Shown: piece by piece, positions 1 to 64,000 of the stretch | Layout of the letters: each line of letters begins with the position of its first letter | Position numbering within the stretch: position 1 is the first letter of the stretch | NCBI RefSeq assembly: GCF_000315625.1 | Contig: NW_005434648.1 | Span: forward strand, 472,974 to 536,973 | DNA length: 64,000 nt | Reading direction: 5' to 3' | From: Guillardia theta CCMP2712 | Lineage: Eukaryota > Protista > Cryptophyta | Program-made: the position numbers and the translations under genes | Notes under the pieces: generated by a model | Told to the model about the DNA's origin: nothing | The model's database searches: none | The model's input: only the letters and a program-made list of their open reading frames with translations

Positions 1-729
1 TAAGACTCCTCCTCCTCCTCCTCCTCCTCTGCATGCTCTTGTTCGCGTGACGATGCTCTTGACGCTGCCAACAAGGGTCGCAGAAGTCAGCAGGTGAACT
101 CAGTAGGAGGAGGCGACTCACGAGTTTGCGGGGCTGAGGGAGGAGCATAGCGTTGCTTTTCCGGCCGGGCGCTCATAGGAAAAATTGGCAATATTTTTTT
201 TTTTCGAAGGACCTGAGGGGTCCCTTCATTCCATGCCAATTGGGAGTACCCTCCTTTGAGAAGTCATGTGGGAGGGTAGTCGCTCTCATGAAAATCCGAT
301 CATCGTTGCTGTGCAGGGCCAAAGAGGGGTAGGGTGATTTGAATTTGGTGGCGTGGACACCTCACCACGCCAAACCAATGTAAAAGTACGCATTTTAGGA
401 GTATCTGTGGTACCAACTTAAAATTGCAGCTCTTACATGGTACAAAATGAGGGCCAAACTGGTCGGAACTTCGACTTCCGAGAACCCCTCCATTTGACTG
501 TTGTTGGGGGGTAGGGTAGGCATGGAGCACCCTCAACCACCCACCTTTGAAAGAATTTGAAACTGTGTAATAGGGGGTGGGGGGTAGCCCCCTTTTCTCA
601 TTCCCCAAGCCCCCTCTCCCTGGACGAGCAAGAGGCGATGAAATGGTGCCTTCCTGACTCGCGAGGATGAACCTTGATATTGAGGGACTTCGAATCCAAC
701 CCAACTGAGATAGGAATGAGATGAAGATC

Positions 730-2513
730 TCATATCACATCTGTAAGAGATGATCGAGCTTCTTTCTCAACTCTGCAGGTTGGGCCAAGGTTTGAATCAT
801 CCAGCGTGTAATGTAATATGTGCCCTTGGTTCATACAATCCGCGAGTGTACTTGCAAATATGCTTCGAAGACATGATGACATTTTTATGAACAGGTAAGG
901 AACTAATAATGGATACACCATTGAACAGAATCAACTCTGATTGACCCTTCTTTCAAATTGCAGTGCGTTGCACGTTGCGCTCAAATGCATGATTTATGAG
1001 AAATTTGTATTCAACTGTACCTTGAGCGACTTTTCTGTCTAACAATATGTTCTCATGTCATCGCTCACTTTCAATTCTTCTAGTCTTACGGTCAGGATTC
1101 ATGCACTTCACTTTTCTACAGAGGACAGGCTCACACGCACTCAACCGTTCAACGGTGCATGAAGAGACGTTTGCAAAAAGGATGACTTCACCTGCTCGCA
1201 TAGATTACTGTAGAGAATTGTTGTTGATCATGAATCACTATATCCATGATCAAGTGCATTGACCATTGCATTTCCATGTTTCATGACGTAGGATGATTTT
1301 TCTGCACTTGGATTTCTTCCTCAGTCATGATGTTTCCACAACGCTTCAGAAACCTAGTCAGAAATGAAACAATGTGCAGATAAATTTGAGCATCAATAAA
1401 AATAAATGAGATGTTCTTCGAATCAATCCTGCCTTGTTTTGACGGTTCGCAATGCTGCCGTGCAGTTGTAGAGTTCTTGTCGCATGTGGCACTACAGAGG
1501 AGTGCCTTGTTCAACAGAACAAGCACTCGGTGATTGTAAAAGGATCACAAACGCTGTGAATCAATAAATAGAATTCCACATCCAGGGTATCACATCTTTA
1601 TTAGAAGAGTTTCAATCAGGGTAAAAGCACAACCGACCTCCTTGTAATCAAGAACACGTTCCATCTTTTGCCTTGCGAAGGTGTATCTATGTGAACCAAG
1701 AAGCATGTGACATGTGGCCACATCATACATGCTCTACGGCCTGGAATATTGGCATCTTCAAAAGTGCTCATGTTTGCGTTGAGATCATCTGCTTGGCAGC
1801 GGCTCATTGATGAACAAAATCCGATGCAAGTTCACACCAGTAATATTTAGATGATGCATCATGTGATCAAATGGCATAGACCTTGGTGATTTGCAAAATG
1901 TTTCATCGTTCAAACACGTCCTTGAAAATCAGATGAAGAATCCTTCACGAACCACGGGACTTGCTTGTCCGACATCATTCGACAGCACTGCGGATCATGG
2001 TTGTTTCAAGCAGTCGAGCAGCTCACTGCTAAAATGCACCGTGCATTATTTATTGGCATCTTCTTGCGAGACTATCAGACATAGTCGTGCAGATATGTGT
2101 TCTTGAGCTCACAGGTGACCGTACAGCTTTTGAACAATCCAGTCACCATCTGATGATGATTCCCTGTCGTCTTGTGTGTAACCTCCATCCATTTACTCCA
2201 ACTCAGTTTCCCTGTCATGCATCACAGATAGCTTAGGGTATTTTACGCTTTGGTTTCGATTGCAATGTAACCCTGTGATGGTGTTTTCACTTGTATTATT
2301 CATGCTCTTCGCTTACCAAACGATTTTTCGTGAGATTCACGAGCTCTACCAAGCACTCCTCAAGGATCATCATCTCTACACCTCAGGAATTTCCCATGAG
2401 TATGTTCGGTGAACATCTGACATCTGCACACGCTGCCGCGGGCTTGCTGTTTGCGAGCCATCGTTAGGGCAGTACAGAGCGGTGCGACGTGCCCCGTGCA
2501 AGGGGAGGCTCAT
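730..2513 (-). CDS. Multi-exon hypothetical protein
   Basis: Chain of short minus-strand ORFs separated by GT..AG introns; plausible start MSLPLHGARRT..., spliced to QMMILEECLVELVNLTKNRL; no recognisable domain; boundaries uncertain. Confidence 0.45.
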
Positions 2514-2910
2514 GGCGTGTAGGGGGAGTTTCAAACTTGTTTATAAATTTGTACCACAAGAAGGCTTTACAACTAAGTTGGTAGACTACCCCACGATCTG
2601 ACTGTAACTTGTGGGGTGTAGCCCTACTTCTCTGTTTATACTCAACCATTACACAATACAGTCTAAAATATCTTATTGGAAAACAAAATGAGAATTATAA
2701 AGCTGAATTCGAACCCTATTTCAGATTCTCAAACACGCCACCCCCAAATCTACCTAGAAAGCAGAACAACCCCCCCACGGGAAAGCATACAGCCCAAAAC
2801 AGACAAATCAAAATGTCAACGCTATGACGGGGTGAGATCGCGCAAGAGGACTGAAGCTAGTGGACTTTCCATCGACAGATGCTGCAGCAGCAACAGTCAA
2901 GGAATGATAC

Positions 2911-5906
2911 TCAAGGAAGCGCTGGAGCTGCACAGACCTCATGCCTCCTCCTCTGCGCCTCTTCGATTAGCTGCTGGAGACGAGCTGACGGGCTCGAAAG
3001 GCTTGCTCGGGCTCGCGCAGTGAGGGATGGACGGGAGTTCGAGGCCTCTGAAGGATGCGGCGACTGACCCGCTGTATGCCTGCTGCCCGCCAACGATGCA
3101 CGGGAGGGGGGAGACGCGGAGCCTTCCTCCTTCCTCGCCTGCAGTTCAGCCTAGGGGCACACTGAGCCGGAAAGTTGAGGACGGGAGGGGTTTACCTGCA
3201 GCTGAGAAATGATGTTGTCTTTCTGTGTGATGACGTCCTGTCATGTCGACACTTCAGCTCCCAACGAATGGGAGAAGATGGGGGAGACCTGGAGGCGAGA
3301 TATCTCTGTCGAGCTGGAGGAGAGCCGGGCCTGTAGGTCCTTGTGCTTTCCCTGCGGAGGAGGAGGGTGAGGGAAGGGAGAGCGTTCGAGGTTCGACCCT
3401 CCATCACCGTTAGCTCGCTGATCTTGGCCTGGGACTTGTGACGGACGTCATTCAGCTCCGACTGGAACGGCTGTAAGCGCAGCGAAGACAAGGTGCTGCC
3501 GTGGCTGATGCACCTCTTGACTTGCGAGCATTTCCCTGAGAGACTTGATCTCGTTCACGTCCCCTTCCTCCCCCTGTGGCTGATCGGTCAGCGCTTGATG
3601 AGAGCCGTTGAACGTCCTCTGACCTTGGCTGCCTCCAGCTCCTTGATCTTGGTTTGCAACTTGAGAATCTAGTCCCATCGGTGAGTGTCAAGGCAGAAAG
3701 CGAGAGGAGAGTCGAGAAGAGGGAGGACAGGAGAGAGAGGAGGAGAAGGGGAAAGAGTAGAAGGGATAGAGGAGAGAGGAAATGAGGGGACAAACAGTAG
3801 AGAGAGGAGCGAGGAAGCAGAAGTTGATGGGAGGAACAGAATCTCGACCCGCTTCTTGTATGCGCTATCCAATTCCATCATGGCATCCTGCAGCCACAGT
3901 CATCACCGGTGACGTCACCATTTGCAGCGGGAGACCTTGAGCGAAGTAGCAGCCATGGAGTCCAGACACACCATGCGGATCATCTGCGCAGATCTCTCGA
4001 CCTCCGACATCATCTCCCTGCTCTATGGGCACATCAGAAAGCGGTGGTGATGATGAAGGAGGAGAAGGAAGATGAGCAGGAGCAGCAGCAGCAGCAGGAG
4101 CAGCAGGAGCAGCAGCAGTTGTTGTGAATAGGATGTCTTGGTAGGACGGATATGAGCGCAGGAGGAGGAGGAGCACGAAGGAAGAGGAGGAGGAGCCATG
4201 CAGGAGGGAAGGAGAAAGAACTCCAGCGGCATTCAGGTGGTGAAAGAGATAAGACTCACTGTCTTCTTGACTTCTTCTAGTCCGCTGCTGATGGGAGCGG
4301 GTTGAGCCTCAGCTGGAGGCTGGACAGAACGAGCTGCTCTGCTCTTCGTGCGATAATTCGGCCTCCTCAGTTTCTCGTCCCTCCAAGAGAATTGAGGACT
4401 GAGATGATGAAGAAGCAGAGGTGAGCAGAGGGAGATGAGAGGGGAGAGAGAAGGAGGAAGGGGAAGGCGGGAAGAGAGGAACGAGGATAGAGAGAAGGGA
4501 GGAGGAGCAGGAGTGAGGGGAGGGAGGAGTTCAGCACGGAGGCGCAAAGATTGCAGTCAGCTGGCTTGTAAGGGATGGAAACGTTTTTGCATACCTCGAG
4601 GACTTCTCGACCGCCTTGTCCATCATCTCCTGAATGTAGCCTTTCACCGGAAGGCTGCTCGTCTGCACTGCAGGTTAGCCAGCTTGCTGGTTGCAATCAG
4701 AAAAGTTGTGAGAAGCTTTCTTACGGGCTGATTTAGGTCCTCCCCTCTCCCTCGTCCTCCTCCTCCGTCTCCTCGCTCTTCATCCTCATGGAATTTCTGC
4801 GGAGGACGAATTTCGCCGGACCCATCTAGAATGACACTCTGGACAGGCTGTTTTTGAATTTGAACAATCATCTGCTCCTCCTCCTCCTCCTCCTCCTCCT
4901 CCTCCTCCTCCTCCGCCGCCGCCACCTCCTCGTGTCGTATTGAAGCAATCTGCGACTTCTCTCTGGGTTCAGGATGTACCTGTGGCTTTCCCTCCTTCTT
5001 GTCATGATGGAAAGTTTCTCGTTCCATCAGAATATCTCGCAGCCTCTTGGGATCCTTGGAATCTTCTCCCCTGCTAGCTTCCTCCATGACGCGCTGCGGA
5101 TTCTCCCCTCCCTCCCTTCCCCTCCTTTCGCCACCCTCAGGGCTCGCCTTGTGATCAGAGGACTTCGAAGGATCTACCAGACGTATACAGCTGTTATCTT
5201 CCAGTCGGATCCCCTCCCTCTCCCCTTCCCCCTCTATCACACCGTTCCCTCCTCTCCCCTCCTTCTCCGTTCTCTCCATCAGCACACAGTCCGAATTGCC
5301 TCTGCAAGACAGCATACAGGACTTCACCCATCCTCGCGCTCCACTGCTGAACTTGATTGCCCCCAAATCTCCTCGTACATCGCAGTGTTTCACTTCACAG
5401 TACGCGCCTGGTTCCACCTCGATCGCCGCTCCTCCTCTTCCTCCTTCCAAGATGCAACCGATTATCACCCACCTTCCCGCCCTCACTCGGACCACTTCTC
5501 CGTGCTCTGCCTTAATCACAATCCCTGCCAACTCCCCCACTGCTTCCTCCTGCGCTTCCCCTGCATTGTCCGGCACCTTCTGATCGTTCTGAAGTATCAG
5601 AGACCCGTAGAGGATGGCCTGTCCGTCGGAGAACAGCTTCAGCGGGCAGTGGAGGACCAGGGGGTTCCCAGGGATGGAAAGTTTTGAGGAGAGAAAGAGT
5701 GAGAGGCTCCCGGCCTGCCAGTTTGCTGCCTCGAGGACCTGAAGGGAGAATCAGTCGGCACAAAGTTCTCGGGCTTCCGCCCACCTTGATCAGCTCAATC
5801 CCATTCTCAATCGTCCGCCTGCTCTGCTTGGAAGGGCCAGAAAGCTCCTGGCTCCTTGCTGGTGAGGCTGAGACGAGATTCTTACCCTCCTCCATTTCAT
5901 CTCCAT

Positions 5907-5937
<31 letters not shown>

Positions 5938-7801
5938 CTCCTCCTCCTCCTCGCTGCTGCTATCTCTTGGCATTTCTCTCTGTGAGTATGAAGAAGGAAA
6001 ATCCTCTTCCTCTGAGAGAAGTCGAAGGTCTGCAGAGAGTCTACTTAGCAGCTTCGAGTGTGTAGGAGGTGCCGGTGACGAGAACGAAGGCTGGGAAGGA
6101 AGAGACTAACCAAAATCATATCAAGATAACAGTATTCAAACCTTCAAGGCAAGCAACAGAAACATCACCTTGTCAGTGCTGGTCTTTTCTCCCTTCATCT
6201 CCTCCTTGTCTTGATTCAATTTCGACAAGTTAAGTTTCAGATTTGGTTGTTCCGCCCTCATGCTCGATACTCTTCCTGCTCCTCCTGCACATCATCGTCA
6301 GGGATCGCGGCTGGGAATCAGCAGCCTCTTGCCATTCATCGCATGCTCGACAGGCTTAACTCTCTTGCCCGAGTCACCTGTCACGCTCTGCTCGTGTTCG
6401 AGTCAGGAAGAGGCAGTGGCATTGACGATAGGAAGAGGACTGTAGGAAGGAGTAGTGTGTGGAATGGAGGAGCAGGATGAAATAGAGGAAAGGAGGAGGA
6501 GAGAGGATCAGAGGTATCAGATGATGCAGGAGGATGTACAAGGAGGAGGAGTAGGAGGGAGAGAAGGGTAAGAGGGCAGGAAGCAAAGAAGGGTCACATG
6601 GGTCTCTCGGAGCTGTACTCTCGTTGGTGGCGGAGGGGGCGCGGCGAGTTTGGTGGCAGGAGGAGGGAGGGGTGTGCCATGCACGAGGGGAGGTGGAGTT
6701 GGAGAGCGCAGGAAGTCAATGGAGAGGCCGGCAGAGGAGCTGTCCCTCGCGTGACTCCCCTTCCCGTCCTGGGAGTAGAGGCTGACCTGCGGGTACAAAA
6801 AGGTAAGAGGACGGGGCAAGAGCGGGAATTCAGACCTCTCGCGTGTTGTTGGTGGAGGCATCGATAGGATGGGACATCATAGAAGTAGTTTCGATTCCGC
6901 CATGCCTTCTGCTCATCTCCACTCCCCTCCTCTTTGAGAGCTCCAAGCCTTCACATGCAAGTTATCATAACTCCCCGCTTCTTCCCCATCATCTTCTTAC
7001 CTGGATGTCTGTTTGCTGCGAGTTCTGTGGCATCGACAACCATTCTTCCGTGCTCGTCTCTCTTCGATCTGTTTGGTTGCGTTGAGACGATTTCGTCATC
7101 TCCCAGCACCAAATGACCTTGCAGAACTGATCTCCTCTTCCTCCACGATCGTCGTGCGAGGCGTGTCTGAGATGTTGCCCTCTGGGAACGAACTTTATCA
7201 AGGAGAGAGGAGGTCGCAGCAAAGTCTCTCACCACTCGAGTCCGAGTCCGAGTCCGAGGAGACTTCATCAAAATCGAACGACCATTCTCTCGAGGCCCCT
7301 GTACCCTCGTGGATCGCTGGCTTTATGCTCCTGGGTGGGGATGTATCAGCAGATCCGCTACCTCCATCTCCTTTGTCTCTGCTTCACCTCAGTTCGTCCA
7401 CGTGCTTGTGCTGGTTCAATCTGCTCCAAGAGGTCAAAGCCTTCCAACTCGTTTCCATCCTCACCCTAGAGCGTCTCGTGGGGTGACTGGAGGCTCGAGG
7501 GTATTCAGAATCCCGAACGACTTCATCGGCAATAGTGGCGCATCATCACACCATCTTCGATCATCTACACACTACTTTCCAAGACCCCACCCTTTCACTC
7601 CCATCAAACTCCGCCGACGAGGCGATGCCAGGTACCTCTCCTCCTTCTTTACCGACGTCCCATCACCACCGCACCAAAGCCGTCTTCTCCTCACTTCGCT
7701 TCACGATATTTCCTCTGCATCCTCTGTGCGCAACTTCCTGCAACAACTTGCACCTCCTCCTCCGGTGAATCCTCCCCTCCTCCCTCCCGCGTCCTTCCCA
7801 T
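2911..7801 (-). CDS. Large multi-exon protein with a right-handed beta-helix (pectin-lyase-like) region and C-terminal coiled coil
   Basis: ATG at 7801 (MGRTREGGGEDSPEEE); exon around 4644-5690 reads GIVIKAEHGEVVRVRAGRWVIIGCILEGGRGGAAIEVEPGAYCEVKHCDVRGDLGAIKFSSGARGWVKSC (PbH1-like periodicity); coiled-coil exons at 3200-3680; could be two genes. Confidence 0.5.
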
Positions 7802-8135
7802 GGATCCTGCCGGGCTCCGCTGTTTTAGACGTTCTCTCTACAGAACTTTGGCTTGTTCCTCTGAAAGAACAAAATCAACTTTTGAAGTTCAACTTTTGAA
7901 CTTTGCACGCCTGGAACTGCCAGTGCCAGCCTGGACTCCCCCGGTCACGCCGGACTCCGGGCCCCGGTCACTGCCAGGGCCAGCCGGGCCGCCGCCCGGC
8001 GCCCGCGGTCCCTGTTGCGGGCCAGGTTGCGGGCTGTGGCGTCGGCCGCGTGCATTCATGATTGCCGGGCCGGCAGCGGGCCGGGCGGTTATGGTTCACC
8101 ATCATTCGCGGTACTCTTCTTCTTGATGTGGGGCC

Positions 8136-10096
8136 ATGGCAGGATTTCGTCTAGTAGGGCTGTTGGGGTTGATGGCGGCATGCACTGATAGCTTCCTCCT
8201 CCCTTGCAGGTCCTTCCCTCCTCTCCTCTTTATCCTGATCTTCACTCGTCCTGTCCTCCTGTCCTCCTGTCCTCCTGTCCTCCTGTCCTCCTGTCCTCCT
8301 GTCCTCCTGTCCTCCTTCCTCCTCAAGCCTTCCCTCACCAGACCTCCTGCCCTGACCATCTCGATTGAGATCGCTGATCGTGCGCAGGAACAGCTTACCT
8401 CGGATCTACCATACTGAAGCAGGTGCAAGCAGAGCAGTGGCGAAGAGCTGTATCATGAAGCAGGTCATCTTAGTCCTCTTCCTCCTGCTCCGATTTCCGA
8501 TGCCTCAGACTCTTACAGGAAGTGCCGGTGACTTACAAGGGGCCGCTCCCCCGAGGAAAGAAGGCCGTCATCTTCGACATCGATGGAACTCTCTGCGACT
8601 CCTTCAAGCTTGCGTTCTCGGCGACCAACCAAGTCTTGACGAACAACAACTATCAGCCCATAGACGAGGAGCAGTACCACTACGGCAGCAGGTTCACCAC
8701 CCCTGAGAGGCTGGCAACGCACGTGGGCCTGTCACCCATAGACGGAGAGAAGTTCAAGGAGGTCGGATCCCTCCTTGGGCGCGAGTTCGATCAGCTGTAC
8801 ATCGGGCTGGTAGACGAGACGACGGCAGGGTTCTATCCGGGAGTGCATGAGCTAGTCGCCTCAATCCCTGCGCACGTCAAGATAGGAGCACTGACCAATG
8901 CTGCATGCGAGTATGCAGAGGCTGTGCTGAGAGCGAACGGGGTAAGGGAGAGATTCGAAGTCGTCCATGGAGCCGACGACGTTCCTGCGCCGAAGCCCAA
9001 GCCCGACGGTCTCCTCCTATGCTGCCATGAGCTCGGGGTGGAACCTGGGGACGCCGTCTACATCGGCGACTCTCCATCAGATGGGCGAGCAGCACGATCT
9101 GCAGGGTGATTATGATGTTCATGACAATGACGATGATGATGGTATGTTAGTGGTGACGATGACGGCATGATGATATGACGGTGGTGGTGATGAAGGTATC
9201 ACTATGATTGTGATTGTGATCGGTTTGTGAGTATCACCACCCTCCTTCTCCGTTCCCTGTCCGATAATCATGACGATATTGATGACGAGCAGGTGCAGCT
9301 CCATAGCAGTCACATGGGGGGCAAACAAGGCTTCTTCTTTGATCGCATCCTTCGATACCCTTGTGATCCTCCCGCTGTCTATGTGCTGCTGTTGACGATG
9401 GAGGGTGGCAGGTATCGGATCCTTGGAGCTGCAAGGAGGCTCTCCTGGGAGCAGAGCAAGGACAGTTCTCAGCCCACTTGCTGCTTGACCGCGACGGCGT
9501 GCTCAACGAGGACATTGGGAGGCCTGGAGTTATATCCGTGGATCAACTGAGGATGGAGGAAGGGGCGAGTCAGGCCGTGCAGATCTTCCGAGAGGCAGGT
9601 TGCCGGGTGAGCGTTGTGACGAACCAAAACTCCATCTCCAAGGGGATCCTGAAGGAGTCCGACATGGCGGATATTCACCAGAGGATGCTAACCGAGCTAC
9701 CCGCCTCCCCCGTAGACGACCTTTATGTTTCCACTGGCATCGCAGGCTCTGGTGGATTCAGACTGAAGCCCGCAGCAGACATGATGGAGGCTGCGCTGCA
9801 GCAGGGAGGGATCGAAAAGTCCAGCACGGTGAGTCAGGAGGAGAAGGGTGGGATGAGGAGGACAAGAAGGATCAGATGGCTGTCTGACTTGGCGGCAGCT
9901 CATGGTAGGAGACAAGATTTCTGATCTCTTGGCCGCGCATCGAGCTGGAATACCGAAAATGGTGACAGGACGATCGGTGGTACCTCGGACCACCATGCTG
10001 AGGTTTCATCAGGTTCTTCTCAGCCGTTCCCACCATGGCCGTCATGCAGAATCTGTGCTCCTCGGTCACCCACATCTGCCAAGATCCGCGGGCTGA
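8136..10096 (+). CDS. Plastid-targeted tandem HAD phosphatase: Gph/phosphoglycolate-phosphatase-like domain fused to a GmhB/HisB-N-like (HAD IIIA) domain
   Basis: Leader MAGFRLVGLLGLMAACTDS-F. Domain 1: FDIDGTL, LTN, KPKPD, YIGDSPSD. Domain 2: LDRDGVLN, VVTNQ, RLKP, MVGDKISD. Two short introns splice in frame to give RSAG-CSSIAVTWG...FDTL-VSDPW...HLLLDRDG. Confidence 0.8.
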
Positions 10097-10368
10097 AATT
10101 CGACGCAGGTGAAACGACGACGGATGAATGTTCGGTCGAGGAGCTTCGAGAAGTTGTCGCGAAAACCAAGGTGCCTCAACAGTTTGATGATTCTTTCTAT
10201 GATGAAGTTTGAGGCAGATTTTCACAAATCTCCTAACGGCTTCTAGTTGGATACTACAGGAATTGAGCTGTACGAGTCAAAAATCATTGAAGTTATAATC
10301 AACAAACAAATACAACAGGATGTTCTGTTTCCATGAGTTTCATAGACAAAAATCACTATAGCCAAGAT

Positions 10369-13300
10369 TTACAACTTCACCGCGGTACCCTGTAAATGTG
10401 GTGAGAAACCAAGAATATAGCTCCGCAAGGTCACCTTGGACGCCATCGAAGGCCTCGCATGCGTTAGTTTTCTTTCCTTCGTGTTCAAACGGGCCCTGGC
10501 CTACTCCAGGTCGCAATCAGAAGATTTAAAGTGACATCGTGACACTCACCTGCTTACTCTTGGGGCTCAAATTTAGGTAAGGCTCTACCGCACAGAACAA
10601 TCCTCCTTCATCTTGCTCGTTCCCCTCAAGCTTTGCATTCAGCAACTGCTCGGAGACACGTTCGTGCGCATGTTCAACACATTCTCCATCGCTGTCATCC
10701 GCTCTTGAGCTGCTATCAATTTGTTGTGCTTGTACTTCGTCTTGAGTGTGTGATGGTCGCACAGCAAAGCACTGAGGCAAATCATAAGATCATATCAAAA
10801 TGAAAATGACAGTCATAAGTCCCGACCTGATCAGACGCCTTGCTTGTGCTCACTTCCAACTTGACATCTGCATCCTTGATCGGATCCGCGCATTTGATTT
10901 TCTCTGTAGGGCCTTCTTGGCTGGAGATTGTAGAGGTTTCAACTCTCTTTTCGTCATTTTTGGGATCCGGTTTCGCAAGTTCCAACTTGCTGATGTCTTC
11001 CCTGTGCAATGGCGTAAGCGAAGAGTATCCGTGTGTTTGTGTGTCTGAACGAAAATTTACCTCTCTGCAGCCATTTCCTTGCTTTGTACGACATGCGAGG
11101 TGATTTCCGAATGTTTTGATGCTGAATTCTCGCAAGTATCCTTCATGGATTCAGCCTTCAAAGATTCTGAAAACATCTCTGAGTGAAGGACTTGATTCTC
11201 GCCCTCATGATGATCGCTTTCGCTTACTGAATTACTGCAAAAACTTGCAAGTTTGTCGAAATCGCTGAGTTTTTTGTTATCCTTCGCCGTAGGCCTCACA
11301 GATTTTTCGATCAGCTCGTCTGCCAAGATGGAAGTCTCGCTTGGGGCTGTCGCTGAAAGAGCATTTAGCATACTTTCCAAGCGATTGATTTCTTCTGCAT
11401 GGAATCTACGAACTTTGTTCAATTCACTTCTGACAAATTCAATATGCTGAGCTTTTGTCGTGATATTTTGACCTTGCGCAAGGCTTCGAGGAACCATCAT
11501 CCTCGAGTTTTCAGAAATGTTGACAATCTTCCTTTGAATTTCATGATTGTGCGTCCTCAAGGTAATTAGATCTGTCTTTGCTTGCGAAAGTTCCGATGTA
11601 AGCTTATCAGAAGAAGCTGTCACTCTGGCGAGCTTGTTATGGTATTCATTTTGCATGCTTGAAACTTCTCCTTTGAGTGCATCAACTCTCTGAGACTGGT
11701 CGTTCATCATCTTTTCTAGGTTGCTCTCTACCTCCTTCACATGCTTCCTGGTATGTGAAAGCTCGTGATCAAACTTCAAGCATAGATCCATTGACTCCTG
11801 CAAACGCCTGGAATGATTTTCCAATGCTGCATCAAAATTTGAACGCAATTTCTGAGACTCAGTGAGAGTTGAAGAGCCCAAATCTTGCAGGTCTCTTGAA
11901 AACTTGCTCAAAGATTGTGCCATTTCTTGTTTAATATTCTCAAAGTAGGCTGTGTATTCCTCCTTGCTTCGTTTCAGGCTTTTGCTTGCTGTCTCCTCCA
12001 TCTCAGTCAAATCTTTCCTCAAAGCAGCTGCAATGCTGACAAAGCTGGTTTCACTTGCATTTCGCTCCTGAAGCACTTGAAGGTAACGATTGTGCTCTTC
12101 AACATAATTTGCTTCCAGATCTTTGATCTCTTCTACCCTCCTCTTGACTGCCTCTTCTGACTCCATCAAGCTGCGTTCCATTTTTTTCATTGTGACCTCC
12201 ATGTTTTGCACAGTCTTAATCAAGACCTTTTCAAACTCCTCCGAAGAATGATCGAACATCATCGCTGAAATGCTCGAAAGCGTTCTATAGACTAAATTGC
12301 ATAATCCTACGCACAATGCAAAAACACCGCCAACAGGTACTGTGATAGGGAGCGTGAGAATCCCAAGGCCAGTTTTGAGAACCGATAAGAAGCGCGCTGG
12401 TTTCTTGTTCACAGCTCCATCATCAGTCACGGATGCATTGCTCACAGAAGGCAGGTTCTGATTCGAACTTGCAACGAACTCAGTTTCTGCTTTATGTGAT
12501 ATTTTGGATGGATCTCTCTGCCCATTGATTTGGCTGGTTTGTTCGAGGCTTGACTCTCCCGTTGTTCCCCGCATACGAGAGAGACTTTTCTCTTTAGGCT
12601 GCTCAACATAGGAAGCGGTATGGGAAGCGGTAACTGTTTGACCACCGCACAAATCTGTTGACTGGTACATCGAAGTCTCGTACTCATATGCTTGGCTCTC
12701 AGAATCAGAATTTTCCCTTTCTGCTTGTCCAAAAGTCAGAGCATTGAACTCCAATTGATCCTTGTTCATTGGGATGTTGAGATTTCGATTGTAACCATTT
12801 TCCCATGTAAAACCAGCTGCCCCAACAATGGCAAACTTGTACTCAATATCCTGGCCTTTGGGTACCGTTGCTTCACCATGCCACCAAGGAAATTCAGCTG
12901 GAGTTGTTTCAAGCTTCAAGGCTTTTGATTTATCCCATCCTCCCATTGCGTCGGCAGCACCTAATTTCCGGGGATTCAGATTGAGCCAAGATGGTCAAGA
13001 AAATCTTACCCAAGAGGACGACTGACTCTCCTGGTTTTGTATGCTCAACCTTCACTCTGAACTTAAAGGTAGCTTGATCCGAAGAATATTGTTCACCACC
13101 ACGAATATGAAGTGCATGAAACTTTAGATCCAAGAAACATGAAGGTTAATATGATGACCAATACAAGAAGTGGAATACCTTGAAGTCGGTAGGCATGACT
13201 CTTTCAGTAGTGAGAGCATCTCGACCACAACGAGAATTTCTTTTGCATTGCTGTGCCGCCTTCGTGGTCGATATCTGCCATTTCCCTTCTGCCCCGGCAC

Positions 13301-13490
13301 GAGCAAACATGGAGGGGCGATGTCTCAGTATACTCGAAGAAGTTACGGTACATAGCCAGAGGATCGAGCCAGACTTGACAATGCTGTACTGCAAAGTATG
13401 CAAAGCTTGCGTAGATTGAGCTGTCGTAGTCAAGCCTGAAAGAAACCAGAACATAAATGCAAGCATGCAAGTCCTGGGGAAGGTCGACAT
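10369..13490 (-). CDS. Signal peptide + CBM20 starch-binding domain + hydrophobic segment + long coiled coil
   Basis: ATFKFRVKVEHTKPGESVVLLG...MGGWDKSKALKL...FPWWHGEATVP...IEYKFAIV...WENGYNR is the CBM20 pattern; LGILTLPITVPVGGVFALCVGLCNLVY is hydrophobic; ~300 aa heptad region follows; N-terminus MLAFMFWFLSGLTTTA. Confidence 0.8.
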
Positions 13491-14849
13491 GCTGGCAGTT
13501 GGGAGTTTCCGGGAGAGAAAGGTACAATCAGACCAGTGTGCTTTCAGGAGAAGGGAGAAGGAGGAGCGGAGGGAGGGGAACAGGAAGGAGGGGGGTCAGA
13601 TGAGGATGGAAAGAAGGGAAGAGGAGGAATGGCCGGAGAGATGGACGGGGAGGACACTGGAACTTCGAAGGGCAGGCGTACGGAAGGGCCGCAACTCTAG
13701 AACAGGGGGAGGGGGTAGGGATGGGGAGTGGAAATTGCGGGGTACAAGAGGGATCTTTGGGGAGGTAGGGGTGGTAAGAAAAGAGACTGATGAGACTGTT
13801 GCGTGTGTAGTATAAGGTAGGGTGGGAGAAATTTGGAATTGCAGGGATGAGTCGATCAAGTACCGGGTGAGAACCCATAGAAAAGGGGGTAAGGGTAGTC
13901 CACGGTAGCGAGTGGCAGTGAGTGCCTGGTCAGAGGTGGGGTACTTTTTATTGCGCCCCATTGGTTTTACCAGTCGAAAACAAGACTTTTCACAGTTAAG
14001 GTCTTAGGCGATTTCATAGGAAAATTTGACGGCCTCTAGTGTTGATAAGACCAAAAATAAATTGCTGTAGACCTCTGGTAGTAATGCTAGGACCGTCATA
14101 AGGATTTCCTACCCCACAACATTGGCATCACGGGCCGCGCTAGCACGCCTCCTCGTTCAACACGCCCAGAGGACATCAAATTTGAAACTTGAAAACCTTA
14201 AGGCAGCTGAGGGGGGCTTGCTACCTCGAAAGTTGAGTGATGTTTAGCTTGAAAGTCACATGTTCGAGTGCTCTCGTTCAGTAGTAGCTCGGAACTTCAA
14301 ACTTGCCGCAAGTTGAATCTGGCCTGGCCCAGTGGGCCGGAGGTTCCGGGCCGGTCGGAGTCGTACGAGTACGGTCGCCGGGACAATTTTCGAGATGACG
14401 CATTTGACTTCGAGTAAAATTGCCGCAGGGGCGATCAATGATTGAAACCGACTTCAAGTTAGTAATAGTAACTTTGAAACTTGAAAGCCTTTCCGGGGCT
14501 CGCCGCCGCGCCAGTGTCACCTCTGGCGCGCCGCCGGGCCGGGCCCACCCGGCGGCCGGGGTCCGGGAGGCGCCAGGATTTCGCAAAGCGACCGAACAAA
14601 TGGAGGAGATGGAGGAGGTAGCAGGACAGTGAGGTTAGCAAGGGACAGGCAGTGAGAGAGGAGCCGCATCATGCTGAGAGGAGAGAGGAGAGAGCTCTAG
14701 GTGAAGAGTCTCGTTGAGAGGAAGAGGAGAATGCTTCTGAGGACATCCTTGAATAATGAACTCGGCATCGATTCCAGCATGAATTTGCCATCATGAAGAG
14801 ATTTGTAGTGACCTGATTTGCCAAGAAGGGACATCGCACTAGCAGTCAC

Positions 14850-17800
14850 ATGGAAAAGTGGAGGATGAAGATATGCAGGTCGACGTCGAACTTGTGCGCC
14901 GCCATATTCATGTTGTCTCAACTGCAATGCTGCGCAAACATTGCCAGAGGTGAAGGAGCTCGCCAATTATTTGCAGCATTGCTGCACGAGCTCAAGGCGG
15001 GTAATTCCGACTGTACATCACGTTTGGTCCTTCGGGGAGGATCTTCGAATGTTATGTTTAATGCTCATGGGAACAAAAAGTACAAGATCGAACTCACTGA
15101 TCAAGATGCTCTCAATCTTATGAATGATGTATCCGAGGAAGAATCGTTTGGATACTCGTCGCAATTCGAACCAGGCAATTTCAATGAAACCCAGAGGAAA
15201 GAGCTGGAAGGAAAGATAAACACCTTGCTAGAACGTAGCCTCTGATTGTATCATCAATTTGATGAATTCTGATACATGTCTGCTAGAAAACGCCACAGTG
15301 GAGCAGGTAGAAAACTTCCTGAATCATGCTATCGGTATGTCTTGAACAGAAGTCGAAGGGTTCTGAGGATTTGACCACAGAAACCTATGGAGAAGAAGAG
15401 GTAGACAATGCTGACATAGATGAGTATGGCCCTCATGTATGGTATGGCGACGATTATTGGAAGGTGATGCGGTGCGGCAAGCAAAATTGTCTTCTGAATC
15501 TGTTCAGATCGGAGACTTGGCGTGGTGGGATATTCCGTGGATTCAAAGACCACTGATCGGTGTTGAAACGTTGATCATGCTCCCATCAGGAGCTGATGTA
15601 TCTTTGTTGTTAACCAACAGGGCAGCTGGTATTGGACGATGGAACGAGCATCGACCTCAGGTTAGGAGGCAGGAGCGTTTGTTCCAGATCCATGAGATGG
15701 TGTCGATCAGGGAAGGAGATCTCCCCAACAGAAATCCTTACAATCCGGACCCTTCCTTGTTCGCAAAGAAAGGTGCCTCAATGTGGCACGCTGTTGTGTT
15801 TGCTCATGAAGAGACTTGAAGCTCCGAGGACGAAGCGACCAAAGGCGAATGTGACGAAACAAGATGTTGCTGGTATGCTTGCTCTATCTTGAAGAGACTC
15901 TCATCCTTCGTCTTCCTCTCGCATTCTAACTTTCTTCTCCCTGAATGTTCTCACAGACTTCTGGCACAACTTCACTGTGGTATGCGTAAAATTCAATCTT
16001 TTGTTCATTCCCCCCTCCGTCCATCCCTCATGCCGCATTTTCGTCCCCTCCCTCCGATCTTGAATATTCATTTGATCGAGAGGCCATCAGAGCATCCAGA
16101 AAAGAGACAGATCCTCCCTGTTGGATGCGCCGGAAGATGATTACGATACCTGGGTGAGAAGCGAAGAAACACCTGTAAATTGCGTCTCAGTTTGCTCACA
16201 CTCTGCATGTACAGGTTGCAACCTTCGACAAAATGTTGGACCGGAAGATTCGATGGGAGAGGTTTTCCTATTCCACCGAATGTGTCACATTTCGCGTCAT
16301 CTTTGCTTCGCAGGAAAACTCCACAAGCTTCCGACACGAATGCAACGGAGAGACAACTACTTGTAAGAAAGAGAGACTCCTGCTCCTGTTTGATTGAAAA
16401 AGAGGAGCACGTCTTGTAATGGTCTCTGGGCTGAATATTCTTCTTAGACTTCCAGTTACGAGACTACTTCAGGCATATACGACCAAATTCGAAACTGGTT
16501 GGAATCTTGATTCGCAACATTCTTTGACTCTCATCATGTTCCTATTAGTGTGATCGAACGATACGGTCGAGCGTCCGTTCCACTCGTTGGTGAAGCTGAG
16601 ATGTTGAAGTACGACAGACAAAGTTGACTCTCTTGACAGCAAAGATGGACTGGATTGTCAATTACTCAGGGACTGTCCCGATGCCAGAACCTGTGAGGCT
16701 GAGAGAGGTCAGAACCGAAGTTCTCACAGCCTTGTTGCAGAAACCTCTCGTGAAAGGAGAGATGGCGACGAGATACAACTGCTTTGTGAACATGATACTA
16801 CGTTCATCTTTCCACGTTGACAAGGAAGGCAGGGAGAGTTTGAGGACATCACTCCGTACATGCCGGACGAAGTTGATGCTGTACTGGATGACTTGTCTGT
16901 CGACGAGATGCACAAGATGCTATGGGAGGTGAGAAAGATGAGGGGTGGAGGATGTCGACTGCGATTGCCGACGGGACCAGCAATGGTGGTGAATTTGTGA
17001 GAGTATTGATTAACCCGTTTGGTTTTCAGTTTTCCAAGTTTGGTAGAGTGAAGAGTATCGCTACACTTTGCGAGGTCTTTTCTTTGAAATCTAACATATC
17101 CATTCCTCACTTGTGACTTTCGTCATGGTTTCACCTTCCAATCTTCCTTCCCCTCTTGTTCTGTTCACTCACACTATCGTCACAGGCAGGGGCCGATCCG
17201 AACGCTGTCAACGAATTCAGCTGCACAGCAATGCACTATGCTGCAAGAGAGGGATGGAGTCCGGTATAGCTCTCATTTGCATGTCTCGCCTGTTCCAAAT
17301 TCTCCTCCTTCCCCCTCCCCCCCGCTCCTCTTTCCCCTCCCGCTGCTCCCCCTTCTTCTACCATACCCACAACCAATCCCTCCTCATCGTTGCTGATTCC
17401 ACACGAAGACGATTGAGGTTCTCTACAAGTTCGGAGGAGACTTGAATGTCAAGAATGAGATTGGTGGGTTTTGGAGAATAATCACTCACACGATTGATCG
17501 TCATGACAGAAATGACTCCCTTGCATTATGCTGCGTACAACAATCGCACAGCTGCTGTGTGGGCACTTCTAAGGTACTCTCCCATCATCATCGTTCATTC
17601 TTCCTTCCTCAGTCCGCACCTCCCAATGCTACTTCTCCTCTCGTTTTCATCTGTTTCCTCCTCCTTACATCATCGAGAATCAACTCCGACAAACTCTCTT
17701 TCCCTCGTTCAAGGTGTGGAGCGGAGATTTCTGTTCGAAACTACTTCAACTTCACGGCATTGGAGCTTGCAAGCATCCATAACTTCAAGCAGATCGTGTC

Positions 17801-18228
17801 TCTGCTGGAAAGGTCGGCAGTTGCTTTCTCTGCTGCCTCCTACTAACTCCCAGATCATCTCAGCTGGGGCAACGAGGGGGCAATGAATCAGTGGGAGCAG
17901 CGCTACGGGGACATGTTCCGCCGATCTCACGACCCTGTGAACTTCAACCCGCTGATAAGGTCAGTCTGATCCTGCATGGCGAGCCTGAGATTGACGTTGC
18001 TCCTGTTGCAGCAATCATTGCAGATATGAAGATGAAGGTGACTCCGCCGAGGCGAGGAAGGCCAAGGAAGCCGAGGGAGAGAGGGTCGTGTATGAGTCGG
18101 AGGAGTCGAAGGAGCAGAGCAGCGAACAACTGTTGGGCGATACCGGCAGCTCCGGCTCAAGCTACGACGAGAACACCACCTATGGACTCCTCACGCAAAC
18201 GCTCAAGGAAATGAATGAGAGGGATTGA
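14850..18228 (+). CDS. Signal-peptide protein with C-terminal ankyrin repeats (multi-exon)
   Basis: Spliced exons give GADPNAVNEFSCTAMHYAAREG, GDLNVKNEIEMTPLHYAAYNNRTAAVWALLR and GAEISVRNYFNFTALELAS; hydrophobic N-terminus LCAAIFMLSQLQCCA. Confidence 0.7.
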
Positions 18229-18426
18229 CGATTGACGGGGAACAAAGATGTACAGTGAATGAAACAATCGAGAACTTTTTTACAAACATCGACTCGATGT
18301 CGATGTCTTCTCCACTCTCTTCAGGAATGAGAGATTTCATTACGTACACTTGTTATTACACTATAACACATCTCTGACGAGATAGCGCGCGCGTAAAATA
18401 CACAAAATCGACATTTTTCCCCTGTG

Positions 18427-19056
18427 CTAGTCTACAGGAAGACGTACGGCAATGGAGTATGACGAATTATCCATCTTGTAGCGCACTGAAGAAGGGTCCA
18501 CCCACAACACGCTGCAGGGTAGCAATGTCTCGATCTTGTTGATCCCCGCTGCCCTAGCGGCATCTACGAGAAGGGGATCGCATCTCTCGGGGGAATTGAG
18601 GACGGAGCGGAATCCCGAGGCTCTTGCTGGCTCGGAGGTGAACCAAAACTTTGAGCATCGTTGCGCAACCCTTCGCTGGACCGCATCTTCGAAGTTCCTA
18701 AGTCGTTTCTCGTCCACTTTGGCAGAAAGATGGCCCGCCCACCATGAAGCTGCCGCCCTGCACTCCTTGTCCCAGGGAATAACGTCTGATCCCTCGTCCT
18801 CATCGATTCCTGGGCCGTAAGGAGAAGATGAGACTCCGGGGCTAGTCGGTTCTGCTCCCTTAGCGATGGACGACGAAGACAGGTCCAGAGAAACCTTCGA
18901 CATGCCCACGGCCAGTTCCCCTGCCTTGCTGGGTGCTGAGGAAGGAGAAGAGGAAGGAGAAGAGACAGGAGACCATGCTGACTGAACTTCTTTGAACTGA
19001 GGAGGCGAAGCTGCTCGCCCCATGGCCATGAATGATGTCGAAGGCGCCACCAGCAT
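18427..19056 (-). CDS. BTG/Tob (anti-proliferative) domain protein, intronless
   Basis: ECRAAASWW...NFEDAVQRRVAQRCSKFWFTSEPARASGFRSV...CDPLLVDAA...LWVDPSSVRYK resembles BTG boxes A and B; Ser/Pro-rich N-terminus. Confidence 0.8.
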   Translation of the reverse strand: MLVAPSTSFMAMGRAASPPQFKEVQSAWSPVSSPSSSPSSAPSKAGELAVGMSKVSLDLSSSSIAKGAEPTSPGVSSSPYGPGIDEDEGSDVIPWDKECRAAASWWAGHLSAKVDEKRLRNFEDAVQRRVAQRCSKFWFTSEPARASGFRSVLNSPERCDPLLVDAARAAGINKIETLLPCSVLWVDPSSVRYKMDNSSYSIAVRLPVD

Positions 19057-20911
19057 TCCGGCGGTCAATAGACTTCTTGCTAGGGGGGGTGGTGTTTAAA
19101 AACCAAGGGGTGGAGGAGGCCGACGGGGGTTGTGTAACTGTTCAGGGGTATAGATTATGCTTTATCCTGATCGTAGGTATGTAGTATAGGCCTATATATT
19201 AAGATCAGAATTAAGAAATCTTGAATGTACACGAGATGCTTAAGGCATGTGATTGGGTCTTCTATATGATGGGGTCGTTTTTCTTACCTGTGGGTAGGGG
19301 GTGATGGGACCAGTGATATTGCCGGCAAACTGCGGCCTAGGTAAGACAATGGAGTCGGTGGGTGGATAAATGTGATATATAATAATTAGTCAAGTAATGT
19401 AAAGTTGAAACTTTTTGCTATATAAGTGAATTGTTTCCCTATTCTAATTACAAATCTGAGCAAATTTATTGAGTAATAATTGAGAATCTTTCCTGCATGA
19501 TGTGGATGGTTTACCCCTCCCTCGGTAATTTGGGAACACCCGTGGAGTTTTACCCCCTTTTGTGAAAATGCAACCTTTCGATGTGCACCCCACCCCATGA
19601 TCACATCAACCCTCTTGGTCCTTTTTGTAGCCACCCGGTCCTGTTCCCTGTACCTCCTTAGATTTTCGAGTACTCCACGTACCCAGCCAAGATGAACTAC
19701 CCTACCCCAATGGCTGAAATCACACACATCACCCTGTACCCATCATTCTATCTACCTCCACCCACCTCTTCATGATTTATATCCCTACACCCCAAATCTG
19801 ACCCCACCCTCCATGGTCTCGCCACGGTCCCTGGGTAGACGAACCCTTCTTCGTCCGGACCCCCAAGATCACTGCCAACAATTACTACCCACCCCACCCC
19901 TGTTTTGACTATCATTTTTGCAAATTGTATCTGCTACCTGACCCCCTAGTCTTAAGGACTCCTGCCTGCTCGTAGGCATTTAAAATTAAAATAAACTGAC
20001 CCACCTACCCTGTCACACCCACCCCATGGATTGCGCCCTCCCTACTACTGCTCACCAATTCACTGCACACCTACCCCATGAATCCCCGTGGCCTCCTGGT
20101 ACCCTACCCCTCAAGTTGGGCTACAGCAAGATCTTGTCTTGCTACCGGATACTTATGAGACAGAAGGAGGGGTGGACACAAAACTTTGAAAATTGCATTT
20201 TACTGCTCAACAATTGGAAAGTTCTGTCGGTAAAGTTTGAAACATTGTGAGATAGCTTTTGACGATTTGGTGAAGAGAAATGAAATATATTTTCAAAATT
20301 CATTTATTTATATTTCAAAAGTTGATGAGGCAGTCGAAATCTTGTTCAATGTTGAAAAAGTTCTTCCTGTTTCAAACTAGAGAAGAAATTTTCAAAATAA
20401 CTGTCAAACCCCATGAAGTTTCCACCACCGGTGATTTTTAGAGAGAAAGGAGGGGTATTTATATATTTCTAATGGACCCCTACCGTTCATGAACGAGATA
20501 GACTGACTGCAAGGGGTAGGGGCACCTTGCTCAGACGCCAAGAGCCGTCATGGTAGGGGATCAGGTACGAAAATGGAGCAGGACATGAGCATTGGATGCG
20601 GAAAAGACGGAGAGAACCAGACGAATTGAGAGAAAGTTGTACTTCATGATGCTGAGGGGAGAGGGTTGCAGTAGAATAATGTGTGCTGTTAAGAAAAAGG
20701 AATGCTGGATGCCCATATCGAGGAACTTAGGTGATAATTTTAGCAGCAGGTATGATGAGGAAGGAATTAAGTATGTATCAGTTTTTTTGTGAGGTCTAGT
20801 TAGAAAGATAATCCAGAAAGACAATGTTCTCTGTGAATACATTCGATTGTCCTCTGATCAGATTTGATTTTCTCAGGACTAGGGCTTTGCATACAGTATT
20901 GGACCTTATCG

Positions 20912-23811
20912 ATGGCGTTTGAACACATTGGAAGGCGCAACATGCGGGACTTGATCCTCGCCACTTCTTTGGCTGTAGCAGGGATTGCGCTGATAGCTGT
21001 GAGCATTGTGAGTACATGTGAGATCGCGATTCTTCCTGTGACATGCATTGCAGACTTTCAGAACACTAGCGAACAGCGTGTCATCTCCTTTCGAAGATCT
21101 GCAGCAGTGAGGAGATCAACTAATGTTTGCAGCGCTGACTTGGTAGCAGACCCTCACTCCCCCCTCATTGGCATGTGAGCCAAGACAGCCAAGGGCGGAA
21201 GTATTACTGGAACAGGAGATTGGGAACATCTTCATGGGACCCCCCAAAGGCGGAAGTGCTGCACATGTGAGCTCCCGCTAACTTGTTGTTTGTGAAATAT
21301 TATGTGGCTGAAATGATTCTGAAGAAACAAGCAACCGAAGCTTGTAGTCAACACTGATGTTCCTGGTATGGTGTCCCTCGATCTCATGGCAAATATCTCT
21401 TGACATGATGACTGCCCAGTAAAGCTGTATCCTACCAAGGCGAAGTATTTGCAGTCGCTAGCCCCATCACAGAGCGGTGGAGAAGAAGGAGAGTCAGAGG
21501 CTGGTGAAGAGGGCGATGACGACGAGCCCAAGATTCAAGATGTTACCGGTCAACCAGACTGGCCCGCTGACCTGCCCGGAGCCATGGGCGATGACACAAG
21601 CTGGATCGTTGGAATGCATCGCGAGCCGTTCTGGAGTGATAGCATGACTCACTCGTGCGGGTTGACAACTCCCTGTGAGAAGGGACGGGCAGACCGAGGC
21701 CATGGATTCCAAAAGGCCACCAACCCATGGGTGGATAAGAGGAGGACGTTCGATCAGTATTCTCAGAGTTCAGAGGCAGGCAAAAAGAATTATCCCTGGG
21801 ATCCTAGCAAGGATCCGAAGTACTACGGCAAGGCTGACTGCAGGTGCTTGTGATGAGCAGATGAAAGTGAAGGAGCTGATCGACTGCGTTTTTAGTGATG
21901 GCAAGTTGACGAAGGAGTGTTTTGAGAAACCTTCCGATGAAGAGCTGGAGAAGAAGCAGGCAGAGTGGCGTGCAAAGTACGATGAGTGGCATACAGGCAA
22001 GGGCAAGGTTGTGATGATTGCTCGGGGTTTCATCAGAGCTCACTGGTGGTTAGGAATCAAAAGAAGGTTTGGAAGAGCAACAGAAAGCCGAAGCCGCTCC
22101 AGATGAAGCCAAGGTAAAAATTTCCACTTTTGGACATTGTCCAAATGTGGATATGTGGAGCATTTCTTAGTCTTCCTTCCTTTTAGAAATCATCGGGTGG
22201 CAATGCCATTCTACACATGCCTGACGAGGTAGTGAACCCTCAAATGTTGGCGCAAGGGTAAAGTTCCCGCAGATCACTCCCTGGGCGCACTCGTTGACGA
22301 GGGGCCAACTTGCCATGAAGCAGGCAAGAGGGCAGTTCACTGGCGGCGAGCCTGTCGTCAAGTCTCTCGGCCGAGTAGTTCACAAGATTCAGGACGACTT
22401 CGCCAGGTGAGTCATTCGAGGTGATCTGATCGGTGAAAGGCTGATGGCGAAGCAGCGCCAAGAACTTGTTTTCGTCCAGCAGCTTCACAACCTTGGAGAA
22501 GAAGTTCCTCAGGGCTCGCTCGAATCACAAGAGCAGCGCTTTTCACGCGAAATATCGAACGCCTTCTCATCTACAAGCTCTCGCCTCCGAACCAACAGCA
22601 AAGGTCGTTGAAGCTCAACAGAAGAAGATCAGCATCTGGGAGTCTCCGTCGTCGGTGAAGCAGCATGGATTATACGGCAAGAGCAACAAGTTCGCTCACA
22701 AGTCTCACCATGAAGTGGAGAAAGCTGCCCCGGCACAGCCTGTTCCTGAGCAGAAGCAGCTGGCTGTGAAGGGGCCCCTGCCATCAGTCAGATCGGATGC
22801 TGAATGGGTAAAGACGCATGAGAATGCCTTCTAGCCCTCTGATTGGACTCAACTTTCAGGTTCTTTCAGAGTCAGATGCTCGAGCCAAGCAGGCAGAGCA
22901 CAAGGGCAAGGCGTCCACGAAGCCATGGGAAGAAACTCAAATCCAGAAGGGAGTGCTGCGAAGGGAAAACACACTGATGAATCTCGGTGAGGAGTGGGCA
23001 GTGAGAGGGAAAGGGTTGTGACTTGAATTATGCAGAGAGCGCTATCGAACATCACGACGACCAGCTGCTGCAGAAGCAGTCTGGTCTCACCATCCCTCAG
23101 CTCAAGGCGCTAGAGAAATCCGCGGGAGATCTTGAAAAGAAGCTGCTGGCGCAGCATGGAGGCAGTGGGGCGACGTTGACGACACAAGTGAAGCACAAGC
23201 TCAAGGTTGTCAGGCATCTCAAGGCCAAGGTGATGGCGACGCTGTCCAAGAGGGAGAAGGAGTTGTTGAGTGAGAAGGCTGGATGGAAGAGCGAGAAGGA
23301 CCTCGACCAGGCCGAGAAGTTCGCTGAGAATCTTAGCCTCGAGATCAAGAGACGCCGAGCTGAGGAGAAGCTTCATCCTCTCATCCCCAAGGGTGTCTTG
23401 AGCAGCGTCAAGACCCCGACAGACGAGGCGAAATCGGAACCTTCTCACCATCGCAAGGTAACGCACAGCTGGACTGAGCTCGTCTCGTCTCGTCCCGTCT
23501 CTTGCACGTTTCTCCTTGTGACAAACTTGTAGGAGCAGACACCGCGCGCTGCTCCTGCTCCCTCGTTCTCCAAGGACCAGGCGAAGGTTGGGAGGAACTT
23601 GCAGAGCGGATGGAGTCTGACTTGATGCTGCAGCTCGAACGAGATGAGGCTCATCTGCAGCAGATGAACTTGAAGGAGTCGCAGCTCATGTCGAGGATTC
23701 ACCAGGACCAGGTCAGTCGGTGAGCAAGAGCTGCTGGCAGCCGGTGACAGGAGGGTGCAGGAGAGGCTCATTCAAGACTTCGAGCAGAGCAAGCAGCAGC
23801 ATCACAAGTGA
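20912..23811 (+). CDS. Multi-exon hypothetical protein with an N-terminal transmembrane/signal anchor and helical C-terminus
   Basis: LILATSLAVAGIALIAVSI anchor; a series of exons separated by short introns, ending QQHHK*. Confidence 0.6.
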
Positions 23812-23871
23812 ACTTGTACATTGATTGAACTACTTACATCTTGTAAATCATCCCAGCCCTACTCTTCTTCT

Positions 23872-26514
<2,643 letters not shown>

Positions 26515-27128
26515 CCAACCGGCCAAACCCAAAAGGTCCCTGGGGCGACAGCAGCACTGCCGCACATGATGGGGTAGGGGTAGAACTCGGCAAATACAGA
26601 CCCTTAACAATCACCAGATCAGGTACTGAAAAACAGGGGTGAAAAATCATGAAGGTCACTTTCATGGGGTGGGCAGTATCACCCCCTGGTACAAAAGCAG
26701 TATTTTAGGGCAAGGGGTCAGTGCTAACTAGTAGTAACATGAGGGGAGCAACGTATCGCAGGAGATACTTCCGTCAGGTGACTTTCGTGCTCGGAGGTTC
26801 CGACAAGTTCCGGCCCGGAGCCTCCGGCGGCCCGTTTGGTACCTCAGGGCCATTTGACTGAGTGAGTCAGATGGGCAGTTGGAAGGCTAAAAAAACATCA
26901 AATTTGAGAGGTGGCATCCGGGAAGCCGAGAACTCCGACTGGGAATCATGGCATTTTACTCAAAGTTAAGTTAAATTGTACTAGGGAAGACTACCAGGGT
27001 GTGTGTCTTTCATAAAGGGGGAGGGGTACCAGCCGATAGTCGTAGTCTTCGTGAGGAGGAACGAGGGAGTTCGCAGGCCCTGAGAGCAGCAGCAGCAGCA
27101 GCAGCAGCAGCGCTGAGCAGCAAACATC

Positions 27129-30100
27129 ATGTCATCCCGCGCAGCGAGTCAAACGCTTCCCGCTAGTATCCCGCAGAGTATAGAATCGGTAGGGAAGGCA
27201 CGGGTTGCGAGCTGGGTGGGATCGGGACTAGGAACGGAGTCTTCGCTCTCCCAGAGGATCAAACACTTTGACAAGAGTTCCAATGGCAGCTTCGAGGACG
27301 ACCTGAGGCTCGCTGACTGCGGACAACAGATCCGGAGCGGTCACTTAGAGAAGAAGATAGCAGGCACTGTAGTGACGTGGATAACCCAAGGGGTGGTGCT
27401 AACGAATACGAAGATCTGCTTTCTTATCGACGAAGGTGAGATCAATGAGGATCAGAGCGTTATCGACTACATTCCTCTGCATGAAGTCAAGCAGCTGATT
27501 GTCGAGGGTGAAAACAAACTTGAGACAGACAAGAAGCTTTGTCTTGTCATCCGCACAGTAGAAGGAGGGTACAACTCCGGGCGCACGTATGTTTACCGGA
27601 TGAAGACAGAGGGAGAGTGCTTGTCTTGGCATGCAGACATCTCAAAAGCGTTTGAGCAAGCCTTGAAGAACAGCAAGAAGCATTCTGAGAGGAAGGCGAT
27701 TGGAGGCAGCAAATTCAACTGGCTGCGGTTCAAGGCTGGGAAAGTTATCAACGCTGGCATGACAAAATCAGGTAAGGGGGAAGGGGAAGGGAATAAAAGC
27801 GCTCATGATGCTCTTGCAGTGATTTCCTTGCTGATTCTCCTGAACTTCACTGTGGACATCCTGGAAGCTGAACGCCTCCCGAATCCCTCTTCCAACATTG
27901 GAACCTTCATTCATGCAGCGAGGATACTTATCATCGCCTCCTTCACCGTCGAAGTTTTCGTATCAGCCTTCGCGTTATCGGAGGGTCATTTCAAGCTCTT
28001 CTACTCGAACCCCTGGAACCTAATGGACCTTATAGTCGTCCTCGTCTCTCTTGCCGTGATCTACTTCGATACGCACCCGCAGCTGAAAGTCCTCGGGCTC
28101 GTGCGGAATTTCAGGTGCGAGCAGAGGAGAGAGCAGAGGACGTGTGGAAGCTGATGACGACTTGGCTCAGGCTAGCGATTGTGTTCCGACAAGTCAAGAG
28201 CTTGAACAGGATCATGACAGCGCTAGGAAGGGCCGTGGTTCCTCTTCTCAACGCTTTCATCCTCCTGCTGCTCGTTTCTTGCTTCTATGCCATCTTGGGG
28301 ACACACTTGTTCAAGAATTTTGATGAGAACTTCTTCGGGTCTTTCAGCGCATCGCTCTTGTAAGGAAGCTTTTGTCTGCAAACTTTGATGGAGGGTAGGA
28401 GTTCAGGAGAAGAAACGAGAGATGGGAGGGGGGCGTTGACGCAGGAATTGAGAGTCTTATGTTCAAGGGAAAGAATTGGGTAGAAAGCCGGAGGAGATGA
28501 GGAGTGAAAGACGATTGCACTTCGCCAGGGAAAGAAAGATGTACACGGACCAGTGAATGGATGTTGAGGGAGGGAGGGAGGGAGGGAGGGAGGGAGGGAG
28601 GGAGTGGGAGCAAGGAGGGAGCTATGACTGACTGACTGTGTCTTGCTTGCTCGATGGCTGCGACGTGATGGATTGGTTGATGACTACGGCGTTCTAGCAC
28701 ATGTAAGTGTAGAGGAAAAGAGCAGGAGCAGGAGACTGATTGAGAGGCAGTGTTTCAGATGATGACGGGGGACTCGTGGGCGAGTTCAGTCACGAGGACG
28801 CTGTTCGATGAGGTGGGGCCGGACAATGAGCTGCGAGGAAACTTGAACCGACGAGTGGCCCTGTTCTCGGTCTCCTATGTGATGATCGCGACCATAGTCC
28901 TGGTGAACATCGTGGTGGCTGTGCTGTTGGACGAGTTCATAGCCTCGGTGACAAGGGAGAAGGAAGAGCACGAGAAGCAGCTCAAGCAGCAGAAGGAAGT
29001 GGAAGCGAAGGCGTCAAGGATCTCCGGGGTGCTGGATCCTTTGCTCCTGACTATCTCGTCCTTCAACGATAGTTTGGACCTTTCCAAGCGCATCTCGCAA
29101 ATGTACAACTCCCTTGATGCTGACGGGTGAAGAGGAGGAAGAAGTGATGGAGACAGGAGGAGCTGAATAGTTTGCAGAGGGGGGACTGTGAGCTTCAACG
29201 AGTTCAACCACGGGCTGAAGCAGCTGCAGCTGCCGACTCCGATCCATATCACTCTTGACGACTACGACGTCATCACGGAGGGAGGGAGGCTCTGCAATGC
29301 CAAGGGAGAGTTTGACGCCGACCACTTCCAGGCTATGTGAGGCGGTGGAGGGACGGAGGGACGGAGGAAGGCAGGAGGAAGGCAGGAAGAGAAGGAATGA
29401 CGTCTTGCTCTAGGATCAAGGGCGAGTTGAAACGATACGCACAACGATGCGCGGCAAACACTATGTCGGAAACAGAGAGGCAAGAGTAAGTCAGAGCAAG
29501 AGGATTGAGTTGGGGTTGAGTGAGAGGAGGATGGAGAAGGAGGAGGGGTGAGAGGTGAGGTGCTGAACGTTGTGGGGCAGGGAACATTCCATCCTGTTCA
29601 TTCTGAAGCTCCTAACGATGACCGTCGAGGAGATTCATGCGGGGATGAAGCACTTGGAAGACCAGCAGGCGGCATTGAGGCGAGTAGGCGAGGAGCTGAA
29701 AGCGAGCAGAAGAGAGCAGAACATTCAACACATGGAGGTTTGCGAACTGCTACAGCAGGTGATACAGAAGATGGGGTTTGAGGCGTCGAGACAGCAGTTG
29801 TCGAGCACGTCAGGCCCTGTGAGCTATCCTCCTCGCTCCTCCTCGCTCCTCCTCGCTCCTCCTCGCTCCTCCTCTCCCCCCCTCGCTTCCACTGCCCCAC
29901 TTGAACTCACTCGTTCGTCCGCAGAGCAAGAGAGAGGTGACTCCTGCCACGGTGCGTTAGGGAGCCAGCAGCACGTCCAGCTGACCGTTTGACAGGCGGT
30001 AAGGCTGCCAGAAGTCCAGCTGACAGACTCCAGAGAGGTCGAGAGCCGCTCCGATCAGGTACCGCGAGGAGGCAGGGAGTGAAGGAGCTGATCCCCTTCA

Positions 30101-30548
30101 GAACCTCTACAGCAACGTGTGCTTCCCTCCTACCCCGAGGATGAGCAGCAATGAGAGAGCGAGAGCGAAGGGGCGGGGGAGCGAGCGAGTCCCCCCGGCC
30201 TCCAGCGTTTCTGTAAACGACTGTAAGGGTCAGGTCCTAACCTTGAAGATCGCAAACCCCAGGAAGCTCCCGAGGGCCCAGCCGTCGCTTCTTCAAGCAG
30301 AGAAAACAGAGGAGCAGCTGCACTTTAGCCAGGGCAGCGAGAGAGAGCGAGACGAGAGGTCGAAGACAGAGAGGGTCGCTCAGCTGACGCTGCACAACGG
30401 CAGCAAGGAGGGGAGAACATCGCGTTCGCGGTTGGCGGCGGAGTTCCTGCTGGTGAGTCAGCAAGGAAGAGACGAGGCCGCCAAGGTGAAGGGCAGGCGT
30501 TCAGGTCAGAGCCAAGTCAAACTGCCTCACTTGTCCTCCGCCGAGTAA
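27129..30548 (+). CDS. Single-domain (1x6TM) voltage-gated Na/Ca-type channel (EukCat-like) with N-terminal PH domain and C-terminal EF-hand and coiled coil
   Basis: PH: IRSGHLEKK...WITQGVVLTNTKICF...IDYIPLHEV...GRTYVYRMKTEGECLSW. S3: NPWNLMDLIVV. S4: KVLGLVRNFRLAIVFRQVKSL. S5: FILLLLVSCFYAILGTHLF. Pore: SLFTLFQMMTGDSWAS. S6: VLVNIVVAVLLDEF. EF loop: DADGGGTVSFNE. Confidence 0.88.
28698..28702 (+). other. 5-nt micro-exon (CACAT) in the channel pore helix
   Basis: Flanked by ttctAG and GTAAGT; restores the frame to give ASL-F-T-L-FQMMTGDSW. Confidence 0.8.
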
Positions 30549-31166
30549 GAGTCTGATATGTAGTTCAGTAGTGAACACCTAACAGTGACTGCTGCTATCC
30601 CCGGGTCGGGGGTTACTAGTTAGACCGAAAGGCCGCGTGACTCTGAGATTCCTGGCCCGAACTGACGAAAAGTAACTTTTCCTTGGTTTTTCCTGGGCGA
30701 AAGCCAACAGCCTCGGAAGTTTTTAAACCGTTGAACAGTAATGCGGCCCGGTTCAGGGCCCGGCCCGGGGGCCGGTTCTGTGCCGGTTCTGCCAGTGACT
30801 GAATCGGGATCAGGGGAGGGACGAGGGGCCGTGGTCATGAGGAGGGATGAGGGATATGGGGTTAAGGATGAGGTTTTTTATGGGAGTGAGGGCGTTGGAG
30901 ACGGAGAGTATGCAGAAGAGCGAGGGAGAGGACAAGAAGAAGAGCGAGGGAGAGGACAAGGAGAAGAGGGAGGGAGCAAGCGAGTCAACGAGGGATGGAG
31001 GGTGGACCCTGGGATCGACTGCAGGAAAGTGTCTCACATGTCCATGTACTGACAAAGGCTGTGGTACAGGTTATGTAGAGTGATGGCGAGCGTTTCATAC
31101 AGTTGAAGGATGCAGAAGTGTGATAGTTCTGGATAATATCCATGAGACAACTTTGAATCATACTGG

Positions 31167-33711
31167 ATGCCAAAATCATTGTTGTCCATGCTTCTTTTCC
31201 TCTTGCTGTGTGCATCAATGCCCACCAAATCGGAGTTTGCTGCAGACCAAGCATTGCAGGGTCGGTTGCATGGCCGAAGGTTGTTACAGTACTTTGGGAT
31301 CTCAAGTTTCGACATGAGAGAATCGCGACTGGTGGTGTCTGGTGGTTGCCTTCTCGACCTTGCCACGAGCATGAACAGAGCGTGCGCATTGATCACCGAG
31401 ACGGTTCCCTACTACTACATAGATCCTACGACGAGGACAATCCAAGTGAACCAAACTCTCACCACCAGTGATGTACGATGGGTGTGCTGGGGCGCGGCAT
31501 ACACCAACCCCTTCCCGAACATTGACATCTCTCTGTACTCGGACTTCTCAGTCGGCTATGGATTCAAGACCATGGTCACGTCCTGTGGTGTTGAGATCGG
31601 GACGAATTTCCTCGCTTGCTTCGGTGCCAACGATCCAAGCGTGTCCTCGACAGGAGCCAAGATCGGAGGTCAGGCCGATCCTCCTGCTGGGAAGTTCTCG
31701 CAAGTTAGTGTGGGAGGGCTGCATGCTTGTGCCATCACCAACTTTGCGGACACGGCAACATCCTACCGCTCGAATCTTGTTTGCTGGGGGAACAACAGGT
31801 CAGAGATGGAGCGAGTGGTGTTGACTTTGTGGATGATGATGGCTGTGTTGACAGGATGGGACAAACAACGGTTCCTGCTATTGTGCAGGTTTCCATTCTT
31901 ACAACCATCAACTACACGTACGTTCAGGTTGGACCTCGTCGTCTTGTTCCTCATGTTTGGTTGATGTCTGTGCACCAGTTGGGATACGAATACTCCTGCG
32001 CCCTCAGGAGTGACAACCGGTTGACTTGCTTCGGGTCAGACCTGGACCAATCCCTTGACATGCCGGATCGTGTGCTTGTACGTCAAACGTGCGACTCTGA
32101 ACTCTGAGTGACGAGGAGGAACTGGCAGGCCACCAACACGAAGAACGGAGGGTACATGTCGTCGGTGAGCATGAGGAGCGGACAAGAGGGATTATCGCGA
32201 TCATTTCGTTGTTCTTCCAGGGCTCTTCATATGGCTGCTGTCATGATTGCTCGCAGTGCGACTGCTCTACGGTCTCCCACGCGGGTGCGAGCGGGCAACG
32301 TCAGCTCGCCGAGGGTTGACTGTCATACAGGTGTAGGGGCAAGGTGTTTGGAGCAGCAGCGGATCTCTGTCACCTGGTACCACACGTGTGCGATTCGGGC
32401 AGGTTGCGATGTGCAGGTGATTTGAGGAGGAGGAGGAGGAGGAGGTAGATGACACAGCCTCCAGTGCCAGGGCAAGAACCCAAAATGTACCTCAGGGAGT
32501 TTGAGCACCTGGTGGGCATCATGTCGTGTATTGATTTGTATTTGATCTCACCTTGCAGGTACGCCAAAGACACAAGCTGCTTCTGCAACTCTTGTGTCAG
32601 ACCGCATGAAATGGAGGTGATTCGATCCCACGTGCTGCTCTCTTGTGAGGTTTCTCAGTGCTGGGGATACAACGCATGGGGAAACGCAAACGCGCCTCCT
32701 GGAAAGTTCAAAGTGGTATGTACTCCTCCATCCTCTTTCCGCGCGATCAGGTTGAGGGTGCCGGAACAGGTCAAAGCTGACGTGGACTTCACCTGCGCCA
32801 TCTATGCTGAGTGCAACAACAAGTAATGAGGCTGGTCCCTCATGCCTGCCTAACTCGCTGGCAGAGATGTTCTCGACGTCGTTGTGCCAGGGACGGGAAA
32901 GTCTCAGTGCCAGCTCGCAAACAACATTGTGTGCTTTGGCAGGTGCGAAAGAGACGAGGGAGAGGGAGAGGGAGAGGGAGAGGGAGAGGGAGAGGGAGAG
33001 GGAGAGGGAGAGGGAGAGGGAGAGGGAGAGGGAGAGGGAGAGGAGGGAGAGGGAGGAGGTGGAAGGAGGAAACGAAGGGGAANNNNNNNNNNNNNNNNNN
33101 NNNNNNNNNNNNNNNNNNNNNNNNNNNNNNNNNNNNNNNNNNNNNNNNNNNNNNNNNNNNNNNNNNNNNNNNNNNNNNNNNNGGGAGAGGGAGAGGTGAA
33201 GGAGAAACAAGGGGAAGGGAGTCCGAGGAAAGGGAGAGTGCTCATTGCGAAGGTGAGGGGGCTGATAAAACAGTAGAAACAATCAGGGCCAAGTGAGTCC
33301 TCCCTCCGACATGTGCAACGGAGCCGCCCAGGCAAGTATGGAAGTGAAGGATGTTGGCAGTGACGATGAAAACCAGGCGAGACTCGAGGCAGAGGCAAGA
33401 CTCAACAACACAATCTTCGCTACTCCTGCTCCTCCCACTCCGAGGTGTCCTATCACTCTTCCTGCCTTGCTCCTTCTCCCCACCTCTCCCCTTCCAAACT
33501 TGTCCTCTCCTCCTCCCTTCCTGTAGCTCATCCGTGTCGCAGGCCCGCGTGCATCTGTACTCCGCAAGGGTGTGACTGTCTTGGGGAGTACCCGAGACTT
33601 CAGTTCGAGTCTGCATGTCGCCCTCGCTGCCATCTCCTCCTCTCCCTCCTCGTCTGTGGTGAGCATATGAAGCTTCAAGTCGCTCCTCCTAACCAGATGT
33701 GTGGGGACTAG
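31167..33711 (+). CDS. Secreted RCC1/BLIP-II-like (crinkly-repeat) beta-propeller protein with Cys-rich segments
   Basis: Signal MLLFLLLCASMPT; repeats GQADPPAGKFSQVSVGGLHACAI, LVCWGNN, YEYSCALRSDNRLTCFG, ISVTWYHTCAI, QCWGYNAWGNANAPPGKFK; spans an assembly gap. Confidence 0.7.
32956..33045 (+). repeat. (GAGAGG)n intronic microsatellite next to the gap
   Basis: Tandem hexamer run. Confidence 0.9.
33083..33182. other. Assembly gap (100 N)
   Basis: Run of n. Confidence 1.
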
Positions 33712-33756
33712 GATTGCTGCTGCTCGCGCAGTCTTAACTGGAGGAGAGAGGCTCAC

Positions 33757-34323
33757 TTATTCTTTCATCGATGTCTGTTTGGAAAGGTTGTAAACTAAAG
33801 GTGCGAAAATCAAGTCATGGGAGCTCAACACATTATCTCCTGGGGTCCACTGGTCGTCGGGGAGTATTCTCCGGGAGATCAGCGTACTCCTATGAAGCCA
33901 TCGACAACTTGTCAAGATTTGAGTGGTGGAGGGTGGGGAAGAATAGAGGAGGGGAACGGAAGACAAGAGGAAGGAAGGCTGAAGCAGAGGAGAACGGTCT
34001 CCGCGGGAGGGGGGGAGCAAGCAAGAGAACGAAGGACTGAGGCATGGTGGAATGGAGATGAGAGGACGGATGAGGGAATCGAGGGAGGGAGGGAGGGAGG
34101 GAGGGAGGGAGGGAGGAAACATGGGCAACAAGACTAGGTGGTCAAGAAAAGATTCTCACCTTGTAGCCAATGTACTGCCTGGTCTGCGCATACTTGGAGA
34201 GATCAGGAGGGAGATCCACGAGGATTTCGCCATCCTCAACCTACAGGTTTGATTAGACAGCTAAATTCTCCTGCTCTTCCCGCCCGCCCCCATCTCACTC
34301 CTTCACCTCTACTACTTATTCCT

Positions 34324-34411
<88 letters not shown>

Positions 34412-35260
34412 TACTCGTCCCCTTCCGGCTGCTGCTGCTGCTGCTCCTTCCACTCCTGCTCCTGCTTCTCTCACCTTCACGCCATAAACAGCTGCAGGGG
34501 CTGCCTTCTCTCCCGTCGGGTTGACGGACTTGGCCATGGGCGCGACAAACTGTCCGATCTTGTTGCCGATGCTCTCAGTGCCTGGGGAAGAGCGATGAGG
34601 GCCAGACACTCACATCCTCCCTCTCTTGCCTTTGATGCCAAACACAGACTCCGACCAGACCTGAGAGGGAGGATGAGACCTCTGTAGGAGGAGAGCCGCG
34701 CAGGCCTACCTTACACTTTCCTTCCTCTTCCAATGAGAACTTGCTCTTGTGGAACGGACAGACAACACAGATGCCATGACGGTCGTCGGAGCCAGTGATC
34801 TGCAAGCAGCTCAGCTGCACACCTAACGTGCTGTCCTCGTCACCTGCCCTCGCTTCAAGCTCAGCCCGAGATGGGGGCACTTGTTGTTGAAGGCAAAAAG
34901 TTTGCCCTCCTTCTTGGTAACTACGAGCTTGATGTTCCTTGCAGTGACAACCTTGGACTGACCCTCGGCAACATCAGCCTCCTTGAGGTCAACAGAGACA
35001 TAGTGCATCTTCAACCCTGCGCCTTCACTCACTTCCTATCCAGACTCTCCACTCCCCCAAACTTCACCCGCTGCGCTTCTTCGGGCAGACCGGGGAACCT
35101 GAGCCCGTTGCAAGGAAAGGCTGCCACACTGCTGCAGTGAACGAGGATACGAGAGCACTGAGAAGAAAAATACCTGGAAGGCACGAACTGGCACATATGG
35201 CATGCAGAGATAGATGACACAAATCCATGCAAGCAGGCGCAGGAACTGCATGGAAAACAT
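33757..35260 (-). CDS. Plastid-targeted Rieske [2Fe-2S] ferredoxin-like protein
   Basis: FAFNNKCPHLGLSL...VVCPFHKSKF (CxH...CxxH ligands); leader MFSMQFLRLLAWICVIYLCMPYVPVRA-F. Confidence 0.82.
34325..34410 (+). repeat. (CTGCTC)n intronic microsatellite
   Basis: Tandem hexamer run. Confidence 0.9.
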
Positions 35261-36099
35261 CTGCAAGTACCAAACCATCAGCCAAGAAGCATCAGTTGCT
35301 TCTACCACATATAGCGCCTCTCCACATGCATAGTTCAATCTGCTGGCTACACCTCTTGTACGCACAAACGTTCATCCCAATCAATTCTTTTCCCAGGCCC
35401 TCAAGTTTGATCCTTAGTCGTGTGTAAAATCGTTTCGGGTGAAATGATTCTTGTCCTCCTCTGCTATCCAGCATTCTCTTCCCTCAGCTAGTATCCATAC
35501 TGGGTTCTCTCTTCCTCTCCCTCTCTCCCTCTTCCTCTCTCGTTCTCCCTCTCACCCTCTTCATCTATCGTTCTCCCTCTCTTCCTCCTCCTTCCCTTCC
35601 TCTCTTCCTCCTTCTTCCTTCCCTATCTTCCTCCATCCTCCACTCTCGTCTGCCTTCGTCATCTCCATTCATTCGGCCTCACCCCTACCCCACCCCCACT
35701 CATCTATGATCTCAATATCCTTATCACCCCCTCTTTTACAGTATATATCAGGGGTACAATGGCACTTTTCCACTCACCCCCACCTACTTTCTATCATTCA
35801 TGTCTACACGCCTGGACCCTACCGATTGTGCGATTTCCTTTTAAAGATTGTATCTCAAAAATTTCCAATATTTTATCTTTATAATTCAAATTTGAGAACT
35901 ATATTGTATATTTTTGAAAACTTTAATACCACCCCACCCGTGGTTAAAATGTTTAGGGAAATAAGCTGTAACACAGAGTTGAATCGATTTAAAGAAGAGA
36001 TTCAAATCGGTTCGCATCCATTGGAATCACAGTTGACAACCGTTGGCTCATGCTGCTTTTTCTGGAACACAAGCACACAAGAAGAGGAGGAGGAGCAGG

Positions 36100-36163
<64 letters not shown>

Positions 36164-36223
36164 CTCCGCTGATTAGCTGCAAGGGATACAAAGTGGCAGT
36201 ACTGAGAACTGCAACGAGTGAAC

Positions 36224-39200
36224 ATGGTCGGGGCAATCATGCTGGGAAATGACATGAGCCCGGAGGAGCTGGCGGAGGTGGATGGGAAGCCATTGGAGGA
36301 GCTGGCGGAGATCACAGACCTGAAGAAGTTGACGTTGGACCATGTTCATTCCCTCCTCCATCGGTTCAAGAGCGAAGACGACAGGGAGGTGGGGATGGAT
36401 TTGAACAAGTTCAGTCTTGTCTTCGGGAGGGCCTTTCAGAGCCTGGCAGGAGAGACTGTGAGCTCGATCTTTGAGAAGATCGGAAGCGATGAGGATGGAA
36501 GGATTCATTTCAGCCATTTCAGCCATTTCCTCATTGATTGTACTAGGGTGGAGAAGGCATACATCAGCGCCTTCAGGACTAGCGGCATCACGTTGCCGGG
36601 GGACGAGGACTCGCCGCTCAAGGCGAGATGCTCCAAGTCTGTCGCGCTCCCGCCCATCAACGACCTGTCGAAGATGACGCTCAAGCACATGCAAGCCCTC
36701 AGCATGGCCTTCAACAGCAACGACAACGGCGAGGGCCTCGCCATGGAGGACTTCGTCTCGGTGGTGTCGGACGTGCTGCACGGCATGGACCCGGCGGTGC
36801 TGGAGGCTCAGTTCATGAAGATCGATGCGAACTCGGACGGGACAGTCTCATGGGACGAGTTCTCCTCCTACATCCTCGCCCTCGGCACAGCGTCGGAGTC
36901 GTTCGCGCACAAGTTCGAAGGTGGGAACCTGCTGGAGGGGCCGGAGCCAGATCCCAACAGGGACGAGTACCACTCGCACGCCATCTCGCACATAACGTGC
37001 CATCATGGAGCGGAGAAGTACTTCACCATCGCGCTAGAGGACAAGGGGACGTCAACAAAGCCAGCTGAGTCGCTCATTCGACAGTGGAACTCCAAGGCTG
37101 ACGCGAGCGCTGAGATCTTGGGAGCGACGGCGAAGCTGACGGGGAACGCGAGTGTCGTGCTTGCAGTCTCAGTGTTCGGAGACAAGTACGAGTGGAGGAA
37201 CGGGCCGGCGATCAACGTGCTGGCTGTGTCGTCAGTGGACGGCAGGATCCGGTTCTTTGACTGTGAGAAGCTTCTGCTGATAGGAGAGCTGGACTGTGTC
37301 GACGGCGTTTGCACCGCCATGCACAATTTCAGGATCAAGAACGACTCGGGCCCCGACGACGTCTCGCTGGACTTTGGAGGCGAGGAGAAGTCAAAGAGGA
37401 CGCAGAGGCTGAAGGAGGAGAAGGAGTACGAATGGATCTTTGCGTATGGGGACGACGAAGGGAACCTGCGGCTGTTCACGGAAGAGTCGATTATGGAGTC
37501 TTGCAGGAGGTCCTCGTACCTCACCGCCTCCTTCAATTTCATGCACATGAAGCTCTGCAAGGACTGGCTGACTTGGATCCTGTGGATCGACGAGACAGAA
37601 CTGCTATGCATCTCCACCAACGACGCGCAGGTGCTGGTGCTAGAGAACAGGACGGCAAGGGATGCCAACGGCCCCGTCCTCTCCCTCTCTCAGATCCTAC
37701 GATCCCGCCGCAAGAACCTCAAGCTCAATGTCAAGAATGCGTTCCAGGGCCACAGCATGTCCGTCAAGACGTGCGCCTGGTGCAGCGGGAGGAAGGTAGA
37801 GAGACTCATGGCTTGTCCTGTTAGCCTCCTGTTGTCATGTCACTTCTGCTTCCCTTCACAACTACACTTGGAACAGAACCATCTCATCTGAATTTCCTTC
37901 CCCCGACTTCACTTCTTACATCACCTCTACCCCTTCTTTCTCTTCCACTCTCCTCCTCGTCCCCGTCTGTCTCTCTCCTCTCATCCTGTTCAACAGATCA
38001 TGGCGTCCGCCGGGCTAGATCGCTCCGTCATCCTCTGGGATCCGCTGTTTGGACGTGTCTCTGCATCCCTCACAGGGCACAAGAAGGCCATCTTCTCATT
38101 GCAGTACAAGGAGAGAAGAGACATTCTGATCTCGGTCCGTCCCCTCGCATGTTTGTGTTTGCTGCCCATGTTTGATGTTGTGAATGTCGGGAGATGCTTG
38201 GAGGTGTTGTCGCCTGCTGAAACTTTTCTGATCCTCCACTTCTCTCTCCTCTCCTTCTCACTTGCTTCCTGTCAGCTGGACTTGCGGTCAGTCTGCAACT
38301 TCTGGGATCCTTCAAACCTGGTGTGAAGGAGGAGGAGGTGTGGGAAGGGGGGGTCAGGGGCGCAGATTTCTTGAGCTCCCTTCTTACTTCTCCTCCAGGC
38401 TCTTCTCCTCTCCATCGAGCCTCCTCGCACCACCTCCACCTCCACCATCGGCGTCATTAGCGCCATCTTCGTGAACAACAAGACAGACAGGATGATCTTC
38501 GGGAACAAGAAGCTGCAGGTTTGGCAGTTCAAGAGAGTTGGCGACACGGGCGATCAAGCTGAAAGATATCATAAGTGAGCAACTAGCGAAATTGACCTTC
38601 CCTTCTCGGAAGTGCTCCGATTCTCTTGCGACTTTTGACTATTGGGTTTGTAGGGGTGAGATCGTTGCTGCATTGGTCAACCATCAGTTCTACCAGGTGA
38701 AGAGAGTTTTTGTGTTTCAACATGGAACTGAATTATCATTTCCTCCTCCTCCTCCTCCTCCTCCTCCTCCTCCTCCTCATCCTCCTCCTCATCCTCCTCC
38801 TCATCCTCCTCCTCCTCCCTCCTGCACCATCTGCGAGCAGATCGTCTTAGTTGACTCCAACTGCTTCGTGACGGTCTGGGACATCAGCACCGGCAAGCAG
38901 AACACAAACTTCTTCGCCGAGTCAAAACACGACGACGAGATCCCCACATGCGCGAGGTTCGATGACACCTTCAGGCGCCTGGTGGTGAGTAGCTGGGAAT
39001 GTCAAAGTTGACATATGGCTCCTTCTCCTCTGCTCTTTTCTCCCTCCTGTCAACTTCCTACTCCTCCCTCCCTCCTCCCTCCCTCCTCTTTCTTCCTCCT
39101 ACTGTCTCTCTTTTCCTCCTGTCCCGCTGCTCTCCCTCCACCTCCTCCTCCTTGCGTCATCTTCGCCTCACTCGTCGACTCTCAGGTTCTCTACAGCCAG

Positions 39201-41307
39201 GGCTCCATCCGCATCTTCAACTTCAGCAACGGCACAGTCATCAACAACTTGACCTGCGACTCCAACGGCCCGCTGCAGACCACGACCATAATCACCAAGG
39301 AAGAGAAGGGCGCCAAGAAGGGCTCGGACAAGCAGGAGAAGTTCCTGCTCGCCAGCGGCTGGAACGGCAGCGTCTATTTCTGGTACTCCAACTCGCCGGA
39401 GGAGGACGTGAAGAACTTTCAGAAGCTGAAGCCGAGGGGGGAGGCGGGAGCAAACGAGGAGGTCAGGTGTATGGCGTTTTACCCGCCATGCACCCTTGTG
39501 ACAGGATACAAGGATGGGCATGTCATTGTGTGGAATACTATCACGTCAGTATCCTCCTTTCCCCCTTCCCCAGCTGCCCTGCTTATCCACCTCCTCCTCC
39601 TCCACCACCACCACCTCCTCCTCCTCCTCCACCAGCTGACCCTCCTGCAGGTACCTCATGGTCATAACTCATCACTTCTCAGCTCGTTCAACTTGCGAGA
39701 TTATCCAGGGACACATCAAGAGGAAGCCGCATGCTCCCAGCTCGGCTAGGGGCTCCTCCTTCGCTGCTCGCACCGGCTCCTCGATCATCAAGGGCATGCT
39801 CGAACCCCTGAGGAACAAGATAGACGCCTCCTCCCCCAGCTCCACCTCGGACTCGCGCCCAGGTACCAGCGAGTCAGCGGCAAACTTCTGGAGCGAGCTG
39901 GACTCGGTGCTGGCTAAGACCAGCCAAGTGCAGCAGCGGAAGGAGGATGGAGGAGCAGAGATCAACGCTGTGGAGTTCCTCTCCTCCCCCGGCTTCGAGG
40001 GCGTCGCCCTGGTGGCGTGCGGGGACGGGATGTGGAGGTTCCTGAGGGGGAGCAAGAAGTTCCTGTGGGGGTACGTGGACGCGAGGAGCCGCGCGTGCGG
40101 GGGGGAGGAGACGTCGCTTGAGTGCTTCTGCACGTCGGAGGATGGTCGGTGGGTGGTGAGCGGGAACTCCAAGGGCTACGTGCAGGTGTGGGAGCTCAAG
40201 GGGAGGGGGGACAGCCTGCTGACCGACCGGTCGGGGAGGAGCGGGAAGTTCGATGCCTACCAGGGGGAGACGCCGCAGAGGATCGAAGGGGTGGAGCTGA
40301 GTGAGCAGCTGGGCCTGCTGTTGGGGTTCAAAGGGCACGAGGTGGGAATCAAGTCAATCTCCTTCCTCCACCACATTGCCCGAGGGAGCGCGACGTGCAA
40401 CGTGCTGCTGACGGTGGGGAAGGAGTTCGACTCGCGGGTGATCATGTGGAGCCTAGCTGGGGAGAAGCTGGCGGAGTTCGGGGGAGGGGCAGCGAGCGAG
40501 GGAGCGGAGACGACCTGGAGCTCGCAGCTGCTGCTGGAGAAGAGCGACCCTGTGCTGCTGCAGGAGAAGGTGCAGGCGTTCAAGCGTCAGCTGGAGGAGC
40601 AACTCTCCTACTCGAAGCTGCTGTACGAGCAGGAGGTGGACGCTGAGAGCTCGGAGCTGACCTCCCACCGGTCGGGGATGAGCGAGATGGAGGGTGAGAG
40701 GAAGGGGAAGTTCCAGGAGGAGAGGCAGGACAGAGGCGCGCAGAAGCAGGTGCAGCTGGTGGGGTCGGACGGGAAGGTGACACCAATCAGCTCGTACAAG
40801 CAGCTGGAGCCTCTGCTGAAGCAGTACAGGGAGCATAAGAGGGTCGCCGACGGCTCCAAGGCCTCTCGCAGCGTCTGCCCCTTCCGTGCGCTGCCGGTGG
40901 CCGGGGAAGGAGGAGCGAGGTCAGACACTCTGAGAAGCATCCCGGAGATGCGAGCGGATCCCTACCGCACGTTCGAGCAGGGGAGGAAGAAGGCAGGAAA
41001 GAGCCTGAGGCTCAAGGGGCGTAGCTACGAGGAGGAGAGCGAGGACGATGGAGCCCCGGCTCGCGAGCTCAGCCGCTCGCTGGCGAAGCTGAGCAATGCA
41101 ATGGACATCATGACAACTGGGGTGCTCGACGCGTTCTCTTCCGGTCTGAGCGCCTCGCACGAGGGCACGAGGATGCGGAGGAAGAAGAGTATGTTCACCA
41201 CTAAGGCAGCAGTACTCCTGCACACCCCCACGCCAACGAAGCTCCCGTCTATCCTCAAGCCCTTCAAGCATGCCGAGGAGGGAGGGGGAGGGAAGTACTT
41301 GGAGTAA
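36224..41307 (+). CDS. EF-hand + WD40-repeat protein (WDR49/WDR64-like architecture)
   Basis: FMKIDANSDGTVSWDEF EF-hand plus degenerate EF pairs; WD repeats GHSMSVKTCAW...MASAGLDRSVILWD, GHKKAIFSL, VTGYKDGHVIVWN, VVSGNSKGYVQVWE. Confidence 0.82.
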
Positions 41308-41357
41308 ACTCCTGCTTCTTCTTGTCTCCAACCTCGTCACCCTCTGCTCATCCGTCC

Positions 41358-44300
41358 TCACACCCGCAGTATGCGAGTCGGTCCTTGTCGGAAGATTTCC
41401 CCATCCTGGCGGGAAGCGAGTCAGAGAGCGAGAGATCTCCTCCTCGCTTACCTCCTCGAGCGACAGCAGCAGGTCAGCTACTCTCTCCACCTCCCCCCTC
41501 CCAACGCCGAAGTGATCGTAAATGGTCGACAGCTCCACTCCGTCCTTCCTGCTGTGGGCGTCAGAGGTTGTCAACTATAGGGAACCTCCATACCTGCTTG
41601 AGATCAACTCGTACAGACTCTCTCTACTAAGAGTCTTCAACTGACTCGTACCCTGCTCTCTCGTCGGGACGGTTCCGCTCATGGCGAGCTCCAGGATCGC
41701 CATCTCCTCAGCCGAGATCTCCTCCACCTTGAAGACGTCAAGCCGCGCACGTGAAGCCTCTCCTTCACTGTACCTCCACTTCCTGACTCGCAGAGACGGG
41801 AGGAGGGCTTCCTTCCAGGTCGTAGACGAAGTTGGGGGCAGAGAGGGAGGAGAGTCCGTCGCTCTTGCAGGGGGAGGTCCAGGAAAGTTCGGACGGCGAC
41901 GTTTTGCACTCCACGATCCCTCCCTCTGACTTGCTTGGGGTGCCTCCCCCGAGACCCATCAGACGCTCTGAGTATACGTTGGCCTGTTGCCACAGGCGGA
42001 TCCAGTCCACTTCCCTCATCTCCTGCCCGTCGTAGAAGGATGCGGCGCAAGCAATCTGCCCGACGACCTTATCTTTTGGCTCGCGCCTCAAGCTGCTGAT
42101 CTCATCGATCTTGCATGACAAGTCTCAGACGAACACAAGAGATTGCTAAACCTCACCGTCATCCCCTTCGAGAACAGATCGAACACGTTCTGCTCTGCAA
42201 ACTCGACGCACATTGACTAGGAAATACTTTCATCAGGGTAAGGAAGGCAATGAAGAGCAGAACCTGAAGGACAGTGTCGAAGACGGAGTTGTCAGCATTC
42301 TCACCCTCCAAGTGAAATTTCGTCGCCGCCCACAGGCACACCAGTCCCCACGTTCCCCTGCAGCAGAGATTGAGATGTGGAGGGTCAAGGCTCTCCCAGC
42401 AAACTCACTTCTCTCTCAGGTGGATGTGAAAAGATTCGAAAACTTCCTGAGTCTTTCCGAATCGAGTCTGAGACTTGAAGAAATTGCAGCGGGACAGCTT
42501 CTCGATCTCCTCTAGGATGGACTCGCTACCTTGACCCCGCGGCTGCGATGATGAGCCGTTTGACAGATGATAGCAGGACTCTTGGTTCCTCACTGGAGTC
42601 TGATTGCTGCTCAAGTCCATGACAGATACTCTCGGGGAGTTATTTACATCAGAAGGATTCTGTACATACGATTTCGGTGTTGGCTTTTTACAAGTGAGGA
42701 TTGGAGAGAGTTGGCGTTGCTTACTCGCAGTGAGGATAGGAGAAGTTTCACGGTGGTTAATTGCTGTCAGGATCGGTGAACCCATACTTGTCCTGGCTGG
42801 AATGCTGCGAACTGACGAAGGCGAAAATTCTGCACTGTGAGAAATTCTTGGATGTGGTGGAGACGGTTGTCGCAAGGGAGGGTACGAGTTTAAACTAGAG
42901 AACTCTCGCTCTCCGGGAGTTTCTACTGAAGCATGTCAGATCGAGTATTACTTTCAGCACGTGGATCATAAATGAATATCTTACCTCGGCTCCTTCCTTT
43001 GATTGAAGTGTGCTCATTCCTTGGTTGTTTGCATGTGACCCATCCATCCAGCTCCAGTGTTACAAAGGGCAAACCACAGTAATACTCGATGTCCTTGAGA
43101 AACCTTGTACCATACTTCTCTAGGAAATTTTGTGAAACTCCTTCAACTTCAGCAAGAGAGTCCAAGTCGGCTGGCCTGTGAATCACCAGCTCAAACAACA
43201 AAGGGTCGGGACAAACTGTAGATGCCGGCAGATGCTGGGCAGAAGCTATCTCTTCACGAGTCTTTCGAAGCAAGACTAGCAGCTGTTCCTCTTCGTGGTT
43301 CAGCCGTCGCCTTCCCTTCCGATCCAACTTAAGGTCATTCAAATCCAACAAACTCCCAGCCCTCTGCGCGATATCTTTCTTACGATTGCCTATCCACTTT
43401 TCCTTGTCTTCCAACTCTTGCATCCCTTTCGAAAGTGTGATAGGAAGGGGCAAGTTTTCATGCGAGTGCAGCCATTCGTAGCCCTTAGCAGAGATTTTTA
43501 CGATCTTGAAGGTTTGCTGTCGTCCATTTGCAACCCCGACCCTTGCATGCTCTTCCAAGAGAGGTTGATCAAGGGAAAGTAGCTGCTGTCCCAGTTGCTT
43601 CCACCAGTCTGCAGACTTGTTCTTTCCTTTTCCAAACCCACTTGTTTTCTTGCACCATTCAGGAACGGCTGCCCCCCTCAAGAAGTTAACATATTTGGCG
43701 ATCCCAAAAGCATTCTTGCAGTCCAAAACAGCTCCGAGGAACTGACGCACTTCAGCGCTCATATCCCGAACTTGAGTTTGGCCATTTTCTTTCCTCAGGC
43801 AGTTGTCGCACTGCCCGCAAGACGAAGCATTTCCTGAGAGCTTCTCCCCAAAGTGCTTCAGCAAGGCGATCCTTCGACAGGAAGTGAGGTAGCAGTACTG
43901 CCTCATCTGCGATATGCCTTGATGGAGCGCGTCACGAGCGATCTCAGAGATCAATTCTCCGCTGCTTCCGCTCTTTTCATAGAAGGATGCCAGCATAAAG
44001 TCTTGGCCGCTGTACAGCAACGTACACCTGGATGGCTCGCCGTCTCGCCCTGCCCTCCCGCTCTGTTGATAATAGCTCTCAATCGTCTTTGGAGCTCCCC
44101 AATGAATAACATGTCGGATATCTGGCTTGTCTATTCCCATGCCGAAGGCAGTCGTTGCTACCACCACATGTAGTTTGTCTTTCAGGAAGAGATCGTGAAT
44201 CTTTGTTCTCTTGCTATCTGTCATGCCAGCATGGTAGAAAGCCACAGAATCTTGTGCAATCCCCAAAGAAACCAACTTGTCTGCGACTTTCTCCGCATCC

Positions 44301-45109
44301 TTCTGAGTCAGCGCATACACGATGGCAGGAACAGGATTGCCCTGCTTGCTTCCATCGATTATTTCCCGAAATACCGAGATTGCCTCCTGCGAATTTCTTT
44401 CATATGCGGAGTAGAACAAGTTGAGTCGGTCAAAGGTCGTTACGACCCGAACCAGACCAGAGGGCTGATCTGACCGGAAGGAGCCCAGGGAAAGGTTGCG
44501 AATGATCTCATCTTGTACCCTTGGGGTAGCCGTCGCCGTCAAGGCCATCACCGGCACATCGGGGACCTCTTCTCTCAACTCATATAGCCTCTGATACTCC
44601 GGTCGGAAGTCATGCCCCCACTCACTCACACAATGAGCCTCATCGATCGCAATCAGCTCAATCCCAACCCTGGCATGCAGGTCTTTCCACCGCGACTTCC
44701 ATCTGCCCAATGCACTCTCGGGTGTGACATAAAACAAGCGGACGCCATGGCTGAAAACACTGTATTCTGAATCAGGTTCGTTGGTTGAGGTTGCAGAGAT
44801 GTTCCTGGCTTTCAAGGATGAAACCTGGTCGTGCATCAAGCTGATCAAGGGGCTGATAACTATCACAATGCCTCTCTTCACGAGTGCGGGTATCTGATAA
44901 CAAAGTGACTTGCCCGACCCAGTTGCCATGACAACCAGCGAATCTTGTCCTGCAATCGCAGCCCTGATGGCTTCTTCCTGGCCATTTCGGAAGTTGCTGT
45001 ATCCGAAGCATCTTTTCAGTACTAATCGTGCTTCTTTCAGGGGGTCTACTTCGTCCTTCAAGGGATCATCTCTGCTCGTTCTCTGGTGTATCCGATTGCT
45101 GGCTGGCAT
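41358..45109 (-). CDS. RecQ-family (WRN-like, no exonuclease) DNA helicase: helicase-RQC-HRDC, SP-rich linker, C-terminal HTH/winged-helix modules
   Basis: FGYSNFRNGQ, MATGSGKSLCYQ, IDEAHCVSEWGHDFRPEY, LTATAT, AFGMGIDKPDIR, YYQQSGRAGRDG, Zn site CRR...CGQCDNC, HRDC. An intron near 42925-42985 splices in frame into the 42405-42875 ORF and further exons, ending DGEIFRQGPTRILRV*. Confidence 0.9.
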
Positions 45110-45972
45110 GATCTCGTCACAGCATCAGCGTGTGCAGTCTTGATCTTGTCATGATGCCTCTCTCCCTCCTCTTCCTCCTCCTTCCAACGTTCCCCGCTCT
45201 CCCGCCATTCCCCTCCCGCCTTCGGATCTTCTTGGTCTGAGTCTGCCTCAGAGTATAAACTGAGGACCACGGCCCCGGCCCGGGCCCACCAACTGACTGA
45301 GTCCATACTATGATGGGCGACCTCTGCCACCTCCCTGGCCTTTCCGGAGTCCACCCTCAAGCATAGGGCCTCACGTGAGAGCCTCGGTAGGGCTGAATCC
45401 TTTACTACGAGGACAACCAGGAGACTCGTTCGAGGAGGCTTGACCGTCCCTGACACTGTCGCACACTGGCCAGGACCAGCTGAATCAGGCTGGCGGATTC
45501 AACATCACTGAGTCACTTCAGAGCGCCGGGACTGAAAGGTTCAACGGTTCAACGGTTCCGAAGTTCCGGGCCAGATCAACCTCCGAGGCTCCGAGGAGGT
45601 CCTGCGACGGGAGTCACGTGAGCTGAGCAGGGTAATTTTGCTTAGCTGGGTCACGGCCGTAGCCTTGTAAGATGCCTCGCTGTAATTTAACTTAACTTTG
45701 AGTAAATGCTGAATCTGGAGGATCGTTGACAGGCGCAAAGCGGCGCTGCCGTCGGATTTAGTTAACATTCATCGAGCTGGATATGTAGTACCGATAAATG
45801 TTTACTCAATGTACTAGCTGGTACTCAGCACAAAGCGCAAACAAGTAGACCTACACACCCACCCTGGGAAAACGATCAAAGTTGATGATGTTGAGGGGGT
45901 GGGGGTTGTTGAGGGACGAGGCCAACAAAAAGTACCAGTGCCTCTGCGTGACCAAGAAAGACACAGAAATCC

Positions 45973-46074
<102 letters not shown>

Positions 46075-46480
46075 GCTCCTCGTGCTCCTCGTGCTCTTCT
46101 CACTCCTCCTCTGAGGCTCCTCCCGCTTCTCTCCTCTCCCCTCCCCTTCTCGCCCTCCTCTCCTCTCCCCTCCCTCCTCTCCTTCCTCTCCTCTCCCTCC
46201 TTCACACCCTGGCCACTGCTCCTCTCCTTTTCATCCTCCTCTCCGTGTTGTCTACTCTTCCTCGTGCTTCCCTCCATTTCATGGTTGTCCGTGCTCTTGC
46301 CGTCTTCATCCTCGACTCATTCCCTCAATCTTCGCTTAACATTCTACCTTCCTGTCCTTATCATCCTCGGACCAACAGCTATTTCCATGTACGATCATAG
46401 ACGTAGACTTGTATCAGAGCACCAGGAGAGAGAAGTGTGTGTGTTGATAGTGTTTCACCAAGAACTTTGTTACCTTCTGA

Positions 46481-47558
<1,078 letters not shown>

Positions 47559-48157
47559 ATCAGACGAGATCGTCTCAGCCACTGATGAACCTGCCAACTA
47601 AGTTGATAGAGCAGTAGCTTACGGCTCATAGTCTCTATTTCCCTTTTAAGTAGCAAGTGTCTTGTAAAGAGATACGGTTCACTGCAAGTTTGATTCTTAT
47701 ATCTTAATACCTTATCTCATATCGAAACTCACCCATGGATCAATCTCTTGTCTCTTTCCTGCACACCTTTCCAGCACCGATGGGATAGTTCACCCTGATC
47801 TCACTCTGAGACATATCTCCAGCAACTAGAGATGAAATAGATTCTGTTCGAGACGAGTCACTACAGCAGTAGGACTATCAATGATTCTCTAAGTGACGTG
47901 TTCGTGCTATGAAGCTCAACAATTGATACAGTTTAGCAAAAATATCAACAACTCGTCCCGAGATTATGTTCAGATTGTTGAAGTCCAGGCCGAGCAAGCA
48001 GTTTATCTTGTGCTAAGACTCTGAAGATTCAAAATCTTTACATTTTTCTCAGCCTACATCCTTGAAATCTTTCCTCTGCACTCTCATGGTGTATGGTGCC
48101 GTCATCGGTACAAGGATGGTTCATATCGTACAAGGAGTAGTCAAGCTCTGCCTCAAC

Positions 48158-50119
48158 TCAGAAGCTTCGTTTAAGCTGCAGACAAGGACCCCAGCAGTAC
48201 CTGAGCACGTGACAGCTGCCAAGGCTTGGATCGTGCTGGAGTGATTTGAAAGTGAAGAGCTTCCAGCCTAAATACCTCAGGTTGACCAGAAGCTCGTCGT
48301 CTGCAGAGACTGAACATCTAATCATCGTGATCATCAAGTCAGACCTTGTCGATCGTAGCTTGATCCAGTCCTCCATAGCATGTTTGGGATCGGGCTTGCT
48401 ATCCGTTATGATAAACAGGTGACTCGTGTTTGTAAAGCCGTCTGACTGAGATCCAAACCTCTGGTTGCTACCCGACAGATCCTCGGGGTCGAAGATGATG
48501 GGATCAACAGAACGATTACACAAACATGTGCACAAACTCTCCGCTTTCCGTGTACGCTCTCCCCCTTCCATGCTGATGATGCAGGCAGGATCGGTGAAAT
48601 GCCTTCGAGGCAGAGAATCGAACATGACATCTGAGAAACTCGAGCACTTGTGAGGAATCTTTCGTTTGTAGAGAGCAATCTTCTCCTCTCGATCTCTTTG
48701 CAAGAACAGCGAGACATTCTTCACCAGACGTCCCAAGACCTCCGGGTGCCGAGCGAACTCCATCAGCCCCCGATACGACGATGCGTTTCCAGCAAGCCCC
48801 TGAAAGCGGCGGAGGATCCTGTCTTGCAAGTGCTCTTCCAAACCTCCAACCTTGAGCTGCCCCCGGCAGTCGATGCACCTGCTGTCCTCGCAGGCCCCAA
48901 CTTGCGGCTCTGGTCTCCCCGGGGCTCGACAGCAACATGGCACCCACTCGTCCCACAGCAGCAGCTTCAGACGAAGTCGGTTCACCGGCCTCGCCCAGCC
49001 ATAGTGCACCATGACCGGAGCGTCCGAGACGAAGAAACTGAGTTTGGCTCTGCTCTCGTAGTAGAAGTTCTCGGCCCTGAGACCTTTAGACTCGTCCAGC
49101 CATCGACCTTTGGCATGGATGGTATTCTCTACTTTGAACACCCTGTCATGCCCGAAGGAAAGATGGCCCAGCCGACGGAACAGCATGCGCCCCTGCCCCT
49201 TGTCCTCGTCCCCTGCACTGAAGGACGAGAGCCATGGTAGAGTCTCCGACACTTGCGATTGAACAAGCTCGTACTGATGCACCCACAGCATGTAGACGTC
49301 AGGAGGAGTCGCGGTCTTGAGCGCGCTGACCAGAGCCGACGCTCCTTGGTCGTAAAACACATCATCGGCATCGACCTTCAACACGTAGTCACAGCGATGT
49401 TTCCTCAGGATCTGCAGAGCAGCGTTCCTGGCTGCAGACACGTCTGTTCCGATGCTCTGCTTGAGGAAAACCAGCTTGCCCGAGGAAATCTCCTCCTTGA
49501 AGAAAGATTCCACGACATGCACAGTCGAATCTTCGGACCCCGTGTCAATCAGAATGTAGAGGTCGACATGCGGGAGCAATGCGGCTACCACAAACGTGAT
49601 CGCGTATTCTTCATTTCTACACAGCGTTACAACTCCAACCTTGACCCCTGTGTTGTAGCGTGCCTGATCCATCCTCTTGAAATGGCAAAGATGAGCGATC
49701 GCATGATAGCTTATCATGTTCATTGTTGTGTTGCTATATTTGATCAGCCGCGTCTTGAGCGTTCTCATCAGGTTCCTCGCCTCCTGCTGTTCAATGTGGC
49801 TTGCCATCGCTCTTTGCAAATCGTCTGCGTTGATCGGCATGTCTGGAAGTTCCTGGGAGTCTACTCCTCGAGCAGGTTCGAGCACAAACAGGCGAGACAG
49901 GTTCTGGCAGAGCATGTCGGGAGCCCTCGACATCCTGAGCTGGGTAACATCGCGAGGAAGACGATCGACCGAGGAGATATGAAACAAGACCAGCTGATTG
50001 ATCAGACCGAAAATGATGATGAGGAAGAAGAAAAGCCGAAACTTTCCGGCAGGAAACCGCATGGAACTCTTCTCTCCTTGCCTGGTCCCTTCCTCTTCTA
50101 CTGCCTCCTCCTCTGCCAT
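48158..50119 (-). CDS. Type II membrane glycosyltransferase family 2 protein, intronless
   Basis: TM segment LFFFLIIIFGLINQLVLF; VTLCRNEE, LIDTGSEDST, SAARNAAL, KVDADD (DxD motif), MVHYGW. Confidence 0.85.
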   Translation of the reverse strand: MAEEEAVEEEGTRQGEKSSMRFPAGKFRLFFFLIIIFGLINQLVLFHISSVDRLPRDVTQLRMSRAPDMLCQNLSRLFVLEPARGVDSQELPDMPINADDLQRAMASHIEQQEARNLMRTLKTRLIKYSNTTMNMISYHAIAHLCHFKRMDQARYNTGVKVGVVTLCRNEEYAITFVVAALLPHVDLYILIDTGSEDSTVHVVESFFKEEISSGKLVFLKQSIGTDVSAARNAALQILRKHRCDYVLKVDADDVFYDQGASALVSALKTATPPDVYMLWVHQYELVQSQVSETLPWLSSFSAGDEDKGQGRMLFRRLGHLSFGHDRVFKVENTIHAKGRWLDESKGLRAENFYYESRAKLSFFVSDAPVMVHYGWARPVNRLRLKLLLWDEWVPCCCRAPGRPEPQVGACEDSRCIDCRGQLKVGGLEEHLQDRILRRFQGLAGNASSYRGLMEFARHPEVLGRLVKNVSLFLQRDREEKIALYKRKIPHKCSSFSDVMFDSLPRRHFTDPACIISMEGGERTRKAESLCTCLCNRSVDPIIFDPEDLSGSNQRFGSQSDGFTNTSHLFIITDSKPDPKHAMEDWIKLRSTRSDLMITMIRCSVSADDELLVNLRYLGWKLFTFKSLQHDPSLGSCHVLRYCWGPCLQLKRSF

Positions 50120-50429
50120 CCCCTTGATCCTCCCCTCCACCTTCGCTCCTCGATGACGCTCGACGCCATCGCTGATAGATCTCAGTAAACCCGAGCATAA
50201 ACTTGCAATAAACAGAAAAACAACAATAAATTCTAGTACGGCCCGATCCGGCCCCAGCCTGACTCAGTCACGGCCCGCGGCACACGGCCGGGTAAGACTC
50301 CCGGACTTGACTCAGTACTAGGACTGTCACGGCTGCAATTCGCCTCAACGGTTGCCACACTGCAAGCAGGCAGACAGGTCCCATGATGGCGGGACGTCTG
50401 AGCTGATTGTTGCCCCCGGGCGAGCGAGA

Positions 50430-51151
50430 ATGGCAGGAGAAGCTCATGAGAAGGCTGAGCGAGTTCGTCGAAAGACCCACCTTCCTCGTGACTCGCCAGG
50501 TGAGGAGAAGCTGGTGAAGGAAGTTTTCTTGACGCTGTTGCCAGGTTTTATCAGGACCCAATGGTTGGAAAACTTCTACGAGACTCTCTACGCCAGCAAC
50601 GAGCCTGGTTTCTACATCCCTTACACCGTCGTGTTCCAGTACCGTAGGATCTATGCAGCTTACTTCTCAGACAGCGACGGTGCTGCTGCTTCATCCTCAA
50701 AGCTTGTTATGTCCGTCCACCTGAGAGTGCTCGTAGGTTGCGTGCAGAAGGTTGACAAGATCGCAGACCTCGGGCCAGAGCAAGTCCTCGAAGGTCTCAA
50801 GGTTAGGATGCTTGTGATGACTGTAGGATTCGAGGATGAAGAGTTGTTGCCAGGACATGCGACATGGAGATCTTGGTGTGAAGCGATCTGACATAGTCTA
50901 CTCGATCCCTTGCCGAGCATATTACATCTACTCCAAGAGAAGTGAAGAGGGCTTTGCGGGAGAGGTGACATTCTTTGTATGTTATCCCGTCCAGTGACTT
51001 GGTGAAATCAGGGCAAAACCAACTTGTCCATAGAATACTTCGATGACTCCGCTGTCACACACTTCCTCACCTATAGGGGCAAGGAGAACAATGGAATACT
51101 TCAGCAAGTTCAGGTGTTGATGGCATAATGTTGATAATCATGATAAGGGAG

Positions 51152-51197
<46 letters not shown>

Positions 51198-53188
51198 ATG
51201 TTCGCTCTGACGTATAGATGAAATGGGGAGTTTGCGTGCCGACGACAATGTTCTTGACATCATGCCAGGAGCTCACCACGCCTAACGTGTCTACGATCCG
51301 AGCGTACTGGACTCCCCACTACTGTCAATTGGAGGTACATCAGAAGCCTTTTGACAGCCAAGAAGTTCTGAAAGGAAGGCCGCAGTCTCGAATCAACGTG
51401 AACAGAGCAGACGCTAGCAACGTTCCCTTGTTTGAACGCGCCGTGACGTTTGAGGGAGAGCTTCACCATTCCTCCAGCTTTCCCATGAGCTCTCGGTCCT
51501 CATGATGGCTCTTGTTTCTCTTTTGACGGTCCCGCAGCGTTGAAAGTCGAGTGCGAGATCTCCTTGATCGAATAGTCTCCAGTGTGCGCAGATGTCTGCC
51601 TAACAACCTGGCGATCAATCTGATGATCCTCAACTTTCGAATCGGTCAGAGCTTGTGTAGCTTCATGCTATCCTCATCACACTTGTGCTCCTGCCAGGCC
51701 CCAACGGAAAAGTTTTCTTTCTGTACTGCAACTCCCTCAAGCTACAGTACAGCGATCATCACGCTACCAGCGACTTGCGCGACATGGACAACATCCGGCC
51801 GCCTTCACCCAAGTACGTCGACAACGATTTCCCTCCTCCAGGACTTCGCGGGTCGAAGAAGCGCTTTGGTAGCGTCGCCCCTTGCTGGCTCTCAGTGACT
51901 TTGAGGCTCAGGGCGTGTGTGTCCGAGCACCAACAACCGTTTAGGCCCGTACGATGACTTCAAAGTGAAGGTTCAAGATATCTTCATCCACTTCCTATGG
52001 CATGGTCCGCGAGAGGCAAGCTAGCAGATCGAAGCTTGAACCCTCAGTAACAAGACTCCACAGGCTTGGAAAAAATTGGGGAGAGACGTTCCTGACATTC
52101 CCTTGGAGAACGGAAGTGATCCGGGTTGCCTCCCCTCCCTCCTTTCCTCCAGTCTTGAAGTCACCAGAGGCGTTTGCAGGAGTGGATGGAACAATTCTCA
52201 GATTCTTCCTGACGATGGATCTGCGTCCTGTTCCCTTCGGACGACCTTTCCTGTGGAGCGCGGAGTTTGACAAAACTTCTGCGAAAGAAGAGAATCCTCG
52301 ATATGTGATCCCCTCTTCCCCGTTCATGTTGCGACAGCTTGACTTGAGTTGGTTCTTCAGTGGTCTACTGCAACGAAAGAGAAACACAAAGAGATTGAGT
52401 CCTACATAGAGAACAAACTTCTTGAAAACCCAAAGCTCAAGGCTGCCTATCGTTACTGGGAAGCTACGATGGTCTGGTTGATCTCACAGGAAGTTGATTT
52501 CGTGTCACAAGAAAACTTCCAGCAGGTAATCTCGGACTTTTGTTCTTCGGACCAGCTTTGATAATCTGCGATCAGGAGAGGATTCGACCATCGTTCTTGA
52601 ACCATGACATTCATGCCAGCACGGCAGCAATGTTGGCCTACAACAGCACGAGAGAAGAGATCCTTGACGGGGAGAGGAAACAACTTCTCAGACCCATCCA
52701 GTGGGAATTTGGTGAGACTGTCTCGCAAAGAAGCATTCAAGTTTCTCACTTGTACTCGCAGCTGAGATTAGAAAGGCAGCAGTGATCAAAGATGACATCA
52801 AGCCTGTCGACAAGAGCAAGGTATCTGACTAACCTCTTCTTCTTACTTAACACGTTGGCGGTAGAAGAAGAGCAGCAGCAAGATGTTCCTCCGACTGCCG
52901 GAGTCTCCGGGCCCACACGAGCACCACGATGACCATCGTCCTGCTGCTGCCAAGACTGCTAGGGATGGCGTCGGTCGATTGCAGACGCAGAGGTCGCAGA
53001 CGTCAGCAGCTCAGTCGACCTTGACCCCGAGGTCGTTCGTGTCCTCTAGGATGACTCGGAACTTCCTCCGTTCGGCGAGGAGAGCGATTTCTTCCAATGG
53101 CGCTGCAAGCAATCAGCTCCCATCGGTTGTGGTCGACAACAAGCTATTAGCTCAGTTGATTGAGCAGACTTCACAGCTGCACACCTAG
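50430..53188 (+). CDS. Multi-exon uncharacterised protein, possibly a degenerate ATP-grasp fold
   Basis: Exons IEYFDDSAVTHFL...ENNGILQQ, STIRAYWTP, ERAVTFEG, LMILNFRIGPNGKVFFLYCNSL; fold call is inference. Confidence 0.6.
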
Positions 53189-53258
53189 CAACCCTTTCTT
53201 GTACCATACAGAGCAGGTTGAGCGACGTTTGTTTACTGATGTGACATATCCGTTAAAT

Positions 53259-54377
53259 TTAGGCTTCAACATTAATCATGTTCGCATTCTTGTTGATGCG
53301 TTTGACGATCCCCGCGACCACCTTACCAGGACCAAGCTCGTAGCCTTGTTCGAACCCACGATCCATCATAGCAGCGATGGTGTTCTCCCAGAGAACAGGA
53401 GAGGTGACCTGCCTGGTCAGGATGTTCTTGATCGTAGTCGGGCAAGAGTGAGGCATGGCATCGACGTTGGAGATGACGGGGATTCTGGGCTTCTTGATCT
53501 CGACAGTAGCCAGAACATCAGAAAGCTTGGAGACTGCTGGCATCATGAAGTCTGTGTGGAAGGCTCCAGCCACAGCGAGAGGAACTGTCATGCGGGCCTT
53601 GAACTCTGGCTTTGCGATCTCTGACACCTTGGCGCATGCAGACTTGGCTCCGGAAACGGCATAGTTGCCCGAGCAGAGGTAGTTAGCGATCTGGATCTTC
53701 TCCCCTGACAGCTCCGAAGCCTTCTCGCAGAGCTTCTTCACTGTGTCGCTATCAAGTCCAATGACGCTGACCATTCCGCTCTCTGAAGCCTCTGAGGCAG
53801 CCTGCATGGCCTCTCCGCGAACCTTCACGATCTTGAGACCATCCTCAAAGCTAAGTGCACCAGCGAAGGAGAGCGCTGTGTACTCACCCAAGCTAAGACC
53901 AGCAGCCACAGTGGCACGATCAATAGCCTCCTGTCCTGCTTCCATTCTCAACTTCTCGACAGCAGCAAGAGAAGCCACGTAGATGGCAGGCTGGCTGATC
54001 ACAGTCGAGTCCAACTTCTCCTTGGGACCCTCAAGGCACAACTTGAGGAGGTCGTATCCCAGGACATCGCTGGCTTGCTCGAACATCTCCTTCGCCTTGG
54101 GAACATCCTTGACAAGATCTCCCGCCATACCTAGGTACTGAGCACCCTGACCAGGGAACAAGAAGGCAGTTGTCGCCTTCCAATCGCTAAATTCGGTGTC
54201 GCTCTGCTTGCTTTCCGACTGGGCAGCTGTCATCTTAGTCCTGAGAGCATGGGAGGTGAAGGAGAGGGATCTCCTTGCGACAGCAGAGTGGATGCTTGCT
54301 GGAGTAGCCAGGAAGGCCTCTGCAATGTTTGCTGACGCCACAAGCGCCGCCGCCATCGGAAGCACGCGCATCATCAT
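53259..54377 (-). CDS. fabD: Plastid malonyl-CoA:ACP transacylase
   Basis: FLFPGQGAQ, SQPAIY, AGLSLGEY, RGEAMQ, VAGAFHT, ELGPGKV; leader ...ASANIAEA-F; intronless. Confidence 0.96.
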   Translation of the reverse strand: MMMRVLPMAAALVASANIAEAFLATPASIHSAVARRSLSFTSHALRTKMTAAQSESKQSDTEFSDWKATTAFLFPGQGAQYLGMAGDLVKDVPKAKEMFEQASDVLGYDLLKLCLEGPKEKLDSTVISQPAIYVASLAAVEKLRMEAGQEAIDRATVAAGLSLGEYTALSFAGALSFEDGLKIVKVRGEAMQAASEASESGMVSVIGLDSDTVKKLCEKASELSGEKIQIANYLCSGNYAVSGAKSACAKVSEIAKPEFKARMTVPLAVAGAFHTDFMMPAVSKLSDVLATVEIKKPRIPVISNVDAMPHSCPTTIKNILTRQVTSPVLWENTIAAMMDRGFEQGYELGPGKVVAGIVKRINKNANMINVEA

Positions 54378-54924
54378 TGATCGGCCACCACCCTTCCACC
54401 CTACCCCATAAATCTAGAGTACCCCTGATCCTTTACCCCACTTTTAACACGACAAAATACCCCTCCTTACCTTGTTTTCTAACCCACCCCCTGTGAGGTG
54501 AGCTCTTACATGTCCCAACGATTGCCGGGGGGGTCGTTAATGGCAGAAAGGGCTGGGTGATACTTTAAGATGTAGAGGGTGATCGACATAGGGTGGGGTA
54601 GTGCAAATGACTGAAAAAGGTGGGTACCTGTCAGTAGTGAAGAGGGTAGTAGCACCCCATCACAATGGACTCCAGCGGAGTCGGGGGTTTGGATTTCTAT
54701 TGTTTGGAGGGGGTATTTACAGGTATTAGACTTGGGGGTAGGGTACTTGAAAAGCCTCGGAATGGCCCGGCGGGGCCCGTCACGCCGCGACTCGGCGAGG
54801 CTCCCGGAACGCCGTGCGGGCCCGGCCGAGCAACTCCTCAGTTCAAATTCAATGGCCGGGCCGGACGGGCCGAACCGTTTCAAAGACTCATGTTTCCCAA
54901 GTTTCACTGACAGTGCCTGGGAAG

Positions 54925-55944
54925 CTATACGAACCATTTCCATGGCTCTTCAGGAAACATGCAGTATGTATCCTCATAGTCGACCAGAAGCTTTCGTATC
55001 TCATCCACTGACACCATCTTGTCCTGGTCATGATGTGCATTTCTGTTGCTGTCCCTTGACAATACCTGAAGAGAAGGAAGGGTCGGAGAATGTTTTCAAT
55101 TTAACTAGATTCAGCGTTTCAGTGCATACCTCCTTCATTCCTTCACATCCTCCGTTCTTCTTGGTCCAAACTTTCTTATCCTCGCCATCATAATTCTGAG
55201 CCTCTTCATCCGTCAAGACGACATGCTCGTTCCATGAATCCACTGAGCTGTAGCAGAAGAATCACAAGCAATAGAAAGGGAATCTTCGAGCATGCTTACT
55301 CTATGATAGAAGGAAAGAAAGGATACACCCTGCAATGCATTGGCCTTGCTTCGTAAATTGAACATGTTTTATCCTCATTCACAAATATACATCTACAATG
55401 ACACAAAGACAGCATAAGCAACCCTTCTTGGGCTCTCACAAGCAAGCATCTCACCTTCCCTCATCATCAGCATCGGGGGAGACCAGCGTGAAAGTTGGAT
55501 GATCATCTCCTCTGACCCGATGCACTCTACGAAAAAGGGGCAACAGTCGTCATACCCCAGCGTTTGCGCATTTACCTGCTCATACCTGTTCCAACCCTCC
55601 ATCTCTTTGTTCACATATTTGTCTTTGAATGCCTTTTCAGTGATTCCAAGGAACTGCAAGATCCTGCTTGTCTCTTCTGGGCTGAACCACACCTCCCCTT
55701 TTACATGACAACATTTTCCGCATTGAGTGCAATCGAAAGGCAATCCTCCAAGTTGCTCCCACCATTCAAGATCAGCCAAATTTTCTTGTGAATTCATCGA
55801 TACTCGTAGGCCTTTGAAGCTACCTGACCTGCCAATCGAGTGCACGCGCCTTGACGGTTGCGGCCCAAGAAGTCCACAAGCGAATCCATTTGTCCATCGC
55901 ACAATATCGAGCGCTACTAAGATGACGATGTATTTGCGGAGCAT
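54925..55944 (-). CDS. YkgJ/UPF0153 CxxCxxCC cysteine-cluster protein, probably plastid-targeted
   Basis: FDCTQCGKCC; later exons CSIYEARPMQCR and GGCEGM; leader MLRKYIVILVALDIVRWTNG-F. Confidence 0.8.
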
Positions 55945-57387
55945 TCCAGCTTCAATGCACAGAAGATGTTGATCAGATTCTGACTGAAGAAAATCTTATC
56001 AGAAGTTGATGTCAAAAGGTCATTCTATGGATTGCATTGCAGGAATCTTACATTGAGTCGTATCTTATTCTTACATGTTAACAACAGGGAGAGATGAGTC
56101 TAACTCTCTACTCATACTTCTGGTCTTGAGTATATTTGATGTCGCCTCACAACACGTGGACACAGTATCCATCTCCATCACTCTCCTCTCCTCCACATCG
56201 CCGATCATCACCTGACTTCATCACCTGACTTCTTCTTCTTCCTCACATCATGTGGGCTGCCTGAGGTGTCCAACTTACACACCAACCTGATCTCTTCCTA
56301 GCAATCACTTCTCTTCTTCTCTCCCATCCTAGCTCGCTGGTTAAACCTCCCCTCGCCCCCTGCACCAAACTTTCGGGGGAGCCATCACGGCCTCCAATCT
56401 ATTTTACTCAACTTTGTTTCAGTGATGATAGGCATCCCCGGGCCCCGGGCCCCTGGGCCCCGGCATTCCGGCAAACCATGGCAGTTCCTCTCAGGCAGAC
56501 ATCCTCGGGCAAGGGTAGAGGTGGTCAAATTCTTTCTCTCCACCCCCCATTAAACAGCAATTTACTCGGCATTTGCTGGGGTACTACGACTACCCCACCG
56601 TGTTGTTTGGATGGAATGTCATCAGATTCCAGACGTCGTATCATGGCACTCCTTTCCATTGATCTCGTGAAGAACCATGATCTCATCTCCTCCTCTCCTC
56701 CTCTCCTCCTCTCCTCCTCTCCTCCTCTCCTCCTCTCCTCCTCTCCTCCTCTCCTCATGTCCACCTCTTCGCTGTGTTTCCATGTTGACCTGCCGCCATC
56801 CCTCTTCTCCTTTTGGTCTTCTGGGAAATATATATCGAGAAAAGATTTCGTCTGTGACTCAGTCCTCGCTGAGAAAAACTTTGATGAGCGGAGAAAGATG
56901 CAGGCTGAATGACGGAGACGTAGCACAAACATTACAATTTTTAGTTTTTTGTTACCTTGAGCGGGCTGCTGACTAAGTCGTCTTTCTTTTCTAGTGGAAT
57001 CGGAATTCTCGACTATGGCAGCGTATCGCATAGTTGTCGGGACAGGTCACATTCCTTGTCTTGGTGCATCTTTTTACATTTGTTTTGAATTGTGGCCCAC
57101 AGTGTACATGTTCTTCATGGCACATTGTACTTCATGCTTCTCATTCAACCCTTCGTTTGCTCTTGGTAAACGTCGAGTACAGGTTCAGAAGTATGGTACT
57201 TCAACTGTTGAATATTGAAACCACTTCGCAGTTGTCTTTGGATGCGGAGCTCCGTCCCAGAGGTACATAACAAGTTTTCTTGTCCTTCATTACAATCGGT
57301 AATTGGGGCTTGAACTTAACGGGTGCTCAGTTACTAGAAAATGCGGTGGCTTGTTTCCTTTCTCGATGCAGTCGGAAAGGTAACAGT

Positions 57388-58324
57388 ATGTCAGAAAGCA
57401 CATCTCAATCTGACATATTTGCAAGTGGAGATGCCAACAACCGTGCAAACGGTGGCGAAGAAAAATTGAGGCTGTGGAAAGAAAAGGCGAAAGCTGCGCG
57501 CAAGCCCAGCTTGCAACAAGGTTGCGTTTGTTCGGTCATCGGGCATTCCATGTCTAAAGCATGCTTCATATCAGGAGTTTACATTTCCATTTTGTGTGTT
57601 CTTGGAATTTCATTAACGGCATATGCCCTGCATGTGGAGCACATGCTACGTCTAAACAAATCCTACAAGGTATTTTTAAGCACTCAACGATTGCACACTG
57701 GTAAACTGTGTGATAGGCCGCTTGTGATGTCGGAAGCTGGGCATCATGTTCAAATGTATCCGACTTCTTGTTTTTGGGGATGTTTCTCATGTTTCATGGA
57801 CCAGGTTGCGAAATCAGCATATGGATCAGGTTTAGGCATCATCTCAAAGAGGGGTCCATTTGGATTTTTGGCGTTCTCAAATCCAATTTACGGTAACGAC
57901 TTCTTTATTGACCCCAATGTTTCCTATGACTTGATTATTTCTGTTAGGATTGGTATTTTATCTCGCCATGCTTGGGCTACAGGCTCCGCCCATATTTGCC
58001 TCTCCCAGGGCTAGAATTGCTTCAGTTGTTCTTGCTTCAGTGTCCCTCTTCGCATCGGCGTGGCTTGGATATTTGCTGTTTGCCGTGATCAAAGTACGCA
58101 GACTTCAACATGTTATACTTGCTACTCGAACGAGAGTGACTGTTTTGCTCCAGGAAATCTGTATAGTATGTATCTCGTCGTACGTCTTGAACGTGGTTCG
58201 TCAAAGCCTTGTGCGCTTTGTCACCTTGCTGACTTGCTGATTGCAGTTGATTTTTGTCCTTACGATGGCTGATTATCGGAAACTTATAGCAGACCTCAAG
58301 AGCAGGAAGCCCTCTTCGGCATAA
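57388..58324 (+). CDS. VKOR: Vitamin K epoxide reductase (VKORC1-like)
   Basis: LGISLTAYALHVE...YK-PLCDVGSWASCSNV...YGSGLG, SNPIYG-LVFY, CIVC redox motif. Confidence 0.9.
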
Positions 58325-58354
58325 AAACCGTTCGCTGGGAGGGTAAGAAAACTC

Positions 58355-59464
58355 TCACGGGAACATGCCCTTGAAGTACTCATCGAACTCATCTTCCCCT
58401 GTGGCTGAAGGGAGCATGTCAAGACCTCGCTGAAGAAATTCATGAACTACTTACCATCTTCAAGAACTTGTGCTGGACGGCTCCAGATAGCGCTCTCAAC
58501 GGATTCTTGTTGCTGAGAAGGATTATCAGTGGAAAGTCACATTGACCAGCAGCAAGTGGATTACCTCCTCCTGACTTTCCTGCTTTTCATTGACAGAAAG
58601 TTGTTCTCCTTGGAGTCTCCCTGCGGCAGATAGCAAGTCAAGAGACTTACTTAACCATCGCTTCATAAAATACTCACCTCTGGACGAAAGGGACTGACTG
58701 CCTGAAGATTCATGCTTTTCCTCTACTTTTCTGCTGCTACTCTTCCTCTTCCTCGCTTGTGGCCTATCCCATCTTGACTCTCCTGTCTCCTTGTTGTACC
58801 AATAGACCTTGCCGGTGCTACGAGACGTTACTTCTTCCCAATGGCCTTCATCTTCTTGCTCTTCTTCAGATTCTTCAGAGTCCGAACTTGAGCTTTGCGT
58901 GTCCTCCTGCTTCGATTCTTGACCTCCTTCAAGTCTCCTCTTCTTCTCATTTTTAGCCCGTTTTTTCATCTCCTTCTCCATCTTTCTTAGCTTCTTGTAG
59001 TTCAACTTGATCGCACAATCGGGACAAACTCTTAGCTTGACAAGGGCATTCTTTTTCTCACCCGCCTCCTTGTAGGCAAAGTTCATCTCGAAGCTCTGTA
59101 ACTCATCTCTGGCATCACAGGCCTGGTTGCCACAGACAAACTGTCCCTTTCCAACAAATACCTCTTTCTCCGTCCTCCAACGCAATGCTATCTGCCCTTT
59201 CTTATACTTGCTCATGTCAGCAATACAGTACTCCTTGTAAAGCTTCTCATAATACTTGACAGCCATTCTCACTTCCCACTTGGACAAGTCATCTTCTTCT
59301 GGTTTCCGAATGAACCTATAGTTTTCATGCAGGACATCATAGTCTGTTTTGCCTACCGACGGCCTGTTCTTCTCGATGTAACGTTGAACTCCTTCCTTGC
59401 CCAGAGTCAAGACATAGTCGTTGATGAACTTCTTGTGGCGGGAATACGGGTCCATCCTCTGCAT
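58355..59464 (-). CDS. FRA10AC1: FRA10AC1 homolog (spliceosome-associated) with an added WW domain
   Basis: YSRHKKFINDY, KTDYDVL.ENYRF, LYKEYCIAD, LRWRTEKEV..GKGQFVCGN, KNALVKLRVCPDC, C-terminal EFDEYFKGMFP; WW HWEEVTSRSTGKVYWYNKETGESRWDRP. Confidence 0.92.
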
Positions 59465-61584
59465 CTTGATCGCCTTGTTATGTATCACAAAGACACCTGC
59501 TGCTGCTGCTGCTGCTGCTCCCTCCCTCGCTACTTCGTCTCCTTCCTGTGTGCTCGTCCTCCTGTCAGGCTCCGGGCCCCGGAGACGTTCGGAGTTCTGC
59601 CCAACCCAAGGCCGTATCACTGACTCAAACTCAATGCTCAGACGAGCCTTCAAGTAGTGAACTCTAGTGCCGGTGCCGGGTCACGGGTCACACGGGTCAC
59701 GGGTGGGGGCCCTCTGACCTTTTCGATCAAGGTTCGACTGTTTTAAAATTCTGGAGGAGCTGCTGAAATATTTGGGGGTCACGGTGACGAAATTTGAATT
59801 CAAAACTCGGATCACGACCGGTAACTTTCAAATTCGAGTTCAAATTTGAAGTGGATCCGCACAGTTGATTGCGGAAAATCGTTTACCGAAGTCCCAATCA
59901 TAGAATTTGAATTTATCATGGAGATATTGGAGAGTGGCGGCTGAAATCGTTCAAACCTGTCGTCGGACAGCACGGGCTGCAAGAACGGCAGGATCTTTCA
60001 TCAATCAGATCGGATCGTTGCGTTTTTAGTCAGGTCACGATTGAATTCGAATCCGAAAGGCGGGGGTCCGTCGGGGAACCGAAGAATATTCAAACAGTAC
60101 CGGTGGTTAGACCCTATACCCTGATACTACCCAGTGGTGGGTGACTTGAACCGGTGCAATTCGTATTCAATATGCATGGTGCTGTGTAGCGTCCAGGGGT
60201 AGGGGTTGGACAAAATGTTCCCACTCGCCGCGGGGTAGGGTGGCAACCGCAAGTTTCAAAAATTGAAATTTGAATAAAAAAAAGTAAAACTCAAACTCAC
60301 ATGGCGCACTGTTTTCCCCTCATGAATTGAATTGGCACTAATAACATTTGGATACTTATCAGAAAGGTTTCAAAAATAGGAGGTCTTGCTTTCAAGTGGT
60401 TTCTCTCGCCTTATTTCAACGGAGCCATCGTGCTTACAGGGGGCCTTGTAGTAAACGGGACCCCACCCCCAAGTCAAGCTCATGGGAAGGGACTTAAATA
60501 CAAACTCGATTCCAAAAGCCTCTTTGGGTAGGTAGTTTTTGCCTAAATGACGGGGGTACGAGTATAGACCAAAGGGGGTTCACAATGAACCCAATGCCAA
60601 GGGGGTGGACGGGTAGGGGTATGATAGAGGAACTGGGGGCGGGATCATAGGCAGGGAGGGGGTGGGCGGGAAAAGGGAGTTACCAGAGCAAAATTCGAAC
60701 ACAGTGAAGCTGCCCGCGCGCGCATGGCACACAAACTTGAGATGCCGCTCGTGTTCATGCTCCTTCCCTAGCCTGCTTCTTCCTTTGTCTGCTTGTTCTA
60801 CTCACTTACATGTTTGTCCTTGAGTATGCTTGTTGAGTTCTTTGCACATACTGAATCCTGGGAACCGATATGTGCATTTCATGCAGTGATTCGAAACATA
60901 GGTTGTATCGAATAGCGGATTGATTGAATATTGTCTGTATGCTGTTGATTGCTGTCTCCAAAGCTCGAAATTCAATGATAAGAAGCTGGAAGTCAAGGGA
61001 TCTTTGATTTGCTGTGGTTGAGAACATTTTCAGACTTTTTAATTTGTGCAAGACCACCCGACAGCATTATTTTGCCTTTGCATTTGCAATATCAAAAACG
61101 TTGGATGAGAGAGCCATTTGCTCATTGGTGACTATTACATGCCAGTGTCGTTGTTATTCAATCATATGTAAACCTTCTGTGTTTCCCCAGCGAATATTGC
61201 TTTAGTCCCAAGGTAGAATTGCGCATGCGATTCATCGGAGAATGATTCATTCTTTTGAAAACTGTTAGATTTCAAGCAGCAAATGACATTCTATTGTTTA
61301 GTTGTATGTTCTAGACAAACCAAAATGACCTCATGCATCTTTTCTCTTGATTTTTGGACATCGACGTTTTCAAATTTTCAAATTTTCAAATTTTGAATTG
61401 CATTTGACGTTGTGCTTGCAGATCCCTTGAACGCTTGGAACTTTGCTCCAAGATAACCATCTTCATGACAAATCCAAGCTTAATGAGATGTAATAACTGC
61501 ACTCAGTGGTATATACAGCCTAAAAATGATGTTTTCTTGTTGATAACGGAACTTTTGCTCAGGTGCAAGTGTGATCGACAACCT

Positions 61585-63463
61585 ATGAACCTAAGATCGC
61601 GTAAGACGGTTCGGACAACAAAACAACCAAATTCAAAAAATGTAAATCATGAAACTTCATCGAAGAAGAATCAGGCGGGACAGCTGATCAGAAATCACAA
61701 AAATCTAAGGGTGTATGAGATCCCTGAAGAGATCTTGGACTCCATTCTAAACTTTGCGGTGAGGGGTCACTGCGACATTTGTAAATACTCCTTGACGTGC
61801 AAGAAATGGTATTCTGTCGTCAATCAAGAGATGTGCTGGAAGAGACTGTGCATCCGGGGTTGGGGTCATCGATCGGATATTGTCCAAGTACCTTTCTGCA
61901 AGGAACCCTCTGTTACATGGAAGGACTACTACAAAACTCGGCTTCTTTCCCACCAACCTCTTCAAGGATATATGAAGTATCAACATCAGCTGACCGTCAG
62001 TATAAGGTATGTTCACTTTGTTTCTCAAATCTTTTTTGTTTTCCACTTAGCCACATAACTGACATTTCACTTTTTTCTTCAGATCGATTCTTATCAACTG
62101 GCTGCTTGCGGTGATCGACGAATTTCAGAGCACCAATGTCTTCGGCAAGCCCGCTGTTCATCACTTGACAGTATCAATTCTGGACAACTATTGTTCTTCT
62201 GTTCGGGAGGTCATTGCAACAAGTGAATTGCAGACGATCGGAGCGGCCTGTGCTGTTTTGGCACTCCACCCTAACTCAGAGTTGGAGGACATCTGTCCAA
62301 AATACTACAAACGAGCAGCTTACTACACAGATGGTGCATGTACAAGTGAACAAGTTAGGGCTGTTGCAGAGAATATCCGGAAGTTTTTTCCAAGACTCCG
62401 CATACGGGAAACCAAAACAGCATTTCACACCATAGATGCACTTTTGGGAGCAATGCAGAAGAATCATCCATCCTCTTCCACCTTCTGCTTAGCTCATTAC
62501 CTTGGTGAACTCAGTCTCCAAGCCGAAGCTTCATTGAAGTTTACTCAAACTCAGATAGGGGCTTCTTCATATGCTTTGGCTTGCCACACGTTGGGTTGGT
62601 CTGAGTCACTTTGGATGTCTATTATCAAATCTCATCTACCAAATTATTCTTTTGGGGACTTGCAGGAGTGCATGTCGAGTTTGCAAGAGCTCCTGAAACA
62701 GGCTTTGAATATGCTGACCAAACGGAACAAGAAGACAACTCTTCCTCATGTGATCGTCAAGTATAGCCGCCGAGACAGACAGCACGTCGCGAAGGTCGTG
62801 GTGACACCTTCAGCTTGGCCTTTGGTTTGCCCTCATGGCATCAGCAGAGAGCAGCCGATTCCTTGTACAGAATGCCAGGTGACAGGATCTGCAGTGCTTA
62901 ACTTGAGCTTGGATGGTGAAATTGACGACGATGACGGTCAAGTATCGGTGTTCTCACTGGATGAAGATCCAGATTTTTTGGATGGCTCCATAGAGGAATC
63001 GACCTTCGCTATCAACGGAGGAGCTGATGAGGACATCGAAAGACTGCCTGTGCTTGAACGCCATGACGCTCACACGCCGATCAATGCTCCACCACCAGAG
63101 GACAGCTTGCTAAGGGCCCCGAGCGACTCATCTCCGTCCGTCACCTGCACAGGGCAGGGGGAGAACGAGAAGGTTCAAGACCAGCGGGGCTTGCAAGACG
63201 TTTCCTTTGGGATGATGAGCGATGCCTGCGACAACAGCTTCATTCATGGTCCGGATGCCGCTTTCGAGCCCTTCGACGATCGCAGGTCATCCATGGGGGA
63301 GCGTCGTGCTTCAATGGGCAGTGTCCTTGGGGCAGTCTTTGAGGAGGACGATTCCTACGCATCGGAGACTTCTGAGAAAGAAACATGCTCTTCGCTCTGC
63401 TGCGAAACCAATGTTGGGAAACACAACAAAGCCAATATCAGCCTTGCTGATCACAACAAATAG
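61585..63463 (+). CDS. F-box + cyclin-box protein (cyclin F-like architecture) with acidic PEST-like tail
   Basis: F-box IPEEILDSILNF...YSLTCKKW...WKRLC; intron 62007-62082 gives YMKYQHQLTVSIRSILINWL; LQTIGAAC, YYTDGACT, LAHYLGELSL, VIVKYS. Confidence 0.85.
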
Positions 63464-63657
63464 AAGGTATCCATTGAATCGTTAGATGGATTTGTTGGAA
63501 GGTTGCAAGCTCAAACAACAATACACGACTTTCTTGGGGGTTACACGATTATTCCTTTTAAACTAGTAAGAAATTAAATGTAAAAAAACAAGCAAAACAA
63601 GTAGAAGTCTGAATGCATGTGCCACCCTTATGACTGGTCATCGTGCCAAAGAACTTC

Positions 63658-64000
63658 ATACTCGCAGCGATGCCGAAGCTGCTCCGAACGGTCTAGTTGC
63701 TATCTCCTTCAGATCGTTAGGCCTTGAACCTAAGGTATATGACCACTTCCAGATCATATGCCTTGCTCGATACGTTCCGATCGTCTCTTCTCCATGATTA
63801 GGCTCTGTTTGAATCGATAGTAGTAGCTTGCTACTTGATTGATTTTGTGACTGACGTTTTTTCAGAAACTACATTCATATGATATGCTGCCCTGAACTGA
63901 TGCGACAGGTTCCTGTCGAACCACAAAGCCTGCTGAGGGTAATTATGTAGCAGTAGGGCAGGGAGTGGCTCCATTTCTCCTTCCTGCCTTCCTGATTTAC
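63658..64000 (-). CDS. Possible 3' end of a minus-strand gene running off the window
   Basis: Open exon-like stretches separated by a GTCAG..CAG intron; frame unresolved. Confidence 0.3.

What the first reader, a model, noticed from the sequence alone, without database searches (positions are those of the whole stretch)
13095..15041. Ubiquitin-tail-like (L/I)RGG motifs at the end of leaders in two neighbouring signal-peptide genes
Seen: the CBM20 gene has ALHIRGG (IRGG at 13095-13106) about 7 aa before the CBM20 domain. The divergent ankyrin gene has RLVLRGG (15021-15041) about 35 aa after its signal peptide. Neither leader shows the Phe seen in the four stromal-type leaders here, and I did not see RGG in those. 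Known: LRLRGG is the ubiquitin C-terminus cleaved by deubiquitinases, and SELMA import into the periplastid compartment uses ubiquitin machinery. Inference: RGG may be a DUB-type maturation site or sorting signal for periplastid/ER cargo. Only two examples, and it may already be described.
Basis: inference. Interest (0 to 1): 0.7.

Follow-up and report, generated by a model that had tools for sequence, protein, structure and literature searches.

The report
Ubiquitin-tail motif ends periplastid import leaders
Two neighbouring genes of the alga Guillardia theta end their import leaders with a sequence resembling the last six residues of ubiquitin. My genome-wide counts suggest this is a recurrent, apparently undescribed mark, probably the point where proteins sent to the remnant cytoplasm around the plastid are trimmed.

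Summary
**Observation: confirmed.**
- IRGG lies at 13095-13106 (-), and RLVLRGG at 15021-15041 (+).
- Both follow a signal-peptide-like start.
- Both fit the longer ubiquitin-tail form L-x-[LI]-R-G-G (LHIRGG, LVLRGG).
- Hanusia phi orthologues keep both motifs. The ankyrin orthologue reads LRLRGG exactly.
- Neither leader shows a ubiquitin fold.

**Evidence for a wider class, from my own genome-wide DNA-pattern tests in G. theta.**
- I estimate about 258 true LRLRGG-coding sites, against about 62-67 for permuted controls. Only about 16 are ubiquitin genes.
- Hydrophobic runs lie upstream of the motif more often than downstream (25 vs 10 sites).
- 19 of 20 decoded sites sit in open, Ser/Arg/Ala-rich frames.
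- In an EF-1alpha gene, LRLRGG is followed directly by GKEK, the canonical mature N-terminus.

**Reading.** The two motifs are most likely degenerate members of a recurrent leader-end signal for periplastid cargo, probably a cut site after GG.

**Not shown.** Cleavage, the enzyme (a deubiquitinase is only inferred) and periplastid location are all untested.

**Prior work.** The scan had already found this motif on other DNA of this genome (s1-446793, s1-434682, s1-430510, s1-430677). I tested those leads independently. I found no paper describing it in the held library.

**Limits.** Gene models were searched exon by exon, and no joined sequence was used.

The parts
13413..13490 (-). CBM20 gene, exon 1 start: signal peptide MSTFPRTCMLAFMFWFLSGLTTTAQS (about 26 aa)
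   Evidence: Hydrophobic h-region (mean Kyte-Doolittle 2.3). AQS|T fits the -3/-1 rule by eye. Conserved in Hanusia P0002.
13179..13412 (-). CBM20 gene, rest of exon 1: basic, Ser/Thr-rich transit-peptide-like leader (net charge about +9 up to the motif)
   Evidence: Read. 77% identical to Hanusia. No Pfam or ubiquitin similarity.
13122..13178 (-). Intron 1 of the CBM20 gene (57 nt, GT-AG)
   Evidence: The Hanusia transcript runs ...PTDFK|MHALHIRGG without a break.
13095..13112 (-). Leader-end motif LHIRGG (ubiquitin positions 71-76: L-x-I-R-G-G)
   Evidence: Identical in Hanusia (HALHIRGGEQ). 6-7 residues before CBM_20.
12755..13073 (-). CBM20 starch-binding domain (split by intron 12961-13009)
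   Evidence: Pfam PF00686: E 4.7e-11 on exon 3; E 6e-18 on Hanusia residues 124-209.
13491..14849 (.). Intergenic region shared by the two divergent genes (1.36 kb), a putative bidirectional promoter
   Evidence: Positions of the two start codons. Function is inferred only.
14865..14945 (+). Ankyrin gene, exon 1 start: signal peptide MKICRSTSNLCAAIFMLSQLQCCANIA (an upstream in-frame ATG lies at 14850)
   Evidence: h-region score 2.46. ENA relative P0003 and Hanusia P0004 begin near here.
14946..15023 (+). Ankyrin gene: short leader RGEGARQLFAALLHELKAGNSDCTSR (net charge about +2)
   Evidence: Partly conserved in Hanusia (ARGxGA, LLHxLKxG, CT).
15024..15041 (+). Leader-end motif LVLRGG
   Evidence: LVLRGG in the ENA relatives. 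LRLRGG, the exact ubiquitin tail, in Hanusia P0004. hhalign aligns only this stretch to the ubiquitin tail.
15042..15234 (+). Ankyrin gene, rest of exon 1: acidic conserved start of the presumed mature protein (YKIELTDQ..., EESFGYSS)
   Evidence: Net charge changes from positive to negative at the motif (read from the sequence).
15287..15334 (+). Ankyrin gene exon 2 (QNATVEQVENFLNHAI)
   Evidence: Colinear with Hanusia P0004, ILDQNASVEQVEDVLNHAIG.

Best explanation
Both genes encode preproteins for the periplastid compartment of Guillardia theta. Each starts with an ER signal peptide followed by a transit-peptide-like stretch without an aromatic first residue. That stretch ends in L-x-[LI]-R-G-G, a mimic of ubiquitin residues 71-76.

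These are degenerate copies of a leader end, canonically LRLRGG, that occurs at roughly 200 non-ubiquitin sites in this genome.

The most likely function is a processing site. After SELMA-dependent passage of the periplastid membrane, a periplastid peptidase that reads a ubiquitin-like tail cuts after Gly-Gly. That peptidase may be a deubiquitinase-type or ULP/adenain-type cysteine peptidase. The cut would free the mature protein: EQYSSDQ-CBM20 in one gene and SSNVMF... in the other.

Shown here: the presence of the motif, its conservation, its recurrence, its position after hydrophobic N-termini, and its exact junction with a native N-terminus in EF-1alpha.

Inferred: periplastid location, the cleavage itself, and the enzyme class.
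For: 1. Motifs and gene models.
2. Orthologues: Hanusia phi keeps HALHIRGGEQ. It has LRLRGG where G. theta has LVLRGG, in a region only 48-51% identical.
3. Genome-wide LRLRGG-type pattern:
   - 353 hits, against 140 (RLRLGG order) and 194 (LRLRAA).
   - In the listed rows, 73 of 100 use true Leu/Arg codons. Random expectation is 32%, and the controls gave 16/50 and 24/50.
   - Binomial p = 3e-17; Fisher p = 4e-6; estimated excess about 200 sites (codon counts made by hand from the listings).
4. Ubiquitin genes explain only about 16 sites. None of the first 100 sites lies at a Pfam ubiquitin hit.
5. Six-codon hydrophobic runs lie 45-106 nt upstream at 25 distinct sites, against 10 downstream (p = 0.008).
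6. 19 of 20 sites have no in-frame stop in the 21 preceding codons (p = 6e-8). They decode to Ser/Arg/Ala-rich stretches.
7. Variants LMLRGG, LALRGG, LSLRGG and LKLRGG occur in similar contexts, so position x is free.
8. EF-1alpha: the only genome hit decodes to LRLRGG|GKEKHHCSIVVIGHVDSGK. The leader therefore ends exactly where canonical EF-1alpha begins after Met removal (that N-terminus is textbook knowledge).
9. Net charge changes from positive to neutral or negative at the motif in both genes (read from the sequence).
Against: - Neither G. theta gene carries the canonical hexapeptide.
- LxLRGG sites with x other than R show at most a weak genome-wide excess (44/80 true codons against 42% expected, p = 0.014). 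Their rate of upstream hydrophobic runs is at control level. Membership of these two variants therefore rests mainly on the Hanusia LRLRGG and on position.
- Both leaders are conserved almost as well as the mature parts (77% vs 86-88% for the CBM20 gene). Conservation of the motif alone is therefore not discriminating, and the 'leader' could be part of the mature protein.
- Classical DUBs need the ubiquitin fold, which is absent.
- No signal-peptide predictor was available. The Phe versus non-Phe split is untested.
- Only G. theta and its close relative Hanusia could be compared.
Confidence: 0.55

Rival explanations
1. The motif is real and recurrent, but it acts as a recognition, sorting or retention signal and is not a cut site. 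For example, a ubiquitin-tail mimic could be bound by ubiquitin-handling parts of SELMA (Cdc48-Ufd1-Npl4, the E3, the DUB). Or it could mark cargo that stays in the periplastid compartment and does not go on to Toc/Tic.
For: The evidence of recurrence is the same as for the best explanation. SELMA uses ubiquitin machinery (PMC5756292; PMC12412216). Both leaders here are conserved like functional protein segments.
Against: The EF-1alpha junction places the motif exactly in front of the native N-terminus, and the CBM20 motif sits 6-7 residues before the domain. A cut site explains this more simply. A binding signal has no need to sit at the very end of the leader.
Confidence: 0.17
2. In one or both of these two genes the motif is a coincidence. 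A short Arg-Gly-Gly string sits in a conserved N-terminal region and was picked post hoc. The recurrent LRLRGG class exists, but these genes are not members.
For: - The forms are non-canonical (LHIRGG, LVLRGG).
- Non-R variants are barely enriched genome-wide.
- The whole N-terminal regions are conserved, so the motif does not stand out.
- The CBM20 leader is long (about 85 aa), has three Cys and a faint Kazal-like hit (E 0.07), and could be a folded lumenal segment.
Against: - Hanusia has exact LRLRGG at the homologous position of the ankyrin gene.
- Both motifs match ubiquitin at four of its six tail positions (71, 74, 75 and 76), with Leu or Ile at position 73, not only at RGG.
- Both sit after a signal peptide and at the switch in charge or domain.
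- The composition-only expectation is under 1e-4 per leader for L-x-[LI]-RGG.
- Variants with other residues at x occur in leader-like contexts.
Confidence: 0.22
3. The leaders are decayed ubiquitin or ubiquitin-like domains fused behind a signal peptide (as in the apicoplast protein PUBL). Only the tail is still recognisable, so they would be true linear ubiquitin fusions cut by ordinary DUBs.
For: The CBM20 leader is about 85 residues, close to the 76 of ubiquitin. PUBL shows that plastid-targeted ubiquitin derivatives exist (PMC5487736, listed).
Against: - No Pfam ubiquitin hit on the leaders or at this locus.
- hhalign aligns only the tail (probability 0.4% and 3%).
- The ankyrin leader is only about 32 residues.
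- Decoded leaders elsewhere are 10-25 residue Ser/Arg-rich stretches.
- The AlphaFold2 model is uninformative (pLDDT 37).
Confidence: 0.03

Closest known systems
Linear ubiquitin-fusion precursors (polyubiquitin, Ub-ribosomal protein fusions) cut after LRLRGG by deubiquitinases
   Same: The same hexapeptide, or a close variant, sits directly in front of the N-terminus of the downstream protein. In EF-1alpha the junction is exact.
   Different: There is no ubiquitin fold in front of the tail. The upstream part is a signal peptide plus a transit-peptide-like stretch. The enzyme is unknown.
Bipartite targeting signals of periplastid proteins in cryptophytes and diatoms (signal peptide plus transit-peptide-like part without aromatic +1; the 'TPL peptidase' postulated in PMC5756292)
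   Same: The architecture and the inferred destination match, and removal of the leader in the periplastid compartment is postulated.
   Different: The held literature names no cleavage motif or enzyme for these leaders. Here a defined end motif is proposed.
Stromal transit-peptide cleavage motif of diatoms (Ala/Ser at -3, Leu at -2; Huesgen et al. 2013, PMC3774753)
   Same: It is a loosely conserved end of a transit peptide, with Leu close to the cut and an acidic mature start.
   Different: The motif differs, the compartment differs (stroma) and the enzyme is known (stromal processing peptidase). RGG is not part of it.
Double-glycine leader peptides of bacteriocins and quorum peptides, cut by C39 peptidase domains of ABC exporters. 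Also viral LXGG (coronavirus PLpro) and (M/L/I)XGG (adenain) sites. All from my own knowledge.
   Same: A linear leader or junction ending in Gly-Gly with Leu/Ile at P4 is cut by a papain-like cysteine peptidase. For bacteriocins the cut is coupled to transport. This shows that short GG motifs can be cut without a ubiquitin fold.
   Different: The organisms and machineries are unrelated. No homology is claimed. The consensus upstream of GG differs.
PUBL, the plastid ubiquitin-like protein of Toxoplasma (PMC5487736)
   Same: It is a ubiquitin-derived sequence with a diglycine end working in ERAD-derived plastid import.
   Different: PUBL is a folded ubiquitin-like protein acting as a modifier. 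Here only the tail is present, built into the cargo's own leader.

Membership tests
Periplastid-type bipartite targeting signal (cryptophyte) | N-terminal ER signal peptide with a hydrophobic h-region | tested here: met
   Simple hydropathy scan: 9-residue windows score 2.3 (CBM20 gene) and 2.46 (ankyrin gene), with no charged residues. No dedicated predictor was available.
Periplastid-type bipartite targeting signal (cryptophyte) | First residue after the signal-peptide cut is not aromatic (not F/Y/W/L) | tested here: inconclusive
   By the -3/-1 rule read by eye: AQS|T or TTA|Q for the CBM20 gene; CCA|N or NIA|R for the ankyrin gene. None is aromatic, but the cut site is not predicted by a trained tool.
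Periplastid-type bipartite targeting signal (cryptophyte) | Transit-peptide-like part: net positive, hydroxylated, few acidic residues | tested here: met
   CBM20 leader: 13 K/R against 4 D/E, many S/T. Ankyrin leader: weaker (5 against 3). Counted from the sequences.
Periplastid-type bipartite targeting signal (cryptophyte) | Experimental localisation in the periplastid compartment | not testable with these tools
   Needs GFP fusions or immuno-EM.
Recurrent LRLRGG leader end of G. theta | Hexapeptide L-R-L-R-G-G | tested here: not met
   G. theta has LHIRGG and LVLRGG. Hanusia has LRLRGG in the ankyrin orthologue. Variants at position 2 occur elsewhere in leader-like contexts.
Recurrent LRLRGG leader end of G. 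theta | Lies downstream of a hydrophobic N-terminal run, in an open frame with transit-peptide-like composition | tested here: met
   Both genes. For the class.
Recurrent LRLRGG leader end of G. theta | Directly precedes the conserved mature part | tested here: met
   6-7 residues before CBM_20. Charge switch and conserved acidic block after the ankyrin motif. Exact junction in EF-1alpha.
Ubiquitin / ubiquitin-like domain (PF00240) | Beta-grasp domain detectable by profile | tested here: not met
   No hit on the leaders. None of 77 genome hits lies at this locus. hhalign aligns only the tail.
Deubiquitinase substrate | Cut after Gly76-equivalent by a DUB | not testable with these tools
   Needs N-terminomics or in vitro cleavage.
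Double-glycine leader (bacteriocin type) | Consensus LSxxELxxIxGG and a dedicated C39 peptidase-ABC exporter | tested here: not met
   The upstream consensus is absent from both leaders (read from the sequence). The resemblance is functional only. I did not search for a C39 peptidase.

The most novel reading that the evidence does not exclude
Periplastid cargo in cryptophytes carries a built-in ubiquitin C-terminus at the end of its leader. The SELMA-associated deubiquitinase, or another periplastid peptidase with ubiquitin-tail specificity, would then remove the presequence in the same act as, or in place of, deubiquitination. An organelle presequence peptidase would thus be a DUB-type enzyme reading a six-residue mimic without the ubiquitin fold. 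The motif would also define the periplastid proteome.
Probability: 0.3. Interest if true: 0.9.

Novelty: new variant of a known kind. Interest (0 to 1): 0.7.

Why it matters
How periplastid-resident proteins lose their leader is an open point of the SELMA import model. The literature I could read speaks only of an unidentified 'TPL peptidase', with no known site.

A defined ubiquitin-tail-like end would have three consequences:
- It gives a directly testable cut site, through N-terminomics and GG-to-AA reporters.
- It gives a sequence handle for finding the enzyme.
- It gives a new criterion for predicting periplastid proteomes, which today rests mainly on the absence of one aromatic residue.

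It would also tie presequence removal to the ubiquitin machinery from which SELMA evolved.

For annotation, it flags N-terminally truncated models such as GUITHDRAFT_137576.

Tried and rejected
- **Ubiquitin-fold relic.** Pfam on the leaders, a genome scan with PF00240 and hhalign against a G. theta ubiquitin alignment found only the tail. Rejected.
- **Structure and feature searches.** AlphaFold2 on the Hanusia N-terminus with the G. theta exons as rows gave pLDDT 37; even the CBM20 domain was not modelled. The ESM Atlas feature search was blank. Both are uninformative.
- **More distant orthologues.**
  - The word search with the 629-aa exon and with Hanusia residues 1-215 found only G. theta and Hanusia.
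  - The exhaustive representative search with ankyrin exon 1 found only two true clusters.
  - There are no paralogues in the genome.
- **Proteome-like sampling of the genome.** I asked for no further loci and used only pattern counts and the matched strings that the pattern tool prints.
- **The look-up of encoding contigs for P0001.** Not on record.
- **Diatom N-terminomics supplement (PMC3774753).** It lists peptides without preceding residues, so it gives no test.
- **Blind junction patterns.** RGG plus starch-synthase KTGGLGDV, and RGG plus histone H2A GLQFPVG, gave no hit. Uninformative.
- **+45428 RRLVRGG in the window.** There is no start or signal peptide upstream, so this is probably a non-coding frame.
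- **Spliced models.** They were searched exon by exon by reference.

Full report
**What the window is.** The window is G000:C26:472974-536973 of an 87.1-Mb genome. Its CBM20 gene is GUITHDRAFT_137576 of Guillardia theta CCMP2712. The finding concerns two divergently transcribed genes whose start codons lie 1.36 kb apart.

**Observation.**
- 13095-13106 (-) reads IRGG, within FHALHIRGGEQYSSDQ|ATFKF.
- 15021-15041 (+) reads RLVLRGG.

**CBM20 gene model.**
- Exon 1 is 13179-13490 (signal peptide MSTFPRTCMLAFMFWFLSGLTTTAQS plus 78 further residues).
- A 57-nt intron follows, then exon 2 (13010-13121), a 49-nt intron, and then the long exon that starts the deposited model.
- That deposited model (P0001) begins at MGGWDK inside the CBM20 domain.
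- The Hanusia phi transcript P0002 (856 aa) shows the full N-terminus, colinear with my three exons.
- Pfam places CBM_20 from Hanusia residue 124 at profile position 5, and GG is residues 112-113. That is 6-7 residues in between.

**Ankyrin gene model.**
- Exon 1 is 14850/14865-15234 and exon 2 is 15287-15334.
- Both are supported by Hanusia P0004. That transcript has spliced intron 1 and retained intron 2.
- I searched all models exon by exon by reference and did not build a joined protein.

- LHIRGG and LVLRGG, against LRLRGG in ubiquitin.
- The Hanusia orthologue of the ankyrin gene is only 48-51% identical over exon 1. It reads LRLRGG, the exact ubiquitin tail.
- Hanusia keeps HALHIRGGEQ in the CBM20 gene.
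- Conservation alone is weak evidence. The CBM20 leader is 77% identical against 86-88% for the domain, and only this one close relative could be found.

**Not a ubiquitin relic.**
- Pfam finds nothing on the leaders.
- None of the 77 PF00240 hits in the genome lies at this locus.
- Profile-profile comparison with a G. theta ubiquitin alignment aligns only the tail (probability 0.4% and 3%).
- AlphaFold2 and the Atlas were uninformative.

**Earlier notes of the scan.** A word search of the scan's notes showed that other readers and two follow-ups had reported the same ubiquitin-tail motif at leader ends on other DNA of this genome. The notes are s1-430510, s1-446793, s1-430677 and s1-434682. 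I treated these as leads and tested them.

**Test 1: is LRLRGG over-represented?**

| Pattern | Codes for | Hits | True Leu/Arg codons in listed rows |
|---|---|---|---|
| YTN MGN YTN MGN GGN GGN | LRLRGG (also admits Phe and Ser) | 353 | 73 of 100 |
| Same codons, other order | RLRLGG | 140 | 24 of 50 |
| Gly-Gly replaced by Ala-Ala | LRLRAA | 194 | 16 of 50 |

- The random expectation for true Leu/Arg codons is 0.75^4 = 32%. I counted the codons by hand from the listings.
- This gives about 258 true LRLRGG sites against about 62-67 in the controls.
- It is an excess of about 200 sites (binomial p = 3e-17; Fisher p = 4e-6).
- Canonical ubiquitin tails number about 16.
- None of the first 100 sites coincides with a Pfam ubiquitin hit.
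- Codon choice differs from site to site, so the signal is at protein level and is not a DNA repeat.

**Test 2: are the sites at leader ends?**
- I required a run of six codons with T at the second position (hydrophobic residues) 45-106 nt from the motif.
- This found 25 distinct sites with the run upstream and 10 with it downstream (p = 0.008).
- In one search the printed 63 nt before the motif do not include the selected run.
  - There, 19 of 20 sites have no in-frame stop in 21 codons (expected 36%; p = 6e-8).
  - They decode to Ser/Arg/Ala/Pro-rich stretches. Examples are ...GASSLQMKPSSRSSCSRSSSI-LRLRGG and ...FHARSPFHARAHSAQRSAGRY-LRLRGG.
- In one search several sites show the end of an h-region. 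An example is GALLLPACCLNA|RPLLVPSSA-LRLRGG.
- With any residue at position 2, the bulk of hits is background.
- Even so, LMLRGG, LALRGG, LSLRGG and LKLRGG occur in the same kind of context. LVLRGG in the ankyrin gene therefore fits the class.

**Test 3: a junction with a known N-terminus.**
- I used a pattern for RLRGG followed within 16-46 nt by the EF-1alpha P-loop.
- It has a single hit in the genome.
- Together with the row, it decodes to LRLRGG|GKEKHHCSIVVIGHVDSGK.
- Canonical EF-1alpha starts MGKEK. The leader therefore replaces the initiator Met, and a cut after GG would recreate the native N-terminus.
- This confirms note s1-434682 by my own test. It is the best argument that the motif is a cut site and not merely a binding signal.
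- Two similar blind patterns (starch synthase, histone H2A) found nothing and say nothing.

**Interpretation.**
- Both genes have a signal-peptide-like start, a non-aromatic residue after either plausible cut, and a basic leader (net charge about +9 and +2). Net charge changes to neutral or negative at the motif.
- Their domains belong in a cytosol-like space. Cryptophyte starch lies in the periplastid compartment (established knowledge), and ankyrin repeats are cytosolic modules.
- The most likely reading is that they are periplastid cargo whose leader ends in a degenerate ubiquitin-tail mimic, which marks the processing site.
- Which enzyme cuts is open. Classical DUBs need the ubiquitin body.
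- Papain-like peptidases that cut linear (L/I/M)XGG sites do exist (adenain, coronavirus PLpro, bacteriocin C39 domains; my own knowledge). A periplastid DUB or ULP-type enzyme is therefore plausible but unproven.
- Rivals are a sorting or retention signal, coincidence in one or both of these non-canonical cases, and a decayed ubiquitin fusion.

**Literature.**
- No paper in the held library combines LRLRGG with cryptophyte, periplastid, nucleomorph or Guillardia.
- ASAFind 2.0 describes only the region around the signal-peptide cut.
- Cavalier-Smith 2017 postulates an unidentified 'TPL peptidase' and names no site.
- Huesgen 2013 gives a different motif for stromal transit peptides.
- Many subscription-journal papers are not held, so prior description cannot be excluded.

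**Limits.**
- No RNA reads.
- No signal-peptide predictor.
- No proteome-wide split by the +1 residue.
- Purity and distinct-site counts were made by hand from tool listings, and only the first 100 rows of the large searches are visible.

**Verdict.** The motifs are probably two more, degenerate, members of an apparently undescribed leader-end signal that the scan had already met elsewhere in this genome.

Noticed in passing
window 12947-13490 (-): The deposited gene model GUITHDRAFT_137576 starts at MGGWDK inside the CBM20 domain. It lacks two upstream exons that encode the signal peptide, the leader and the first strands of the domain. The Hanusia phi transcript P0002 shows the full N-terminus.
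   Followed up: yes
G000:C3:1065226-1065300 (-) (outside the window): An EF-1alpha gene whose leader ends LRLRGG directly in front of GKEKHHCSIVVIGHVDSGK, that is, at the canonical N-terminus. This suggests a periplastid copy of a cytosolic-type elongation factor.
   Followed up: partly
L019:1-284 (-) (G000:C11, about 1053420-1053703): An example held by chance: the ORF MKLNRVIANVLLKVFVILLHTDPSLPVHSPARCARYSLIRLRGGAVTRM..., with a hydrophobic start, a short basic stretch, then IRLRGG. It is cut by the end of the locus, so the gene is unknown.
   Followed up: no
window 13491-14849: The two RGG-leader genes are divergent neighbours sharing 1.36 kb, as in another locus noted by the scan (s1-446793). 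Among the listed LRLRGG sites, C18:773674 (-) and C18:775174 (+) carry the same 17-mer 1.5 kb apart in divergent orientation. Six site pairs lie within 10 kb against about 4 expected, which is not significant.
   Followed up: partly
L033:1-860 and L033:861-2774; L034: Two ENA metagenome contigs (PRJEB17505) are about 95% identical in DNA to window 14580-16506, introns included, and keep LVLRGG. The first 860 nt of L033 do not align to the window, so the intergenic region differs in that close relative.
   Followed up: partly
G000:C100:191965 and C100:199476 (+): Two near-identical leader ends (...KCCRVDEHVYSA-LRLRGG) lie 7.5 kb apart. They are probably tandem paralogues.
   Followed up: no
G000:C34:46492 (-): A leader-like open frame ends in LALRGG, which is the NEDD8 tail and not the ubiquitin tail.
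   Followed up: no
window 45876-46400: A long GCN/CTG-type simple repeat (poly-Ala in one frame, poly-Leu or poly-Cys in others) lies between the RecQ-like helicase gene and the THI4-like gene.
   Followed up: no

What the first reader, a model, noticed from the sequence alone, without database searches (positions are those of the whole stretch)
27129..30548. PH-domain / single-domain voltage-gated channel / EF-hand fusion with a half-neutralised S4
Seen: one gene encoding PH + 6TM pore (filter TGDSW) + canonical EF-hand + coiled coil. Against the usual LRxLRxFRxFRLF pattern, S4 reads LGLVRNFRLAIVF, so two of four gating arginines appear replaced (by G and I). Known: single-domain EukCat channels of algae resemble bacterial Nav channels, and PH domains often bind phosphoinositides. 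Inference: a channel gated by lipid and Ca2+ rather than mainly by voltage, with an Asp filter possibly favouring Ca2+. I do not know of this architecture being characterised.
Basis: partly seen in the sequence, partly recalled or inferred. Interest (0 to 1): 0.85.

Follow-up and report, generated by a model that had tools for sequence, protein, structure and literature searches.

The report
PH-domain-fused single-domain voltage-gated cation channel
This Guillardia theta gene really does encode a bacterial-type voltage-gated channel with a PH domain at the front and an EF-hand tail; it belongs to a large cryptophyte family of this design that I could not find described in print, and this copy has lost two normally conserved voltage-sensor arginines.

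Summary
Window 27129-29992 (+) is one 8-exon gene of Guillardia theta CCMP2712, truncated in GenBank as GUITHDRAFT_106856. It encodes a PH domain (AlphaFold pLDDT about 96; Foldseek hits to GRK2, ArhGAP9, Btk and Akt PH domains), S1-S6 with filter TGDSW, a post-S6 helix, an EF-hand-like domain and a heptad-rich helix.

The channel part is nearest to the haptophyte EukCatB/NavEh channels, already known as ion-transport domain + coiled coil + EF-hand pair. The PH fusion is the new element. It occurs at about 18-20 loci in this genome and in Hanusia, Hemiselmis, Geminigera and Cryptomonas, but not in the 122 haptophyte-type relatives scanned with a family PH profile. No paper found mentions it.

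The S4 claim is correct. Gly at R1 and Ile at R4 are nearly unique among 189 relatives (R1 basic in 185, R4 in 185) and are shared only with four close paralogs. S4 still keeps three Arg and two Lys in register.

"Lipid-gated rather than voltage-gated" is not supported: this PH lacks both beta2 basic residues of the canonical phosphoinositide motif. Ca2+ permeability is plausible, because the published EhEUKCATB1 E305D mutant (TGDSW) conducts Ca2+.

No RNA reads covered the gene. The scan's first readers had already noted PH-channel paralogs elsewhere in this genome.

The parts
27129..27771 (+). Exon 1: disordered N-terminal tail (aa 1-57), PH domain, pre-S1 helix
   Evidence: ORF from the ATG. 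Sequence conservation with the orthologous ENA contig begins at this ATG. Pfam PH hit.
27324..27701 (+). PH domain (aa about 66-191): seven strands plus a C-terminal helix carrying the invariant Trp
   Evidence: AF2 pLDDT about 96 with the PH strand/helix order. Foldseek probability 1.0 to GRK2, ArhGAP9, Btk, TAPP1 and Akt PH domains. The family profile hits PLEKHA6/7 PH at E=3e-9. dN/dS is 0.20.
27772..27819 (+). Intron 1 (48 nt, in frame, GT-AG)
   Evidence: The orthologous ENA contig differs here by a net -2 nt, so the segment must be spliced out. The JGI model removes it. The alignment to paralog P0179 is gapless only when it is spliced.
27820..28114 (+). Exon 2: S1, S2, S3 and the first half of S4
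   Evidence: Pfam Ion_trans positions 7-101; alignment to homologs.
28083..28114 (+). S4 first half, LKVLGLVRNF(R). The Gly codon at 28095-28097 sits at the R1 position.
   Evidence: R1 is Arg/Lys in 185 of 189 relatives and Gly only here and in P0179.
28115..28170 (+). Intron 2 (56 nt), which splits S4
   Evidence: GT-AG boundaries. 11 of 56 columns differ from the ENA orthologue, while the flanking exons are nearly identical.
28171..28359 (+). Exon 3: S4 second half (LAIVFRQVK; the Ile codon at 28178-28180 sits at the R4 position), S4-S5 linker, S5
   Evidence: Pfam Ion_trans positions 108-154.
28698..28702 (+). Exon 4: 5-nt micro-exon CACAT, which restores the frame and gives SLFTLFQMM
   Evidence: Context is ag|cacat|gtaagt. 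The product matches the homolog consensus SLFTMFQVV. Paralogs on contig C292 have CACAA in the same layout.
28751..29126 (+). Exon 5: pore helix, filter TGDSW (28765-28779), S6, post-S6 helix, first third of the EF loop
   Evidence: Pfam Ion_trans positions 181-233; 70% identity to P0179.
29178..29336 (+). Exon 6: rest of EF loop 1 (full loop DADGGGTVSFNE = 29116-29126 + 29178-29202) and the second, non-canonical EF-like half
   Evidence: Aligns to the region that scores as Pfam EF-hand_1 in 27 of 36 homologs.
29414..29485 (+). Exon 7: IKGELKRYAQRCAANTMSETERQ
   Evidence: tblastn match to P0187 and P0011; alignment.
29581..29992 (+). Exon 8: heptad-rich helix (LFILKLLTMTVEEIHAGMKHLEDQQAALRR...) and a low-complexity tail ending at TGA 29990-29992. 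The true 3' end is not verified.
   Evidence: Homology to P0179 runs to about 29701. Heptad heuristic. Decamer repeat at 29827-29887.

Best explanation
Window 27129-29992 (+) is an intact, selectively constrained gene of Guillardia theta. It encodes one subunit of a homotetrameric or heterotetrameric, BacNav-like single-domain voltage-gated cation channel of the EukCatB/NavEh lineage.

Shown:
- The architecture is a disordered N-tail, a PH domain, a pre-S1 helix, S1-S4, S5-pore-S6 with filter TGDSWAS, a post-S6 helix, an EF-hand-like domain and a heptad-rich helix.
- PH fusion to this channel type defines a clade found in cryptophytes and in unnamed metagenome sequences. It has about 18-20 loci in this genome.
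- The window copy and four close paralogs (contigs C166 and C292) form a long-branched subclade. It has lost S4 R1 (Gly) and R4 (Ile/Leu), the beta2 Arg of the PH domain (Gln) and the Ser at EF-loop position 5 (Gly).

Inferred:
- The channel still senses voltage, because R2, R3, R5 and two in-register Lys remain and the S2/S3 counter-charges are kept. It should carry less gating charge, so I expect a shallower and/or shifted activation curve.
- The single Asp ring makes it Ca2+-permeable or poorly selective rather than Na+-selective.
- The EF-hand-like tail gives Ca2+ feedback, as proposed for EhEUKCATB1.
- The PH domain acts as a membrane-proximal docking or regulatory module. Its ligand is unknown and is probably not bound through the canonical phosphoinositide pocket in this copy.
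For: **Gene and organism**
- Exact exon matches to GUITHDRAFT_106856 / XP_005834393.1.
- The eight-exon GT-AG model gives 716 aa with no stop.
- Against a 97%-identical genomic orthologue from a metagenome, exons are 2.7% diverged and introns 12-21%. dN/dS is 0.39 overall and 0.20 in the PH domain. S4 is identical.

**Domains**
- Pfam PH and Ion_trans lie in one ORF.
- AF2 and Foldseek give a PH fold.
- 13 of 36 homologs hit Pfam PH, 36 of 36 hit Ion_trans and 27 of 36 hit EF-hand_1.

**Transcript linkage in relatives**
- MMETSP/EukProt transcript-derived proteins of Hanusia phi, Hemiselmis andersenii and others carry PH, channel and EF-hand in single ORFs.

**Family**
- 35 matches in the window's own genome, about 18-20 loci with PH plus channel.
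- In the tree, one branch with 100% support separates all PH-bearing sequences from 40 haptophyte-type sequences without PH. The window and P0179 share a stem of 0.69.
- The best single-domain solved structure is NavEh 7x5v (E about 5e-19), ahead of the BacNavs at about 1e-12.

**S4 statistics:**

**Filter**
- EhEUKCATB1 E305D (TGDSWSE) conducts Ca2+ and Ba2+, and this channel has an EF-hand pair and Ca2+-dependent currents.
- NavEh has five S4 charges and an EF-like domain.
Against: - No RNA read covered the gene in the runs laid, although the neighbouring gene was well covered. Expression and the exact splice pattern, including the 5-nt micro-exon and the 3' end, are therefore not confirmed for this locus.
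- Nothing functional was measured.
- The window's filter tail is AS, not the SE of the tested E305D mutant, so the selectivity inference is indirect.
- The nearest paralog's EF-hand is below the Pfam threshold.
- The tree has no BacNav, EukCatA, EukCatC or CatSper outgroups, so placement inside EukCatB is not formally tested.
- Simultaneous weakening of the S4, PH and EF motifs could mean relaxed or changed function.
Confidence: 0.72

Rival explanations
1. Loss of S4 charges has turned this subclade into a channel opened mainly by phosphoinositide binding to the PH domain and by Ca2+ binding to the EF-hand, with little voltage dependence.
For: - R1 and R4 are replaced, and this is nearly unique in the family.
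- The PH fold sits directly before S1.
- The PH beta1 Lys pair and the nearly invariant NSGR in the beta6-beta7 loop, at the usual ligand end of a PH domain, are retained.
- EhEUKCATB1 currents depend on Ca2+.
Against: - Three Arg and two Lys remain in register, and the S2 and S3 counter-charges are kept.
- This copy lacks both beta2 basic residues of the canonical K-Xn-(K/R)-X-R motif, whereas most relatives keep the Arg. If any members are lipid-sensing, this subclade is the least likely.
- EF-loop position 5 is Gly, and the nearest paralog's EF-hand is below the Pfam threshold.
Confidence: 0.15
2. The subclade encodes modulatory ("silent") subunits. These would co-assemble with canonical-S4 paralogs into heterotetramers, as in CatSper or the KvS subunits, and tune gating. 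Alternatively, Gly at R1 could open a gating-pore (omega) leak through the voltage sensor.
For: - There are many co-resident paralogs with a conserved pore and tail.
- The subclade has a long stem branch with coordinated motif changes but clear purifying selection.
- From general knowledge: small residues at R1 or R2 cause omega currents in Nav1.4 and Cav1.1 disease mutants, and CatSper subunits differ in S4 charge number.
Against: There is no assembly or co-expression evidence. This is purely analogy.
Confidence: 0.1
3. The locus is a decaying or unexpressed duplicate, and the unusual S4, PH and EF residues reflect relaxed constraint.
For: - There was no RNA coverage.
- Motifs are weakened in three domains at once.
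- The Hanusia transcript of this subclade (P0003) is frame-disrupted.
Against: - The frame is intact across eight exons.
- Every splice site in the part the orthologous contig covers (introns 1-2 and the intron 3 donor) is kept there, and dN/dS is well below 1.
- The same substitutions are kept in paralogs that are only 60-70% identical.
Confidence: 0.05

Closest known systems
EhEUKCATB1 / NavEh (Emiliania huxleyi single-domain Nav; PDB 7x5v; Helliwell et al. 2020 preprint; PMC9114117)
   Same: - A single 6TM voltage-gated subunit.
- A T-G-[E/D]-S-W filter.
- Five-position S4 register.
[quoted passage not shown]
- NavEh is the best single-domain solved-structure match, and the haptophyte relatives are the nearest non-PH clade in the tree.
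   Different: - It has no PH domain; a 13-residue N-helix ball gives N-type inactivation instead.
- Its filter carries Glu (Na+-selective) rather than Asp.
- All five S4 charges are present.
- It has a long extracellular S5-P1 loop.
Guillardia theta paralogs GUITHDRAFT_120042, _105198 and _100126, and their Hanusia phi homologs
   Same: The same PH + 6TM (TGDSW) + EF-hand architecture. GUITHDRAFT_120042 also shares Gly at R1, a hydrophobic residue at R4, Gln in PH strand beta2 and Gly at EF-loop position 5.
   Different: - GUITHDRAFT_105198 and _100126 and the Hanusia homologs have basic residues at all five S4 positions (one Lys at R4 in _100126) and EF-hands above the Pfam threshold where tested (_105198, Hanusia P0011); _100126 and most Hanusia homologs also keep the W-x-x-R motif, which _105198 lacks.
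- _105198 and the Hanusia P0011 type also carry a second C-terminal EF-hand pair.
- They exist only as automatic annotations ("PH domain-containing", "EF-hand domain-containing", "Calmodulin").
Bacterial single-domain Nav channels (NaChBac, NavAb) and their Ca2+-selective mutants
   Same: Homotetrameric 6TM design, an x-[E/D]-S-W filter, and a C-terminal helical neck and coiled coil.
   Different: They are prokaryotic and have no PH or EF-hand domain, four S4 arginines and a Glu filter. They are only about 1e-11 to 1e-12 matches.
CatSper subunits
   Same: Single-domain eukaryotic subunits with a T-x-D-x-W type Asp filter, and with reduced, unequal S4 charge among subunits.
   Different: They are an animal sperm-specific heterotetramer with no PH or EF-hand fusion. 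The published trees place EukCats apart from CatSper (PMC6509283). This was not tested here.
PH domains of PLEKHA6/7, TAPP1, cytohesin/Grp1 and Akt
   Same: The same fold. The beta1 Lys and the C-helix Trp align.
   Different: Those domains bind phosphoinositides through (K/R)-x-R on strand beta2. The window has I-x-Q there.

Membership tests
Voltage-gated ion channel superfamily (Pfam Ion_trans PF00520), single-domain 6TM | S1-S6 matching Ion_trans above the gathering score | tested here: met
   Three exon pieces score 34.1, 30.0 and 24.3 bits and cover profile positions 7-233 of 241. Nearest paralog P0179, whose annotated model is mis-spliced in the S5/pore-loop region, scores 84 bits.
Voltage-gated ion channel superfamily (Pfam Ion_trans PF00520), single-domain 6TM | S4 with basic residues at every third position, and acidic/aromatic counter-residues in S2 and S3 | tested here: met
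   In register: K, G, R, R, I, R, K. That is 3 Arg and 2 Lys, with R1 and R4 missing. The S2 Glu and Phe and the S3 Asp are kept.
EukCatB / NavEh clade | Phylogenetic placement with haptophyte, pelagophyte and cryptophyte single-domain channels, apart from EukCatA, EukCatC, BacNav and CatSper | tested here: inconclusive
   The nearest non-PH relatives are haptophyte TGESW channels. NavEh is the best single-domain PDB hit. The published clade B includes cryptophytes and the G. theta genome was surveyed. No outgroups were available, and the papers' sequence lists are not held.
EukCatB / NavEh clade | Glu at filter position 0 (TGESWSE), conserved in coccolithophore members and required for Na+ selectivity | tested here: not met
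   The window has TGDSWAS. Asp, mostly within TGD[S/G/N]W, is general in the PH-bearing clade.
EukCatB / NavEh clade | [quoted passage not shown] | tested here: met
   The window aligns without gaps to the EF region of homologs. Where that C-terminal region was scanned on its own, P0187 and P0011 hit Pfam EF-hand_1 (33 and 42 bits), while the nearest paralog scores only 15 bits; 27 of 36 whole homologs hit EF-hand_1.
EukCatB / NavEh clade | N-terminal hydrophobic helix plus Arg cluster acting as an inactivation ball (NavEh) | tested here: not met
   Residues 1-57 are predicted disordered (pLDDT below 50) and have no Arg cluster.
PH domain (PF00169) | Profile match at or above the gathering score | tested here: met
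   25.2 bits against a cut-off of 25.1, so marginal. 13 of 36 homologs hit at E<=0.01, best 3e-8. The family profile hits PLEKHA6 PH at E=3e-9.
PH domain (PF00169) | Seven-stranded beta sandwich capped by a C-terminal helix with a conserved Trp | tested here: met
   AF2 gives strands 67-157 and helix 161-191 at pLDDT about 96. Foldseek probability is 1.0 and TM up to 0.76 to solved PH domains. W167 is invariant.
Phosphoinositide-binding PH subclass | Canonical beta1-beta2 motif K-Xn-(K/R)-X-R | tested here: not met
   The beta1 Lys pair is present (LEKK), but strand beta2 reads W-I-T-Q where PLEKHA7 has W-K-R-R and most relatives have W-x-x-R.
Canonical EF-hand Ca2+-binding loop | 12-residue loop with oxygen ligands at positions 1, 3, 5, 9 and 12 and Gly at position 6 | tested here: inconclusive
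   In DADGGGTVSFNE, positions D1, D3, G6, V8, S9 and E12 fit, but position 5 is Gly. Pfam could not be run on the spliced window peptide. The nearest paralog is below threshold.

The most novel reading that the evidence does not exclude
Cryptophytes have built a voltage-gated channel with its own PH-domain sensor, a combination I could not find described for any voltage-gated channel. In the window's subclade, the loss of S4 R1 and R4 would have shifted control away from voltage. The channel would then be either a lipid-, protein- or Ca2+-tuned Ca2+ entry channel, or a modulatory subunit (or gating-pore leak) that reshapes the excitability underlying cryptophyte photobehaviour.
Probability: 0.2. 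Interest if true: 0.85.

Novelty: new variant of a known kind. Interest (0 to 1): 0.6.

Why it matters
EukCatB/NavEh channels are the only eukaryotic relatives of bacterial sodium channels with known physiology and structure. This finding shows a large sister radiation with three features:

- Every member carries an N-terminal PH domain.
- The filter is the Asp form, which a published mutagenesis experiment showed converts a Na+ channel into a Ca2+-permeable one.
- One subclade naturally lacks two of the five gating arginines.

This gives ready-made natural variants for asking how S4 charge number, an attached PH module and an EF-hand tail shape gating in a simple homotetrameric channel. Guillardia theta is also the source of widely used channelrhodopsins. 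These roughly 20 channels are obvious candidates for the voltage-gated Ca2+ entry step downstream of its photoreceptor currents.

The public gene model for this locus is truncated, so its pore, filter and EF-hand are invisible in the databases.

Tried and rejected
- **RNA evidence.** One raw RNA run and two probable RNA contig sets were laid on 26400-31300. No reads or joints fell on the gene, although the neighbouring gene was covered. Splice junctions are therefore unverified here.
- **Joining the S5 exon to the pore exon without a micro-exon.** No GT-AG pair keeps the frame. A GC donor at 28349 would delete conserved residues. I rejected both in favour of the 5-nt micro-exon, which restores the homolog consensus and is conserved in paralogs.
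- **The extra G after 28296 seen in one 2011 DNA-run contig.** It would create a stop inside conserved S5. I treat it as a homopolymer error of that run.
- **The JGI model.** Its removal of GHFKLFYSNPWNLMDLI is wrong, because that is conserved S2-S3. Its 48-nt first intron I accept.
- **Extension of the gene to 30548.** There is no homology beyond about 29700 and a stop at 29992.
- **The papers' supplementary sequence lists.** They are not held, so I could not confirm which G. theta proteins were called EukCatB.
- **Pfam on the window's spliced EF region, and a fold of the full spliced protein.** These were not done, because the spliced sequence has no reference and I did not type it.
- **A complex prediction.** None was run, because no binding claim is made.
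Full report
**What is in the sequence**

The window is nuclear DNA of Guillardia theta CCMP2712. Its genome copy here is 87.1 Mb in 669 contigs, and the exon translations are identical to GUITHDRAFT_106856 / XP_005834393.1.

From the ATG at 27129, one open frame carries a Pfam PH hit (aa 68-174, 25.2 bits against a cut-off of 25.1). It is followed by Ion_trans S1-S4 (34 bits). Downstream pieces carry the rest of Ion_trans: S4b-S5 at 30 bits, and pore-S6 at 24 bits.

**Gene model**

Reading the DNA against full-length homologs gives eight exons with only GT-AG introns:

| Exon | Coordinates |
|---|---|
| 1 | 27129-27771 |
| 2 | 27820-28114 |
| 3 | 28171-28359 |
| 4 | 28698-28702 |
| 5 | 28751-29126 |
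| 6 | 29178-29336 |
| 7 | 29414-29485 |
| 8 | 29581-29992 |

The product is 716 aa with no internal stop.

The S5 exon ends in phase 2 and the pore exon begins in phase 1. Only a 5-nt micro-exon (ag|CACAT|gtaagt, 28698-28702) closes the frame. It produces SLFTLFQMMTGDSW, matching the family consensus SLFTMFQVVTGDSW. Paralogs on contig C292 have CACAA in the same layout. This agrees with a separate first-reader note on the same window.

The GenBank model (359 aa) stops at exactly this point. It therefore lacks the pore, the filter and the EF-hand.

**Independent support for the model and for function**

A 1430-nt metagenome contig (L031) is a genomic orthologue.
- Exons differ at 2.7% of sites, and introns at 12-21%.
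- The first intron differs by a net -2 nt, so it must be spliced out.
- Upstream of the ATG the sequences diverge with indels.
- dN/dS is 0.39 overall and 0.20 in the PH domain.
- S4 is identical, including the Gly and the Ile.

RNA evidence for this locus could not be obtained. The one raw RNA run and two probable RNA contig sets gave no reads on the gene, while the neighbouring gene from 31068 onward was well covered.

Linkage of PH and channel on one mRNA is shown only for homologs. Transcript-derived proteins of Hanusia phi, Hemiselmis andersenii and other MMETSP cryptophytes carry PH, channel and EF-hands in single ORFs.

**PH domain**

AlphaFold2, run with a 36-sequence alignment, gives pLDDT about 96 for residues 60-190. 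It predicts seven strands and a long C-terminal helix, then a pre-S1 helix and S1-S4.

Foldseek returns only PH domains at the top (GRK2, ArhGAP9, Btk, TAPP1, Akt; probability 1.0, TM up to 0.76). A profile of the family's PH region finds PLEKHA6/7, TAPP1, cytohesin, pleckstrin and Akt PH domains, with a best E-value of 3e-9.

In those alignments the canonical phosphoinositide motif maps as follows:
- The beta1 Lys is present (LEKK).
- On strand beta2, W+1 and W+3 are Ile and Gln in the window.
- Most relatives keep Arg at W+3.

A family-specific, nearly invariant G-x-N-S-G-R-x-Y in the beta6-beta7 loop is retained. The fold is therefore certain, while canonical lipid binding is not indicated for this copy.

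**Channel and its relatives**

The best single-domain solved structure is NavEh of Emiliania huxleyi (7x5v, E about 5e-19). It scores ahead of the bacterial Nav channels at about 1e-12.

NavEh/EhEUKCATB1 is published as N-helix + S1-S6 + EF-hand-like domain. It has five S4 charges and the filter TGESWSE, and its currents depend on external Ca2+. Its E305D mutant (TGDSWSE) becomes permeable to Ca2+ and Ba2+.

The window's filter is TGDSWAS, so a Ca2+-permeable or poorly selective pore is a reasonable inference. It is indirect, because the two residues after Trp differ.

Helliwell et al. state that EukCatB includes cryptophytes and that they surveyed the G. theta genome. Neither paper mentions a PH domain. 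Full-text searches for EukCat plus pleckstrin, and for pleckstrin homology plus voltage-gated plus Guillardia, found nothing relevant.

**The family**

- The PH-plus-S1-S4 query matches 35 places in the window's own genome. About 18-20 loci have both PH and channel motifs.
- In the 1.84-billion-protein representative library there are 190 hits, and many span both domains.
- All named sources are cryptophytes: Guillardia, Hanusia, Geminigera, Cryptomonas and Hemiselmis. The rest are metagenomic.
- None of the 120 listed haptophyte-type relatives carries Pfam PH in its precomputed annotation. None of the 122 full-core sequences of that type matched the family PH profile.
- In a maximum-likelihood tree of 78 channel cores, one branch with 100% support separates 40 haptophyte-type sequences from all 36 PH-bearing ones. 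Two apparent fragments fall on the PH side. This is compatible with a single gain or a single loss; there is no outgroup, so the direction is unknown.
- The window and GUITHDRAFT_120042 sit on a long stem (0.69), nested among the Guillardia and Hanusia members.

**S4 and the other sensors**

The family S4 reads L-R-L-x-R-x-F-R-V-x-R-x-F-R-K-x-K. The window reads L-G-L-V-R-N-F-R-L-A-I-V-F-R-Q-V-K.

Among 189 sequences with a complete core, R1 is basic in 185, and Gly occurs only in the window and P0179. R4 is basic in 185, with Ile and Leu only in these two and Pro in two others. The same state is found in four paralogous loci on contigs C166 and C292 and in the metagenome orthologue.

R2, R3, R5 and two flanking in-register Lys remain. 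The S2 Glu and Phe and the S3 Asp also remain.

The same subclade also changed the PH beta2 Arg to Gln and EF-loop position 5 from Ser to Gly. The nearest paralog's EF-hand scores 15 bits against a threshold of 25.4, whereas canonical paralogs score 33-42 bits.

The window's loop DADGGGTVSFNE still has D1, D3, G6, V8, S9 and E12.

**Interpretation**

- The architecture claim is right and is far beyond chance.
- The most likely function is a depolarisation-activated, Ca2+-permeable cation channel of the EukCatB/NavEh type. Its gating charge is reduced in this subclade. It has a Ca2+-feedback tail and a PH module of unknown ligand.
This particular copy has the weakest PH and EF motifs of the family and keeps a usable S4.
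- Alternatives are a modulatory subunit or a gating-pore leak (by analogy only), or a decaying duplicate. The last is argued against by the intact frame, the conserved splice sites and the low dN/dS.

**Limits**

- There is no expression or splice evidence at this locus.
- The 3' end is unverified. Homology ends near 29700 and the frame stops at 29992; the stretch to 30548 is unsupported.
- The coiled coil rests only on a crude heptad score.
- The tree has no outgroups.
- Pfam and structure prediction could not be run on the full spliced protein, because it has no reference.
- The scan's first readers had already noted several PH-channel paralogs elsewhere in this genome. Those notes are unchecked, but they agree with my own locus count.

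Noticed in passing
window 28698-28702 (and L003, L004 on G000 contig C292): A 5-nt micro-exon (CACAT; CACAA in the paralogs) sits between the S5 exon and the pore exon and is conserved in this subclade. Other paralogs have either one ordinary intron at SLFT|MFQ or no intron there. Several seem to place MFQVVTGD on a small exon that the public models miss.
   Followed up: partly
window 27129-28363: The public model GUITHDRAFT_106856 (359 aa) is truncated at the micro-exon. It also wrongly splices out the conserved S2-S3 segment GHFKLFYSNPWNLMDLI. In the databases the locus therefore appears only as a "PH domain-containing protein".
   Followed up: yes
window 28296: One contig of a 2011 DNA run carries an extra G in a run of four G. 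This would put a stop inside S5. It looks like a homopolymer error of that run rather than an error in the window.
   Followed up: partly
window 29827-29887: The decamer TCCTCCTCGC occurs six times inside the C-terminal coding tail. Depth in the DNA run is very high there, so the motif is repeated elsewhere in the genome.
   Followed up: no
window 27085-27122 and 28566-28604: An (AGC)13 run lies immediately upstream of the start codon, and a (GAGG)10 run lies inside the long third intron.
   Followed up: no
window 31068-31300 and beyond: The downstream neighbour gene is covered at high depth by 2.4-kb contigs in two probable RNA data sets, in contrast with the silent channel gene.
   Followed up: no
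L031 (ENA ERZ930071 contig, 1430 nt): An environmental metagenome holds a 97%-identical genomic orthologue of the first three exons. A close Guillardia relative therefore occurs in that sample.
   Followed up: partly
G000 C166:88-110 kb and C292:1-8 kb: Four close paralogs of the window gene lie as two pairs on two small contigs. These may be a tandem or segmental duplication, or alternative haplotype contigs.
   Followed up: no
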